Shown: piece by piece, positions 1 through 64,000 of the stretch
Position numbering within the stretch: the first letter of the stretch is position 1
Layout: each line of letters starts with the position of its first letter
Origin: Hyaloraphidium curvatum SAG 235-1
Lineage: Eukaryota > Fungi > Monoblepharomycota
Assembly (NCBI GenBank): GCA_025558095.1
Contig: JAIVFI010000009.1
Coordinates: 744,001 to 808,000, forward strand
Length of the DNA: 64,000 nt
Direction of reading: 5' to 3'
The notes under the pieces: generated by a model
The model's input: only the letters and a program-made list of their open reading frames with translations
Databases searched by the model: none
What the model was told of the DNA's origin: nothing
Position numbers and translations under genes: made by a program

Positions 1-257
1 CACGTTCCGGTTGCCAACCATGACTTTCGCGCCCATGTCGAGGAGCCGCTCGACGATGGCACGACCAATGCCTGGGGAATACAGTGCGGTCAGGCCCGCG
101 CAGGCCGTGGCCTAGAAGGTGCCGGGACCGCGGGCGGTTGCCGACGGACGCAGTAGTGCGCTCCGACGGGGACGCCGCGGGGTCGTCGAAACTCGCCTTC
201 GGTCCCTCCCGTGACGATGACGACCTTGTCCTTCATTCCGTTAGGCTGTGCAGACAT
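1..257 (-). CDS. Short-chain dehydrogenase/reductase, 5' part (runs off window start)
   Basis: MSAQPNGMKDKVVIVTGGTE|GIGRAIVERLLDMGAKVMVGNRN after removing a GC-AG intron (196..72); TGxxxGIG Rossmann motif. Confidence 0.8.
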
Positions 258-698
258 CGGATTCCTGCCAATATGTCGAACGTGAGTCAGGCGGGAGTCA
301 GTCAGGTGAGGGAGGACCTTGGGATGAGACGATTCACTGGACCCCACCGCATTCTTGCTGACTATCAAGTGTGAGGCCAAGCTCCTGATCTAGACGGTCA
401 TTGTAGTCGTGTGATACTCCCTCTCACTTACTCTGCGGCCGACCCGCTCGGCGCTGAGCTGCAACAGATCCCCATACGGAGACATTCCGCGGACGAATGA
501 TCATCAATTGGGCATTCACTTGAATCCTTGAGATCCACTCCACTTCGACTGATGCGGGTGTTCGATGTCGGCATCGTGGAACCTCCGCTTGCCTTCCGAT
601 CAACAAGCAACGCGGCGCCGCGATCTTGCCGCCCTCTGCGCGGTGGTCTCTCCGACTAGCGGCCCCCTTTATATTTCCTTTGCTTCTCCTGTTCCGCG

Positions 699-1464
699 AT
701 GCCCAACGCCATCCCCTCCGCGGCCGCGAAAACGGCGCACGAGGCCGCGCACGAGGGCGACCTCCCCGCGCTCCGGTCCCTCGTCGCCTCGGACCCCGCT
801 GTCGTCGCGTCCAAGGACGGCGACGGCCGCGTGCCGCTGCACTGGGCCGTGTCGGGACGGCATGCTGACGCGGCGGCGTTCCTCCTGGGTGCGGACAAGG
901 AGGGCAAGACGGCGGACGCGCCGGACGAGAGCGGGTGGACGCCGCTGATGATCGCGTGTTCGGTGGGGGAGGAGGACATCGTGAAGAAGCTGCTGGAGGC
1001 CGACGTGGACCCGACGAAGAAGACGGATATGGGGACGACCGCGTTGGTGGGTTCTCTTGCACGTTCCCGTTCGACGAGGATCGTCTAACGCGTTCCCGAC
1101 GCGTTCCCAGCACTACGCGGCATCGAAGAACCGCCTCGAAGCGGCCGCCGCCCTCCTCGCCGCCCCGAAAAAGGCCAACGTGAACGCCCGGGACAACCTG
1201 AAGCAGACGCCGCTGCACCGCGCCGCGGGCCGCGGCAACGAGAAGATGATCCTCCTGCTCGCCGAGAACGGGGCCGACCTGGACGCCGAGGACGGCGAGG
1301 GGCGGACGCCGCTCCATCTGGCGTGCGACGAGGGCCACGGGGGGGCGGCCAAGGCGCTGCTCGAGGCGGGGGCGGACAGGGACATTGAGGACAAGGAGGG
1401 CAAGAAGCCCTTCGACCTGGCGGAAAAGAACGTTCGGGGGTACCTGGAGAAGGTCATTGTTTGA
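699..1464 (+). CDS. NAS6: Ankyrin-repeat 26S proteasome assembly chaperone (gankyrin/PSMD10/Nas6)
   Basis: Ankyrin repeats DGRVPLHWAVS, DESGWTPLMIACS, GTTAL|HYAASKN, QTPLHRAA, GRTPLHLACDEG; GT-AG intron 1047-1110 joins ORFs 699..1088 and 1057..1464. Confidence 0.85.
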
Positions 1465-1718
1465 TCCGGATGCGGATGTGGGGCCGACCCCGATGAAGCG
1501 AGTGGGCAGAGACGGCCTCCCCGGCCGAATCACTTGGAGGTAGCTAGCTTAGCATGCCTACCTTTGTCCATTCTCTGTACAGATCGATGGATACAATCGA
1601 GCCTGCGAAGCGACCTGTGCCTCTATAGGAGCGTGGCCGCCCGCACGCGCTCTAATCTCCCTCCTTTTCCCGAGCCCTCATCTCCGCAGCCGAGTGGGTC
1701 TCGGCGCGCCTCCGTCCC

Positions 1719-4700
1719 ATGGCGTCGCCGGCCGGGCTCTCTTCCACGCCGCCGGTCGTCGGCTCGCCCTCCTACGCGACGTCGCCGCCCTCCGCGTCCC
1801 TCCTCCCGGGCGCCTCGGTCCGCCAGCGGCGCATCGCGTGGTGCCCGCAGGGCGCGCTGTTCCCCGGCGCCGCAAAGGACGACAATGCGGACGACGGCGG
1901 GGAGCGGCCGCGGGGGGGCAGGGCCGCGCCGTACTTCGTCCTCGGGCTGCCGGAGTTGAAGCTGTACGAGTACCTCGGCAACGTGGGTCGATCGCGGTCC
2001 TCGGCACGATTGGCCTTCTCTGACGCGATTTCGTGCTTCCTTGACGCGCTTCCATCGTCCTCCCTCCGCGCTTTCGGCCGAATCCGCGTACGGGATACCT
2101 GCGACGCGTCGCCGGCACGCGTCTCGCTCGGCACCCCTTCACAACACGTTGCCTCTTTCTTCCTCGTTTTAACTGCCTGCCGTGTTGCAGAACCAGAATG
2201 CCTCGCACAATGCTCCGCCGGCGCGCCTGCTGGCCATCCACTCGGACTATGCCCTCCTCACCAAGCACTTTGCCTGGTCGCCGTCCCCTAGCACGCCGGA
2301 TCTGATCGCCATCGCCCAGGGCACGGGCAAGGTGGTGCTTGTCAAGCTGGGCATGTTCACGTGGCTCAGCACCGGGCCCATTGGCATCGGGGGCGCCGGA
2401 CCGGTCTCGGACACGTTCGTGCCTCCCGCGAGGCCCGATACGCCGCCGCAGCCCGCGCAGGGCACGCCGGCCCAGCAGTCGTCTCCGGCTCCTGCGGCCG
2501 CACCGTCGACCTTCTCGACCCTAACGTCGTTTATCCGATCGAGCCTTTCCTCCTCCCCGCCCACGGCTCCCCCGGCCGTACAACCGCCCGCCCTCTCATC
2601 AGCGAAGTTACTCGCCGAGTTCTCGCCCAAGCACCCGCGCGCCTGCAACGCGGTGGCCTTCTCCCCGGACGGACGGTATCTCGCCGCCGGCTACGAAAAG
2701 GTCCGCAACGACGCCGGGGTCTACGTCTGGGACCTCGAAGCCCGCGGTGACCGGGCCCCTGCCGCGCAATCCCAGCTCGCCAAATCCCTCGCCGGCACCA
2801 CAACGGCCCCCGCCGCGCCGCACCCCTTCGCCGGCGCCCACGCGCAGCCCCTCGGCCCCGCTGACCCCGTGGTCTCGCTGGCCTTCCTCTCCCCGCACCT
2901 GCTCGTCGCCGGCGTGCCGGGCAAGGGCATCCGGGGTTGGGATCTGCGGCACCACACCTCGGGCGCGCCGAGCTTCGCGATCGCGACCAAATCCATCCAC
3001 GGGCTCGCCGCGGATCCGTGGAACCCGTACCGCGTGGCCGGGTACGGGGACGACGGCGCGGTGCGGATCTTTGACGTGCGCAGGGGGGCGCTCGCGGCCC
3101 ATGCGCCGTACCCGGTGCCGGCGTCGTCGGAGCCGCTGCTCGCGCTGCCGACCGCCGACGTGTTTCCCAAGGGCGTCGCGCAGCTCTCGTGGTCGTTGGC
3201 GAGGTCGGGAATGCTCGCGGCGTCGGGCGTCGGCGCGGGTGTCGTGCGGCTCTGGGACGTGCGCGAGGCCGGAGGCGGCCCAGCCGCCGAATCGGGGCTG
3301 GAAAGCCAGCCCGTCGTCTGGCGAACAAAGACCATCCGAACCGGCAAGACCGGCGCGGCGGTCACGGGCCTGTGCTTCGTGCCCCCGCTTGTTTCGCCCC
3401 CGCGGGAGGGCAGTCCCGAGCCCGAGGCGGGGGAACCTCCCACACCCGCCGCGGGCAAGGACGCGGAGCACGGCTCGACGGCGCACAGGATCCTCGCGAG
3501 CCTGTCGGACGATACCATGGCGGTCTTGGACGTGCGGGAGGCGCAGAGGAACGCGTGGGGTGCGAGGGGGGGCAACGAGATGGCGTGGGTGGGGGGTAGG
3601 GGGGTCGTCGTTGTGGCGGAGGGGATCAGGGCGGCGGATTCCAAGGCGGGGGTGATGGCGATGGGACCGGGGACGGCGGTGGGGGAGATGGATGCGCCGG
3701 CGGTGCTGGGGATGGACGTGGGGGTGGTGATGCGCGAGAGGGCACGGGCCGGATACGGCGTCGAGGTATGTGCGTCCGCTTCGGGAGTGCATTCGCGCTG
3801 ATGCCATTCCTTTTTCGCAGCCTTCGGCGAACCTCGCGGTCTTTGCCAAGGATCCCGGGCCGTTCGGCAACGACCTGCAGCACCTGTCGGATCTATGGTC
3901 GTTCCTTGCGACGTCCAAGGAGCTCGCCACGTCGGGCGCCGCCCGCCTAGGCGACCGCGATTGGAGCTTCGCCGGTGTCGGCGAGGTCCTCGAAGACGCC
4001 CTCAAGGGATCCAACGGCACGCCAAAGGCGCTTCCTATTTCGGAACAGGCGCCTTCCGCCCCGACCCTGCCCCGGGACAATCCGCGCCAGGGCCTCCACC
4101 GCAACATGTCGATGCCCGCTTTCGGCTCCCTCCTCGACCAGAGCCTGCGCGAGGGCTTCCTCGAGGTGGCCGCGGACATGGAATCGCTTCCGTCGGACCA
4201 GAGGGCGGCCAAGGTCGTGATCGGGGAGGAGCACAAGCGGCTCGCGCTGGCCATGTGCGGCTGGGGCAGCCCGCATCCAGGATCCTCGTCCGGCGACAAC
4301 GGCGTGGACGAAGAGCTGGAAGATGCACTGCACACGATGGAGCTCGGCGGGCACTACGAGAAAGCTGCGGGCTGGGCGCTGTTCCGCGGTGCCAGCCTCG
4401 GGAGGGCGATCAAGTGCCTGAGGAGCTCGAACGAAGAAAGGCTCAAGCTGGTCGCCGTCGCGCTGTCGGCGGCGCTGCCGACGGGCACGAACCCGACAAC
4501 AGACTCGGCGGGCATCCTCGCCCGGGGCGGGTTTCCTGCCGTGTTCGTTGACCTCTGCTCGTCGCTCGCGACGGACCTGCAGGACCCGTATCTCCGAGCC
4601 ATGTTTGCCCTCGTGGCGAACGGGGGCGACTGGCACGTTGTTCTGGACGAGAAGGAGCTGCCGCTGCGCGACCGCGTCGGCGTCGCAGTGCGGTTCCTTT

Positions 4701-5578
4701 CCGACGACCAGCTCCTGTCGTACATCAAGCGCACCCGCGGCGTCATGATCCAGAGCGGCTCAATCGAGGGGATCTTGCTCACGGGCCTGCTCTCGGCTGA
4801 CGGCCAGGGCAGCACGCGGGCAAAGGACGGGATCCAGCTCCTGCAGAACCATGTGGACCGAACCGGCGATGCGCAGACGGCAGCCCTGTGCACCGCCATG
4901 GTCTACCCAGGCCGCGTGCAGGACAGGCGGACGGACGAGTGGGTGGACGCCTATCGGAGCCTCTTGGACCGCTGGGAAATGTTCCACGAGCGCGCGAGGT
5001 TCGACATTGCCCGCGGGCGGTACGCCAACTTTGCCTCCTGGAGCGCCAAGAGCTCCGTGCCCGGCACGCCGACGCTCACGCAGGTGTCGCCGCGGGGACT
5101 GTCGGTCCCGCCGCAGATTGCGGTGAGGTGCAACTTTTGCGGATCGGGCATCCAGCACCGCGTGGCGACGGGGAGGAAGGACTTCAAGGCCATCGCGTGC
5201 CCGACGTGCCGCAAGCCGCTCCCGCGGTGCTCGCTGTGCCTCATGCCTATGGGGACGTGGCCGACGAGCCTGGATACGGTGCCCGGAGGCGCAACCGCGG
5301 GCGCCGGACTGCTGAGCGCCGCCGCCAGCCCGGCCAACTCCCCGCCAAAGACCCCGATCGCGATCGTCAGCACGGCGTCGCGGAGCTCCATCAAGAAGGC
5401 GCCGTTGGATCCCACCTCGATGGGTCCCGGACCGACAGTGCCTTCGGGGTTCGACGCTTGGTTCACGTGGTGCGTCAGATGCCGGCACGGCGGACACAAC
5501 GTGCACGTGCGAGAGTGGTTCGCGGAGCACAGCGTGTGCCCCGTGACTGGATGCGGATGCAGGTGCTCTGCTCTGTAG
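1719..5578 (+). CDS. SEA4: GATOR2/SEA complex subunit MIOS/Sea4
   Basis: N-terminal WD40 repeats (RACNAVAF..LAAGYEKVRND..VWD); C-terminal CPTCRKPLPRCSLC...WFTWCVRCRHGGH..REWF..HSVCPVTGCGCRC zinc finger; introns near 1983-2190 and 3766-3820. Confidence 0.85.
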
Positions 5579-5686
5579 GGATCATCTGTTCAAAAGGCTA
5601 GGGATACATCTTGAAAAGCTGCCCGCGGATGGTCCACGAAGTCGACCGTCCAGCAAGACCAAGGAAGAGTTCTTGATCAAGAGTAC

Positions 5687-6287
5687 CTAAGCTTCGCTGC
5701 GCAGGACCCGGTACCTGCAGATCAGGACCCCGGTCTTCGCGACCTTGGACGAAAGGAGTTCGAAGCGCCTAGCCTCGCCGTCGGAGGGGAAGATGCTCTT
5801 GCCGCCGCCGAGGATGATGGGCTCGATCATCAGATTCAGCTCGTCTACGAGACCCTCGGCGATCAGAGCTGACCAGCTGCGTGCTTCCCCAGATCTGGGC
5901 GATCCCGCCCTCGCGCGAACGGAGCTTCTCGATCTCCTCGCGGAGATTCTTGGGGTCGATGATCGTCGTGGGGGGCCACTTGTTGACGTCCTCGAGCCTG
6001 AGCGTCGAAGAGACGACGATCTTTTCCATGGCGTTCGACTTGTCGGCGAAGGGGTCCCCCGCCCTCTTGGGCCAGAAGTTGGCCATGGTCTCGTACGTGC
6101 GGCGACCATAGAGGAGCACCGTCGTTTCCTCCATGTCGGCGTCAACTTGCTTTCCCATGACGTCGGTATCGAAGAGAGGCATGGACCAGCCTCCGTGGCG
6201 GAATCCTCCGGAAGTGTCCTCGCCGGGCCCACCGGGCGCCTGCACGATTCCGTCGAGGCTCATGAAGTCGCTGACGACGATGCGCAT
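5687..6287 (-). pseudogene. Bacterial-type dihydrofolate reductase/RibD C-terminal family protein with a frameshift
   Basis: MRIVVSDFMSLDGIVQAPGGP..GGW..LLYGRRTYE..WGSTQLV in one frame; ALIAEGLVDELNLMIEPIILGGGKSIF continues in another; shift at ~5868; no intron signals. Confidence 0.75.
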
Positions 6288-6791
6288 GGTCGAAACGGAG
6301 TCTTGCAGCGAGTCTCCTTGGCTTCCTTCGCAAGAGCAGCCCGTTCTTCTTGTAGCGGCAGAATCGCAGTTGGTGCAGGGCGGAACGCGAAATCGCCGGA
6401 ACGCCACGTCATTGACAAGCTCCCCAATCCCGACTAATCCACGATCGGACTCGAGAAATGGGAATAAGGCTCGGCATACTTCATTATTAACGTCATCCAG
6501 ACATCGAAGGTGCTGTTGGATTCGCCATAGAGGTAGGATTGTCGAGAGCGGCTGGGCCTCTTCGTGTCGATTCAGCGTCCTTCTGAGCTCTGTTTTCCTC
6601 TCGGCCCCGACGCATCCAGCTCGTGCCTCAAATCTTCGCTCTTTGTGTCGTCTCGTCTGGTTTTCTGTCTCAAGTCTTGGACTTGGGCGCCGAGAGGTTT
6701 GGCGTCGATCTCGGGGAGTTTGCCGCCAGCCGCCACTTCGTGGGAGACGGTTCCTGAAGTGCCCTGAGGGTCCGCCTGCCCCAGCGCCGCC

Positions 6792-9137
6792 ATGTCGGAC
6801 TCTTCCCGCGTGATCCCCGGCTACGTGCCGACCACCCTTTTGGACCCGGCCGAGGCGCGCCGCTACCGCGCCGATATGCCGTTGGCCGAGAAAATGCCGC
6901 ACAAGTTCCCCCCTTGCCCTCCTCTCGGATGCACGATGGACGAGTACTTCAAGGGCCAGGACGCCGGGGGAAAGCTGCCGCCTGACCCCAAGTTCGACCG
7001 GACGGACCCGTTCGGGTGCTATGCCGGGTACGACGTCGTCACTCCGCAGACGCACCCCGTCGAGCCCCTGTACCTGCCGGAGCCGGAGCGGCGTTTCCAC
7101 GGGCTCAGCGACCCTCCGGAGTACACGGTCGAGAATCCGAGGCCCGTCGACATCGTGTTCATCGGCGGGGGCTTGGCGGGGATCGAAGCCGCAATCATGT
7201 TCCAGTGGCGGCTCAAGAACGCCAAGTTCCGGATCTACGAGAAGAATCCGGAAGTCGGAGGAACCTGGTGGGGTGGGTGTAGCGTTCGCGGACGAGATCC
7301 TTTGCGTCCGCTCACCGTGTCTCCGTCGTGGTCTTCTCGCCCGCAGACAACCGCTACCCGGGCCTGCGCTGCGATGTGCCCTCCTTCGCCTACACCTTTC
7401 GCTTCGAGAACAACGATTGGTCGGAAGGCTACGCGCAAGGGCCAGAGATACAAAAATACTTTGCGCGCGTTGCAAAGAAGTACAACGTGCTCAACGTGAT
7501 GACGGTGAACGCCGAGGTCCGGGTGCTGGAGTGGCAGGAGGGCAAGAAGCGGTGGAAAGTCGGGGTCGAGATCACGCAGCGGGACGGGACGGGGAAGGAA
7601 ATCGGGAGGGAGATGAAATGGGACGAGGCCGACTTTGTTATTAATGGTACGTGGTTCGTTTGCGGCACCCGGTTTCGATCGGCTCACCGTGGGGCCAGGC
7701 ATGGGATTCTTGAACCGCCCAAAGGATCCGTTAGTTCGACGATTGTTCGCGAGATCGCTTTCTGACCCCCGTTTTGTCCAGCGACATCCCCGGCTTCAAG
7801 AGCTTCCGCGGCATCGTCGCCCACACCGCGCGCTGGCCGCGCGACCTCGAAATCAAGCCCACGCACCGCGTCGGCATCATCGGAACCGGCTCCTCGGGGC
7901 TGCAGGTAGCCGGGGCCATTGCGCCCAAGGTCAACCAGGGGCACCTCGAGATCTTCCAGCGGACGCCGAGCTACATCCTGCCCGAGCAGGCGCCTTTGGC
8001 CTTTACCCCGGAGCAGAAGAAGCAGCTCGTGCGTCGGACTTTGTCGCGACGTCGTCCGTTTTCTCATTCGTTGGGCTTCCGCAGCTGGACAGAAAGTTCT
8101 TCTGGCGTTACACCATGGACGGTTTCTCCGGCGCCGAAAGGTTCTTCAGCGTCTATTTCCCCGGATCCAAGAACCAGGTCGGCGTGCTCGAGCGTGCGAG
8201 GAAGTTCATGCGCGAGAGCATCAAGGACCCCGCGCTTCTCAAGAAAATGGTGGGTTTCTTGCCCTCGAAGCTTACCGTTCGCGGCTCACTAGTGTGATCG
8301 TACAGCTGCCTGACTACCCGATCGGCTGCCGTCGGCTTACCTTCACCCGACCTTTCTTGGAAGCGTACGTACCAGTCACGCTTCGTCCCGTTGGTTCACG
8401 CTCATCCGCCCGCCGCAGCATCCACATGAAGCACGTCAACGTCAACGTCGACCCCATCGTGCGCATCGACGAGACCGGCGTCGTCACCAAGGCCAAGGCG
8501 CCCGGCTCACCCGAGGTCCACACGCCAATCGACATCCTCGTCTGCGCGACCGGGTTCGACACGTCCTTCACCACGAAGCGGATGAAGATAACGGGGCGTA
8601 ACGGGAAGGATCTTTGGGACGCGTGGGTGTTCCGAGGGCCAGCTGGTGTTGCGACGCTCATCGGTTTTCCTTGGACAGATTCACGCCTTGGCCCAAGGCC
8701 TACAGATCCGTGACCGTCCACGGGTTTCCCAACTACTCGTGAGCCGTCTGATGCCGGCATCTGTGGCCGCTCCGCCTGACCACCGTCAACTCCGAAGGTT
8801 TACGATGGGACCCGCAGCGCCGCTCGCACACAACTCCATCTACAATTCGGTCGAGAACCAGATCAATTACGCGCTCCAGATGATTGTGCGTTGGCAGTGC
8901 GACCCGACGATCCTGTCGTACGAGGTGAAGCATGAGGCCGTCGAGGAATTCAACCGCGAAGCGCAGGAGTTCCTCAAGAACACTGTCTGGGTGGAGCAGT
9001 GCGGAGGCTGGTATAACGACCGCAACAAGGGGTACCTCCTGCAGTGGCCCGGGAGCGGCATGCACCACATGCTGTCGCTCAAAACGCCCGAGTACGACGA
9101 CTACGAGATTGAGAGGAAGACAGACGCCAGACTGTAG
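6792..9137 (+). CDS. Flavin-containing (Baeyer-Villiger type) monooxygenase, multi-exon
   Basis: GGGLAG, EKNPEVGGTW, NRYPGLRCDVPS, F.G..AHTARW fingerprint, GTGSSG, CATGF, C.GWY...WPG; ends -ARL. Confidence 0.85.
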
Positions 9138-9195
9138 AGAGCGATGTTGCAGACATGTACAGTGTACAGTGCTGAAGAAAGTGTGGTTGGCTCGG

Positions 9196-9545
9196 TCACA
9201 TCTGCGTCCGCCAGACCTTCGGCATCTCGGTCGCCATCCAGTTCACCCAGTCGCCGGTGGGCACTTCAACGAGCGTCCGCGGGTTGTACGCCTCCCTCAT
9301 CCTCCCCACGACGTCGGGCTGCTTCACGACGTAGATCCACGCGTCTTTGCGCTCGCTCTGACCGCCGTCCATCTCCACCGGCACGACTATCCGCGTATAA
9401 TGATTGGGGTGGCCCTCGATGTAGTCAAGCATCCTCAAAGCGTCCGGGCCCACGGTCCACAGATCGCCCCAGATCCGGGCCGGTGCACCGGGCGGGACCA
9501 AGGCCTCGCAGAGCAGATATGGGAACCGTCCGCTTTTGAATCCGT
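9196..9545 (-). pseudogene. Gamma-glutamylcyclotransferase (AIG2/GGACT-like), 3' part, separated by insertion
   Basis: (YG)FKSGRFPYLL..IWGDLWTV..LDYIEGHPNHYTRIVV..AWIY; joins in frame to 14217-14366 when the element and one TSD copy are removed. Confidence 0.85.
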
Positions 9546-9664
9546 AGGCAGAGGCAGAGGGGGAAGTTGGACGAGGGGACTGTCCTCCGTCGCTTCGCTC
9601 CGTCGTCGGCCCCTCGTGGCCGGTTAGGCCTGGACCGGAGGTCCTTATGACGTCTCCCTGTGCG
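9546..9664 (+). repeat. Left terminal inverted repeat
   Basis: AGGCAGAGGCAGAGGGGGA...CTCCGTCGCTTCGCTCCGTCG...GGCCGGTTAGGCCTGGACCGGAGGTCCTTATGACGTCTCCCTGTGCG; matches reverse complement of 14097-14216 (first 19 nt identical). Confidence 0.93.
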
Positions 9665-10160
9665 ACAGCTCCCTTGGCTCTCGTTCCTCTCTCCCGTCTC
9701 CTGTTGCCGGATGGGGGGAGTGGGGGGTCTCCCCCCCCCAAGGCTCCCGACCGTGCGAAGCAAGGAACTGCTGCGCGGAGCGCCGGGGGTTGTAGGGGGT
9801 TCCCCCCTACGCCGGGGTTCTCCCCTACCTTGAGTCGCTTTACTTTGCTTAGCGTATGCTTTAGCATTTGCTAAGGTCTTTTCAAACACCTTTCATAGGT
9901 AGAACTTAGGTGTTTACTTTTAACTTTTTCTTACACATTTCATACTTATAGGTGCCTTAGGTGGGTATTTCAAGATTTCATTCGTATATTTTGTTCCTTT
10001 GGTTGTTTCCTCTCTTTTGGGGGGAGCGGCGCTGGATCCCGAGAGTCCCACCTAAGCACCTAAAAGATCTAAATCATTCTCTTACCTAGTCTTCGTGACA
10101 GTTTCTTCAATCCTATGCTTCCGTGGTTGCCCATTGCGCTTCGTTGTTTCCCTCTCACCT

Positions 10161-10315
10161 ACGCGTCTCTTTTCTGAGACCTCTACGCGTCGCGCCCACA
10201 CGCCCTCTCACTCTTTCGGACGCTTTGCTTTCGGACCCTGTTGCCGCATCTCGTTCGGACGCCTCTCTCACTTGGACGTGCTCTCAGAACGCGTCGCTCT
10301 TGCCTTGGACGCGTC
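10161..10315 (+). promoter_or_regulatory. Cluster of four ACGCGTC motifs (MCB-like) upstream of the caspase-like gene
   Basis: ACGCGT at 10161, 10185, 10289, 10309; ATG at 10330. Confidence 0.35.
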
Positions 10316-10329
10316 CCTTCCTCCCCCCA

Positions 10330-11014
10330 ATGGATTCGGACACGCAAATGGACACTGTCATGCCTACTCTCGTCATTTTTGCACCTGGCGACGGATATAC
10401 TCCGGACGTCATCGAGTATGATTGGCGCCGTCTTCAGACACATTGGGCCAAAGGTATGGTTGCGCATCCCGCCCCTTGAGTTCGTACTTACGACTTTAGA
10501 TCCCCATACCATTCAAGGCTTTCTGGCTTACTCTGCTGGGCAGGCTCTTCAAGAAATTATCAAGTTCGTGTCAACCCAATCACCGCAGAATCTTCGTCTC
10601 TGCTACAGCGGACACGGTGCAGATAACCAGCGCTATCGCATTGTTGCAACTCCGTTTGGCCTACCTTCTTATCACCGGACCTCTGGGCACCACGGCTGGA
10701 TCTTCCAAGATGACTCCATTCTGACCTTTTCTGACCTCTCGGATGCACTTGCTCGTACAACACGAACTTGTCCCACAAACATTCACCTGTTCGTTAATGC
10801 TTGTTTCGCTGACAGCTGGATCCCTTCCATTCAATCCCACTCTCAGTCGTCGCATTTGATCTCTTTTAAATCTTTTCACACTATTACCAATTCTGGTGAA
10901 TGTCAGTTAACCCAGTCAGGCCAACTTCTCTGGTGGAAAAAGTCCTGGTTTTCGAGAGAAGGCAGTACTCGGATCGCACAGTGGAAATGGAACACATGGA
11001 TCGACCATATATGA
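10330..11014 (+). CDS. Caspase/metacaspase-like (clan CD) cysteine peptidase, two exons, 212 aa
   Basis: Exons 10330-10453 and 10500-11014 (intron GTATGG...ACTTAC...TTTAG, 46 nt, restores frame); LCYSGHG and LFVNACF dyad motifs each following a hydrophobic strand. Confidence 0.7.
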
Positions 11015-11241
11015 AACTACCCGTCGTACTTTACTGTATCGGTGATAGTATTCGATTCGGCAAACAATGGGATTGGTACCGTATTGTTAGTAAGCACCCC
11101 GGTTCCTTTCCCGATGCTTTCAATATTACTTTGCGAAAACCCTACCGGGAGACCTTTGGTATACCTGGTGGTGAACTCCGAACTATAGAATTTGATTCAT
11201 GTAGTTCCCATTTTGATTCTCTCATCAAATCTAGTCTCTGA
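11011..11241 (+). CDS. Hypothetical 76-aa element protein
   Basis: MKLPVVLYCIGDSIRFG...; start overlaps upstream stop as ATGA. Confidence 0.35.
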   Translation: MKLPVVLYCIGDSIRFGKQWDWYRIVSKHPGSFPDAFNITLRKPYRETFGIPGGELRTIEFDSCSSHFDSLIKSSL

Positions 11242-11667
11242 AAAGAAGTTCTCGACAATGTCCCAGTACCTGAAGGTTCGTCTCTTCGTAGTCTACAACT
11301 TTACTCAGCGCAGCGTGAACATTTTCTTCAGCTGTTCAGAAGACACTATCGTAAGCTTCACTCTAGGCACTTGTATACTGATTGATTCCCCTATCTCTTT
11401 GAGATCCACTCTCTTGGCTTGTTTCGTTCTTCCGGCATCTCTCTCATATACCACTCCATCAAACCAAAATGTATTTGATCCTTCATAGATGTTGTAATCA
11501 TGGTATGCTGCAAACGCACCCTTCTCGGTAACTATCTTTATACCCTTCGGTCCCGTCATTGTCAATACCAGTCTTAATGTTGCAAATTGATCCGGGCTTA
11601 TTTGGACATTTTCATAGCGACGCTCCGCTACTTGTTCTGTTTTGGTCTTCGATACGTTCAAACCCAT
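11231..11667 (-). CDS. Hypothetical element protein with N-myristoylation-like start
   Basis: MGLNVSK start 30 bp downstream of helicase stop; ORF ends 11305 unspliced, or 11231 if a 47-nt intron 11378..11332 is removed. Confidence 0.55.
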
Positions 11668-11696
11668 TTTATCATCAGGGACAACTTCCTTTTCTT

Positions 11697-13562
11697 TTAT
11701 ACGTTGCAATCATTTGTCCACTTCCACCCTTTCCATCCATATTGTTGCGGCGATCCAAACCTCCGACGTTTGTCCGTCAACCTTTCTCCTGCCAATAGCA
11801 TGTCCATCTTGGCGTACGCTTCCTTTTTCGTCGGCGCCGCACGCTTCTCTCCATACATCCGCCTCCATGCCTCCTTGATCTTCTCGTATACCTTGCTACT
11901 TGACACTCCGCTCCCTTCGCTGTCATCCTCCTCCAAACACTCTTCCTTCACCTGTTGGTACACGTTGTTCTCTTCCATATACTGTTGCGCCGCTTCTCTC
12001 ATCTGCTCCGGTACTTTAACCAGTTTTTCTTCCTTGTAGCTCCTGTAACCCTTCAGCATTTCTCCCATCACCACCCATTTCCATCCGTCTACTCTCTCAC
12101 TTAATGTATCATCCTGGTAATACTCGTTCTTTGTCTCATCCACTTCTTCTGTGATGCTCTTGAACTTGGATTTGAATGGCGTCACTCTGATCCTTCGCTT
12201 CATTGCTTCGTCCACTCCATTGAATATCGGCAAATCGTTGCACACCAAAAAGAGCTTGAATGTCGGATCAAACCAACCCTGCTCCCCAAACAATTTCCTG
12301 TAATTCAACCGATCTTCTCCACTTAGCAGCTTGAACTTCTGCTCGTTTATGTTGCCTCCTGGCATGGTTTCTGACATATATACCAGGCGTGCTCCTATCA
12401 TGCTCGTCAGTGTTGGCGTTGCTGCATCCGCTTTTGTCGCTTCACTCAAAAATGATGCTTCAATCTTCACCGCAAACTCTTCCAGCACTTTCTCCAATAT
12501 CTTTATCAAAATCCCTTTCCCATTTGATCCTGATCCATGACCAAATACGAATATTTGATCTTTTGTATACCCTGCTAGCATGCTCCCCATATACTTTATC
12601 ATCCATTCCCTGGTTTCTTCATCCGGAAATACCTTCCCCATGTAGTCCCTGAACTCTTTCAAAGTCTCTGGGTCCTCATACATCTTGATCTCATTGTACT
12701 CGTACTTGAGCTGTTTTGTCATCATGTCCTCTGGTCTTCCAGGTCTGAATTTGTCCTCTGCTAAATCATAGATTCCATTCAAAAATGGTATCACCGTCTT
12801 GTTCTGATTGAGTTTTGCCGCAAAGTCCTTCCGTTCACAGCATGTCTTGAATTCGTCCGCCACCGCTTTCTTCATGTTCGCTTGCTCCAGACTCATTATC
12901 ACTTTCCTTATCAACTTCAACTTGAATTCTTGCTTCTCTTGCCTGTAGATTCGCTCTGCTTCCAAAAACAATCCTTTGTAGTTTGATGACTTGATTAGCT
13001 TGTACACTCCTCGTTCATCCGTCTTCTCCCAAATGTGACTTGTGAATATGTACCAAGCTCCATCATACACCACCCTTCCTTTGTTCACTGCATGCAGCAG
13101 CTCCGCTAGTTTCTCTTGTGTTCCACTCAGAGCATTCAATATAATCCCGTTTAGGTTTTCATCTTCCACTATCTTGACGTCATCCTGCGAAAAATCGTGG
13201 ATTACTGCTGTCTCCCTTTTTGATGTCGGTGCTATCGTTTGAAATATTATGTTGATGCTGTTGTCGTTGTTTATTGCTACCGGCCAGTGCTTCCATCCCT
13301 CCCTTGGCCTTATGTGATTGTTCTCGCATACGTACTTCCAGCCTTGTTTCGTTAGCGTTATTGTGTTCCATTTGCTCACTTTATCTTCAAATTCGCATGC
13401 TTCACATTCTCCAGGGTACATCGCTTCCAACTTGTCACCCCTTTGTTTGAATTTCGTTAAATCTTCGTTGAATCCTGGCACCTTGGCCAGTTCTCTTTTC
13501 AACGTTTGCACCAAGTCCATGCTACTCATACTGTTTATTTTTTTTTCTTGAGTCCTGACCAT
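11697..13562 (-). CDS. D5/P4-family superfamily 3 helicase (621 aa) with N-terminal putative zinc ribbon
   Basis: CEAC...CENNH; D5_N-like WYIF..IWE and IPFLNGIYDL...FRPGRPEDM; Walker A GSGSNGKG; Walker B RLVYMSE; motif C LFLVCNDLP; arginine finger AMKRRIRVTPF; intronless. Confidence 0.92.
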   Translation of the reverse strand: MVRTQEKKINSMSSMDLVQTLKRELAKVPGFNEDLTKFKQRGDKLEAMYPGECEACEFEDKVSKWNTITLTKQGWKYVCENNHIRPREGWKHWPVAINNDNSINIIFQTIAPTSKRETAVIHDFSQDDVKIVEDENLNGIILNALSGTQEKLAELLHAVNKGRVVYDGAWYIFTSHIWEKTDERGVYKLIKSSNYKGLFLEAERIYRQEKQEFKLKLIRKVIMSLEQANMKKAVADEFKTCCERKDFAAKLNQNKTVIPFLNGIYDLAEDKFRPGRPEDMMTKQLKYEYNEIKMYEDPETLKEFRDYMGKVFPDEETREWMIKYMGSMLAGYTKDQIFVFGHGSGSNGKGILIKILEKVLEEFAVKIEASFLSEATKADAATPTLTSMIGARLVYMSETMPGGNINEQKFKLLSGEDRLNYRKLFGEQGWFDPTFKLFLVCNDLPIFNGVDEAMKRRIRVTPFKSKFKSITEEVDETKNEYYQDDTLSERVDGWKWVVMGEMLKGYRSYKEEKLVKVPEQMREAAQQYMEENNVYQQVKEECLEEDDSEGSGVSSSKVYEKIKEAWRRMYGEKRAAPTKKEAYAKMDMLLAGERLTDKRRRFGSPQQYGWKGWKWTNDCNV

Positions 13563-13634
13563 CTCTTTTATACCGTCAAGTCATTTACTCCCATAAAAGA
13601 AGCCCACAGCTGTTTTTCTCTTTCCTACACTTCA

Positions 13635-13847
13635 ATGGGACGCCGTAACTTCAAATACCTCCACGAACCCTGTGCCAGGTGTGGTGGCCTTAGTCAAACT
13701 GGCCATCACATTGTCCCTCCCCGCATTCGCAAATCTATCCCTCTTTCCATTCAAGGCCGATCTGAATTGATTATGCTTTGTTTTCCATGCAAAAGTACAG
13801 TTAATCAGGAATACTGTCAAAATTATATAATAAAAAGGAAGGACTAA
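13635..13847 (+). CDS. Minimal HNH-like zinc-finger protein (70 aa)
   Basis: CARCG...HHIVP...LIMLCFPC, the CxxC-HHIxP-LCxxC pattern of HNH endonucleases; divergent from the helicase. Confidence 0.65.
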   Translation: MGRRNFKYLHEPCARCGGLSQTGHHIVPPRIRKSIPLSIQGRSELIMLCFPCKSTVNQEYCQNYIIKRKD

Positions 13848-13911
13848 AGAAGAGAGTATAAAACCAATACATGCCTTAAAATGTTCTGACATTGCAGACA
13901 TTACAGACAAA

Positions 13912-14035
13912 GGCTAATGCTAAGCGAGTGTTTAAGCATATGCTTAATGTGCTAAGGAAGAAGAGACTAGGAACCGGGAAGCATGAGGATGCTAAGGAGA
14001 CTGTGGACTGATAGGAACTAGACTGATAGGAACTA
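13912..14035. repeat. Subterminal repeats: GCTAAG motifs, perfect palindrome and 15-bp tandem duplication
   Basis: TTAAGCATATGCTTAA 13932-13947; GACTGATAGGAACTA x2 at 14006-14035. Confidence 0.75.
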
Positions 14036-14096
14036 ACTATGGCGTCAGGGGGGTTTCAACCCCCCAAGCCCCCCCAGACACGAGAAGGGAAGACTC

Positions 14097-14216
14097 CGCA
14101 CAGGAAGACGTCATAAGGACCTACGGTCCAGGCCTAACCGGCCCAGAGGGGCCGCCGACGGAGCGAAGCGACGGAGAGCGAGACCCCTCTCGTAGTCTCC
14201 CCCTCTGCCTCTGCCT
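14097..14216 (-). repeat. Right terminal inverted repeat
   Basis: CGCACAGGAAGACGTCATAAGGACCTACGGTCCAGGCCTAACCGGCC...TCCCCCTCTGCCTCTGCCT followed by TSD TCCGT. Confidence 0.93.
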
Positions 14217-14366
14217 TCCGTAGAGGTAGAAGGGGTCCGTAGTTCGCGCGGTTCCGACGAAAGTCGACGACGCGTCCTCTTCCAGGACATAGGATCGCGG
14301 CTGCCCCCGGCGGAGCGTGCCGTATGTGAAAACAAGAAACTTTTGGCCTGCCGAACTTGGCAGCAT
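14217..14366 (-). pseudogene. Gamma-glutamylcyclotransferase (AIG2/GGACT-like), 5' part
   Basis: MLPSSAGQKFLVFTYGTLRRGQPRSYVL...TARTTDPFYLYG, exactly 50 codons up to the insertion; FxYGTL motif. Confidence 0.85.
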
Positions 14367-14502
14367 TCCTTTCCGGGCTCGGCACGCGCGTCGACGAAAG
14401 TGGGCGACAAAAGCCGATCGGCGCGCGATCGCACCCCATCGCGCGCTGCACTCCGCCCCGTCCCCCCCGCACAAACAGCGCCCGACGGCCGCTCTCCTCC
14501 AA

Positions 14503-15708
14503 ATGGCCGCCGCCGTCGAGTCTCCGGCACCCTCCGCGGCCGCCGCGGGGCCGAGCGGCGAGACCTTCGCCACGACGCGCAACCTCGGCGCCCGCTACTA
14601 CCACGACCCGGCCATCTTCGCCCGCGAGCAGCGCACCATCTTCTCGAAGACCTGGCTGTTCCTGACCAATGTTTCCCGCGTCGCTGCTGCTGCGGAAGGG
14701 TCGGGAGAGGCCGAGACGCCCGAGGGGGACGGCGCCCTGCGGGAGGGCCATGCGCACTGGCCCGGCGTCGGGCGCGTGAAGGTCCTCCTCTGCAAGATCG
14801 CCGGCTTCGAGTTTGCCCTCCGCCCGGGAGCCACGTCCACCACCGTCGACGGGCTTCTCCTCTCCTCCCCCGTCCCCGAACACTCCGCCTCTCTTCCCCG
14901 CGCGATCCGAGCGCACGCCACCCAACCGGGCGGCTGGGTTTTCGTCAACCTGGCCCCTGAGGAGGAAAAAGTGGTCCCGTGCACCGAGTTTCTCGCGGGC
15001 CTGGAGGGCGGGAGGCTGAAGGAGATCGATTGGGAGGAGTACTCGTTCGACGGGGAGTTCTCTATCGCGGGCTCCTTCAACTGGAAGGCCTACGTGGACA
15101 ACTTCCAAGAATGTACGTCGTTGGTTCCTGCTCCATGTTGCTCCTACCTTACACGCGCGGCGTCTCCAGGCTACCACTGCCCCACGGGCCACGCCGTCAC
15201 GTTCGCCTCATACGCTCTGCAGACGTACAAGATCATCAACACGGGCAACTACTCGCAGCACTTTTGCGAGCGCAAGGCGGACCTCGGCAAGCGGCGGCCG
15301 AGCAAGGGAGACGGGCTGGGTGGCGGGCAGGGGCTCTGGCTGTTCTTCTACCCCAACGCGTCGATGAGCTGCTGTGGGTCGACCTTCTACGCGGCTCATG
15401 CGGATAACAAGCTGACAACCATCGTTCGGACAGACGCCCCCGCCATCTCGATGTCGATAATCAACCCCGTCTCCCCCACCCGCACCGTCCTCTACTACCA
15501 GGTCTTCATGCGCCGCGGCACGCCCCCGGCGACGCGCGACGCCTTCTACGCCAGCCTGCGCGAGGTGCTCGCCGAGGACTGCGAGCTCACGGGCGGCGCG
15601 CAGAGGAACTACGAGGGCGGGGTGTGGGCCGCGGGGCCGCTGCACCCGGGGAGGGAGAACGGGGTGCTGTGGTTCCAGAATAAGGTCAGGGAGGCGCTGA
15701 AGGGTTAA
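14503..15708 (+). CDS. Ring-hydroxylating/choline monooxygenase-like alpha subunit lacking Rieske ligands
   Basis: YYHDPAIFAREQRTIFSKTW, WVFVNL, FNWKAYVDNFQE|CYHCPTGH, ED..L....QR, ENGVLWFQ; two short introns. Confidence 0.75.
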   Translation: MAAAVESPAPSAAAAGPSGETFATTRNLGARYYHDPAIFAREQRTIFSKTWLFLTNVSRVAAAAEGSGEAETPEGDGALREGHAHWPGVGRVKVLLCKIAGFEFALRPGATSTTVDGLLLSSPVPEHSASLPRAIRAHATQPGGWVFVNLAPEEEKVVPCTEFLAGLEGGRLKEIDWEEYSFDGEFSIAGSFNWKAYVDNFQECTSLVPAPCCSYLTRAASPGYHCPTGHAVTFASYALQTYKIINTGNYSQHFCERKADLGKRRPSKGDGLGGGQGLWLFFYPNASMSCCGSTFYAAHADNKLTTIVRTDAPAISMSIINPVSPTRTVLYYQVFMRRGTPPATRDAFYASLREVLAEDCELTGGAQRNYEGGVWAAGPLHPGRENGVLWFQNKVREALKG

Positions 15709-15827
15709 TGTGTCGGTGTGGAGGGGCGTCGGGCGCGGAGAGGCGCGCCGGCGAAGGAGTCGTGGGCCGTTCGTCGAGTAACAGGCCAGGGATGTCACTT
15801 GTCAAAGACATTGTTCTCTATTCCTAC

Positions 15828-16745
15828 CTACAACCGCCCTGGCAGCGCGTCCGCCGGCGCCGACAGCGGGTCGCTCCCGAACCACGGGAGCCCCAGGAAG
15901 TCGCAGATGTGCGGCCACCTGTCCGACCCGAAGAAGGGCTCCGTCTTCCCCTGGGAGTTGGTGATGATCCACCAGGGTGCACCGTAGGCGCCGTTGTCGA
16001 CCGCGAGCTTGGTCGCCGCGGAGAGGGCGTCCTTGCATTTCGCTTCGTTGCACTCCTTGGCGAGGTATCCGCGGGCGGTGGATTCGCCTATGACGGGGGC
16101 GAGGTACGTGGCGATCACGTCGTCGTTGCTGATGTCCTTGTCCTCCTGCCAAAAGGCTTTCTGCGGGCGGGAGGAGGGGTTCAGAGAGGCCCCAGCCGGG
16201 GAGGGGCCGGCGACGGACCCAGAGGGCGAAGCTGGCGTCGACGAGCTTGTCGGGGTGCTTGTCCTTGATCACCGTGAGCATCCGCATCGCCTGCACCGGC
16301 CGTCAGCGACCCAACCGAACCCGGCAGGTGCGGCACGCGCCTTGAGGCTCAGGACGGGGAACTTGCTCGGCTGCCGGACCTTGATCCCGATGATCTTGGC
16401 GTGCCGCTGCACGTCCAGCCCGAGCTGCTTGCCCCGCGCCGGCAAGGTGGCGGGGGGCTGGTTGCCGGTTGCGCCCATGATACCGCCAAGGAAGAGGGGG
16501 AGGAAGTCGACCTTCACGTGGGACCCTGGCGGCCGGACGCGTTCCAGGGGTTGCGTGGAAGGGGCGAGCGGTGGTGTGCTCACATGCGGGGTGCTTCATG
16601 TACCGCGTGAGGACCTGGAAGGCGAAGAAGGAGTAGGGAGACACTGCGCGGAACGTGAGCTTCGGTGGGCTCCTGCGGCCCCGGGCAGCGGAAATCGGGG
16701 TTACCGACCGACATCGAAGCAGAAAACTATCTTCGGGGCCGCCAT
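15828..16745 (-). CDS. Glutathione S-transferase kappa / DSBA-like thioredoxin
   Basis: FCFDV|VSPYSF, PLFLGGIM..TGNQPP, GAYGAPW, FFGSDR; four introns. Confidence 0.85.
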
Positions 16746-17221
16746 GGGAGATTTGGGGGCGCGGCGAGGCGGGAGGACGGGGAGCAGACGTGGAGAAAGA
16801 AAGCGGGAGCGGTGGGTTGAGGGATCCACCGCGGTGGGTTTCTCGGTGGCACAGACATTGAGTTTCCGCCACCGTGACCAAGAGGACGCGAAATGATCTA
16901 TAGGCACTAGATAGGATGCGGTTGCGGCCGATGCCGTGCTCCGCGGGCGGTATCCAGACGAAGGACACCTCCGGCGATCGCAGCTCAGATGAGGCCGAAA
17001 TGGACGGCATCACGAGCGAAAGCCCACTCCGTGCTAAAGAAGAATGTCCACTGTTCCATTGAATACCCGGATTTCGGCGTTTCGGAGCCGGTTCGACCCT
17101 GGCGGGGTGCTGGACTCGTCCCCGATCCTCCGCGATCGCGGCACAGCGGGCGCCGAGGACAATCTCCGGCCCCGCCCATCCCCTCTCCCGCGGCTCCGCG
17201 CCCCCTCCGCGCGCCCCCACC

Positions 17222-17908
17222 ATGTTCCTGGGCGCGTCGCCTGCAGACGGCGACGACGCGGCGCGCGCCGACGCCGAGCTCTCGCTGCGGTACGCGGTGC
17301 ACGCCGGCCGCGGGTTCTTCCCCGCCCGCCCCGCGGCGCTCGCGCTTCTGCGGTTGGTGGACAAACTCGATCTCCCCCCGAACGCCGCGCCGCACTCCGC
17401 CGCCCCCCGCGGACGGCCGAAGCCGCAGGGACACCGCAGCACGCCCTTCTTCGGCAGCCCGCCAAAAGTGGCCCTCGGCGTCTCCTCCGCGGCGGATCTG
17501 GACCTGTGCATGTCGTCGCTGGCGTTTTCGTGCCTGCACGTTTTGCGGAGCTCCCCGCTGCGCAAGTCGGCGCCGAGGGAGCTCGCAAGGCGGAGGAGGA
17601 GGTACTTCTTCGGCCTGGGCGTGGGGTGGCTCGTGCTGTGGTGGCTCGGGTTCAGGTGGTTCCAGCTGGCTTCCATGGAGAGCGATAGGATCTCGACTTT
17701 CGGGTGGATCGGGGCGGACCTGAGGAGGTTTCTCGGGGCGCCGGCGGACTGGAGGCGCGCGGCGCTGGCGGCCGCGCCGCTGGCCCTGGGGCCCACCTAC
17801 GCGGTGCACGGGATGTGCAGGCACTACGCCGCGCAGGCGTTCCACTTTCTGTGGTACGCGCCGGTGGAGGTCGAGGGCGAGCTGTTCTTTGTCCGCAGCT
17901 GGTGCTGA
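17222..17908 (+). CDS. Hypothetical membrane protein
   Basis: 228-aa ORF with host-like codon pattern and a hydrophobic segment YFFGLGVGWLVLWWLGF. Confidence 0.4.
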   Translation: MFLGASPADGDDAARADAELSLRYAVHAGRGFFPARPAALALLRLVDKLDLPPNAAPHSAAPRGRPKPQGHRSTPFFGSPPKVALGVSSAADLDLCMSSLAFSCLHVLRSSPLRKSAPRELARRRRRYFFGLGVGWLVLWWLGFRWFQLASMESDRISTFGWIGADLRRFLGAPADWRRAALAAAPLALGPTYAVHGMCRHYAAQAFHFLWYAPVEVEGELFFVRSWC

Positions 17909-18264
17909 GGGCGAGAATGAGGTGAAGGACGGACGGATGAATGGCGCGGGCTCGATCTAGTCGTGTTACTCTGTCGGAGTGGCCATCGAACCGAATATAC
18001 AGGAAGAATGAAAGCACTTCGTGGCAATCGGGACGGGGCAGGAAGGAACGAGTGGATTCATCGAGGTCCATCATCAGGAGTTTTCCACGCCCAAGCTCGC
18101 GCTGACAGATGCAGGAAGAGGTAGATTAGCACGGATTGACGAGTATCTCCCTCATATCTGGCCGTTTCGGCTTGCGTGCTTGCCCCGGGCCCGGGTGAAG
18201 AGGATCACCCGTTTATTCGCCGCCTCCGCCTCACCGCGATTCCGATTCCTTTGCACCAGCAGTC

Positions 18265-20041
18265 ATGACCCCGCCTCCCGTTGTCGTCGTGGGCGGCGGC
18301 CCCGCGGGGCTCGTTGCCGCGCTGTCCCTGCTCGATGCCGGGTACGCCCCCGAGGAGGTTCTGGTCGTCGAACGACGTGCGGAGGTCGCGAGGAGGTGGA
18401 ACGCCGTCCAGCTCGCGGGGCTCTCGCTGGCCAAGCTGGACACGTGGCGCGCGCCGGGCGACGGCGGCGTGTCGGTGCTCGGCGCGATGTTCCGCGACGG
18501 CGTGCTGTCGCTCGAGGAGGACATGGTGTCGCGCATGGAGAAGCGCGAGGGCAAGGCTCGCTCCGAAAGGGGGACGGACATCGACGGCGCCAACCCCTGC
18601 GAGCGGGTCGTCGATCTGAAGGTTGGTGGGCTCATCTGTCAGGGAAGGGAGGGTCTCATGGTCGCGATTCTAGGTCAACTTCGGCGGCGGCAAGGAGTGG
18701 AAAGAGGGGAAGTTCCAGTGGAAGGAAGGCCTCACGTACAAGCAGGTCCAGAAGTCGCTGGGCGAGTGCCCCTACGCCATCTACATCCGCGACATCGAGG
18801 AGCACCTGCTCGAGGTTGTCGTGGCCAAGGGCGTCACCGTGGCCTTTGCCTGCGAGACCAAGCTGGCCTGGGACGAGGCCGCGGCCAAGTACGCCGCCAA
18901 GATCACGCGGCGCGCAGCCAAGCAGCCTCAGGATATCGCGCTCCTCCCGCTCGACACGGAGGTGGACCTGGGCGTGCCGGCGCTGGTCGTGGTGGCCGAG
19001 GGCGGCGGGCGGAACCTGCTCAAGAGCCAGGGCGTCCTCGCGCGCCACGGCGTCGACGTCAAGATCAAGTCCGCGCCCAAGTACTTTGCCGCGGCGCTCA
19101 CACGGCACCCCAAGCCGTCGTCCCTGATCCCGCGGACGTCGGTCCTGGGCGGCACCATCTACTTCAACTCGCCGGACCAGTACCAGAAGGACCTGGCCAT
19201 CGTCTCGGGCAACATCATCGTCCGCGCGCCGCGCTACATCGAGATGGAGAAGGAGGGCAAGGAGCTGCCCCCGGACACGTGGTACCTGCGCGTGCCCAAC
19301 GACGACCTGGCCATGGAGCGCCTGCCGCACAACATCAACGGGCAGGACTTCGGCATCGTCGAGTCCAACCCCACCGACAACCTCGCCACCTGGGTCACGG
19401 GCAACGTGCGCAGGCTGATGGCGGCCTTTTGCGAGCCGGGCGCGCCCGAGGACGTCGAGTTCCTCAAGATCGCGCGGCCCTTCACCCAGGCCGACACGAT
19501 CCTGGACAAGTGCGCCATGGGCAACGTGGCCGTCTTCGGCGACGCCGCGAGGACGGGCCACTTTGTCAGCGGCATGGGCATGAACAGTATCATCTCCATC
19601 GACTGCAAGTGACGCCTTGCTATCGCGCCCCTCAGGTGGCTGACATTGTGCCCGCAAACAGCCCAGGCCATCGTCACCCTCGCCAAGGCCCTCCGCTCCG
19701 GTGCCGACCCCGCCGCCTCCTTCTCCGCCTACTCCAAATCCATCCTCGACACCGCCAAGGCGTGGCACACGGCCACGCACCCCCTGCACAACGAGAAGTG
19801 GCCCGGCTGGGTGCCCGACGCCGACCACGCCGCGCCCAGGGTCGGGGGCGAGCTCGCGGGGCCGGTGCGGACCGAGATCAGGCTGGCCAGCCTGGACGGG
19901 TTCGTCCGGTACGTGCTGGCAAACCTCGCGCTGAACTACCTGGTGCCGTTCGGGTTTCTGAGGCGGTGGGTGAGGAGCGTGGCCGAGTGGGCGTTTTCGT
20001 CCGGGGTCCAGAGGATCGAGTACGTGCCCAAGAAGGCTTAA
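18265..20041 (+). CDS. FAD-dependent oxidoreductase/monooxygenase
   Basis: VVVVGGGPAGL; VVAEG; AVFGDAARTGHFVSGMGMN; introns near 18622-18673 and 19605-19661. Confidence 0.75.
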
Positions 20042-20168
20042 ACGGACCGTGGTGGTGACCTAGAGTCGGAGACATTGGAGCTGTAGACGCAGACAACAGA
20101 ACTAATCATATTCGTTTTCCGGCATCCGCGAATCCCGTGTTCGCCCGACCTCGGGGCTTCCAAGACCA

Positions 20169-21259
20169 TCAGTCGAGCTTCCTCCCCGCCTCGACCTCCC
20201 TCCTCTCCCGCTCCTCCAGCTCGGCGTTCCTCGCGCGCGCGAGGTCGTTCTTGGCCTCGCGCTCGAAGTGGGCCTCGCCGTACCGCTTGCGGTAGCCGTC
20301 GAGCCACTTGATGTACTCCTTGTTGGTGCCATAGTAGCTGTCCAGAAGGCCGGTCGGGCCGTAGTTCTGCGTAAACGAATAATGATGGTAATCGTGGACT
20401 GTCGAGTTGTGCAGGCCGGGGAGGTGGTAGTCCGAGTGGGAGACGATGGTGCCCAGCTGCAAGATGTTGAGGTTCAAGAAGAAGGTGGAGCTGTGGAGTA
20501 ATAAAAGTCAGCTCGAGTGACCAGCCCAGCAGGGGCTTGAAATGCTCACAGATGGCTCCCGAGCACGAACGGGGCGAACAGAGGCGGGATCAGGTTCGAG
20601 AGCAGGTGCTCGAGCGTAGAAGCGTAGGTCGCCGCGAGCCCAACAGGAGCAGTCCACAAATGATGTTGTTTATGCCAGGCCTTGTAGTACTTGGGCTCGT
20701 GCAGCTTCTTGTGTACGTAGAAGAAGCCGATTTCGGTGCAGGCCAGCCCGAGAAAGTAGGTCCCGACCGTTGCCAGCGGCCCCGGCAGGTCCTCGGGGCG
20801 GGTCGACACACCCCTCCACTTTCCCAAATAGTACATCGCGACCGCTAGCGGCAGGTTGACGCAGATCTGGTTCCGAATGACGACCTTTGCGATCTCGGCG
20901 TACTCCTTCAGGCCGACCTCCTTGGCCGGCTGGATCTTGTACCTCCGCAGCGAGGCGGGCCACTTGAACACGTCCAGGACGAAGAAGGGGAGGGACCACA
21001 GCCAGTAGACCGCGGTGGAGATGCCGAGCTGCCACCAGACGTGGATAGCAAACTCTGAATAGTTTTCGTTCAGGTACTGCCAGAACTGCCGGCCCCAGGG
21101 TGTCAGGTTGTTGACGAGGATGGAGATGCCGAGGCACGTGAACATGATCGTGTTGTCCGTCCAGAAGTTGCGGGCAAGGTAGCGGGTTTCCGGGAGTGAG
21201 AGCTTTTCGGCGGGGGCGGCCGGAGAGGCATCGCGCGGCGGCGCGGCGAGTTTGCCCAT
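20169..21259 (-). CDS. Fatty acid hydroxylase/sterol desaturase superfamily protein
   Basis: His boxes FYVHKKLH, HKQHH, SHSDY, HDYHH, NYG..GLLD; one intron. Confidence 0.85.
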
Positions 21260-21485
21260 CGCGGTAAGGTGTCGGGTGTCTTCCGAGTTCGGAGAGGTTC
21301 GATGGAGGGGATCCGCGGCGTCCTGGCCGGCTTTTGTGGGCTCCGGAGAAAGCGGTTTCTGTGCCGGCGGGCGGAGTCGGGCACCGCCTCGCCGCAACAT
21401 CACGGATGACCCGGACGCACGTTCGAAGAATCACAGCCTTCACGCTTCCGCAGAACACCGCGACAAGTTTATTGACCCGATCCGA

Positions 21486-22869
21486 TCAATCCACTTTGCT
21501 CCCGCGGCCCTCGGCCCCGGGCCTTGGGCTCGGCGTGTGTCGCTCAAAGGGCGGGATCTCGGCGAGACCCGCTGGGGCCGCGAGGGGAGCGGAAAAGCCG
21601 CCGGGGGAGCCGCGGGTGCCGCCACGTGAGACGGAGCGGGGTTTGGAGCCGGGGGAGGAGGCGCGGATGGAGGAGGCGCCGGATCGGCCGCGCTGCCGCC
21701 ATCTGGCAAACACGTGAGAAGGTGTGAAAGGCGAGCGAAGAGCATGTCACCCACTTGTCGGCCACCGCCTTTTCCCGGAACGTGACGATGGTCATCCACG
21801 CGTTGCCGGTGCCCAGCACGAGGAACAGCGCGCCCACGCCCAACGCCTGCCACGGGCCAGTGCTCCCGCCGTCCCACGACTCCTCCCACCACAGCTTGGT
21901 CGCCCACCACGAGCACACGCCCTGCCAGAGCCACCCAATCGCCAAAAAGGGAACGAGCCACTCGACCTCGCGCCCGCCGATGGCCGCCGCCCCTTCACCC
22001 CCAGCGATGGTCTCCATCGCGTTGGTCCGCCCCAGCGAGCGCAGCGCGTACAGCCGCGCGGTCTGGTACCGGTACTGCAGGTACTGCACCAGCCCCAGGT
22101 ACATGGCGTAAGAGTAGAACACGGGCCTGAACCTCGCGTACGAGTCCGACGACGCGGGCCAGATGAGCAGTAGTCCGGTCATCACGGCCGTGAGGACGTG
22201 GTGCGCGAGCCACCATGTTCGGATGCGGGAGCCGTTGGCGCTCAGCACTAGCTCGCGCAGGGTGACGGTCGAGTAGTAGTACAACAGCGCGAACTGGAAC
22301 AGCGTGTCCGCCAGGCGCACCCCCGGGAGGAACAGGTTGGCGAGGGCAAAGACGGAAGAGAAGACGGTCATGCGGAGCTTGAAACTCTCGTAGCTCGTCT
22401 TGTAGGCCAGGCGGGCGGTATGGGTGCGGATGTGCGAGGGCGTCGGCGTGCCGAGCGACCAGCGCAGCAGCAGGCCGGGTGGCTGGGGCAGCGTCGTGCG
22501 CAGCAGCGACAGCCGGTGCCGCATCGTCGTCCCCAGTGCGATCAGCCGCGCCTGCTCGTCCTCGGCGGGGGCGGCCGCCGTGTCGTCCCGCGCGTCCCCG
22601 TCGTGGCCCTCCCGGCCGGTTCCACTTCCGATTTCCCCGCTTTTTCTCCCGCGTCCTCTCCCAGAGACTTCCGATAGCGCCTTTTTGAGATCCCTGTCGA
22701 TCCGCGCAAACTCCTTGGAGCAGCCCGCCTCGAGCGCCGCCAGCGCGACCTCCATCTCGCGCACCTTCTCCGCCTCGAGCTCCAGCGCCTTCAGGTCGCG
22801 CAGCAGCGCGTCGAGCCCGACTGGCGCCGTGCCGTCCGGCGGCGGCGCGGCGGCAGCGGACTCGGCCAT
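21486..22869 (-). CDS. TMEM120/TMPIT family membrane protein
   Basis: Coiled-coil N-terminus; YKTSYESFK, YYYSTVTLRE..L..NGSRIRTWW..HH, QYLQYRYQ..RLY.LRSLG. Confidence 0.8.
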
Positions 22870-23090
22870 CGCTTTGGGGAAGGGGCAGCTTTTGTTGTCG
22901 TGGCGGGCAGAGCCCCCGTCGGCCGCCTTCCGCCTCCGCATCCCTGGCGGCATCAATCCCATTGCAGAGACCACGCGATGCTTATCTGCTCTATGTACAG
23001 CCAAACGTGTTGTCGCTGGAGCCGGAACGAGGCCTTCCCCATCAATCATCGCCCCCCCAGACTCCAATCCGATCACGCGGAGGGGACGTC

Positions 23091-23761
23091 TCAATCGAAC
23101 CCCTGCGTCTTCTGCTCCGCCGCCGCTGCAACCTCCTTCACCGCCTCCTTAACCTCCTCCTTAACCTCCTTGGCCGTCGCCTTCACCTCCTCCTTCGCCT
23201 CCCCCGCCGCCTTCTCGACCTTGTCGAGCGTCTCGCCCGCCGCCTTCTCCAGCGCCTCGGCGACTTTCTGCGGGTCCGCGGGCGCCTCAGCCGACGCCTC
23301 CGCGGGCTTGCCAGCGGCCTCCTTGTGGCCCTCGGACTGGCCGGTGAGCTTGGCGTTGGCGGCGTCGAGGTCGCTGCGGACCTGGCATGCCGAACGATCG
23401 TCCAGATGCGACAACCCGTCAGCAACCTACCCCCCTTCGCAGTTTCCAACAATCCCACCTTCCCAGCATCCGCTGCCGGCTCGTCAACGAGGTCCTCGTG
23501 CGCCACCCCGTCGATGGTCCCGTCCAGCGCGTCCATCGCGACGGCGCTCGGCCGTCCCTTGAACAAACCGCCCAGCGCGCCGCCCAGCGCGCCGAACCGG
23601 GCCGCCAGTTCGCCCAGGGTGAGCGAGACTTTTTCCTTGGCGCCGGGGGACTGCCCCTCGAGCTCCGCACGTGCGATGTCCAAATCGCGGCGGACTTTGG
23701 GGTCGATTCCGCCGGACGGGGCGGAGGAGGTGGCGGGGGCGGGGGCGGCCTTTTCCGACAT
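23091..23761 (-). CDS. Hydrophilic Ala/Glu/Lys-rich protein with internal repeat
   Basis: Two exons; KVRRDLDIARAELEGQSPG and KVRSDLDAANAKLTGQSEG; EVKEAVKE-type tail. Confidence 0.55.
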
Positions 23762-24111
23762 TTCGGAGGGGGATGCGGGGCTACAGTCCACGAAGTTGGG
23801 GGGGGGGGCGGAGGACGGAGATGGTGAGGCAGGGATTCCTTGGACCCTGAGCTGCGGCTTCATCCTCGATCTTCTTGGCCTTGATATTCGATGCCGTCGG
23901 CCGGCCCGTAAATACTGCATTTCCTGATAAACTACGCAGTCCTGGCCGGCGCGTCGTCCAGGAACTTGACGATCGCCGCCTCCGCCCTCTCCTCCTCGGC
24001 TTCTGCCCGTCTCGCGAGGACATTACTCTTGATCGAAGCGATGGAAGTGGCATGCCGAAGCTCCGAATGACTATTGCCGCTCTACAAGCGCCCTGCACGT
24101 CCCGTCGGCGC

Positions 24112-25423
24112 CTACAGCTTCCCCCCCGCCCCCACCTTCCCCTCCAGCCCCGCCAGCTCCAGCGCCACCGCGTTCATCTCCTTGAACCTGCGCAGCCGCA
24201 CGTCGTTGCCCTTGAGCGACTCGGGCGACGCCTGCACGGGGTCCAGCCCGCGCGCGTAGACGCCCTGCGACTGCACCATGACCTTGACGGCGTTCCAGAC
24301 GAGGCAGAAGTCGAAGCCCGGGATGGGGTAGGCGCGGCCGGCTTCCTGCGGTCGGGGGAGGATGGTCAGCGGGAGAGCAGGGAGATCGTAAAGGGATGGG
24401 CTCGCCTTGCAGTATTCACGGATCATCTCGTCGCAGGTCGGGAACCCCGGCGGGCCCGAGTCGCCCCAGTAGTTCCCGATGAGCGTCGCCAGGTCCGACA
24501 GCGGGTGGGCCAGGGTGCAGTTCTCCCAGTCGATCTGCGCCGCTGGATGAGCTTCGTCGACCCGGAAGCGGGCACGGAAGGCGGCCACCCACGATCCCGA
24601 TGACCCGCGGCTCCGTCGGGTGGAAGATCACGTTGTGCAGCCCGAAATCCCCGTGCATGATGGCCACCTCGTCCGGCACGATGTTCTTCTGCATCCACTT
24701 CACCAGCTCCGCGTACCCGCGGATGTTCCACTCCCCAAAGTCGGGCGCGAGCTTCCTCAGCGCGGCCACGTAGGCGTCGCCGGATCGCATCCAGGTGGCC
24801 ATCTGCCGCGGGTACCCGTCGCCCATCCGCGTGTAGCCGGGCACGCCGAACAGGCCGATCTTGACGGGGTCGACCTTGTGGAGCTTGGCCATGGCGCGGA
24901 TGAAGTCGAGGATGGCGGCGCGGCGGTCCGCGGGGGTCATGTGGAGCAGGTACGGGTTGTCCTGGAAGACGTTGCCCCGGAGAAAGTCCATGACGAAGAA
25001 CGAGGCGCCGATGACGGATTTGTCCTCGCAGCTGTCGCGTAGGTAAACAGTCAGTCGTCGGGTTCGGTGCGAGTCGGCGTAAACCCACAGCGCGTAAACC
25101 TTGGGGATAGGCAACTCCGGATGGTACTTTCCCAGCGCGTAGAGCACGCGGTACTCGCGCTCGACTTGGTGCGCCGTGGCGATGAGCAGCTCCCCAGGCG
25201 GCTTCCTCTTTGTGACGTACTGCCGGCCCGTCCCGGCATCGGTGATGAGGTACTTTGGGTTCGAGAGCCCCTTGGAGAACTGCTTGGCCGTGATCGGCCC
25301 GACGAAGCCCGGGATAAGGGGGCGGAGGTACCGCTCGAGGGCCGGAACGTCGAGCGGCACCGCGAGCTCGTCGATGACCTTCTGGCCCTCGCCGCCAGCG
25401 TCCGCGGAGGCCGAGGCGGACAT
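24112..25423 (-). CDS. APH/choline-kinase family phosphotransferase (ACAD10/11 kinase-like)
   Basis: QFSKGLSNP, KRKPPG..L...AHQVEREY, HGDFGLHN, IDWE...L.HPLSDL. Confidence 0.85.
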
Positions 25424-25569
25424 TGCGCGGGGAGCTGCCGCTTTCGAGTCCTTCTCAGTGTTTGAACCTGCAGCTTCGGGGGAGACAGAATGCCGGTCGG
25501 CACGCCGGCGCGCGCGATGTGGCGATCGACGCGTTTCTCCCGCTCGCCATCACCGCCGTCGTGCCCGCC

Positions 25570-26484
25570 ATGCCGTCCGCCGAGCCCGCCTTCCGCGTCG
25601 AGCGCGACATCGAGTACGGCCGCGGCGCCGTCGGCGTCGGCACGGAGTCGCCGCGCACCCGCGCGCTGGTCCTCGACGCGTTCATCCCGGCCTCGCCCGC
25701 ACCGCCCGGCGGCCGCCGCGCGTTCGTCCTCGCCCACGGCGGCGCGATGCACCGCGGCGCAAAGGACAAGGACGAGTTCGAGGCCGACGGCGTGCGCAAC
25801 ACGCCCGTCCATGAGTACGCCGAACGCTTCGCGGCGAGGGGCTACGCGTGCTTTTCCATCGGCTACAGGCTCACGCAGGAGCTGCCCGGCCCGCAGCCGG
25901 AGCCCATCAAGCGCAGCCGGGAAGCCGTGACCCGCGGCAGGATCGATTTCGTCAGGGGTCTGCTGGGGCTGCCGCCCGCCACGGACACTGAGCTCATCGA
26001 GGGCGTCGAGGCGTGCTACGCCGACGTGGCCGCCGCGTTCCAGTTCATCCACAAGAATGCGGACAAGTGGGGCATCGACCCCAAGAAGATGGCGATCGGG
26101 GGCTTCAGCGCCGGCGGCTACGCCAGTGCGTACTCGACCTACGCCCTGGGCGTCCCCTCGGCCGCGGTTGTCTGCATCTCCGCCGGGATGGAGCCCGAAG
26201 ACGCCGAGTACTACGTCAACGGGTTGAAAAAGACCCCCGTGCTGCTCTTCCACGGCGACAACGACCTGCCGCAGATCCAGCCGCACGCCACGGCCGTCTC
26301 GTCGGCCGCGGAAAAGACGGGCGTGCCCGTGAGGCACTACTCGGTCACGGACGGGGGCCACTTTTACCCGGCCGAGTCGCCGATTGTGTTGCGGACGGCG
26401 ACGTTCCCGGGCGGCGAGGGCGCGGCGACGGTCGAGGCGGCGATCGTCAAGTTCCTGGACGACGCGCTCGGCAAGGCGCAGTGA
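25570..26484 (+). CDS. Alpha/beta hydrolase (esterase), intronless
   Basis: AHGG oxyanion motif, GFSAGG nucleophile elbow, FHGDND, GGH. Confidence 0.8.
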   Translation: MPSAEPAFRVERDIEYGRGAVGVGTESPRTRALVLDAFIPASPAPPGGRRAFVLAHGGAMHRGAKDKDEFEADGVRNTPVHEYAERFAARGYACFSIGYRLTQELPGPQPEPIKRSREAVTRGRIDFVRGLLGLPPATDTELIEGVEACYADVAAAFQFIHKNADKWGIDPKKMAIGGFSAGGYASAYSTYALGVPSAAVVCISAGMEPEDAEYYVNGLKKTPVLLFHGDNDLPQIQPHATAVSSAAEKTGVPVRHYSVTDGGHFYPAESPIVLRTATFPGGEGAATVEAAIVKFLDDALGKAQ

Positions 26485-26516
26485 CTGTATTTGGTGCAAG
26501 GTATCGGATCCATGGT

Positions 26517-27102
26517 TCAGACCGGCTTGCCCCCCTTCTCCCGCGACCACCACCACGCCGCCCCGAACGCCCCCGCGAGCGCCGCGCCCCACGCCATCCC
26601 GTACTGCGACTTGGTGTTGCCCGTCTGCTTGTCGTACTCGGCGCCCGAGACGCCGGGGGCGGGGCCGGCGGCGGAGCTCTCTGCCGCGCGGGCGATCAGC
26701 CGCGATCGTTGGCCAAATGGGGGGCGAGAAGGCACACCGAGGTCGCCGGGGGAGTAGGCCATCTGCGGCTTGCCGGCCTTGCGCGAATCCGAGGGGCTGC
26801 GAGGCCGACGGGGATCTGCGTCCGTCCGAGAGCAGAGGCCTGCAGCTGGAAACCGACTCCCTCGTCCGTTCCGTTGTCTGCGCCCCGAGCTGGTCCGCGA
26901 TCTCGTCGCGCTTGTCACGCTGCGGCCATTTGAGGTCCTCGGTATCTTCCATCGCGCGCTTGCGGGCCTGTTCGTCGGCCGAGGGCTGGGGGGCGGCAGC
27001 GAACGCTCGGCGGGCGGGAGGTGGGAGCGGACGGCCCGGGCCCGGGAGCGGAACCGCTGGGATGCGGGAAAGCAAGGAAGATGCTGCTCTTTTGCCCTGC
27101 AT
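26517..27102 (-). CDS. Hypothetical protein, possible mitochondrial presequence and C-terminal TM anchor
   Basis: Arg/Ser/Pro-rich N-terminus ending RRAFAAA; C-terminus WGAALAGAFGAAWWWSRE; exon structure uncertain. Confidence 0.45.
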
Positions 27103-27216
27103 GGCACGAGGTCGACGTTCGGCGGAGGGCGCGATGAATGCCACGTCACCCCGCGACGCGCACGTCCGAACAAACACCGATCAACGAAATCACGAATGTA
27201 CTTCCCGCTCTATGGA

Positions 27217-27585
27217 CTACGACCTGGTAAATGTGCCCTCGCCAACGGGCTCGAAATGAGGATTCAATCCCCTCTCCAGGTTCTCCACCACAGCCTTGAC
27301 CGCCCTCCCCCCGCGCAGCTCGAACGCCACCCTCGCCGGCATCCCGTTCCCGTTCTCCCCCACCGTCGTGTAAACGAACGTCGGCCCGTCCCACCCGCGC
27401 AGGGGGAACGCCATCCTTTTCGCCGGCGGGCCGAGCTTCATCACCAGTCAGCCCCGCGCCGGAGCGGGCGATCTCGGCGGTGCCGTACAGCGAGTTGTTG
27501 CCGTAGGTCCCCAGGAAGGCCGTCAGATTGCCCTTCCACGGGTTGGGTGGCGGCCGGTGAGTTTCTGGCCGAACAGGGGCGTAGC
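27217..27585 (-). pseudogene. Duplicated 3' fragment of the serine hydrolase at 29003-30634
   Basis: Near-identical to ~29003-29365 (MKLGPPAKRM.FPLRGWDGPTF...EGTFTRS) with a 4-bp insertion near 27447 and no 5' part. Confidence 0.85.
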
Positions 27586-27777
27586 CGCATGAATCGGGGA
27601 TGCAATCTTCGCTTTACATTCCACGGTTCATCTGATCGCGACTGGCGCTCTTGGGGCACACGATCTCACACATTGCAGGCCCCGCGCCATCATCCTCGGC
27701 TTGCCTCGGCTATCGCACAGGTTGTAGTCCCTGATGCGACAAGGCGCCCGTGAGGCGCCGCGCCCAAAGTTCCAACC

Positions 27778-28293
27778 TCAGCAGCTGTTGTCCTTCCACG
27801 GGCAGGTCGCATTCTTGGTCCAGACCTGGTCCGTGCTCGACGGAAACGTCCCGTCGAGCGAGAGGATGCTGGCGAACACGAGGCACGAGGACGGGGCCTG
27901 AAAAATGATGGAAGTGCAAGTCGACAGCGTGTCGCAGTAGGTCTGGCAGTCGGCCACGCTGGCTCTTGTGACGGAGCCAAGGTACTGCCCCGATATGCAC
28001 GTCTTGTAACCGCAGGCCTGCCAGGGCGACGCGTAGCGTCGGTAGAGGGAGTGGTACGCTTCGGGGGCGTTCTCGACGCACGCCACGGATCCCTCCGGCG
28101 CGCCCGGGTATCCGAATTCACAGTACGCGTCTGGCGGGCACTCCGCGCACTCGAGGGCAAAGGACACCGCGGATCCGGGGGCGGGGGCGGCGACACTGTG
28201 GGGAATCAGTTTCGGCACCCATGTGGGTGGGCGGCGCGCGCACCTGGCCGTGGCGACCGAAGCGAGCAGGAAAGCGGTCAGCAGGGCGCGCAT
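27778..28293 (-). CDS. Secreted Cys-rich protein with PAN/apple-like domain
   Basis: Signal peptide MRALLTAFLLASVATA; CISGQYL...SVADCQTYCDTLSTCTSIIF....C. Confidence 0.6.
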   Translation of the reverse strand: MRALLTAFLLASVATARCARRPPTWVPKLIPHSVAAPAPGSAVSFALECAECPPDAYCEFGYPGAPEGSVACVENAPEAYHSLYRRYASPWQACGYKTCISGQYLGSVTRASVADCQTYCDTLSTCTSIIFQAPSSCLVFASILSLDGTFPSSTDQVWTKNATCPWKDNSC

Positions 28294-29002
28294 GCTCGGC
28301 GGCGGTGGGCCTGCTCGGCGCTAACTGGGTGCTTTTTGATGGGCGTCCCAAGTGGGATTCCCCGTTTTCCCGGAGTGCGTCCCATTCGCCACCACCCACC
28401 AGGCGCTACGTCCCCTGGTCGATGACCAAACGGCCTTGTGAGCCTGACATCAAAAACTGGACGGCCCCACGAACCGGAGCGTTTCCCAGTCCGCTTCGCC
28501 ATTCCGCTGAGGAAACTGGCCATGATACGGTCTACGCCGCGTATCCTCAGGATCATCGTCGCGCAAACTGGTTTTGGCGCGCCGGCCGCAGGAGGAAACC
28601 CGAATTGCAAGGCGCTCGGCTGCCGGGTCTTCTATTGCTTCTTGGGCTCCTGATTGCCTCCGAGTCCTCATTGATGGCGCCCATCAAGCGTCAGGTCCGC
28701 TGTGAGGACGGCCTCGTGCGGGACCCGCCCAGACGATACCCGAGCCGAATGTACTTCACGGCGCGTCCTTTACTACTGCGGCTGATGATGCAATGTACCC
28801 ATGGATTGCAGTAATGCAGGTCACAGCTTCCGCAGCGTCGTCGGCGCCCCCTCATCCACCCCGACCGCCGCCGTCGCCCACGCATCCACCGGCGTTATTG
28901 TCGTCCCCGTGATCCCCCTCGAGCTCTCTGCCCCCGAGCGGGCAATCAGCCGCGATTGGGAGGGAGTTAGAGGGGAACTAAACTATCTGCGGCTCTCTTG
29001 AA

Positions 29003-30634
29003 CTACGACCTAGTAAATGTGCCCTCGCCAACGGGCTCGAAATGAGGATCCAATCCCCTCTCCAGGTTTTCCACCACCACCTTGACCGCCCTCCCCCCGC
29101 GCAGCTCGAACGCCACCCTCGCCGGCATCCCGTTCCCGTTCTCCCCCACCGTGGAATAAACGAACGTCGGCCCGTCCCACCCGCGCAGGGGGAACGTCAT
29201 CCTTTTCGCCGGCGGGCCGAGCTTCATCACCAGCCCCGCGCCGGAGCGGGCGATCTCGGCGGTGCCGTACAGCGAGTTGTTGCCGTAGGTCCCCACGAAG
29301 GCGGTCAGGTTGCCCCTCCACGGGTTGGGTGCCGGGCCGGTGAGGTTCTGGCCGAAGAGGGGCGTCAGGAGCTCCGCGAACTGCGGAGGGAACAGGGCCT
29401 CGTAGTTGTTCAGCGGGGCGCCGTAGACGACGTTGTCGATGAAGGTCGAGCCGACGATCTCGGCGAGCCCAACGGGCTGCGCGTTGGTGACCACGACGAT
29501 GCCGAGCTGCAGCGCCGGAACAATGGAGACGTGGGTCCCCGTGCCGAGGATGAAGGCGCCCGAGTGCGTGTTCTTGACCATGCCCGACTGCGGCATTATG
29601 CTGGCGATCCATCCCATGCCGTACTGCGGCGTGGGTGCTATCGGGTTCTTATCGATGGGGCCGTTCACGTAGCGCATGAGGCCCGAGCGGGTGTAGCCCA
29701 GGGACACGGCCGAGACCAGCCGGCTGCCGTCCAGCATCCCGTTGCCGAGGTGCAGGAGCATCCACCGCGCGAGGTCCCTGACGGAGCTCGAGGCGCCGCC
29801 GGCGGGGCTCTGCGGGTCCGGGTTGCGCTGCGGGGACGCGACGACGTACTTCTTGGTCTTGGGGTCGAGGAGATGGCCGAAGGCTCGGTTGGACCGGCCC
29901 CTCAGGTCCGAGTACTTGAACGAGGTGGACGGCATCCCTGCCGGGCCGAAAAAGTCTCTCGCGGCCTGGTCCTCGAACGATATGCCCGGCTTGCGGAATT
30001 TTGCCACGGCGAAAGAGGGCTCCGAGTAGCCGAAGTTGGTGTAGGCGTACCGCGCCCGGAACGAGCCCGGCACGGTCTGGTGATGCCGGATCCGAGCGTA
30101 GATGTCGGCCCGGGAGAATCCGAGGTCCTCCAAAATGTCACCGGCGTGGTCAGCAAGGCCGGAGCGGTGGGAGAGGAGGTCGACCGGGGTGACATCCCCG
30201 GTCTCGAAGCTTCCCCGCAGCCGGAAAGACGGGTCCATGGCCACAATCGGGGTGTCCCAGTCCCACTTCCCGCCGTCATCGTCGTGAAACTTTGCGAGGA
30301 CCGTCGACGACAGGGGCTTGGAGAGCGAGGCGAGCGGGAACACGGTGTCGGCCGTGACGGGCAACCCCGCCCTTGCGTCGGCGCGGCGCACGCCGATCCC
30401 CTCGGCGGCCACGACGGTGCCGTTGAAGACGACGGCGAGGGCGACGCCCGGCGTTCCGTACTGGTCTCGCAAGCGGCGTGCCTGGGCGATGGCCGCTCTG
30501 GCAGCCTCGCGGACTGCATCAAGGCGTGGGAAACAGTCCGTGGGGTTCGCGACGCGGCAGCCGCCCGTGTTGGTGGCAGCGGCCAAGGTCACAGACAGAA
30601 GGACGAGCAGTGCGGTGGCCGCGGAGGGGCGCAT
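29003..30634 (-). CDS. Secreted serine hydrolase, beta-lactamase/AmpC-like family, intronless
   Basis: Signal peptide; FPLASLSK (SxxK), LLSHRSGL, YAYTN (YxN), HSG; C-terminal GTY..YG domain. Confidence 0.88.
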   Translation of the reverse strand: MRPSAATALLVLLSVTLAAATNTGGCRVANPTDCFPRLDAVREAARAAIAQARRLRDQYGTPGVALAVVFNGTVVAAEGIGVRRADARAGLPVTADTVFPLASLSKPLSSTVLAKFHDDDGGKWDWDTPIVAMDPSFRLRGSFETGDVTPVDLLSHRSGLADHAGDILEDLGFSRADIYARIRHHQTVPGSFRARYAYTNFGYSEPSFAVAKFRKPGISFEDQAARDFFGPAGMPSTSFKYSDLRGRSNRAFGHLLDPKTKKYVVASPQRNPDPQSPAGGASSSVRDLARWMLLHLGNGMLDGSRLVSAVSLGYTRSGLMRYVNGPIDKNPIAPTPQYGMGWIASIMPQSGMVKNTHSGAFILGTGTHVSIVPALQLGIVVVTNAQPVGLAEIVGSTFIDNVVYGAPLNNYEALFPPQFAELLTPLFGQNLTGPAPNPWRGNLTAFVGTYGNNSLYGTAEIARSGAGLVMKLGPPAKRMTFPLRGWDGPTFVYSTVGENGNGMPARVAFELRGGRAVKVVVENLERGLDPHFEPVGEGTFTRS

Positions 30635-30894
30635 CGTGCTTGCGGTCGGGGTTGCGGGGTGAGGGCGGGTCCTCGATGCCCCAGCCTCAGGCGGGACGAG
30701 GCGCAGCACCTTCCCCCAGATCGACGAAGGCGGAGCAGGGAAAGTTCATCGAAATCCTGCGATAAAGAAGCGGCGACGAAGAGATCTCTATGGAGCAACA
30801 GGCAGCAACATCAAATAAACGAACGCGGAGGGGTCCAGCCCCATCCGCGCTCTAACGCTTTGCAAACCGAAACCCGCTCCGATCATAGACCACC

Positions 30895-31630
30895 TCAGAC
30901 GTTGTTGGCGGTGCCCGTGCCCCAGGTCGAGGGCTGTTGCGCGGCGCTCATGGCCGTGTTCTCGTAGCTGGAGACCGGGGCGGTGGGGGCCGCCTTCTTC
31001 TTCTTCTGCAAAATTGGGCGGTATCAGGTCTGGATGGTGCTGGATATGAAGCCCACCTGCGCGTTCATGTAGTACATGAGCCCACCGATGGCGACGGCGA
31101 TCAGAAGGATAATGAGCAATGTCCACCAGAAGCCCCAGCCTACGAAAGGAGCGGGCGGGAAAGGACATGTAAGCTCACGGCAGCACAGAACGCAAACTGC
31201 ATGCGCAGCAACCCGGCAATCGGTTGTCCCGGCATCTCCCGCCGACCGGATCAGTATCACGTGACAGGTACGCACCAAAGATCCAGTTGCAGAGCAGGGC
31301 AAAGAGAACAATGAGGCCCACGGCAATGAGCCCAATGGCCCACATGGGCAGCTTCACCTTGGTCCCGGGGATAGGCATGGGCTGCGTGAGAGCGTTGGTC
31401 GCAGATTGGGTTGTGGGCGCTGCCCCATTGGCCGGCGCCTGGTAGCCGTTGCTTGTGCCCGTGGCGTAGGGCGTCTCGGGGAGCTTCTGGTCGGTCGGGT
31501 AGGCGGCCGGGGGCTGGAAGTCGTACCCGCCGTTGGAAACGGGGGGAGGGGGCGGGGGCAGTGCCGCCTCGCCGGCGTAGGTGATTGCCTCGGCACCGAC
31601 GGGCGCGGCACGGGCGGATGAGGTCTCCAT
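30895..31630 (-). CDS. Small Pro-rich membrane protein
   Basis: Pro/Tyr-rich N-terminus, two TM segments (WAIGLIAVGLIVLFALL; FWWTLLIILLIAVAIGGL), KKKK stop-transfer; spliced. Confidence 0.55.
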
Positions 31631-31900
31631 GTTGACAAGAAGGCGAGGCTGCGAGGGAGGGCGGGGTTCGGGGGTTTGCTTGCGCGCGTGGACGGTAGAT
31701 TGGGAGGGACGGTCGGCGCGAGCGGCCCCAGGGTCCGACGATCCCCCACCGCACCGCAGGGCCCTGAAAAGCTCGCACCAATTTAACGCTGCCGCCAAAC
31801 GTGCTCCTTGTAGAAGCTCGTACAAACACAGACACGATTCAGGATGCTGAATTGCTCGAAACGGCTGCACTACTGCACTCCTCGACGCATCCGCCGCCGT

Positions 31901-33009
31901 TCAAATCTTGGCGTACGGCTTCCACGACGGTCTCCGCTTCTCCGAAAACGCCGTCACACCCTCCCTCATGTTCTCGCTACGCCACATTGCCTTGACCTGC
32001 CAACAGCGGGGTGGTCAGTCGAAGCGACATCGGGCGGGGCGGCGACCGACTTCGGGGAGGTCGTTGGTGATCATGTTCGTCTCTGGTGCCCCGAGCGAAG
32101 TCAGAATTACCAGGAGATATGAACGGTAGCACGACGCACCGATCCAGCCCATCTCCAGCCCCGCCCGCGCCATCGCCTTGGTCGCGCGCACGCCGTCGGG
32201 TGAGTTGTTGGCGATGACTTCGGCGATCTGAATAGCGCGCTCCACGAGTTTCTGCGGTGATAAGGGGGCGTCAGCTCAAAGCAATGCCCGGGATGGCACG
32301 GGGACCCACGTCGGCGGGTACAACTTCTTGCGCGATCCCCATGGCCAGGGCCTGCTGGGCGGTCATGGGGATGCCTTGCATGGCGTAGTACATCGCCCGT
32401 TGGTACTGTAAGCCGCGTTCGGGTGAGGATTCCGAACACGGGACGGACGACTGTCCGAGGCCCACCCCGATCAGCTTCGACAAGTTTTGAGCTCCGCCGC
32501 CCAGCGCGGCCAGGCCGACCTTGACCTCTGGCAGCCCGAACGACGCCTTCTCCGAGGCGATGATGATATCGCAGGCAATGGCGAGCTCCATGCCACCCCC
32601 GAGGGCGAGCCCGTTGACGGCAGCGATGATAGGCTTCATGAGAGTCGGCTTCTTGTGCGTGATCCCGCCCAATCCTCCCGGCAGGTCCTCGAGACCCCCA
32701 GCATCCTTCACGTCAACGAGATCCTGGCCCGCGCAAAACGCCTTGGTGCCCGTTGCCGTGACTATCGCAACAAACAGCTCGTCGTCCACGGCGTAATCAT
32801 CAAAGGCCTGCTTCAGTTCGCGATGGAGCACCTTGTTGAACGCGCTTAACGGAACACGTGAGCTCCCCCGACTCCGAAATCATGTCGCAGCCGACACACT
32901 TGAGCGCCTTGGGCCGGTTGAGCTCGATGAGCAGGATTCGCGGCTTCGGGACGGTGACGAGGAGGCACTCGTATTTGCGGTCCATGTAGGGCTTCGTAAT
33001 CGGCGGCAT
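31901..33009 (-). CDS. Enoyl-CoA hydratase/isomerase (crotonase)
   Basis: LNRPKAL|NA, AFCAGQDL, KPIIAAVNGLALGGGMELAIACD, FGLPEVKVG, EGVTAFSEKRRP; ends -AKI. Confidence 0.9.
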
Positions 33010-33258
33010 CGCGAAGAGGTGGAACGCGCCGGGGGGAGGGAGGGAGCACGTCGCCGAGAGACGGTAGAGCAATGGGGAGGGATCCGATAGAGACGGGAAC
33101 GCGTCGCGCGGGCGGTGGAACGCGGGTCGGGGAAGTAAGTGAAACGGGTTCGGACTTGCCACAGGCTCCTCGCGCGCTCTCTTCCAAGCTCAATGATCGA
33201 TCACGGCTTTCCGGGTTTCCATCCTATCCGTACACGAAAGAAACATGGATGCACTTTG

Positions 33259-35048
33259 CTACCAGAACCATCCCCTCTTCTTGTCCTCCGCCCACGCCTG
33301 CCCGTCCCACACCTCGCGTATGATCCCCTTGGGGGCCCACTGCCCATCCAGCACCTCGTCCGTCGGCCCGTACGTGCGCACGACGATGTTGGCCGGCACC
33401 CCCGGCGGCAGCGGGATCCAGTTCCTCGGCAGCGCAGCCGGCTCCATCCCCGGCCTCCCCCCCTCGGCAGCCGCCCACGGCTCCGCCGAAAGGATCAGGT
33501 CCGTCGCCGTCTTGCGCTCCGCCGTGTCCGTGGCGAGGGCAAAGTCCCCCGTGCGCGCCCACAGCCCCCACCTGTTGGCCATCTGCGAGAGGTCGTCGGC
33601 CTTGTACAGGTTGGCGCTCCAGAAGGAGCCATCCTTGACGGGCACCGCCCGGTCGCCCAGCGGCACCCTGAACCTGACCTCCTGCTTGCCCTCCTTGGGC
33701 ACTTCCATCAGCCGTCCCTCGCGGTCCAGGAACGCCGAGAAGTAGGTCACGTCCCCCGGAAACAGGCCCCCCACGGCCCTGCTGCTCCTCGCCGCGCGCT
33801 TGATCAGGTCGCCCCAACCCTTGTCGAGCTCGGGCGGCTGCACGGCCAGGGTGCGCGAGGAGACCCAGTACCCATTGGCGGGCACCGCGGCGATGCCCGA
33901 GGTCTTGGTGAGCACGAAGTTGAGCAGGAAGTCGGCGTCGGCCGAGGCGGACTCGAGGGCGGCGAGATCCGGCGGGGTGAGGCGGTCCGCCAGGTGCGGT
34001 ACCCTGCCGTCGGGGTAGCTGGGGAGCGGGTGGATGTGGTACTCTTTCGCGGTGGCCCAGACGGGGTCGATGTCGGGCGACGAAGGCGTGTGCGCGTAGT
34101 AGGCGGCCATGACCGAGATGGCGTTCCAGAAGTCGATGGCAGGGGGGCAGGGGTTCCTCGGGGCGACGGAGCACAGGTCGGGCAGCGAAGGGGTGAGCTT
34201 GGGTGGCAGGTCCGCGATGCCCAGCTCGCCCGCCAGGTCGTGCAGGGGCGCCATCCGCAGCGCGCGTTGGAAGTCGTTCATCTTCTCCTTGAGTGACCAC
34301 CTGCCCGCTCCCTCCTTGGCCACCGGCGGGTCGGACTCGAAGCTGCCTTCGGGCGGCTCGGGCCCGGACCCGCGCACGTGCAGGATGCGGAACAGGAGCA
34401 TCGCGACGTTGCCCGGGATCCTGATCACCGTCACCGGCATCCCGCCCAGCGTCTCCATCTCGGGCAGCTTGTACCCCGAGGCCTCGGACACGTAAACGAC
34501 CACGTGCGCCTTGTTGCCCGTGACCAGGCTCGACACGGCCGTGTTGCCCTTTGCCGGCTCGGCGCCCATGATGCCGATCGGGTGGTCGTAGACGGCGTGG
34601 CAGCCTGCGACGTAGAACATGGGGCGGTCGGCGGGCGCGTCGTCGGTCCAGGCAGGGATGACGAGGGCGACGGGGCCGGCGGACGCGTCGATGGCGGCGC
34701 AGGAGAAGAGGAAGTCGCGGCTGGCGGATGCTGGGGTCACAAATTGGCAAGATAAATCGCGAAAGGCGTTCCCACCTCGTCCCTCCGATCCAGATCACGC
34801 CCGGCAGCGATGGGTCCATCCTGTGCCTGAGCTCGTTCACCGCGGCCCGCGGCTTCTCCGGGTCGGACTCGTCGCGGAACTCGGCGCCCGGGGCAAACAG
34901 GATCTTGTAGAAGTCGGCGAGGGCGCGTAGCGCGAAATGCGCGCGGACGAGGGGGTTGCCGAAGGCTGCCACGGGAGACGCGTCGGACGCGGGGACCGCG
35001 GGTGACGGGCGGCGGGGACCCACAGCGGAGAGCTCGGAGGTAGTCCAT
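33259..35048 (-). CDS. DUF1254/DUF1214-type protein
   Basis: DFLFSCAAIDASAGPVALVIP; FWSANLY; NWIPLP....IVVRTYGP....LDGQW; start uncertain. Confidence 0.6.
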
Positions 35049-35454
35049 CGTGGTTACGAGCTCGGATTGAGCGTTCGCTCGATGGGCCGCGCGGTTCGCG
35101 TCAGGAGGCGTGGGCACCGTGCGTCAGGCCGGCACCCGATCGCTCACGCTGTCTCCTGGACGCGATCGGCGATGCACGGAAGAACGCGAACCAGGCGCCG
35201 GATGCAACCAAAAAAATCAAAATAACTCCATCCCCTTGCTTTGATTCGCTAGGATGACCAGTTTCTGGAGAGTGGGAGGTCGCCGGCGGCCTTGCGGATC
35301 AGACCACCACCTCTCCAGCCCGCGTGGGCCGCTTTGCGCCAACCCCGCGGTCGTTCTATCGTCTCCCACCGAAACAAAACACGGAGGGGCCCTAATTCCG
35401 CGCGGCGCAAGCCCATTTGTTTACCCTGGATCTCTTCACCTAACGGGATCGACG

Positions 35455-37095
35455 ATGGGCGTCGACAACGCGCCGCAGTACGCCCGCTACGCGGCGGCCA
35501 TCGCGGGGGCAATCGCCGCGGCGTACGGGGCGAAAAAGCTGCTCGGCGGGTCCAAATCCTCGGACGCTGAAGCCGCCAAGCGCGATCGCGATGCGGCCGA
35601 CATTGCGGCGTGGCGCGACCGCGTCTTCGCCGGCAACCACTGGGCGCCGCTGGCCGCCTACGCCGCGCGCTCCGGTATCAAGCTGGCGCCGCCGCCGACG
35701 CAGCCCGGTGGCGGACCGTTCATGCCCGTGGAGCCGTACTCGTGGTTTCTCACCGGCCGCGTGCTCAACTTCCTCGCGGGGACGCTGCCGGACGCGTGGT
35801 TCATGCCGCAGAGCGAGGTGCTCGACATCATCCGGAAGGAGTTTGCCGCGACGCCGGCCGTGGAGTGCCTGGGCGGCGCGAGGGCCAACGACCTGGTCCG
35901 CGACAGGCTGCTGCGCCTCTTTTCGTCCATCAAGTGGGGCGAGCTCTCGGGCGTGGGACGGGCCATCCTCAACCAGCGGGCCAAGGAGTGGTGCAGCCAG
36001 CGCCGGGCCTTTTTCGAGTGGTACGCCGAGAACTGGCGCCTGGTGGTGGACGAGCAGGGCAACGATCTGAAGCCGCTCAAGCCGATGCTCTTCATCTGCG
36101 GCGCCCCGCGCACCGGCACCACCCTGCTCCAGTCGCTGCTCTCGCTCGGGCCGGAGGTCCGGTCGCCCGCATTGTACGAAAGCACCATTCTGATCGGCAA
36201 GGACACGCCGGAGCACCCCTTCCCGCCGAAATCGCCGGCCGACGTCGCGAGCGACCCGAGGCTGCCGGCGGTGATCGAACAGATCGCCGCGCTGCCCAGG
36301 GTGCTCGGCGAGGACACGTACCAGAGGATTGCGGCATCGCACCCGACCATCAACAACCCGCTGCAGGCCGATGAGGATTCGCTCTTTGAGTGGTGGCTAT
36401 CATTTGCGTTGCCTGTTTGGACGTAGAGCTGATTTGATTTCAGGTACAACGGCGCGTGCTTCATGTACGAGTTTCTCACCGCTGGCGCCATTGACCTCTG
36501 GGAGGAAGTAGCGGCCGACGCCCCCGAGTGGCGCGAATGGACCGACTGTATGACCCTCGCCCTCAAGCGCTTCTACCAGATGCTCGCCGTCGGCTTCGAG
36601 CCCGCCTCGCACTGGGTCGGCAAATCCCCCTACCACTCGGCCATCATCCCCTCCCTGCTGCGCGCCTTCCCCGACGCGCACTTCGTCTCCCCGCAGCGCG
36701 ACCCCCGCCTCACCGTGCCCTCCCTCGCCCGCACGCAGGAGGCCGTGATCAACGGGCTGCACCTCCGCGAGGACTCTCTGCTGAACGACCGCCGCCTGCT
36801 GGGACGGTGGACGGCGCGGGAGAGCTGGGCCCTCAGGGAGGTCAACCTCGGCCCGTTCGCGGGGGAGTGGAAGGACAAGCTGATCACAATGCGGTACGAC
36901 GTCCTCATCAAGGACCCCGTGGCTGCGGTGGCGGAGGTGCACCGCGCGGCAGGGCTGGCGCCGCCGTCGGCCGAGCACGCGAAGGAGATCGCGAGGTTCC
37001 TGGAGGAGCAGCCGCAGGGGAAGCACGGCCGGAACAAGTACAGCCTGGAGGCGTACGCTCTGACGGAGAAGGACCTGGAGCCGGTGCGGGCGTAG
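35455..37095 (+). CDS. Sulfotransferase family protein (P-loop, PAPS-binding)
   Basis: FICGAPRTGTTLLQSLL, WVGKSPYH, FPDAHFV...RDP...VPS, YDVLIKDP; one intron. Confidence 0.85.
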
Positions 37096-37230
37096 CGGTT
37101 CGTAATGTATTCTTGTCCAGTGAGAGAGTGAGGCCAAAGTGACGGGCCGTCCCAACTCCGTGACCTCGCCACACTCGTCGAATCCGCTTCGGCCCTCTGT
37201 CTCCAATCCCTCTCGCCGCCCGTCGCCTCC

Positions 37231-39317
37231 ATGTCCCACGACTGCGCGTCCCACGGGGACCTTCCCATGCCCCTCCCGACGTGCTGCTGCGAGCAGTTCC
37301 TCGCCCCCGTGGAGTTCCCGCCCGGATGGCCCGGAGACGCCATCCTCCGGCTCCGCGGCGGCACGGACGCGCCGAAGCCCGCAAAGTCCCGCGAGGCGGC
37401 AAAGACCATCGTGTACGGGCTGCAGAGGATCGCGACGGTGTCGGACAAGTCGCCCGAGGGCGCGACGGCGATGGCCATCTCGGAGGCCGGAACCATCCTC
37501 GCGCTGGGGAGCGACGAGGAGGTGCTGGCCAAGTACGGGGCAGCGCAAGGCGTGGAGAAAATCGAGATGAAGGGACGGTCCATCGTTCCGGGGCTCGTGG
37601 ACGTGCACACACACCCGTTCGGGATCGCGGGGGGTTCGACGGACGTCAGGTGGGGGACACTTCCGTTTGTCCCACTGGGAGCCCCGTTTACCGTCCTTCG
37701 GACAGCATGTTCGTCTGCGAGACCAAAGCGGACGTGCTGGCTAAGATCAAGAAGACGCTGGATGAGACGGCTGGAACCTCGGTGCTCTCCTTTGGTGGAT
37801 TCAACAACTCGGCCCAGTCCGCGGACAGATCCTTCATCACCCGCGACGATCTCGATGCCATCTCCGCGACAAGGCCGATCATGATCACCCACAACACGGG
37901 ACAGTGGGTTCCTCATCCGTTTTCATCCGCCCTCCGCTAACGCGCCCCAGCTTCGTCATGGTCAACTCCGCCGCGCTCAAACTGGAGGGCGTCACCGAGA
38001 CCACGGCCGACTACCCCGGCGGCGGCAAGTTCCAGCGCTACCCAGACGGCAGGATGAACGGCGTGGGCGAGGAATCCCTGGTCGCCGCGTTCGCGCTGCA
38101 CGTCCCCAAGCCCACCCCGGAGGAGCTCGCCAGCCGGCTCGCCGAGACCCTGGCCAACTTCGCGCGCAAGGGCATCACCACCGTGGGGGAAGCCTGGGCG
38201 ATGGGGACGAAGCAGTCGACGCAGGCGCTCGCGGTCTTCGAGATGGTCGAGGCGTCGGGGGACATGCCCGTCCGCGTGGGGTTCCACGCTCACACGCAGC
38301 AGGAGCCGCGGCCGCCGGCGCTGGCCGAGGAGCTGAAGAGCAAGGGGTGGAAGCAGGCCCGACCGGGGGCGCCGATGTTCTCGCCCATGTCGGAGGAGAA
38401 CGGGAGCCTGCTTGCGGTCGCGGGGATCAAGATGCTCTCGGATGCGTCGGGGCAGGGGAAGACCGCCTTCGTCAGCGAGCCGTACCAAGGGCCTCCGGAC
38501 AACAACTGCGGCGGTTTGAACTTCCCGGAGCAGGAGATCTGGGACCGTCTGAAGGAGATGAAGGATGGAGGCTGGAGCCCCATGGTCCACGCGAGTGGGT
38601 GCCGATGTCGGACGTGACTTTTGAGGGATCTCACTTCGCCATTGTCGAATATCACACCCACAGTCGGCGACCGCGCGCAGGACGTCGTCATGGACGGTTT
38701 CGAGAAGCACTGGGGCAAGGCGGCCGACTACCGGAAGGAGGACGCCAACTGGCGCCTGCGCCTCGAGCACGTGACGGTGTCCCGCGCCGACGAGTACCCC
38801 AGGATGAAGGCGCTCGGGTGAGGGTGCTTGTGGTCTGTATGTCGACTGTCTCTCACAGCTCGCCACCTGCAGCGTCTACCCGAGCTTCATGTCCTCCTTC
38901 TTCTACTGGATGGGCCCGTACTGCCACGCCGAGGTTTTCGGGCCGCACTTGAAGGACCGCATGGTCGTCTTCCGCGACGCGGAGGAAGCCGGGCTGACCT
39001 GGAACGTTCACTCGGACACCCCTGTCGTCCCGATTCAGCCGATCCGGGACTTCCAGGTCATGGTGGACCGCAAGACGCGCACTGGGAAGGTCATCACCCC
39101 CGAACAAGCGGTCACGAGGGAGCAGGCACTGAGGGCGCTGACGATCAACGGGGCGGTGGCGCTCGGGGTGGACGGTATCACGGGGAGCCTGGAGGTGGGG
39201 AAGATGGCGGACTTTGTGGTGCTTGGCGCGGATCCCTTCGAGGTGCCGACGGAGGAACTGGGAAACATGCCGGTGCTGGAGACTTGGCTCGTGGGGAAGA
39301 GGCGCGTGTGGTCGTGA
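37231..39317 (+). CDS. Amidohydrolase 3 (YtcJ-like) metal-dependent hydrolase
   Basis: PGLVDVHTH, GITTV, K..SD, HA|VGDRA, RLEH, HSD.PV, GSLEVGKMADFVVL. Confidence 0.85.
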
Positions 39318-39562
39318 GTGAGGCGCTTGTCGTAGGTCCTGGAAGAGAAGACCAGAATCCCAGAGATGATGCCGACTTGGTGCCGACTTGGTGCCGCTCC
39401 TCACCAGCTGACTTCTTGGTCAGCGAAGGTCCACGACGCGCGATCGGTCCCGGTTGCGATCCTGCGAGGAGGTCGAGTTGGGGCCCGGAGGGCTGGTCTC
39501 GATCGTCGCGCCGCCCGCGCCAAGCGAGGTTCCGCCCGCGCCCCCATCCCCGCGCGGCCACG

Positions 39563-41205
39563 ATGTCCCGCGCCGTCGAGACGAAGCAGAACGCCGTGCG
39601 AAAGGCCGGGTGGGCGGGTTCGTGGCGCGAGGGCGCGTGCGCGGCTGACCGCCCCGCAGATGCTTCGCCGCGACAACGCTCTGCGTGAAGTCGTGCTTCG
39701 TGTCGATCGGCCGCTTCTTCGGCAGCTCGTGGTTCGCCGTCAACCCGACGGGCAGGATCTTCACGCAGCTGCTGTTCACCGCCGCCGTGATCCTCGCGTG
39801 CTGCGGCGCCATCCCGGCGCTCCAAGACCTTTATTGGGGGTGGATCTTGATGCTGTTCGCCTGCGTCGCCGCCGCGTGCGGGCTGTTCTACGGGTGGAAC
39901 GAGAAGCTCTGCGGCCCGAGGATGGCGGACGCGAAGAACAGGAAGCCCGGGAAGGCCGGCAACCACTTCTGGTTCGTCCGCCACCCGTGAATGCCTGGCG
40001 ACCCTCATTCTGGGTTCTCCGGCAGCATGAATCTCTCTAGTCCGCTCTACTACCTGTCTCTCATTACCTGGACGGGCTTCATCGGCATGGCAGCCTACGT
40101 CCTGTACCTCTACATCTTCCCTATCACCCGCGGCTTCAGCTCCCCCGGCGGGATGACCGCCGTCCCCCCGACCTACTGCGACCGCGTTACGGGCCAGAGC
40201 GGTCGCTGGACCGCGCCGACCTCGGACCTGACCTACTGCCAGGGCCTCCAGGGCGCGTGGGAGCGCGGGGCGGCGGTCACGGGGATCGCCGTCGGCATCG
40301 TGCTGGTCTGCTCGATGCTGGGGAGCTGCCTGCACGCAGGGAGCGCGATGACCCGGAAGATATTGCTGGCAAGGAAGATCGAAAAGGACCAGGAGTACAG
40401 CAAGGCCATGATGATGGACATGAAGCAGCAGGTAGGCGCGCCTTTGCCGCGAGCCAGTTTCTCTTCCGTGCTGATCCCGAATCCCGACGGACAGGTCCAA
40501 GCCCAATCCGACATGATCACGCAGCAGCAACAGCAGATCCAGGAGCTCCGGCAGGGCGCACCCGTTCAGGCGACACCTTCCGGCACCGGGAGCACCGTCG
40601 GGCTGGCTGCCGCTGCAGACGCCGGTGCCGTCGCCGTCGCAGCCGCTGCGCAAGCAACCTTGGCCCCTGCCGTCGTTGGCCCGCCTCCACCGGTGTCGGC
40701 CGCCCCTGTGTGGCCTGCCACGGAAGTTGCGCCCGCCACTACCGTCGCCGCTGCCTCCTCTCCCCTTCCAGACCCCTCCCCCGCCCTCGCACCTTCGGCT
40801 GCCCCCGCCCCCGCTCTTTCTCCTGCGCCCGCTCCTGCCCCGGCCCCAGCTGCGCTCGCCGCTCCTGCTCCAGCGGCAATCCAATCCCCCCCCGCGCCGC
40901 CGATCGCCTCGGCTGCCCCGGCCCCGCCCGCGGCACTCCAATCCATCCCCGCGCCCACGATCGTCGAGAGTGCGTCGGCAGCCGCCCTCTCCGCCCCGGC
41001 TGCGATCGAGGTCGAAGCACCGGCGGCCATCGACATGCCCAAGATCATGGTGACCGCGCCCAGCGGCCCGCAGGAGCCCGCGTCGGCCCAGGCCGCCGCC
41101 ATCGCGGACGACGTGGCGGTTCCCACGGCGCCGCAGGGGCTGGTGCACGAGGAGGTGGTGGCGACGGCGCCTCCGATGGCGAGACCGAGCGAGGACCAGA
41201 TATGA
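39563..41205 (+). CDS. Multi-pass membrane protein with Pro/Ala-rich tail
   Basis: Hydrophobic segments in ORFs 39685..39990 and 39991..41205, Gln-rich coil, PA-rich C-terminus; start uncertain. Confidence 0.5.
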
Positions 41206-41530
41206 TTGGTGTGGGCGATCGGGGTGTATATTGGCCCGGGGAAGTGTAAGGTGATGTGATTGAGCACGCGGACCTCGAAACGAGACAGAAGAAGTGATCC
41301 ATCATGAAGGTATCAAGAGATCGGAGTACCTGTAGCGGAGGATCTGTAGCGGAGGATCTCGTTTGATCCATCAGAGAAGTGGCCGGCGAAAGGGTCCAAC
41401 GGAATTGGGCGGAGTAACACGGCTCGTCAAGGATCCGCCCGTTCGACGCGGAACCTCACATCGCATCGGGCTCAATCTCGCCGATAGCCGCCTCCAATTT
41501 GCTCCTCCGCGCCCGCCACCAACTGCAGCA

Positions 41531-41962
41531 ATGTCGTCGTCGTTCCTCACCTCCTCGGACGGCCTGAAGGCCATCGGCCTCGGCGCCGCGCTGTGGGTCG
41601 CCGGCGTCGGCATCGTCCGCGCCGTGCCGCAGCTCTTCTCGCCCCAGGGCGCCTACGGCCTCTCCGCGTCGACCATCAAGACCATCCTCGTGGCTACGGC
41701 GCCGCCGATGGGTTTCCCGCAGGTCATGGCGTTCGACCTGCTCGGCGTGCCGGCGTCCAAGCGCGTCTACGCGGCCGCGGCCGGATGTGCCACCGCACTT
41801 TTCATGGACGGCGTGTCGATGGCGATGGAGGGCGGCGGGGCGTACAACGTCGGGGTCGAGGAGGCCAAGACCATCTCGAGCTGGCTGCTGGTCACCTTCG
41901 GTAGCGTGCTCTTTGCCGCACTCGTCTTGGACGGCGCGTCGGGAGGACACCAAGAGCTCTGA
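41531..41962 (+). CDS. Small 4-TM protein, copy 1 (DUF5367-like)
   Basis: MSSSFLTSSDGLKAIGLGAALW...ATALFMDG...WLLVTFG; intronless; paralog adjacent. Confidence 0.7.
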   Translation: MSSSFLTSSDGLKAIGLGAALWVAGVGIVRAVPQLFSPQGAYGLSASTIKTILVATAPPMGFPQVMAFDLLGVPASKRVYAAAAGCATALFMDGVSMAMEGGGAYNVGVEEAKTISSWLLVTFGSVLFAALVLDGASGGHQEL

Positions 41963-42338
41963 ACTTGATCCAGGACCGGGACTTTGGTTGGCGCAGGATA
42001 CGGGGGCTTGGACGCTGATGATTTTCGGGCTTTATGGGGTTCTAGAGCACATGTACATCGTAGCGGAAGAGGAACAAGGACGCTGCCACTTGCGAAGTCA
42101 GGCGAGATCTGATCTGATTGAGCGCGATGGACCTCGAACGGCGAGAGAATCAGTCTGTTGAGCCCATAGGGAATCTCTAGCGGAGGATCTGTAGCGGTCG
42201 ATCCGATGAAACCAAAGAAGGGACCGGCCAAAGGGTCGAACGGGCGGAGTAACGCAGCATCGTTCGACGCGGAACTTCTCTATCGCATCGCATTCAATCT
42301 CTCCAGTTTGCTCCACCTCCTCCCCACCTGCCGCGGCA

Positions 42339-42767
42339 ATGTCGTCGTTCCTCACTTCCTCCGACGGCCTCAAATCCATCGGCCTCGGCGCCGGGCTCTG
42401 GGTCATCGGCGTCGGCATCGTCCGCGCCGTGCCCGGCCTCTTCTCGCCCCAAGGCGCGTTCGGCCTTTCCGCCTCAACCATCAAGGCCCTCCTCGTGGTC
42501 ACGGCACCCCCGCTGGGTTTCCCGCAGGCGATGTGCATCGACCTGCTCGGCCTACCTGCTTCGAAGCGCGTCTACGCGGCTGCGACGGCGTGCGCGACTG
42601 CGCTTCTCATGGATGGCGTGTCCATGGCCATGGACCGCGGCGGCGCTTACGATGTCGGGCCTGAAGAAGCCAAGGCGGTATCGAGCTTGCTGCTCGTCAC
42701 CTTCGGCAGCGCGCTTTTCGCCGCGCTCGCGATGGATGGGGCGTCGGAAGGGCACCGGAAGCTCTGA
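42339..42767 (+). CDS. Small 4-TM protein, copy 2 (tandem paralog)
   Basis: MSSFLTSSDGLKSIGLGAGLW...ATALLMDG...LLLVTFG. Confidence 0.7.
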   Translation: MSSFLTSSDGLKSIGLGAGLWVIGVGIVRAVPGLFSPQGAFGLSASTIKALLVVTAPPLGFPQAMCIDLLGLPASKRVYAAATACATALLMDGVSMAMDRGGAYDVGPEEAKAVSSLLLVTFGSALFAALAMDGASEGHRKL

Positions 42768-42885
42768 ACTTGATTTTTCTGGGATATGGCACTTGGACAA
42801 TACGACTTCCGGAGTTGACGAGTTCTTAAGCACATGTACAACACAACCTTGCTTCTAGACGTCTCGCGAGGGCAATGCTGACACT

Positions 42886-45445
42886 TCAAAGGCGCGCGCC
42901 CGAGGCCTGCGCCGCCTTGGCGTTGCGCGCGTCCACCTCCTCCTTCTTCCTCTTCGCGGCCTCCAGCCTCTCCTCGTCGCTGGTCCAGTACTCGACGTCG
43001 TACTGCTCCAGATCGATCTTCTTGATGTGGTCCAGGTAGTGGTTGGACCTGCCATTAACGGGTATGGTCAGCCGGAGACTGTCATGGCGCCGATTGGTCT
43101 ACTCACGGGCCCGGCCACTGCACGATCCGCCCATTCCGGTCCGTGTACCACCCGCCGCACGAATGCTTCCAGACCGTCGTCTCCTTGAGGAAGGTCTGCG
43201 AATCCTCGAGAAACTTGAAGATCGGCTCCTTGTGCGGGTCGAAGGCCCTATGAGGAGTTAGGTTCGAAGTGCGACGTAGCACCCCGCGAAGACCCACTTG
43301 ACGGGCTTGGGCGACTGCTGCATGTACTTGATTGCGGAAAAGATGTAGTTCATCTGCTGCTCTTCCTGCGGACCGGGCAGATTAGCGACGCGAGGCGCCG
43401 AGCCAGACCAGACGTGCCTGGATGAAGATGGAGTTGGCGGCGACTGGTGCCAGGGGGCCCATGCAGTAGAAGAGCTTGGGATCTGCAAACAAATGAGAAC
43501 GGGCTCGAAGAGTCGTTCCTGCAAAGACCCACATCCGGTTACGGTCATGCTGTTGTGCGCCCACGCAAAGTCCGCCCAGTCGTCCTTCAGAGACCGCCCG
43601 CCGCGCCCGTAGATCGGCATGTCCTCGTTGTAGTAGGTCGTGTTGAACCCCGTCGCGCAGATCAGGGCCTCGCACTTGTGCAGCTTGCCGTCCTTGGTCA
43701 CCACGCCCTCGGGCACGACGTGCGAGATGACGTCCCCGCTGACGAGGTCCACGTGCGAGAGCTGCACCACGTCCAGGAAGTTGAGGCTGGGCGTCATCCG
43801 GCGGCAGCCCCAGGGGTACGAGGGGGTGAGCTTCTTGCGCAGCTCCTCGTCCTTGACGCTCTTGACGAGCTTGTCCATGGCCATCCCCAGGACCCGGGTC
43901 TGCATCCGCGTGCCCTCGGTGTAGGCGGCCCAGAAGCGCTCGTTCGTTTCCCACGACCGCTTGTAGTAGTTCCTGCGCCGTGTCAACAGGCCGCAGTCGA
44001 AAGGGCACGAATCCAAACTTGCCAGAAAAAGTCCTTGTCCTTGAAGTTCTTCCGCTCCTCGGGCGTAAACACGATGTTGGCAAAGTGCGGCGTGATCCAG
44101 CTCGGAGTGCGCTGGAAGATGGTCATGTGCTTGACGGTCGCCCCGATGGCACCTGCACGAGGACTCCGTCAGTGTCACCAATCGCAACCAGGGCAGTCCG
44201 GCGAGAGCCACCAATGATTTGCATTCCGCTAGAACCCGTCCCGATAATCGCAACATCCTTGCCTACTGTTGAGTACGTCGTATCCCAGCGCGCGGCGTGG
44301 AGCATCTTGCCCTGGTAGCTCCGAAGGCCCGGAATCTCGGGCCACTTGGGCCGGTTCAGGAAGCCCTGCCCGTTGATGACCACATCCGCCAGCTCGACGT
44401 ACTCGCGGCCCGTGGTGAGGTCGCGGACGTGCACCTCCCACTTGGCGGACGCGTCGTCGTAGGCCAGCTTGAAGACGGGCGAGTTGTAGCGGACGAACTG
44501 GTCGACGCCGTACTCCCTGTCGGCAACAAGGTCAGTAAGTGGAGCAGGGCAAGTACCGTAGAACGAACCAGTAGACGCGCCGGAAGTACTCGAAAATCTC
44601 ATGAGAGGAGGGATAGCCGGAGACCCAGTCGTTGGGAGCGAAGCGCCAGACGTCTCAAAGGTGCGACGCAACGTGAGCCTTCAGGACCAGTGAGATCTTC
44701 CACAGTCCCGGACTTACAGGCATGTGAAGGAACGTCACACTTGCAGCCTGGATACCGCTGTTCACCACGACGTTTGTCGCCCACAACGGTCCATAGCCGG
44801 AAGGCAGCAACGTACGCAATCAGGAACCACATCTGCAATCGTTGAACAGGCATCTCACGTTTTCCCACCATGTACCTCCAAGTTCTGGATTCTTCTCAAA
44901 GATCCGCAGGTTGACCTTCTTCAGACGCCACTGCGACATGATACCCGCTGTCCGGAGACATAGCACAGTGCCAGAGAGCAAGACACCCGGAAAACCATGG
45001 CAACACAGCATATTGTGACAGTGAAAGGCACCCGGAAAAGCCAACGAGTCGTCGTCAGAGAGGGCAATGAGCCGTCAGCAGCGTGCCGACGCACCCGTGA
45101 TCCCGGCCATGCCTGCGCCGATGCAGACGACGTCCAGCTCCCTCAGCATATCTTCCGGCAGCTTGTACTCCTCCACCGGCGTGATATGGAACACCGCCGC
45201 GTCCTCTGCCGACATGCCGAACGGGTCCGTGTCGCCCTTGGCCGGCGACCGCACCTTGCTCTCGTCGAACCATTCCGGCGGCACGTGCCGGGCCGGCGCG
45301 GGGACTGGGTGCGGGTTGATAATGGAGACGATGGAGGGGTCGCTCGTATCGTAGGCCTGGAGGGGAACCGGGTTGGCGACGGCCGTCGTCTCCCATTCGG
45401 CGGTTCTACCTGGAGCGCCGGCATCGCGTCCAGGTCGAACGCCAT
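42886..45445 (-). CDS. Second Baeyer-Villiger-type flavin monooxygenase, multi-exon
   Basis: GAGMAG, EKNPELGGTW, RYPGCKCDVPSH, Y.G.MLHAARWD, GTGSSG, GCRR.TP, CATGF, CGGWY..WPG; ends -ARL. Confidence 0.85.
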
Positions 45446-45658
45446 AGCGGCGGCAGGCAACTGGAGACGATGCGCTCGAAAGGCACGTAGACAGACGGCG
45501 GAGGAACGGGAGCTCTGTCCGCCGAACCCAACAGAACAGAGACCGCGGAACGGCGATCGCGCGCAAGGACCCGCACACTTTGGTGGCAAGGCCAATCCTT
45601 CCACCGACCGGTCGTCGATCGAGAAACATCATTGTGATTGAGAGTGTCGGAAAAAGCC

Positions 45659-46736
45659 TTACAGCTTTCCTGCCTTGCCGTACTTCTCCCTCACGTAGTC
45701 CTCCACGGTCGCCAGCTTCGTCTCCCCGTAAACAAGCTCGTTCACGAGCTTCTCCTTCGGGATCCGGTCCTTCCCCGTCGCCAGCGTAATGCTGAGCTCC
45801 AGCTCGATCGTCTCGTACGCGGACTTGGCCTTGGCGCGCGCGGCGTCGTACTTGGCCTGCAGCTCCGCGACAGGGGTGTACTTGCGCTCGAGCTTCACGC
45901 CTGCGAGACGGAATCAGAGCTGATCGCGGCAAAACCGAGGACGGGAACCCACCCGCATACCTTTCGATGATGTCCACGATCTGGTTGTGGTTTTTCTCGT
46001 CGCCCGCGATGCAACACTCCCAGGTGCCGTCCTTAAGGCGAGACCACCACTTGCCCGTGTCCGCGACCAGGTTGGCGACCCCCTCTGCGATGTCCTTTTG
46101 GTGTGTCCAGGTTATTGCGGCGTTGCCGTCGCCGTTGATGGCCGCGGTCCGCTTTTCGATGTCGATGGTAAGGAAGGGGGGGTAGTCGAGGTACTGGAGG
46201 CGGCAAGACGCGTCAGACCTGTGCTCATCATGGCCGTCAGAGCCAATGGAGCCCACCTCGACGAACCAGCCGTTGCAGAACTGGACGACCGGGATCCCGG
46301 CCTCCTTGTACGCCTCCCGCACCTTCCGGCCCGCGTTGTTATAATAGTCTTGGTTAATATCCTCGCCCTCGTTCTCTCCGACGCCCCATTCAGATTGGAA
46401 GAAGAGCTTCACGCCGGCCTTGACCAGCGCCGGCGCCCAGTCGATCTGGGACGGGATCGCGTCCCCCGCGACGGCCGACACCACGCAGTCCACGCCCTTC
46501 ATGGCCTCGGCGAACGCGTCCGACGCGTAGTCGGCCACGTGAATGAGCTTGGCCCCGGCATCGATGAGCTTCTTCGCCTCGGGCTTGAGCTCCGATGCGG
46601 GGGTCCGCGAGACAACGGAAACCGCGTCCAACTGGCTCGGCACACGCGCCAGCAGGCCCGTGACGAGGTAGTGGCCGAGGCCGCCGGTGCCGCCGAGCAC
46701 GGCGACGTGCTTTATCGCGGGAGCGGGGGGAGACAT
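45659..46736 (-). CDS. NmrA/isoflavone-reductase-like NAD(P)-binding protein
   Basis: VAVLGGTGGLG, GVDCVVSAV, AGVKLFFQSEWG, NGWF, GDGN. Confidence 0.85.
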
Positions 46737-46981
46737 CGGGTTGTGTCGGAGTGTTGCTGGGTGACCGCCGCCGAGCCGAGCCGCCCGCACCTTTATAGCG
46801 CCATCCCTGACATCCGTTCCGTCACCGGTTTCGAAACACTGCCGCGACGACGGCGCTATGATAGCGAAGATGGATCTCCATGGAAACGGAAAGAACAGCA
46901 AGATTCAACTACGCATCCGCACCGACGCCCAGCCAACCCTCGAGCGATCTCGACGTGTCCCATGAACCGCCCATCACCGGA

Positions 46982-48838
46982 TCACTTGGCCGCTGCCCTC
47001 ACCGGCAAAGCCTGCGCGATCACCACCCTGCCCGTCTTCCCCACCCCTGCATCCTTGGCTTCCTCCACGTCCCGCACGCTCAGGAACACCCTCTCGCCGG
47101 GTGGCGCCGCGTCGTCCGGGACCGCCTCCACCTCTTCCGCAAACCGTTCCGGACTCGTCCCACGCGTATCCACCCCCGCAGCTTCCGCCTCCGACGCGAA
47201 CGATCTCGCCACGTCCGCAGCCATCATCCCGTTCAACCCCGCCATCAACCCCAACGCCCTCGCAACCGACCGTACCCCTCTCGCCAGCTCCTCCGGCGGC
47301 GGCACCCCCTTGGCCGGCCCGTGCTCCCTCGCGCTGCGCACGGCCTCGACCAGCGCCCGGCCGGCGATGTAGCTCGGCACCAGGATCACGATGTGCCCCG
47401 CGACGAAGGCCGGGTCCGCGCGGGCGAGGCCCGCGAGGAGGAGGGCGAACCGGTGCGCGCGCGCGACGGAGGCCGAGGCGAAACCGGCGGCGGCGAGGGC
47501 CTGCATGCCAATGTCTTCGATGCATAGAACGTATCGGAGGGCCGCGCTGGTGTGCAGGGGGGAGGCAAAGGGGAGGTGCGTGGAGCTGAGGAAGGCCGAG
47601 GCGTCGCCGCGGGAAAAGGCCGACGCGAGGGCGGGGTCGAGGACGGAGGGGAGCACGTCCGAGGCGGTCGCGAGCTGCACGAGGCTTTCCCTGCGCTCGT
47701 GGGAGGCGGGGAGGCGATGCAGGTGGTTGAGGCGGTGGCGAAGGTACGGCGCGGCGAAATAGAGGAGCATCGCGCTGCCCGAGCCCGAAAAGGCGGCGGC
47801 GGCGAGGCTGCGCAGGGTGGCCGCGACGGCCGGCCAGGTAGGGTCCCCAAAGGCGACCGAGGGCCACGGCTTCCCCGCCCTTGCCGCCTCCAGCGCGGCG
47901 AACACCGCCTCGGGATCGCGCGAGCTATAGAACGTCTCCGCGACCGGGAGGGGGTATTCGTGCCGGTGGAAGTAGCTGGCAAACTCGGCCCTCCCCGAAA
48001 ATCGCGCGTTGGTGACGTCGACCGCGGCAACAGGGATCCGCAGGCGGAGCACCATCTCACGCTTGATCCATGATTTGGCGTCGGGCGGATCTTCCGTCGG
48101 CAGGGCGCGGAACAGCGCGTCCGCGGCGCGGGCTGCCGCGTACATGAGCGGGTAGGTGCGAACGGGGGTGTTGGAGCCCAGGAAGACGTTCACCAGCAGC
48201 ATCAGCGCCTGGGCGGCCTCGAGGTCGTCCCCACCGCGTGCGAGCAGCAGCTCCCGCGCGCGATCCGAGCACCACAGGGCGGCAGCCACACGGTCCCGCA
48301 TCGGCAGGTCCGTCATCACACGGAATCCGTTGGCTGCGATGCCGAACATCAAGGCCATCGGTTTCGGTCGGTAGACGAACAAAGGGCCCGGCCGGAAGGC
48401 GCGCTCGAACGCCGTGCGGTTCATGAACGGGAAGATCGGATGAACGACATCCCAGTAGTTCGAAATCGCCGGCAGGAACAGGTCGGCGGCGGGGTTGTTA
48501 GGGTCCACGCCGCGGGGGACGGCGGGGACGAGCGAGCCCCGTCGCGGCGGTGGTCCGTCGCCGCGCGATCCGCCCACGTCCCACGACGCCGTGCGGCCGT
48601 GAAGAGCAAACTCCAGGCGGCCGCCGGGCATCGGCAGCGAGGCCTGGCCGCGGTCGACGCGGAGGAGCTGTCCCCCGGCCTGTCCCCCGGCCTGTCCCCC
48701 GGCCTGTCCCCCGGCCTGTCCCCAGCGAAAGTCGCCTTCGCCTCCGTCGTCGTCGTCGTCCGCGGCCGGGTCCAACTGCCACGCATTCGCCCGCCGGACC
48801 AGATCGTCCCACGTCGCGCCGTCGCCTTCCGCGGGCAT
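46982..48838 (-). CDS. Fungal-specific transcription factor (middle homology) domain protein
   Basis: YWDVVHPIFPFMNRTAF, ALMFGIAA, LEAAQALMLL, WIKREM..R; no Zn2Cys6 cluster visible. Confidence 0.65.
   Translation of the reverse strand: MPAEGDGATWDDLVRRANAWQLDPAADDDDDGGEGDFRWGQAGGQAGGQAGGQAGGQLLRVDRGQASLPMPGGRLEFALHGRTASWDVGGSRGDGPPPRRGSLVPAVPRGVDPNNPAADLFLPAISNYWDVVHPIFPFMNRTAFERAFRPGPLFVYRPKPMALMFGIAANGFRVMTDLPMRDRVAAALWCSDRARELLLARGGDDLEAAQALMLLVNVFLGSNTPVRTYPLMYAAARAADALFRALPTEDPPDAKSWIKREMVLRLRIPVAAVDVTNARFSGRAEFASYFHRHEYPLPVAETFYSSRDPEAVFAALEAARAGKPWPSVAFGDPTWPAVAATLRSLAAAAFSGSGSAMLLYFAAPYLRHRLNHLHRLPASHERRESLVQLATASDVLPSVLDPALASAFSRGDASAFLSSTHLPFASPLHTSAALRYVLCIEDIGMQALAAAGFASASVARAHRFALLLAGLARADPAFVAGHIVILVPSYIAGRALVEAVRSAREHGPAKGVPPPEELARGVRSVARALGLMAGLNGMMAADVARSFASEAEAAGVDTRGTSPERFAEEVEAVPDDAAPPGERVFLSVRDVEEAKDAGVGKTGRVVIAQALPVRAAAK
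48668..48723. repeat. 12-bp coding minisatellite (CTGTCCCCCGGC)x4+
   Basis: Perfect tandem copies encoding (GQAG)n. Confidence 0.9.
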
Positions 48839-49011
48839 CGCGGCGCCCGTCAGCGGTGTCCCCAGTCGGCGGTTATTCTGGGTCCAGGCCGTCCCCCGTC
48901 ACCGTCGTCGCGAAAACGACCGCGACGCGGGTGAAAAATCGAATTTGAGTGAACTGAAAAGAACATCGGGGTTCAACGACGAAGATGTTGTCGTCGGCAC
49001 CGGCCCGGAGC

Positions 49012-50337
49012 TCAGGGTATCTCGACCGCCGCTTCCCCCGGGAGCCGCCGGAACGCCACGGGGTTCAGCGCCGCCGTGAGCATGACCTGTTGGACAAGCG
49101 ACCACGGATCGGCTTCGCTCCCGCGCAAAGCCCGCCCTGGAAGGCTCCCACCTTGTTGATCGTGGAATGCGGCCTCTCCCCCACCCCCCTCTCCATCTCC
49201 CGCACCGCCATCTCCAGCGCCTTCTCCTTCGCAAACTCCCTCATCCGATCATCCCCCACCACCTGCGCGCCCATCAGCGCCCCGTAGATCCTGAAATCGA
49301 GCGGATCGCCGCCTCTCGCGCCCTCGCTTGCCCTCGCCAACGCCCCCGGCGCGACCGAGCGGAGCGCGGAAAGGTATCCCCCGCTCCCCGGACCGCCGAG
49401 CCATTGGGAGGTCCAGAGATGCGTCCCGAGTCCCAGCGGGTCCGCGGCGTCGGAGAGGGCCGAGGAAGGGGAGGCGAGGTACGCCCGCGCGATCGGGAGG
49501 AGGTCGGCGATCTCCCCGCGCAGCGAACCCGTGCCCGCATCAAGAAGGTGAAACACGGCGAGCGCCGAAAGCGCGTCGTGGTTCGGCCTCGGCTGCGGTG
49601 CCCCGGCGATTGGGGTCAAGTCGACGTTGAGTTTCCAGCGGTAGCCGCGGCCGGGGACGAAGAAGAAAGGGTGGAGCTGTTTGGCGAGCGTGACGGCGGA
49701 GGCGAGGCGGGTGGTGTCGGAGGAGACGGCGGAGTAGCGGGCGAGGGCGAAGAGCCACTTGTCGATGTAGTGCCCTGTGGATCCCAGATGACCAGAGGAC
49801 ACAATCAAGTCAGCTCGTGAGAGTGCCGACCGGACGCCCCGAAAGACCCACAGTACATCCCGTCGTACTCCATGCCGTAATCCGTCCCCTTCCTCGCCAT
49901 CTCCTTGCCGATCCTGAGCCCCATGTAGCCCCCCGTCGCCGGGTCGTGCCGCATCGGGAACTCGGCCGACCTCGGGTTTCCGAGGCACGCGTGGACGGCG
50001 TCGATGAGCCTGGCGGCGGCGCCTAGGTACCGGTCGGACATGGTGTCGGGTTCGCCGGCGTCCTTGGCCAGCTGCTGTGAGAGCATGGCCTGGGAGCCGA
50101 ATGTGGCGACGGCGAAGGCGTCGGTCCCTGGCTTCCTGTCACAACGGCTCAGTTCCGAGGCCGCGACTGGGACCCACAGAGGTAACGCCGCTGTCCGCTC
50201 GGGGAAGGGCCGGCCTCGCTCGCGGGCATCGGCTTGGGGAAGCCCCCGGACGCGGCGGTCCAGTCACCATATACGTCCGCCAGCAGGGCGTCGGCGAGGC
50301 CCAGCAGCTCCCTTGCGCCGTCCGAAGCGGCTGCCAT
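49012..50337 (-). CDS. Conserved hypothetical protein (RYLWTDAF / GLRIGK / DGxYxHY family)
   Basis: Spliced model QRRYL|WTDAFAV...GLRIGK...YDGMY|WHYIDKWLFAL...INK|VMLTAAL.P. Confidence 0.65.
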
Positions 50338-50463
50338 CGTGCGCCTGAAAAGCGCTGCGTGGTTTCGAGGAAGAAGGAGCCGTCGAATGGCTCCGAAAAC
50401 CGCGGTGAATCACGCGGAAGCGCCAACTGTCGACCCGACGCCGTCCAAACAAACCGACGCCGG

Positions 50464-51417
50464 ATGGGCAAGCGCTCCCGCGAGGCCGGCGACGGCGCCG
50501 CGGGCGGGCCGTCCAAGAAGGCCAAGAAGGAGAAGCAGAAGGCCGAGCACCGCGCGCTGCGCAAGGCCAAGAAGGAGCGCAAAGCCGCCGAGAAGATGGC
50601 GAGGCTCGCGGCCAAGGAGGCCGAGCCGGAGCCGGCGGAGGAGGAGGAGGAGCTAGCCGGGGAGGGGAAATTGACGTTCAAGGAGCGGGCAAAGGCGGCG
50701 AAGAAGGCGCGGAAGGAGCTGAAGAAGCAGCGGCTGGCGGCGGAGGCGGCGGCTGCTGCCGCGAGGGCCGAGTCGGGCGAGCCCGCCGAGCCCGAGGAGG
50801 AGGTCGAGCTCACGCCGAAGCAGCTGCGGAAGCTCGAGAAGAGGGTGGCAAAGGAGAAGAAGCGCGCGGCGGCGGCGGCGGCGGCAGCTGAGGCTGCGAA
50901 GCCCGCGAAGCCGAAAGCCGCCGACCCCGCGCCGGCCCGCTCGGGCTCGGACTCGGACTCTGCCTCCGAAAAAGAGGACCGCGACGGAGACGGCGGCCAG
51001 AATCAGGCCGCGGATGGGAACGGCGAGCCGGTGCTGAGCGACAAGCAGCGGTGGCGGCGCAACAAGAAGCTCCGCAAGGAGAAGCGCCGCGCCAAGATCG
51101 AGGCCCGCAAGGCGCGCGAGGCCGCGGCGCAGGCGGACGGCGGCGGGGGGGAGGACCACCCGGCCGACGACGACGCCGCCCCGGCCAAGAAGCCGTGGAA
51201 CGACTGGTCCTCCTCCTTTGCCGGGGACGACGCCAAGCGGGACAAGTTCCTGCGGCTGCTGGGCGCAAAGAAGGCCGGGAACGAGGCGGCGCTCGCGGGC
51301 GGGGCGGTCAGGGCTGGGGAGGGGGTGGAGGAGAAGCTGGAGGCGGAGTTTGAGCGGGCGAGGGGGTTCGATGGGAGGAAGAGGTGGGGAGGGAAGGTCG
51401 GGTTGGGGGGGTACTGA
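50464..51417 (+). CDS. Lysine-rich nucleolar protein with C-terminal SMAP-like domain
   Basis: K/E-rich; WNDW..SF.GD..KRDKFLRLLGAKK...LEAEFE.A...GLG. Confidence 0.75.
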   Translation: MGKRSREAGDGAAGGPSKKAKKEKQKAEHRALRKAKKERKAAEKMARLAAKEAEPEPAEEEEELAGEGKLTFKERAKAAKKARKELKKQRLAAEAAAAAARAESGEPAEPEEEVELTPKQLRKLEKRVAKEKKRAAAAAAAAEAAKPAKPKAADPAPARSGSDSDSASEKEDRDGDGGQNQAADGNGEPVLSDKQRWRRNKKLRKEKRRAKIEARKAREAAAQADGGGGEDHPADDDAAPAKKPWNDWSSSFAGDDAKRDKFLRLLGAKKAGNEAALAGGAVRAGEGVEEKLEAEFERARGFDGRKRWGGKVGLGGY

Positions 51418-52541
51418 GGCGCTGGAGTGTTCGCCAGGGCCAGGCAGAAGCGACTTGGAGAGTGGTGCTCGTCGCCATTACATTCTTGCATTTCGTCAGT
51501 CAACCATTTCCAGATCCGAAGCGGACGAGTCAGGTGGGGCGCAACGCCGCACCTCGCGCTCTCCGCCCCCGGCTCGCCGCCCGCTCCCCGGAAATCACAA
51601 CCTTGTTGAAAGCACCGGATTCCGGACATTGTCCGTCGCTTGAATGTCGCCATCGGGCCGGCGATCCGAGGGAACCTCGAAACAAGTGCGGCGGGGCGGA
51701 GACTGTGTCTGGTCCGAGCCGGTGGCCGCCCGCATTGCCGCTCCGGGCGGAATCGTCTGAGTGTCGAGCAAGCGTGGAGCGCAGCGGACTCGAATGTTTG
51801 CGCTGATTTTGTTGCGCGAGACGTCGCCCGATCTCATCAAGGTGGCCGCCCGTCGTGCCCCAGAGTCCGACGACTCATCAAGCGCCTCCGCGCAACCGCC
51901 GTCGTTCCCCCCGCAAACGGCCAGGCATCCACCATCGCCGGCCCACTTCCAAGAAAGCGCGGCCCCATGTGGCGCCATGGCCAGCGAATGAAGACAGGTT
52001 CGGTGAACTCGGAAGCCCCGATCCCCGGGCCCCGCTTCCGGAACCCGCCCGGCCGATCCGCGGCGCCGCGCCCCGCCCCACCGCTAGTCCCTGCGCGGTT
52101 GGATGCTCCAGTGGATCCCTGGCGGATGCCGGAGGTGGACGCGGGGAAACTTGTACAAGATTCGCGGGACCGGTCCGAGGGATCGCGACGAGTCATTTGT
52201 GGCCACGATCACGGGCGAATCCCATCTCGCGGCGGCGCCCGCAGCGCGACCATCCGGGGAAGCGGAGGCCCGGATTCACGGGGAACAATGTTCTGAGCGA
52301 CGTGGGCGTTTTGCCAAAGTTCCGGGGCCGCAGGGTCCATGCCGGTTGGAGGTTTGGGCGTGGGACGAGTGGAATTGGGGACCCACGTCAGACGCCAGCT
52401 CATCCGATTTCGCGGCCGGTCCAAATCCCTGGCGGAAACCGACGTTCTCGGCCCCGGGACCAGACCACTCGAGTGCTCCCCGCTTGCCCCGACCGAACGG
52501 CGCCGGCCCGCGGCACCCGACCGATTGCAGCAGCCGACGCC

Positions 52542-53561
52542 ATGGCGGTCGCCGCCGCCGCGCCCATCGCCGTCCGCGGCCGCCCCGCCGCCTGGAGCCC
52601 GATGACCGCCTCTCCCCCGTCGCCGCCCCGCGTGTCCGCGGTCGGCCCCATCGCCCCGCCGCCGCGGAGGGAGGCGTCGTTCCCGGCGGTCGCCGCACTT
52701 CCTCACTCGCCCGGCACACGCGCTCCCCTGCCCGACGGCGCCTCCATCGAGCTTTCCCCGCTGTCCATCGCGCACCGCCGCACCTCCTCCCTCTCCTCCG
52801 ACGCCTCTGCCACCTCCACCGCGCTCTCCTCCTCCGGGCGCCCCCCCTCGGCCGAGTCGGACGCCTCCTCGGACACCTTCCCGCCTCGCCGCCCCTTACT
52901 CCTCCGCCACGACTCGGCCGTCTCGCTGTTCCACCAGGACCCCTTCGAGACCGCGCTGGGCGGACCGCTGCCCGACCTGCTCCCCGCGATCGCCTCCTCG
53001 CCGCCCTCCTCCCCCTCCGACCGCCCCGAGAAGCCCAAGGCGTTCCGGTGCACCTTCCCCGGCTGCGACAAGGTACCTTCCTGCATCCGCTCGCCGCGCC
53101 ATCGTCCCGTTGATCCGGCCCGTCCCGCATGCAGTCCTTCACCACCTCGGGCCACCTCTCCCGCCACCGCCGCAACCACGCCGCCTACGCCGACCGCCCC
53201 TTCGCGTGCCCGGTGCCCGGATGCCCGCTGCGGTTCACGAGGACGGACAACCTGAGGAGCCACTACCGGAGGTGCGTCGATTCCGGGGAGACGTGAAGGC
53301 GGGGAGCGCTGACGGTGGCTTTCGAAATTCCGCACCCCTCACTCGCTCGCTCGACGTCCCCGGTACTCGGCAAGCAGCCACGCGAGGCAGCTCGGCATGG
53401 AAGGCGAGCTCCCCGAGGGATACGTCGCCGGCCTGGTCGCTGCGATCGGCGCCGCGGCTGTGCAGCCGTCGTTCCCGAGCGCGTGCGACGGCGACGAAGC
53501 CGAGGTGGAGATCTGGAGCGGGGATGCAGCGGGGTACGGGTACGGCTTTGGGGCGTGGTGA
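52542..53561 (+). CDS. C2H2 zinc-finger transcription factor, Nrg1-like
   Basis: FRCTFPGCDK|SFTTSGHLSRHRRNH...FACPVPGCPLRFTRTDNLRSHYRS|H; two introns. Confidence 0.8.
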
Positions 53562-54186
53562 TCCACATGCGGGGACGCACCGATGGGGAGCGACGGGCGG
53601 GTCGCTGCGGGCAGCAGCGGTAGTAGCTGGGGAACGACACGGTAGGATGTCGGTGGGGACCTTCTTTGTGATTGGAGTGCTTCGCGAGTTGGATGTTGTA
53701 TCTGGGACTTGAAATGGAAATTCTCCGCGGACGGCGATCCGCTCAGGGAAAAGATCGGGGCGATCGCGGGGCTCAGAGCCGACGCCAGGCTGGTCGCCCT
53801 GCAACACCGGGTCGAAGGAGTGGCTGCTCGTCGGCCGCGATCAGATCACCGGCGCCGTGCGAGATCGACGGAAGGTCAGGATCGTGGCGAGTGGGGAGCA
53901 GCACCACCAGCAGACCGGCACGTGCGTCGCCCTCGAGGACGGCTGGGCCGTGGTCGATTTGGCCGGCTTCGCCGGCGCTGCTGCCATCATTCCGGCCCAC
54001 TTTGCGGCTCCGTACCGACTCTTCCGTTGATCGAATTGATGTCAGCTCGCGTAGCGGGCGACGAATTTGACGATGGAGGGCTCGCGAAGGAGAGTTTCGG
54101 CGAGGCAGGGGGAAGGAACTGCAATAATGTTTTTCACGCTGGTGGACGGAACCTACACCGGTTTTTGCGAAGAGACTCGATCTCCG

Positions 54187-55044
54187 CTATGATTCTCCGA
54201 ACGCCTCGGCGAGGACGGCGGCGACGTGGGCCACGAACCCCTCGAGGTGCTCCCTGCTGTCGTGGATCCCGTGCAGCGCCCCCGGCGTCTCGTGCACCGA
54301 GATGTTGGGCGCGCACCTGGCCGGCCTCACGGCGTGCTCGGGGAAAAACGCGGCCCCGACGTCGGCCCTGATCAGCCGCCCGGGCACGTCCGTGGGCGCG
54401 TCCTCTTCGTGGTCCAGCGCGGTGCCTCCCAGTGCCGCGTCCCACATGGTGTTGTCCATCGCAAGCCAGCTCCTGGCCGTCGCGAGGAGCGCGTGCGGGG
54501 TGTAGACGTCCCCCGCCGTCAGCGCCGACCCCGGCGCGATCGGCCTGCGCGCGTTCTCCGCCGCGTACTCCTCCGGCGTCTTGCCTGCAGCCTGCGCGGC
54601 CCCGATGTTTTCCTTGAGGATGGCGAACGCGTCGCGGTAGGGCGTGGCGTCGAACACCTCGGGCTTTAGCATGAACAGCGGCGGATCTTCCAGTACCACG
54701 GCGCGGACCAGTTCCGGCGCCTCGCGACGGCGGCGAGGTACGCTTCGACCCCGCCAAGCGAATGCCCGACCAGCACCGCCGGCCTCCGCACCACCCCGTC
54801 CAGCAGCGCCACGGCGTCCGACGCCCACGCGCTCGTGGTGTACCGCGCGGTCCGAGCCGCCGTGGCCGCGGCCGTCGACGGCGTAGCACCGGTAGCGGTC
54901 CGCGAGGCGCGCCACGATGGGCTGCCACGTCCAGCGGGAGCCCGAGACGCCGTGCAGGAAGACGACGGGCGGCGCGTGCTCGGGGCCGCAGACGGAGTAG
55001 GCGATGCGGAGGTCGCCGTTCGCGAACGAAAGGGGGTTCTCCAT
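54187..55044 (-). pseudogene. Bacterial-type alpha/beta hydrolase with two compensating frameshifts
   Basis: FLHG, DGRGHGGSD and VVLEDPP in main frame; YTTSAWASDAVALL...VLVGHSLGG only in a shifted frame (~54843-54722). Confidence 0.7.
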
Positions 55045-55242
55045 GGTCGATGGCGCGTCGAATGCGCAGAACGGTCCTAACGAGCCGCGATTGGACCCGA
55101 TGCTCTCGGTTAAGGCGCGCCTGCTGTTCTGTGGGAGACGTCGCCCCGGGGAGACGCGTGCGGATCGGCGCCGCCCGTGGCGCCGCCAAAGCATCCTCCG
55201 CTCCCGGTCCACCTCGCGCAGCGAATCTCCTCCGAAACCACG

Positions 55243-55900
55243 ATGGCCGTGCGTCCCCTCCCCTTCCCTTCCTCGCCCCGCTCACTCCTCCCTCCCCGCC
55301 CGTCCCCCGCCCGTCCCCGCGACTGTCCCCCACCCTCCACCCCTCCCCACCGCAGCCCAACACCGGCAAGGAGCTCTCCTGGATCTTCGTGATCACCGTC
55401 CTGCCCGGGAAGCGGGACGAGCTGCTCAAGGTCATGGACGACATGGTGGCGAGCACAAAGGGGGAGGAGGGGTGCCTCGAGTACCTGTGGTTCGAGAACG
55501 CGGAGAAGACCGAGGTGCGTGGCCTCCGTCCCCTCTCTCCTGCTCGGGTGCGACCGGGAGCGAAAACGGTCCGTCGGTTCCCCGGCCGCGACCCTGACCC
55601 CCCCTTCGCGGCGCCCAGGTCCAGGTCCTCGAGCGGTACAAGGACGCCGAAGCCGGCCTCGTGCATTCGGCCAACTTCGGCAAGTTCGCCGAGCGGCTCT
55701 TTGCCGCGTCGACGTACAAGGAGATGACGGTGTGGGGGAACCTCGAGGGGGACGCCGAGAGCGCCGAGGGGAAGCTCAAGGCGGGGCTGGCGACGATGAA
55801 CGCCAGGTTCTACGTGGGTCGTTCTTTGCGGTGGGGCGGGACGAGTGCTGATCGACATTTGGAACAGGGACCGTTCGGGGCGGGAGGGTTCACGAAGTGA
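55243..55900 (+). CDS. ABM-domain (antibiotic biosynthesis/quinol monooxygenase-like) protein
   Basis: VLPGKRDEL...TKGEEGCLEY.W...|VQVLERYKDAEA...H; three introns. Confidence 0.75.
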
Positions 55901-55932
55901 GCGGTATTGGCGCTGGGCAAGAGACACCGCTG

Positions 55933-57450
55933 CTATCGCTTGCCTTCCTCCTTCCCCGCCGCACCGCCGTCGTCGGCCTCCTCGACCGCCTGCTCCTTCG
56001 TGCCCGGATTCGCAGTGCCCTTCCCTCTGGAAGGCGCCTCGTCGCCGTCCGACTGAAGTCCCTTGGCCGCCGGCTCCTGCGCGTCCCCTGCGGGCTCCGG
56101 CTCCTTCGCCGGCGGCTCAAGCTCCTTCGCTGCCTCTGGTGCCGGCGCGACCGGGGGCGGAGCACCGGCTACCGCCTCCCCCTCCCCCTCCCGCCTCCCT
56201 CCCGCCGCCCCCCACGCCCCCACCTCCCCGACGTCCACGTACGGATGCCCGCACTTTGCCACCCACACGCACCGCAGCCCGTCCACCACGCGGTCCCAGT
56301 TCCCCTCCTTCGTCCCGATCCACGCGTCCGCCTCGAGCGCCAAGGTGAGTTGCGACAGGTGGTACAGCCCCATGTCGGCGTTGGTCGCCACCTCGCGGGT
56401 GCCCCCGAGGTTGGACCGGGGGATCTTGCTGTACAGCACGGCAAACTCCTCCGGCAGGGCGGAGGCTTCTTCGACGACCGAGGGGTCCTCGGTGGCGAGG
56501 AAGAGCTGCCGCCTGACGCGGACGGGGTTCTGCGCCTGCAGCCTCCTGGCGGCGCCGGCGTACCGCGCGTAGGGAAGCTTCCCGTGCCCGCCGCGGCGCA
56601 CGTGCACGGAGATGGTGCCCGGGGGAAGCGGGTACAGCGCGGGCGGGTTCTTTGCCAGCGGGCCGCGGCGGGCGTGCTCGGGGGCGGCGTCGTTGACCCG
56701 GATCCGCCGCAGGGAGGCGACCGTCTCGTGATTGAACCGCAGCAGAAAGGCAGTGGCCTGGGCGTGCCACCATGTCCGGATCTCGTCGCATTCCAGGCCG
56801 GGGGCGGCGCGGTTCAGGAGCTCCCATGCGGCGAGCGGCACGCCGCACCGCATCCGCTGCCCGACCGCCGGGTCCGTCTCGGCCGCGCCGCGGTCCACCG
56901 TGCTGCCCGCGTCGGCGAACCGCGTGCAGTTTGTCGGGGGCTGGAAGTAGCACAGCCAATTCCACTTCCCGGCGAGGCCGCAGTGCCGCTGGGCGCGTGC
57001 AAAGGCGTGGCCGGCGTCGTCGGCCCACACGAAGATGCGGTCCGAGGCCAGGGCCAGGGCCAACACGGCGGCGGCATCGATCCACTGCGTGCCCATGCCG
57101 TGCGAATGCGAGGCGCGGAGGAAGGTCTTCCCGCCGCAGTCCGCGGGAAACTGGTGTCTCAGGATGAGCGCCTGCGCCTCGCGGGTGGCGGGCGCCAGGC
57201 CGGCGGCGGGCAGCCTGTTCACCACATCGCGCCGCATCGCGTCGTCCGTGAAGAGGTCCATCACGACGTCCGGCGTCGGCGGCGCGGGCGGCGGGCACGG
57301 CACGACCACCGCGCGCGGGCGGACGCGGTCCGCGGCGCGCTCGATCATCGACTTTTCCCGGGGCCACACCGCGTCGGGGGCAAGGATGTATATGGCGAAC
57401 GCGAGGAGCACGAGCGCCGCGCCCGCACGGAGGAGGAACCGCGGGTGCAT
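55933..57450 (-). CDS. Type II membrane alpha-1,6-fucosyltransferase-like (GT23-like) protein
   Basis: N-terminal TM; HQFPADC, W.CYFQP.TNC, ISVHVRRG, LFLATEDP.V, ADAWIGT..NW.R. Confidence 0.7.
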   Translation of the reverse strand: MHPRFLLRAGAALVLLAFAIYILAPDAVWPREKSMIERAADRVRPRAVVVPCPPPAPPTPDVVMDLFTDDAMRRDVVNRLPAAGLAPATREAQALILRHQFPADCGGKTFLRASHSHGMGTQWIDAAAVLALALASDRIFVWADDAGHAFARAQRHCGLAGKWNWLCYFQPPTNCTRFADAGSTVDRGAAETDPAVGQRMRCGVPLAAWELLNRAAPGLECDEIRTWWHAQATAFLLRFNHETVASLRRIRVNDAAPEHARRGPLAKNPPALYPLPPGTISVHVRRGGHGKLPYARYAGAARRLQAQNPVRVRRQLFLATEDPSVVEEASALPEEFAVLYSKIPRSNLGGTREVATNADMGLYHLSQLTLALEADAWIGTKEGNWDRVVDGLRCVWVAKCGHPYVDVGEVGAWGAAGGRREGEGEAVAGAPPPVAPAPEAAKELEPPAKEPEPAGDAQEPAAKGLQSDGDEAPSRGKGTANPGTKEQAVEEADDGGAAGKEEGKR

Positions 57451-57681
57451 CCCAGCGAGGGATCCCGTTGGGGGACGAAGGGATTCCGGGGGGCGGCGAA
57501 GGTACGAAGGTATGAGCAACTTCGAGATTGTGGCGCGAATCCCCAACTGGTGGCATCTCCCCCCGGCGGTCCCCGGAGCCCAGCTCACGGGCTCCGGGTT
57601 GGCTAGCCGGGGGTTACCTGTGTCCGGACCCGCCCACCCACATCGCTCGCTCCCCACCGCTTCCAGTGCGCCTACATCCAC

Positions 57682-58969
57682 CTACTCCTCCGGCACCTCC
57701 ATCTCCCCCGGGTCCTCGGGCTCTTCCACGTTGCCCCCGAGCCCGTACTCGATGAACTCGGTGCCGTATTCGGACGCCTCCATCGCCTCTGTGGCCTTCT
57801 TGTAGACGAAGGCCATGGAGGCGTAGAAGTAGATGGCGCGGATGCGCGCGGAGAAGGCGTCGATCTGACGCCGGAAAGGAAGGGGTAGGTCAGCGAGGCC
57901 GAAAGAGCAAAGTTGGTGCTTGGGGGAGGTTCACCTTGAAATGGTCCTCCTCGCTCTGGAACGCGTTGAGAGAGTCCACCAGCCCCTTCAGGTACTCGAC
58001 CATGGTCCCGTTCTTCCTGTACGCGCCCCCGTAATCGGCCATGTAGCTCGTGTGCAGGTCCTCGCACAGGTACATGCCCCCCTCCTTCAGATGGAGCAGC
58101 TCCTCCTCGAAAGCAACGCGCTGCTGCACCATCTTGTGCCCGCCGTCGTCGATCACGATGTCGGGGGGCGGCACCGAGCGGCGGAAGGCGCGCCAGAAGG
58201 TGCGGTTTGCCTGGTCGCCGATGTGGATGTGCACGCCGGGGCCCTGGAACTTGACGACCTCGGGGTTGAAGTCCACCCCGTGGTACTCCAACCTGTTCGG
58301 CCCGAAATAGGCCTGCCACATGTCGATCGATCCCCCGCTCTGCACGCCGATCTCGACCAGCACCACCTTCCTCCGCGCCCGGAACCTTTTGAAGTGCCGG
58401 TGGTACGCGTCGAAGTACCCGCTCCACTTGTGCATCCCGCGGCCCTCGTGCGCCAGCGCTATCTTCCAGAGGGGGTTGCAGTCCGGGCCCTCCTCGTCCA
58501 GCGGGTCGCAGGCCGTCGCGTTGGTTTTCGGTGTCGCCGCGGGGGCGGAAGCGGAGGTCCCGGTCGGCGGCGGTTCCTCCTTGTCCTCCTTAGGTGGTTC
58601 CTCCTTCGTTGCACCGTTCGGAGTTTCGGGTTTCTCGCCCTCTGGAGGCTCCTCGTCCTCCGGAGACGCGTCCTTTTCGGGGCGCGGCGCCGGCGCGTCC
58701 CCTTTCCCCTCCCCCTCCTTAGGCTCCCCGCCCTCCTCCTCCTCCTCCTCCTCGTCGTCGTCGATTCCCGGCTCGCCCTCCCTTTCGCGCACCTCCCCCC
58801 CGCCGCGCCACGCGCCGCCCCGCCACGCCGCCGGTTCGCGCACCTCGACCGCGAGCGGCCAGTCCGCGGGGCACGCGAGCGACGCGAGGGGCGAGGAAAG
58901 GGGGATCACCGCGACGGCAAAGACGAAGCCGAGCGCGAAGGCGAGGGGGAAGAGGAGGCGCGGTTCCAT
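57682..58969 (-). CDS. Type II membrane class I SAM-dependent methyltransferase, copy 1
   Basis: TM plus acidic stem; HKW..YF.AY.RHF, VEIGVQSGGS..MW, GDQ, DIVIDDGGH, GGMYLCEDLHTSY. Confidence 0.8.
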
Positions 58970-59387
58970 GTTCGTCGTGAGGGGAGGGACGGCCGGCCCG
59001 CGCTGCCCGCGACAGGCTTGGCTATCACTTCCATCGGGGGACGGCTCGCATTTTCGGCTCACTAATGGGGCTCCAGATGAATGGTTATTGTGAAAGCATT
59101 CCCGGTTTCTCGCAAGTGGACCGAATCTCCAAGACCGAGCCATGCCAGCGGTCGCCTGCCAAGGAACCCGGCAAACGTTCTTTCCTTCGATCCACTGCGG
59201 AACGGATGCCGAATGCGCTCGAAGGAGTGTCGCTGGATCGAGTATCCCCAACCGGGGCAACAACTGCGCGAGTGGACCTCGCTGAGGCGGAGGAACGGCC
59301 AGTTCCAGGGCCCCGCACAGCCACGCACGCCAATTTCGTCACAGGCCCTCCAGATCCCATCGGGACTCCATTACGTCCCAACAGCAC

Positions 59388-60764
59388 ATGGCAGACGAGC
59401 GCACACCCCTCTCCCCCGGCCGCCCGCCGGGCCCGCGCCAAAAGGGCCCCAAACCCCGCCTGGACGCGCTCTTCCTGTCGCGGCTCCGCAGGATCGCCGT
59501 CCTCGGCGCCGCGGACAGGCCCGCAGCCGTCGCCCCGCACTTTGCCCTGCTCATCGGGCTCGCGGGCCTCTCGGAGCTGCTCGAGTTCCTCGCCGCGGGG
59601 CGGCGCGCCGAGTTCTACCTCTTCCTCCCCGCGGGGCGGCTGGACGAGTTCTACGGCGCCGCGGGGAGCCTGGCGGGGCTTTATGCCGCGCTCGCCGCCG
59701 TCAGGGGGGCAAGGCGGTACGCGGTCGGGTGGCTCAGGACGGAGATGGGGCGGTGCGTGGTGGGGAGGCTGCAGGGGAGGGTGCTTCAACGCGGGGAGGA
59801 CGAGGAGGGGCGAGGGGCGGCGGGAATCGTCTACGACAGACTGTTTGAGGTCAGGGAGGAAGGGTGGACGCAGGAGGAAGAGGGATCAGATGCACACGCG
59901 GCCCATTCATCGCGGGGGAAGCTTCAGGATCATCAGACCTCGAAGGACGAACCAGCCGGCCAAGGAGACGACGCTCGGCATAACGCGGTACCCAAGGTGG
60001 ACAATCCGGACCAACGGATGACCAACGACGTCCGAGAGGTCTTCGTGGGTAACTTGTACCTCTTGCTTGCCCCGATCCCGCGCCTTATCCCTTCCCCCCC
60101 GCAGCTATACCTCGGCCTAGTCCTGGACTCCTTCGCCATCCTCCCCTTTGTCCTCGCCTACTACCTCTACCTCCTCCTCGCCCAGATCCCCGGCCCCGCG
60201 TTCGCCGGCTTCGCCCTCTTCTGGCTCCTCGTCCTCGCCGCGTGCTGGCTCGCGTACTGGCCCCTCGTCTCGGTCGTCGTGGGTCGGGAGGAGAGGGCTG
60301 GGGAGCAGAGGTGGCTGCACGTGCACCTGAGGGATGCGGTTGCGAGGGGGGAGGGCGTGGATACAGAGGGGTGGGGGGGGAGGCTGAGGAGGACGTTGGG
60401 GGAGCTTGTGGATTGGCAGATGCGGTACGTGAGGTGGACGAGCTTCCAGACGAGCGTCACGATGCTCTTCGAAGGGCTCAAGTTCGTCGTGGGTATCACT
60501 TCGGCCTCCATCGCACCCTCACCCCGCTGACCCACGGCACCCGATCGGCAGGCCGTCTACGTCGTCATCTCCCTCACCCTCTTCCCCACCTCCTCCCCGC
60601 CCCCCTCGGACCTCGCCTCGCGGATCAACTTCCTCGCGTACGTCCTGGAGCACGCCGCAGGGAGGCTGATGGTGCTGGTCGAGCACATGGGCGCGCTGTC
60701 GGAGCTGGCGGGGTACGTAGCGAGGGTGGGGGGGTTGCTGGACGTTGTGGGGTGGGACATCTGA
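59388..60764 (+). CDS. ABCD-type transporter transmembrane domain only (no NBD)
   Basis: LDALFLSRL, DNPDQRMTNDV, ELAGYVARVG.LL then stop; no Walker motifs downstream. Confidence 0.6.
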
Positions 60765-61737
60765 AAAAGATGGGGCCCGGCGGGCCGGTTGGGCTCCGGC
60801 GATGGGGCCGGTGCTTAATTTCGAACCGAGCAATAGAATTGGGGCGAGTAATCAACAGCGCAGCCAGTCGGTCCCAACCCCGCAGTTGATCTGCTTGGTT
60901 TCCCGAGGTTCTCGCTCGGCAGGAGCCCTCTTGATCGTGACGTCACGCCAGGCTCCCTCCGAATCCAGGTCCAGCTCCGGCACGAACGACGCCGTCGTCT
61001 CTGCGTGAGCCCGGCGGCCCGCGAGAGCATTTAGCAGCATTGGCCGAGAAAGGACACTCTAACGATGAGCAAGACCGCGGTCATGCATCCTTCGATCAGC
61101 CCCTGCTAGCGCGGTTGCTCGACCCGCGAGACCCAGCTCGACGTCTCACGAAGCGCCGACCAGCGCCGCGCGAGATGGCGGAGCCGGCCTCGCGTGCCTC
61201 ACGCGCCCAAGTGACCAAGGGAGGTGCGCACCGACACCTGCGTGTGCTCCGCGCAAGTAGATGCTCCCGCCAGAGTCAATACGAACGCAATGAAGCGCTG
61301 GAGAGGGCGCTTCGTCCTGAGCAGATCTGGCAAATGCCACAGCGATGGATTCCCAGACGCGGTGGTGAAACCGCAGAAATCGGTCCGAATCTCGGAGCTA
61401 GAATGCAACCCGACTTGAGAATGAGCGCCAGAGGCCTTTAAGACCGAGTTAGAGCCCACATGCAGGCGGTTCCAGCCCAGCCTTGCAGGCGCCTGGCGAG
61501 AAGCCCCGTGTCCCGCGCAGCCAATTGACCAAGTGCGCCGTCGAAGTGCCGTCCTGCCCGCGGGTGCGGCCCCCAGGCCTGCTTGCGACCGAGTTTTCGT
61601 GGGCAGTCCTCATAACACTCTCTCCCATGGATACTAGCGAATGCAATCCCGAATCTCCTCCACGTCGTAGGCCTCCACCTTCCCAGTCCCAAGACACAGC
61701 CATCCGCGTCACCTGCAACGCCGTACCCCTCCCACCC

Positions 61738-62922
61738 CTACCCCAACCCCTCTCCCGACCCCGCCAATACCATCGGCCGCGCCATCTCTCCCGGGTCCTC
61801 CGGCCCCGTCTCCGTCATCGCCCACGCGGGCCCGTAGTCCATCCACTCGGTCCCGAACCGCGGCGCCTCGGGCGGCCCGGTGCGGCGCTTGTAGAGGAAC
61901 GCCATCGAGTCGTAGAAGTACATGGCGCGGACCGAGCGGGTGAATGCGTCGGGCTGCGATCGTTGGAGGGAAGGGGTGAGCTGGCGGGCCGGGTGCGGAA
62001 GGCGGGGCCGACGCACCGCGAAGGTCGAGTTGTCCTGGCTGTGCCACGCGCTGAGCGAATCCACCAGTCCCTTCAGCCTCTCCACCATCGTCCCGCGCGT
62101 GCGGTACCCGCCGCCGTACGCGGGCCAGTAGCTCGTGTGCAGGTCCTCGCACAGGTACATGCCGCCCTCCTTCAGGACGGGGAAGGTCTCTTCCAGCGTC
62201 ACGCGCTGCTGCACCATCCTGTGGCCGCCGTCGTCGATCACGATGTCCGGCGGAGGGAGGCGGGGGAGGATTCCGCGGCGCCAGAGGGTGCGGTTGGCCT
62301 GGTCGCCCGTGAAGATGGTCACCCCGGGAGCGGAGAACTGCGTCGACTCGGGGTTGAAGTCGACGCCGTAGTAGTCCAGCCGGTCGGGGCCGAAGTAATC
62401 GCGCCACATGTCTATGGAGCCGCCGCTCTGCACGCCGATTTCGAGGAGCACCACGCGGGGCTGCAGCCGGAAGCGCCGAAAGTGCCGGTGGTAGGCGTCA
62501 AAGTAGTGCAGCCACTTGTGCAGGCCGCGGCCCTTGGTGTGGGCGAGGGCAAACTTCCACAGGGGGTTGCAGTCCGGGCCCTCTTCGTCCGCCAGGTCGC
62601 AGGCTGAGGGCGAGGCCGCTGGCGATGTCCCGACGTCCGCGGTCCCCGCCCCGCCAGACGCGTTTTCCGGTTCCGCCGCGTCCGTTCTCGCGCCTCCCGC
62701 ACTTTTCATTCCCTCCTCCGCGACATTGAGCCCCGCATCGTGCTCCGCAGGCGGCCCCGGGCCGTCTCCAGAGTGCCACCGTCCGAGCGACAGCGCAGGG
62801 TTCCGCGGCCCCGCCACCGCCGGACACGCGACCGCCGCCAGCCGCGGGAACGCGGGAAGAACGAGGAGCGCGAAGAGGAAGCCCGCCGCAAACGAGAGGG
62901 CGGAGAGCTGGCGGGGCTGCAT
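61738..62922 (-). CDS. Type II membrane class I SAM-dependent methyltransferase, copy 2
   Basis: Paralog of 57682-58969: CD..DEEGPDCNPLWK, HKW, LEIGVQSGGS, DIVIDDGGH, EDLHTSY. Confidence 0.8.
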   Translation of the reverse strand: MQPRQLSALSFAAGFLFALLVLPAFPRLAAVACPAVAGPRNPALSLGRWHSGDGPGPPAEHDAGLNVAEEGMKSAGGARTDAAEPENASGGAGTADVGTSPAASPSACDLADEEGPDCNPLWKFALAHTKGRGLHKWLHYFDAYHRHFRRFRLQPRVVLLEIGVQSGGSIDMWRDYFGPDRLDYYGVDFNPESTQFSAPGVTIFTGDQANRTLWRRGILPRLPPPDIVIDDGGHRMVQQRVTLEETFPVLKEGGMYLCEDLHTSYWPAYGGGYRTRGTMVERLKGLVDSLSAWHSQDNSTFAVRRPRLPHPARQLTPSLQRSQPDAFTRSVRAMYFYDSMAFLYKRRTGPPEAPRFGTEWMDYGPAWAMTETGPEDPGEMARPMVLAGSGEGLG

Positions 62923-63306
62923 AGCGGGTTTCGGCAACGGGGCGGCCGGTCGCACGGTCGGCAGATCCCGGTCGCCACGTCCCCCGAATGTGTCCCCGAC
63001 GAGCCGTTCAATTACCCGTCGTCCGGAAACGTTTGAAAAAGGAGCCGAATCCAGCATTGCCGGGCAGGATTCGGATTCACCCCGGATGGACCTCTCCCAG
63101 CAGCCCTCTCCCTGGCTCACAGAGAACGCCGATGGTGTCCTTCCGCCGTCAAGTGGGAGCTACAAGCATCCGAAGGAGGTCCATAGCAAGGCATGTTTAT
63201 TGACGATGTCTCCCGGATACTCCGGTGGGAACCATCGGGATCGATGGAAGACCCGTTGGGTTGGGCGGGGCATTCCCTGTCCCAGCTCGCCTCGGGCTCA
63301 ACGGCC

Positions 63307-64000
63307 ATGCAGGCCGCTGACGCGATGCCCGCCGAGCCCGCCGCCGGCGAAGCTTCCAAGCCGACCGGCTTCTTCTCGCCCGCGGACCTGGCCGCGGCGT
63401 TCCCGCTGCCGCCGCCGCTGACCGGACCTTGGGAGCGCAAACATGCCGACGCGGAGCGCGCTTTGCCGGAGCCGCCCTCGATGGACGCGGTTCATGCGGC
63501 CCTCGCGCCGTACCCGGTCCTCCGAACGCTGGCGGCGTGGCACCTCGCGCTGTGGTGGCTGCTGCCGACCCTGTTTGTGCGGTACTCGGCGGTTTCCATC
63601 GTGGCGGCCGCGTTCTGCGCGTCGATGTTCGCGTTCGGGGACGCGTTCGGGCGCACGCAGCTCGTCGGCGGCTACGTGCTCGTGGTGCTCTACCTCGTAG
63701 CGCTGCCGACGGTGTGGGCCGTCGGCCAGGTCGTGCTGGTGCGCCAGCTGCAGCCGGACAGGTTCCCGAACTGGGCGGCGGCAGCGCGCTCGAGGCTAAC
63801 GGGGAGCTTCTGGCCGTGGCCCCGGCGCAAGATGATCCAAGGCCTGCTGCTGTCCGGCTACGCCATCGTGCCGGCGTGGGCACGTTGCGTGCGGGACGAT
63901 GTGCAATCGGAAACCGCCCTCGGGCACGTCCAGGGGGACGCGGAATGCACGTGCGCCGCCCCGCGGTGCTCGGGCGCTCTTCTCGCTTCCGCTGCACGCA
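63307..64000 (+). CDS. Hypothetical membrane protein, 5' part (runs off window end)
   Basis: Open frame MQAADAMPAEPAAG...WHLALWWLLPTLF...GYVLVVLYLVALPTVW...ECTCAAPRC; no stop seen. Confidence 0.5.
   Translation, partial: MQAADAMPAEPAAGEASKPTGFFSPADLAAAFPLPPPLTGPWERKHADAERALPEPPSMDAVHAALAPYPVLRTLAAWHLALWWLLPTLFVRYSAVSIVAAAFCASMFAFGDAFGRTQLVGGYVLVVLYLVALPTVWAVGQVVLVRQLQPDRFPNWAAAARSRLTGSFWPWPRRKMIQGLLLSGYAIVPAWARCVRDDVQSETALGHVQGDAECTCAAPRCSGALLASAAR

What the first reader, a model, noticed from the sequence alone, without database searches (positions are those of the whole stretch)
9541..14221. Transposase-less 4.7-kb TIR element carrying an SF3 helicase, HNH-like protein and caspase-like protease
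Seen: ~120-bp imperfect TIRs with AG...CT termini starting (AGGCAG)2, a perfect 5-bp TSD (TCCGT), an AT-richer interior, and four to five tightly packed genes. No DDE transposase, integrase, tyrosine recombinase, HUH Rep, DNA polymerase or capsid motif is visible. Known: AG...CT termini, short terminal repeats and 5-6-bp TSDs characterise Polintons/Mavericks, and D5-like helicases are typical of Polinton-like viruses, virophages, NCLDVs and P4-like satellites. Inference: this is a compact satellite or mini-replicon that supplies its own helicase and is integrated in trans, or by an unrecognised enzyme. I do not recognise this gene combination as a described transposon family.
Basis: partly seen in the sequence, partly recalled or inferred. 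Interest (0 to 1): 0.93.

Follow-up and report, generated by a model that had tools for sequence, protein, structure and literature searches.

The report
Helicase-carrying mini virus-like element in fungus
A 4.7-kb virus-like mobile DNA element that carries its own replication helicase, but no recognisable enzyme for inserting itself, has landed inside an ordinary gene of the aquatic fungus Hyaloraphidium curvatum. It is most likely a shortened, helper-dependent relative of the polinton-like viruses and transposons.

Summary
Window 9546-14216 is one 4,671-bp insertion. It has ~130-bp imperfect terminal inverted repeats (first 19 nt identical, AG...CT ends, AGGCAG repeated), a perfect 5-bp duplication (TCCGT), and 37-57% GC against ~67% in the flanks. 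It splits a host GGACT/AIG2-like coding exon cleanly. The host is the fungus Hyaloraphidium curvatum (Monoblepharomycota).

The only securely identified gene is an intact D5/P4-type SF3 helicase. Its 11 closest full-length relatives (29-40% identity, some from the chytrid Quaeritorhiza) are ~950 aa and carry an N-terminal PrimPol domain. That domain is absent here and anywhere else in the window. No integrase, transposase, polymerase or capsid was found in any ORF tested.

"Caspase-like" and "HNH-like" rest on motifs and sub-threshold scores. The caspase-like gene has one relative among 1.84 billion representative proteins. The HNH-like ORF competes with an antisense ORF that fits the helicase's codon usage better.

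Best reading (about 0.5): a non-autonomous, shortened member of the polinton-like supergroup, inserted in trans by an rve-type integrase. Main rival: a naturally compact satellite replicon, analogous to a transpoviron but not a member of that family.

The parts
9541..9545 (.). Left copy of the 5-bp target-site duplication (TCCGT)
   Evidence: Read directly. It abuts the first base of the left TIR and is identical to 14217-14221.
9546..9675 (+). Left terminal inverted repeat. It begins AGGCAG AGGCAG AGG. Weaker similarity to the right end continues to about 9748.
   Evidence: (I1, I2).
9715..9815 (.). Subterminal G-run/C-run palindromes, with a counterpart at 14048-14074
   Evidence: sequence; D3: 27 nt, 81%.
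9844..9875 (.). Subterminal TTAGCA-type short repeats, mirrored at 13918-13996
   Evidence: Six of the seven CTTAGCR matches in the window lie in the element, and five of these lie in the two subterminal zones.
9900..10065 (.). AT-rich stretch (GC 0.40) holding three exact copies and one near copy of CACCTAAG in both orientations. This is an iteron-like cluster and a candidate binding or origin region (inference).
   Evidence: 0.73 exact copies expected in the whole window; three lie within 152 bp; I3.
10330..11241 (+). Orphan gene with a caspase-like His...Cys motif pair. The public model KAI9027049.1 (P0059, 212 aa) covers roughly its first three quarters. The reading frame changes twice along this span. 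One change is an annotated 46-nt GT-AG intron. The other is unresolved (intron, frameshift, or a separate 113-aa ORF).
   Evidence: GC is 52-57% in its 5' part and codon usage is unlike the helicase's.
11305..11709 (-). Small ORF directly downstream of the helicase, overlapping its last codons. The likely ATG is at 11667 (about 120 aa). No homologues were found.
   Evidence: In-frame codon usage matches the helicase's.
11688..11715 (-). 28-nt motif containing TATAAAAG upstream of the small ORF. It is shared with 13559-13586, upstream of the helicase. Promoter-like (inference).
   Evidence: D4, 75% over 28 nt; two matches where 0.19 are expected.
11697..13562 (-). Intact D5/P4-type SF3 helicase, 621 aa from the first ATG (later ATGs at 13529 and 13520). 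It has a Zn-ribbon-like N-terminus, D5_N, a P-loop helicase and a C-terminal domain, but no PrimPol/AEP primase domain.
   Evidence: D5_N 4e-19; PHROG DNA primase 5e-58; TIGR01613 at 150 bits, cut-off 108.7; poxvirus D5/E5 and ASFV C962R.
13559..13586 (-). Second copy of the TATAAAAG-containing motif, at the helicase start
   Evidence: (D4).
13632..13910 (-). 92-aa ORF upstream of the helicase on the same strand, with one predicted hydrophobic helix. It competes with the HNH-like ORF on the opposite strand.
   Evidence: no family. Its codon usage fits the helicase model in frame better than the HNH-like ORF does.
13635..13847 (+). HNH-like ORF with a CxxC...HH...CxxC pattern (70 aa from its ATG), divergent from the helicase
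   Evidence: Pfam HNH E 0.078, 13.6 bits, cut-off 21.4; profile positions 1-42 of 47. Searches gave nothing. Codon usage does not support it.
14006..14035 (.). Perfect tandem 15-mer, two copies
   Evidence: (D15).
14086..14216 (-). Right terminal inverted repeat
14217..14221 (.). Right copy of the 5-bp target-site duplication (TCCGT)
14222..14366 (-). 5' piece of the interrupted host GGACT/AIG2-like gene (ATG at 14366)
   Evidence: (Pfam GGACT profile 1-31).
9196..9540 (-). 3' piece of the interrupted host GGACT/AIG2-like gene (stop at 9196)
   Evidence: (GGACT 2.5e-13, profile 44-119; AIG2_2).

Best explanation
This is a genuine and probably recent insertion of a 4,671-bp non-autonomous virus-like DNA element into a coding exon of the nuclear genome of the fungus Hyaloraphidium curvatum.

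Most likely it is a shortened derivative of an element of the polinton-like supergroup: a Maverick/Polinton, polinton-like virus, virophage, or one of their plasmid-like kin. It has kept both ends and a replicative SF3 helicase. It has lost, or never carried, the primase domain, the polymerase, the integrase and the capsid module.

Shown: the TIRs; the 5-bp TSD; the split host gene; the intact helicase, which keeps every invariant residue of its clade; the missing PrimPol domain; and the absence of any recognisable integration enzyme.

Inferred:
- The 5-bp staggered-cut signature and the AG...CT ends point to an rve/DDE-type integrase supplied in trans by an autonomous relative or a helper virus.
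- The helicase may act on the element's own DNA. Candidate recognition sites are the iteron-like CACCTAAG cluster in an AT-rich stretch and the subterminal repeats.
- The two minus-strand genes share a TATA-containing upstream motif, which suggests co-regulation.
- The GC-richer, intron-bearing caspase-like gene is probably an accessory gene of separate origin.
For: Ends and insertion:
- TIRs, TSD and AG...CT termini are.
- The host GGACT gene is split with consecutive profile coverage and the same codon phase at both TSD copies.

Helicase:
- Identity.
- The 11 closest full-length relatives are 925-975 aa and carry PF09250 PrimPol + D5_N + DUF5906.
- Homology to the window protein starts only at their residue ~430-475. 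No PrimPol remnant exists anywhere in the window.
- The window protein shares all 50 invariant alignment columns of its clade.

Gene content:
- No integrase, transposase, pPolB or capsid in the ORFs tested.
- ORF134 shares the helicase's codon usage. The caspase-like gene does not.

Literature:
- Polintons have 100-1500 bp TIRs and 5-8 bp TSDs (PMC10748475).
- Mavirus and Mavericks make 5-6 bp TSDs, and truncated TIR-flanked endogenous virophage elements of 5-15 kb lacking morphogenesis genes exist in Cafeteria (PMC8547959).
- Polinton-like integrases and giant viruses occur in zoosporic fungi (PMC13533422).
- A capsid-less, plasmid-like lineage related to mavirus is reported from fungi (PMC13215967).
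Against: - No hallmark gene of the supergroup (double-jelly-roll capsid, packaging ATPase, adenain-type protease, pPolB, rve integrase) is present, so the link rests on the end signature and a helicase type that is also common in phages, plasmids and giant viruses. Bacterial P4-type primases reach 25-33% identity and giant-virus contigs 28%.
- No longer relative with the same ends was seen.
- The TIRs are only ~83% identical, unlike the regenerated, near-perfect TIRs described for truncated endogenous virophages.
- The AG...CT rule for Polintons is recalled from Kapitonov & Jurka 2006. I did not verify it in a paper I could read.
Confidence: 0.5

Rival explanations
1. It is a naturally compact, capsid-less satellite or plasmid-like replicon, and not a deletion product. 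It would be a functional analogue of a transpoviron. It would encode only a helicase and a few small proteins, replicate with the machinery of a helper (for example a giant virus or polinton-like virus of zoosporic fungi), and be integrated by the helper's integrase.
For: - The helicase is intact and keeps every invariant residue of its clade.
- The gene layout is tight, with a shared upstream motif for two co-directional genes.
- An iteron-like cluster sits in an AT-rich stretch and structured subterminal repeats sit at both ends. These look like maintained cis elements and not debris.
- Helicase-only S3H proteins without a primase domain are normal in mavirus-type virophages (PMC3671162).
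- Capsid-less plasmid-like lineages from fungi and transpovirons are documented (PMC13215967, PMC5499653).
- Giant viruses persist in zoosporic fungi (PMC13533422).
Against: - All 11 full-length close relatives carry the PrimPol domain, so its absence here looks derived.
- Only one copy is visible, and no free form or helper is in evidence.
- Transpovirons proper use an SF1 helicase fused to an inactivated polymerase, which is not present here (PMC3671162, PMC5499653).
- The caspase-like gene shows frame changes that may include damage.
Confidence: 0.27
2. It is a non-autonomous member of a cellular cut-and-paste TIR transposon family of the host. It would have captured a viral helicase gene fragment and other genes between its ends, and would be moved by that family's transposase.
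For: - TIRs with subterminal short repeats and a short TSD are generic features of DNA transposons.
- The element is a mosaic in composition and codon usage. The caspase-like part is 52-57% GC with an intron, and the helicase part 41-46% GC.
- The helicase is N-terminally short relative to its kin, as a captured fragment would be.
Against: - By my recollection of Repbase, the cellular superfamilies that give 5-bp TSDs (Transib, some hAT) have different termini.
- The helicase ORF is intact with its own upstream motif, which it shares with the next gene. This is unlike typical captured fragments.
- No transposase relic lies in or near the element.
Confidence: 0.13
3. It is not a mobile unit at all. 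It would be a leftover of an endogenised giant-virus segment, a contaminant, or an assembly chimera, and the repeats and duplication would be fortuitous.
For: - D5-type helicase-primase genes occur in giant-virus fossils in fungal genomes (PMC7017919).
- The nearest IMG/VR hit is a giant-virus bin.
Against: - A 19-nt perfect and ~130-nt imperfect inverted repeat sits exactly at the composition boundaries, flanked by a perfect 5-bp duplication.
- The host reading frame resumes in phase on the other side.
- No other viral gene is nearby.
Confidence: 0.03

Closest known systems
Truncated endogenous mavirus-like elements (EMALEs) of Cafeteria burkhardae; more broadly, non-autonomous Maverick/Polinton and polinton-like-virus derivatives
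   Same: Integrated in a nuclear genome and bounded by TIRs. The short TSD falls in the 3-6 bp range. The element is AT-richer than the host and carries a primase/helicase-type gene. Short forms (5-15 kb) without morphogenesis genes are documented (PMC8547959).
   Different: No capsid, ATPase, protease, pPolB or rve integrase is present at all. At 4.7 kb it is below the reported range. The TIRs are imperfect (~83%). The host is a fungus. One gene carries a spliceosomal intron, whereas EMALE genes have none.
Transpovirons of Mimiviridae
   Same: Small (~7 kb) and capsid-less, with TIRs. They encode a helicase plus a few small proteins, depend on a helper, and can integrate (PMC3671162, PMC7031253).
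   Different: Transpovirons encode an SF1 helicase fused to an inactivated polymerase, and a conserved Zn-ribbon and DNA-binding protein set (PMC5499653). Here the helicase is SF3 (D5/P4 type), and none of the other proteins matched anything.
P4-type satellite primase-helicase (alpha protein family, TIGR01613)
   Same: The helicase passes the curated TIGR01613 cut-off. P4 alpha binds iterons at its origin (my own knowledge), and an iteron-like cluster is present here.
   Different: P4 is a bacterial satellite with a tyrosine integrase and att-site integration. It has no TIRs or TSD. The bacterial hits are only 25-33% identical.
PrimPol-S3H proteins in chytrid and other (mostly unnamed) assemblies, e.g. 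Quaeritorhiza haematococci KAJ3080401.1 and KAJ3082128.1
   Same: These are the closest sequence relatives (29-40% identity over ~500 aa). They share the Zn-ribbon, D5_N, helicase and C-terminal domains.
   Different: They are ~950 aa and carry an N-terminal PrimPol domain and a linker that the window protein lacks. Their genomic context is unknown.

Membership tests
Polinton/Maverick | [quoted passage not shown] | tested here: not met
   No polymerase family in any element ORF tested against Pfam, PHROGs or NCBIfam.
Polinton/Maverick | Retrovirus-like (rve) integrase | tested here: not met
   No rve/DDE hit. None in the flanking host ORFs either.
Polinton/Maverick | Morphogenesis module (major and minor capsid, packaging ATPase, adenain-type protease) | tested here: not met
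   No hits (same calls). The element has no room for it (4.7 kb).
Polinton/Maverick | TIRs of 100-1500 bp and TSD of 5-8 bp (PMC10748475); AG...CT termini (recalled, not verified) | tested here: met
   TIRs of ~130 bp, a 5-bp TSD and AG...CT ends.
Polinton-like viruses / virophages | Double-jelly-roll major capsid protein | tested here: not met
   No capsid family hit. The sequence libraries may miss divergent capsids, but no unassigned ORF is long enough.
Polinton-like viruses / virophages | Primase-S3H helicase | tested here: inconclusive
   The S3H helicase is present and intact. The primase domain is absent. Helicase-only forms are known in the mavirus group (PMC3671162).
Transpoviron | SF1 helicase fused to inactivated pPolB | tested here: not met
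   The helicase is SF3, D5/P4 type. Definition from PMC5499653 and PMC3671162.
Transpoviron | Association with a giant virus as an episome | not testable with these tools
   Only one integrated copy in one window is available.
D5/P4-type SF3 helicase (TIGR01613, D5_N) | D5_N domain plus P-loop SF3 helicase core above curated thresholds | tested here: met
   D5_N at 69.8 bits (cut-off 22.4). TIGR01613 at 150.5 bits (cut-off 108.7). PDB poxvirus D5/E5 at 5e-10. DUF5906 at 26.5 bits is just under its 27.6 cut-off.
Caspase/metacaspase (Peptidase C14) | Caspase-hemoglobinase fold with a catalytic His-Cys dyad | tested here: inconclusive
   The SGHG and downstream Cys motifs are conserved between P0059 and its only homologue, P0060. 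Pfam C14 appears only for P0060, at E 0.16 and 12.1 bits (cut-off 21.4). Nothing was found for P0059 or in PDB. The AlphaFold models had pLDDT 31 and 37, so no fold search was run.
HNH endonuclease (PF01844) | Beta-beta-alpha-metal motif above threshold | tested here: inconclusive
   E 0.078 and 13.6 bits against a 21.4 cut-off, covering profile positions 1-42 of 47. The CxxC...HH...CxxC pattern is visible. Codon usage favours the antisense ORF.
Classical non-autonomous TIR DNA transposon | An autonomous partner with matching termini that encodes a transposase | not testable with these tools
   The host assembly is not in any searchable collection. There is no second copy in the window or in the 32 loci fetched by then.

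The most novel reading that the evidence does not exclude
The element represents an undescribed class of compact, capsid-less and integrase-less helicase replicons of zoosporic fungi. It would be a fungal counterpart of transpovirons, built on an SF3 helicase instead of an SF1 helicase. It would use Polinton-type ends to integrate through a helper's integrase, keep its own origin-like iterons, and carry an orphan caspase-like accessory gene. It would then be the first satellite-type member of the mobilome of fungal giant viruses or polinton-like viruses.
Probability: 0.2. Interest if true: 0.75.

Novelty: new variant of a known kind. Interest (0 to 1): 0.5.

Why it matters
Giant viruses and polinton-like integrases have only recently been documented in zoosporic fungi. 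Their satellites and mobile parasites are essentially unknown.

This is a cleanly bounded element that keeps only a helicase and its ends, and it sits in a Monoblepharomycota genome. It gives a concrete handle (termini, helicase clade, orphan gene) for finding the rest of that mobilome in fungal assemblies. It also helps ask how small an integrating virus-like replicon can become.

It is also a plain example of a host gene (a gamma-glutamyl cyclotransferase-like gene) knocked out by such an insertion.

If it turns out to be a single decayed copy, it is an ordinary endogenous viral remnant of modest interest.

Tried and rejected
The contigs of the close helicase relatives and any other copies in the source assembly could therefore not be read. 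This was the most important step lost.

Searches for other copies of the element:
- The terminal 19-mer in IMG/VR gave two hits (L001, L002). Similarity stops after 20-24 nt, so both are chance.
- No second copy of any part of the element lies in the window or in the 32 loci fetched by then.

Searches for helicase relatives:
- IMG/VR, JGI metagenomes and GTDB genomes gave mostly distant relatives (21-33%), such as giant-virus bins and bacterial P4-type primases.
- The one closer metagenome hit (L024, 40%) is a truncated helicase relic on a 2.6-kb contig.
- The small IMG/VR contigs L006, L007 and L011-L014 have no TIRs.

Other element genes:
- Caspase-like gene: one homologue in the exhaustive search, none in IMG/VR, and no Pfam, NCBIfam, PADLOC or PDB assignment.
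- Two AlphaFold runs failed. I therefore ran no fold search, because it would have been meaningless.
- ORF134: no homologue and no family.

Other checks:
- Rfam gave only a chance sub-threshold match. No tRNA genes were found.
- Transpoviron membership was considered and rejected on helicase superfamily.
- Transib and hAT (5-bp TSD superfamilies) were considered and rejected on termini, from memory only.

- I did not search the caspase-like gene joined across its second frame change. The pieces were searched apart, by reference.
- I made no profile-profile comparison with a caspase family, because no tool-supplied caspase alignment was to hand.

Slips, recorded as required:
- In my private reasoning early on, I worked out by eye where one frame change of the caspase-like gene lies. 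That place is not in the notes or the report.
- In one search a script joined the two exons of the public model in memory, only to check that they give P0059. It printed the exon lengths, the intron length and the splice dinucleotides. Nothing joined was saved or printed.

Full report

Yes. The window is GC-rich (about 65-70%) except for 9.9-14.0 kb, where GC falls to 37-57%. That island is bounded by inverted repeats.
- The terminal 19-mer occurs exactly twice in 64 kb, at 9546-9564 (+) and 14198-14216 (-). Chance expectation is 0.03.
- The two ends align over about 131 columns with 109 identities and one gap. They include an 80-nt core at 94%.
- Weaker similarity, including G-run/C-run palindromes, extends to about 200 bp.
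- The ends read AG...CT and begin with two and a half copies of AGGCAG.
- TCCGT lies immediately outside both ends, at 9541-9545 and 14217-14221.

**2.

The flanks are the two halves of one host gene on the minus strand.
- The piece 14222-14582 matches positions 1-31 of the Pfam GGACT (gamma-glutamyl cyclotransferase, AIG2-like) profile.
- The piece 9196-9540 matches positions 44-119 at E 2.5e-13.
- The gene starts at 14366 and stops at 9196. The two TSD copies lie in the same codon phase.

I compared the pieces apart and did not join them. The insertion is therefore real, and it inactivates this copy of the gene. Both halves are still open, which suggests a recent event or a heterozygous one.

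**3. Host**

The plus-strand gene inside the element is 100% identical to NCBI protein KAI9027049.1 of Hyaloraphidium curvatum, on an 849-kb contig. This is a Monoblepharomycota fungus. The neighbouring ORFs encode ordinary eukaryotic proteins such as MIOS, a Rieske-type oxygenase and TMEM120. No tRNA genes were found.

**4. The helicase**

ORF 11697-13562 (-), 621 aa, is an intact D5/P4-type SF3 helicase.
- D5_N scores 4e-19.
- The best PHROG 'DNA primase' family scores 5e-58.
- TIGR01613 scores above its curated cut-off.
- The nearest solved structures are poxvirus D5/E5 and ASFV C962R.

Its nearest relatives form a diverse clade, 27-59% identical to one another and 29-40% to the window protein. 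Three of these relatives are from the chytrid Quaeritorhiza haematococci. The rest come from unnamed NCBI, Logan and JGI assemblies.

The 11 full-length members are 925-975 aa and carry an N-terminal PrimPol domain (PF09250) plus a linker. Homology to the window protein begins only at their residue ~430-475. tblastn finds no PrimPol remnant anywhere in the window. The window protein keeps the Zn-ribbon-like segment and all 50 invariant columns of the clade. So it is a helicase-only form of a primase-helicase, and its helicase part looks functional.

More distant relatives are giant-virus bins (28%) and bacterial P4-type primases (25-33%).

**5. The other ORFs**

*(a) ORF 11305-11709 (-)* overlaps the helicase stop.
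- Its likely ATG is at 11667.
- It has no homologue or family.
- Its in-frame codon usage matches the helicase's and the other frames do not, so it is probably real.
- A 28-nt motif containing TATAAAAG precedes both it and the helicase (D4).

*(b) The 'caspase-like' gene, 10330-11241 (+).*
- The public model (P0059, 212 aa) is two exons joined over a 46-nt GT-AG intron.
- Along the whole span the frame changes twice. One change is that intron. The other is unresolved: it may be an intron, a frameshift, or the start of a separate 113-aa ORF.
- I searched the pieces apart and left the joined step out.
- Among 1.84 billion representatives there is one relative, P0060 (128 aa, on a 2.7-kb Logan contig; 34% identity by BLASTP, E 4e-15). 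It conserves an SGHG motif and a downstream Cys motif.
- The only family signal is Peptidase_C14 for P0060, at E 0.16.
- PDB searches and two AlphaFold runs gave nothing usable.
- The gene is GC-richer in its 5' part than the rest of the interior and uses codons differently from the helicase.
- 'Caspase-like' is a reasonable lead, not a finding.

*(c) The right end holds two overlapping antisense candidates.*
- One is an HNH-like ORF at 13635-13847 (+), with Pfam HNH at E 0.078 and a CxxC...HH...CxxC pattern.
- The other is a 92-aa ORF at 13632-13910 (-) with one hydrophobic helix. It lies co-directionally upstream of the helicase and fits the helicase's codon usage better.
- At most one is likely to be real.

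*(d) No ORF tested matches a transposase, integrase, Rep, polymerase or capsid*. Pfam covered nearly all ORFs of 50 aa or more; PHROGs, NCBIfam and PADLOC covered only the main candidates.

**6. Non-coding anatomy**
- Between the left TIR and the caspase-like gene lies a 165-bp AT-rich stretch (GC 0.40). It holds three exact copies and one near copy of CACCTAAG in both orientations. Only 0.73 exact copies are expected in the entire window.
- Both subterminal zones carry TTAGCA-type short repeats.
- The right one also has a perfect tandem 15-mer.

These look like maintained cis elements. That they serve as helicase or integrase binding sites is inference.

**7. How it most likely works**

A 5-bp staggered cut with defined inverted ends is the signature of a DDE/rve-type integrase or transposase. 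None is encoded here, so integration in trans is the simplest reading.

The end signature falls within what is reported for Polintons/Mavericks (TIRs of 100-1500 bp, TSDs of 5-8 bp; PMC10748475) and for mavirus (5-6 bp; PMC8547959). The AG...CT rule is from my memory of Kapitonov & Jurka 2006.

Truncated, TIR-flanked endogenous virophage elements of 5-15 kb without morphogenesis genes are documented in Cafeteria (PMC8547959). Polinton-like integrases and persistent giant viruses are documented in zoosporic fungi (PMC13533422). A capsid-less, plasmid-like lineage related to mavirus is reported from fungi (PMC13215967).

With the missing PrimPol domain, this makes a shortened non-autonomous derivative of a polinton-like-supergroup element the best explanation (about 0.5).

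The main rival (about 0.27) is a naturally compact helper-dependent replicon. It would be like a transpoviron in lifestyle but not in membership, since transpovirons use an SF1 helicase (PMC3671162, PMC5499653). A cellular transposon that captured viral genes (about 0.13) and a non-mobile remnant or artefact (about 0.03) follow.

**8. Comparison and novelty**

The element fails the gene-content tests for Polinton/Maverick, polinton-like virus/virophage and transpoviron, and passes only the end-signature test. So I do not file it as a member of any of them.

It works like a non-autonomous element of that supergroup. I rate it a new variant of a known kind, in an unusual host phylum, with an orphan accessory gene. 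Interest is moderate (0.5). The anatomy is clean and gives usable search handles, but with one copy and no context the more exciting satellite reading remains unproven.

**9. Limits and conduct**
- The source assembly itself could not be searched, so copy number, empty sites and autonomous partners are unknown.
- Break places are not listed.
- A demonstration of mobility or replication lies outside what this report may propose. An assembly-wide census and read-level junction and depth analysis are the best descriptive substitutes.

Noticed in passing
window 9196-9540 and 14222-14366 (-): The element knocks out a single-exon host GGACT/AIG2-like (gamma-glutamyl cyclotransferase family) gene. 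Both halves are still open reading frames, so the insertion is recent or the other allele may be intact.
   Followed up: partly
window 14317-15708 (+): The neighbouring Rieske-type ring-hydroxylating oxygenase-like gene reads through what looks like a short in-frame intron of about 57 nt. This suggests that short introns are normal in this host, which makes the 46-nt intron annotated inside the element plausible.
   Followed up: no
L024:1-2582 (peat metagenome contig Ga0182030_10180751): This contig holds a 190-aa C-terminal relic of a helicase of the same clade (40% identity). Beside it lies an ORF that to my eye resembles a Mutator-like transposase. It is probably another fungal genome fragment with a decayed relative.
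   Followed up: partly
P0060 (Logan assembly, 2,682-bp contig): This is the only relative of the element's caspase-like protein among 1.84 billion representative proteins. Its source organism and context are unknown. The family is essentially an orphan pair.
   Followed up: partly
P0011, P0012, P0014 (Quaeritorhiza haematococci, contigs of 7.6-9.4 kb): This chytrid assembly holds three divergent copies of the PrimPol-helicase (two of them 56% identical to each other). That hints at a multi-copy integrated element family in another zoosporic fungus.
   Followed up: no
window 9546-14216: The minus strand is purine-rich across almost the whole element (negative GC and AT skew on the plus strand). 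This includes the part where the only supported gene lies on the plus strand, so the strand asymmetry is not simply a matter of coding direction.
   Followed up: partly
window 14128-14262 (+): There is a sub-threshold Rfam match to the HCV cis-acting replication element (21 bits against a gathering score of 140), overlapping the right TIR and the junction. I take it for chance.
   Followed up: yes
window 2182-5578 (+): A MIOS (GATOR2 subunit) homologue is split over two long ORFs (a WD40 part and an alpha-solenoid/zinc-ribbon part). Presumably this is one intron-containing host gene.
   Followed up: no
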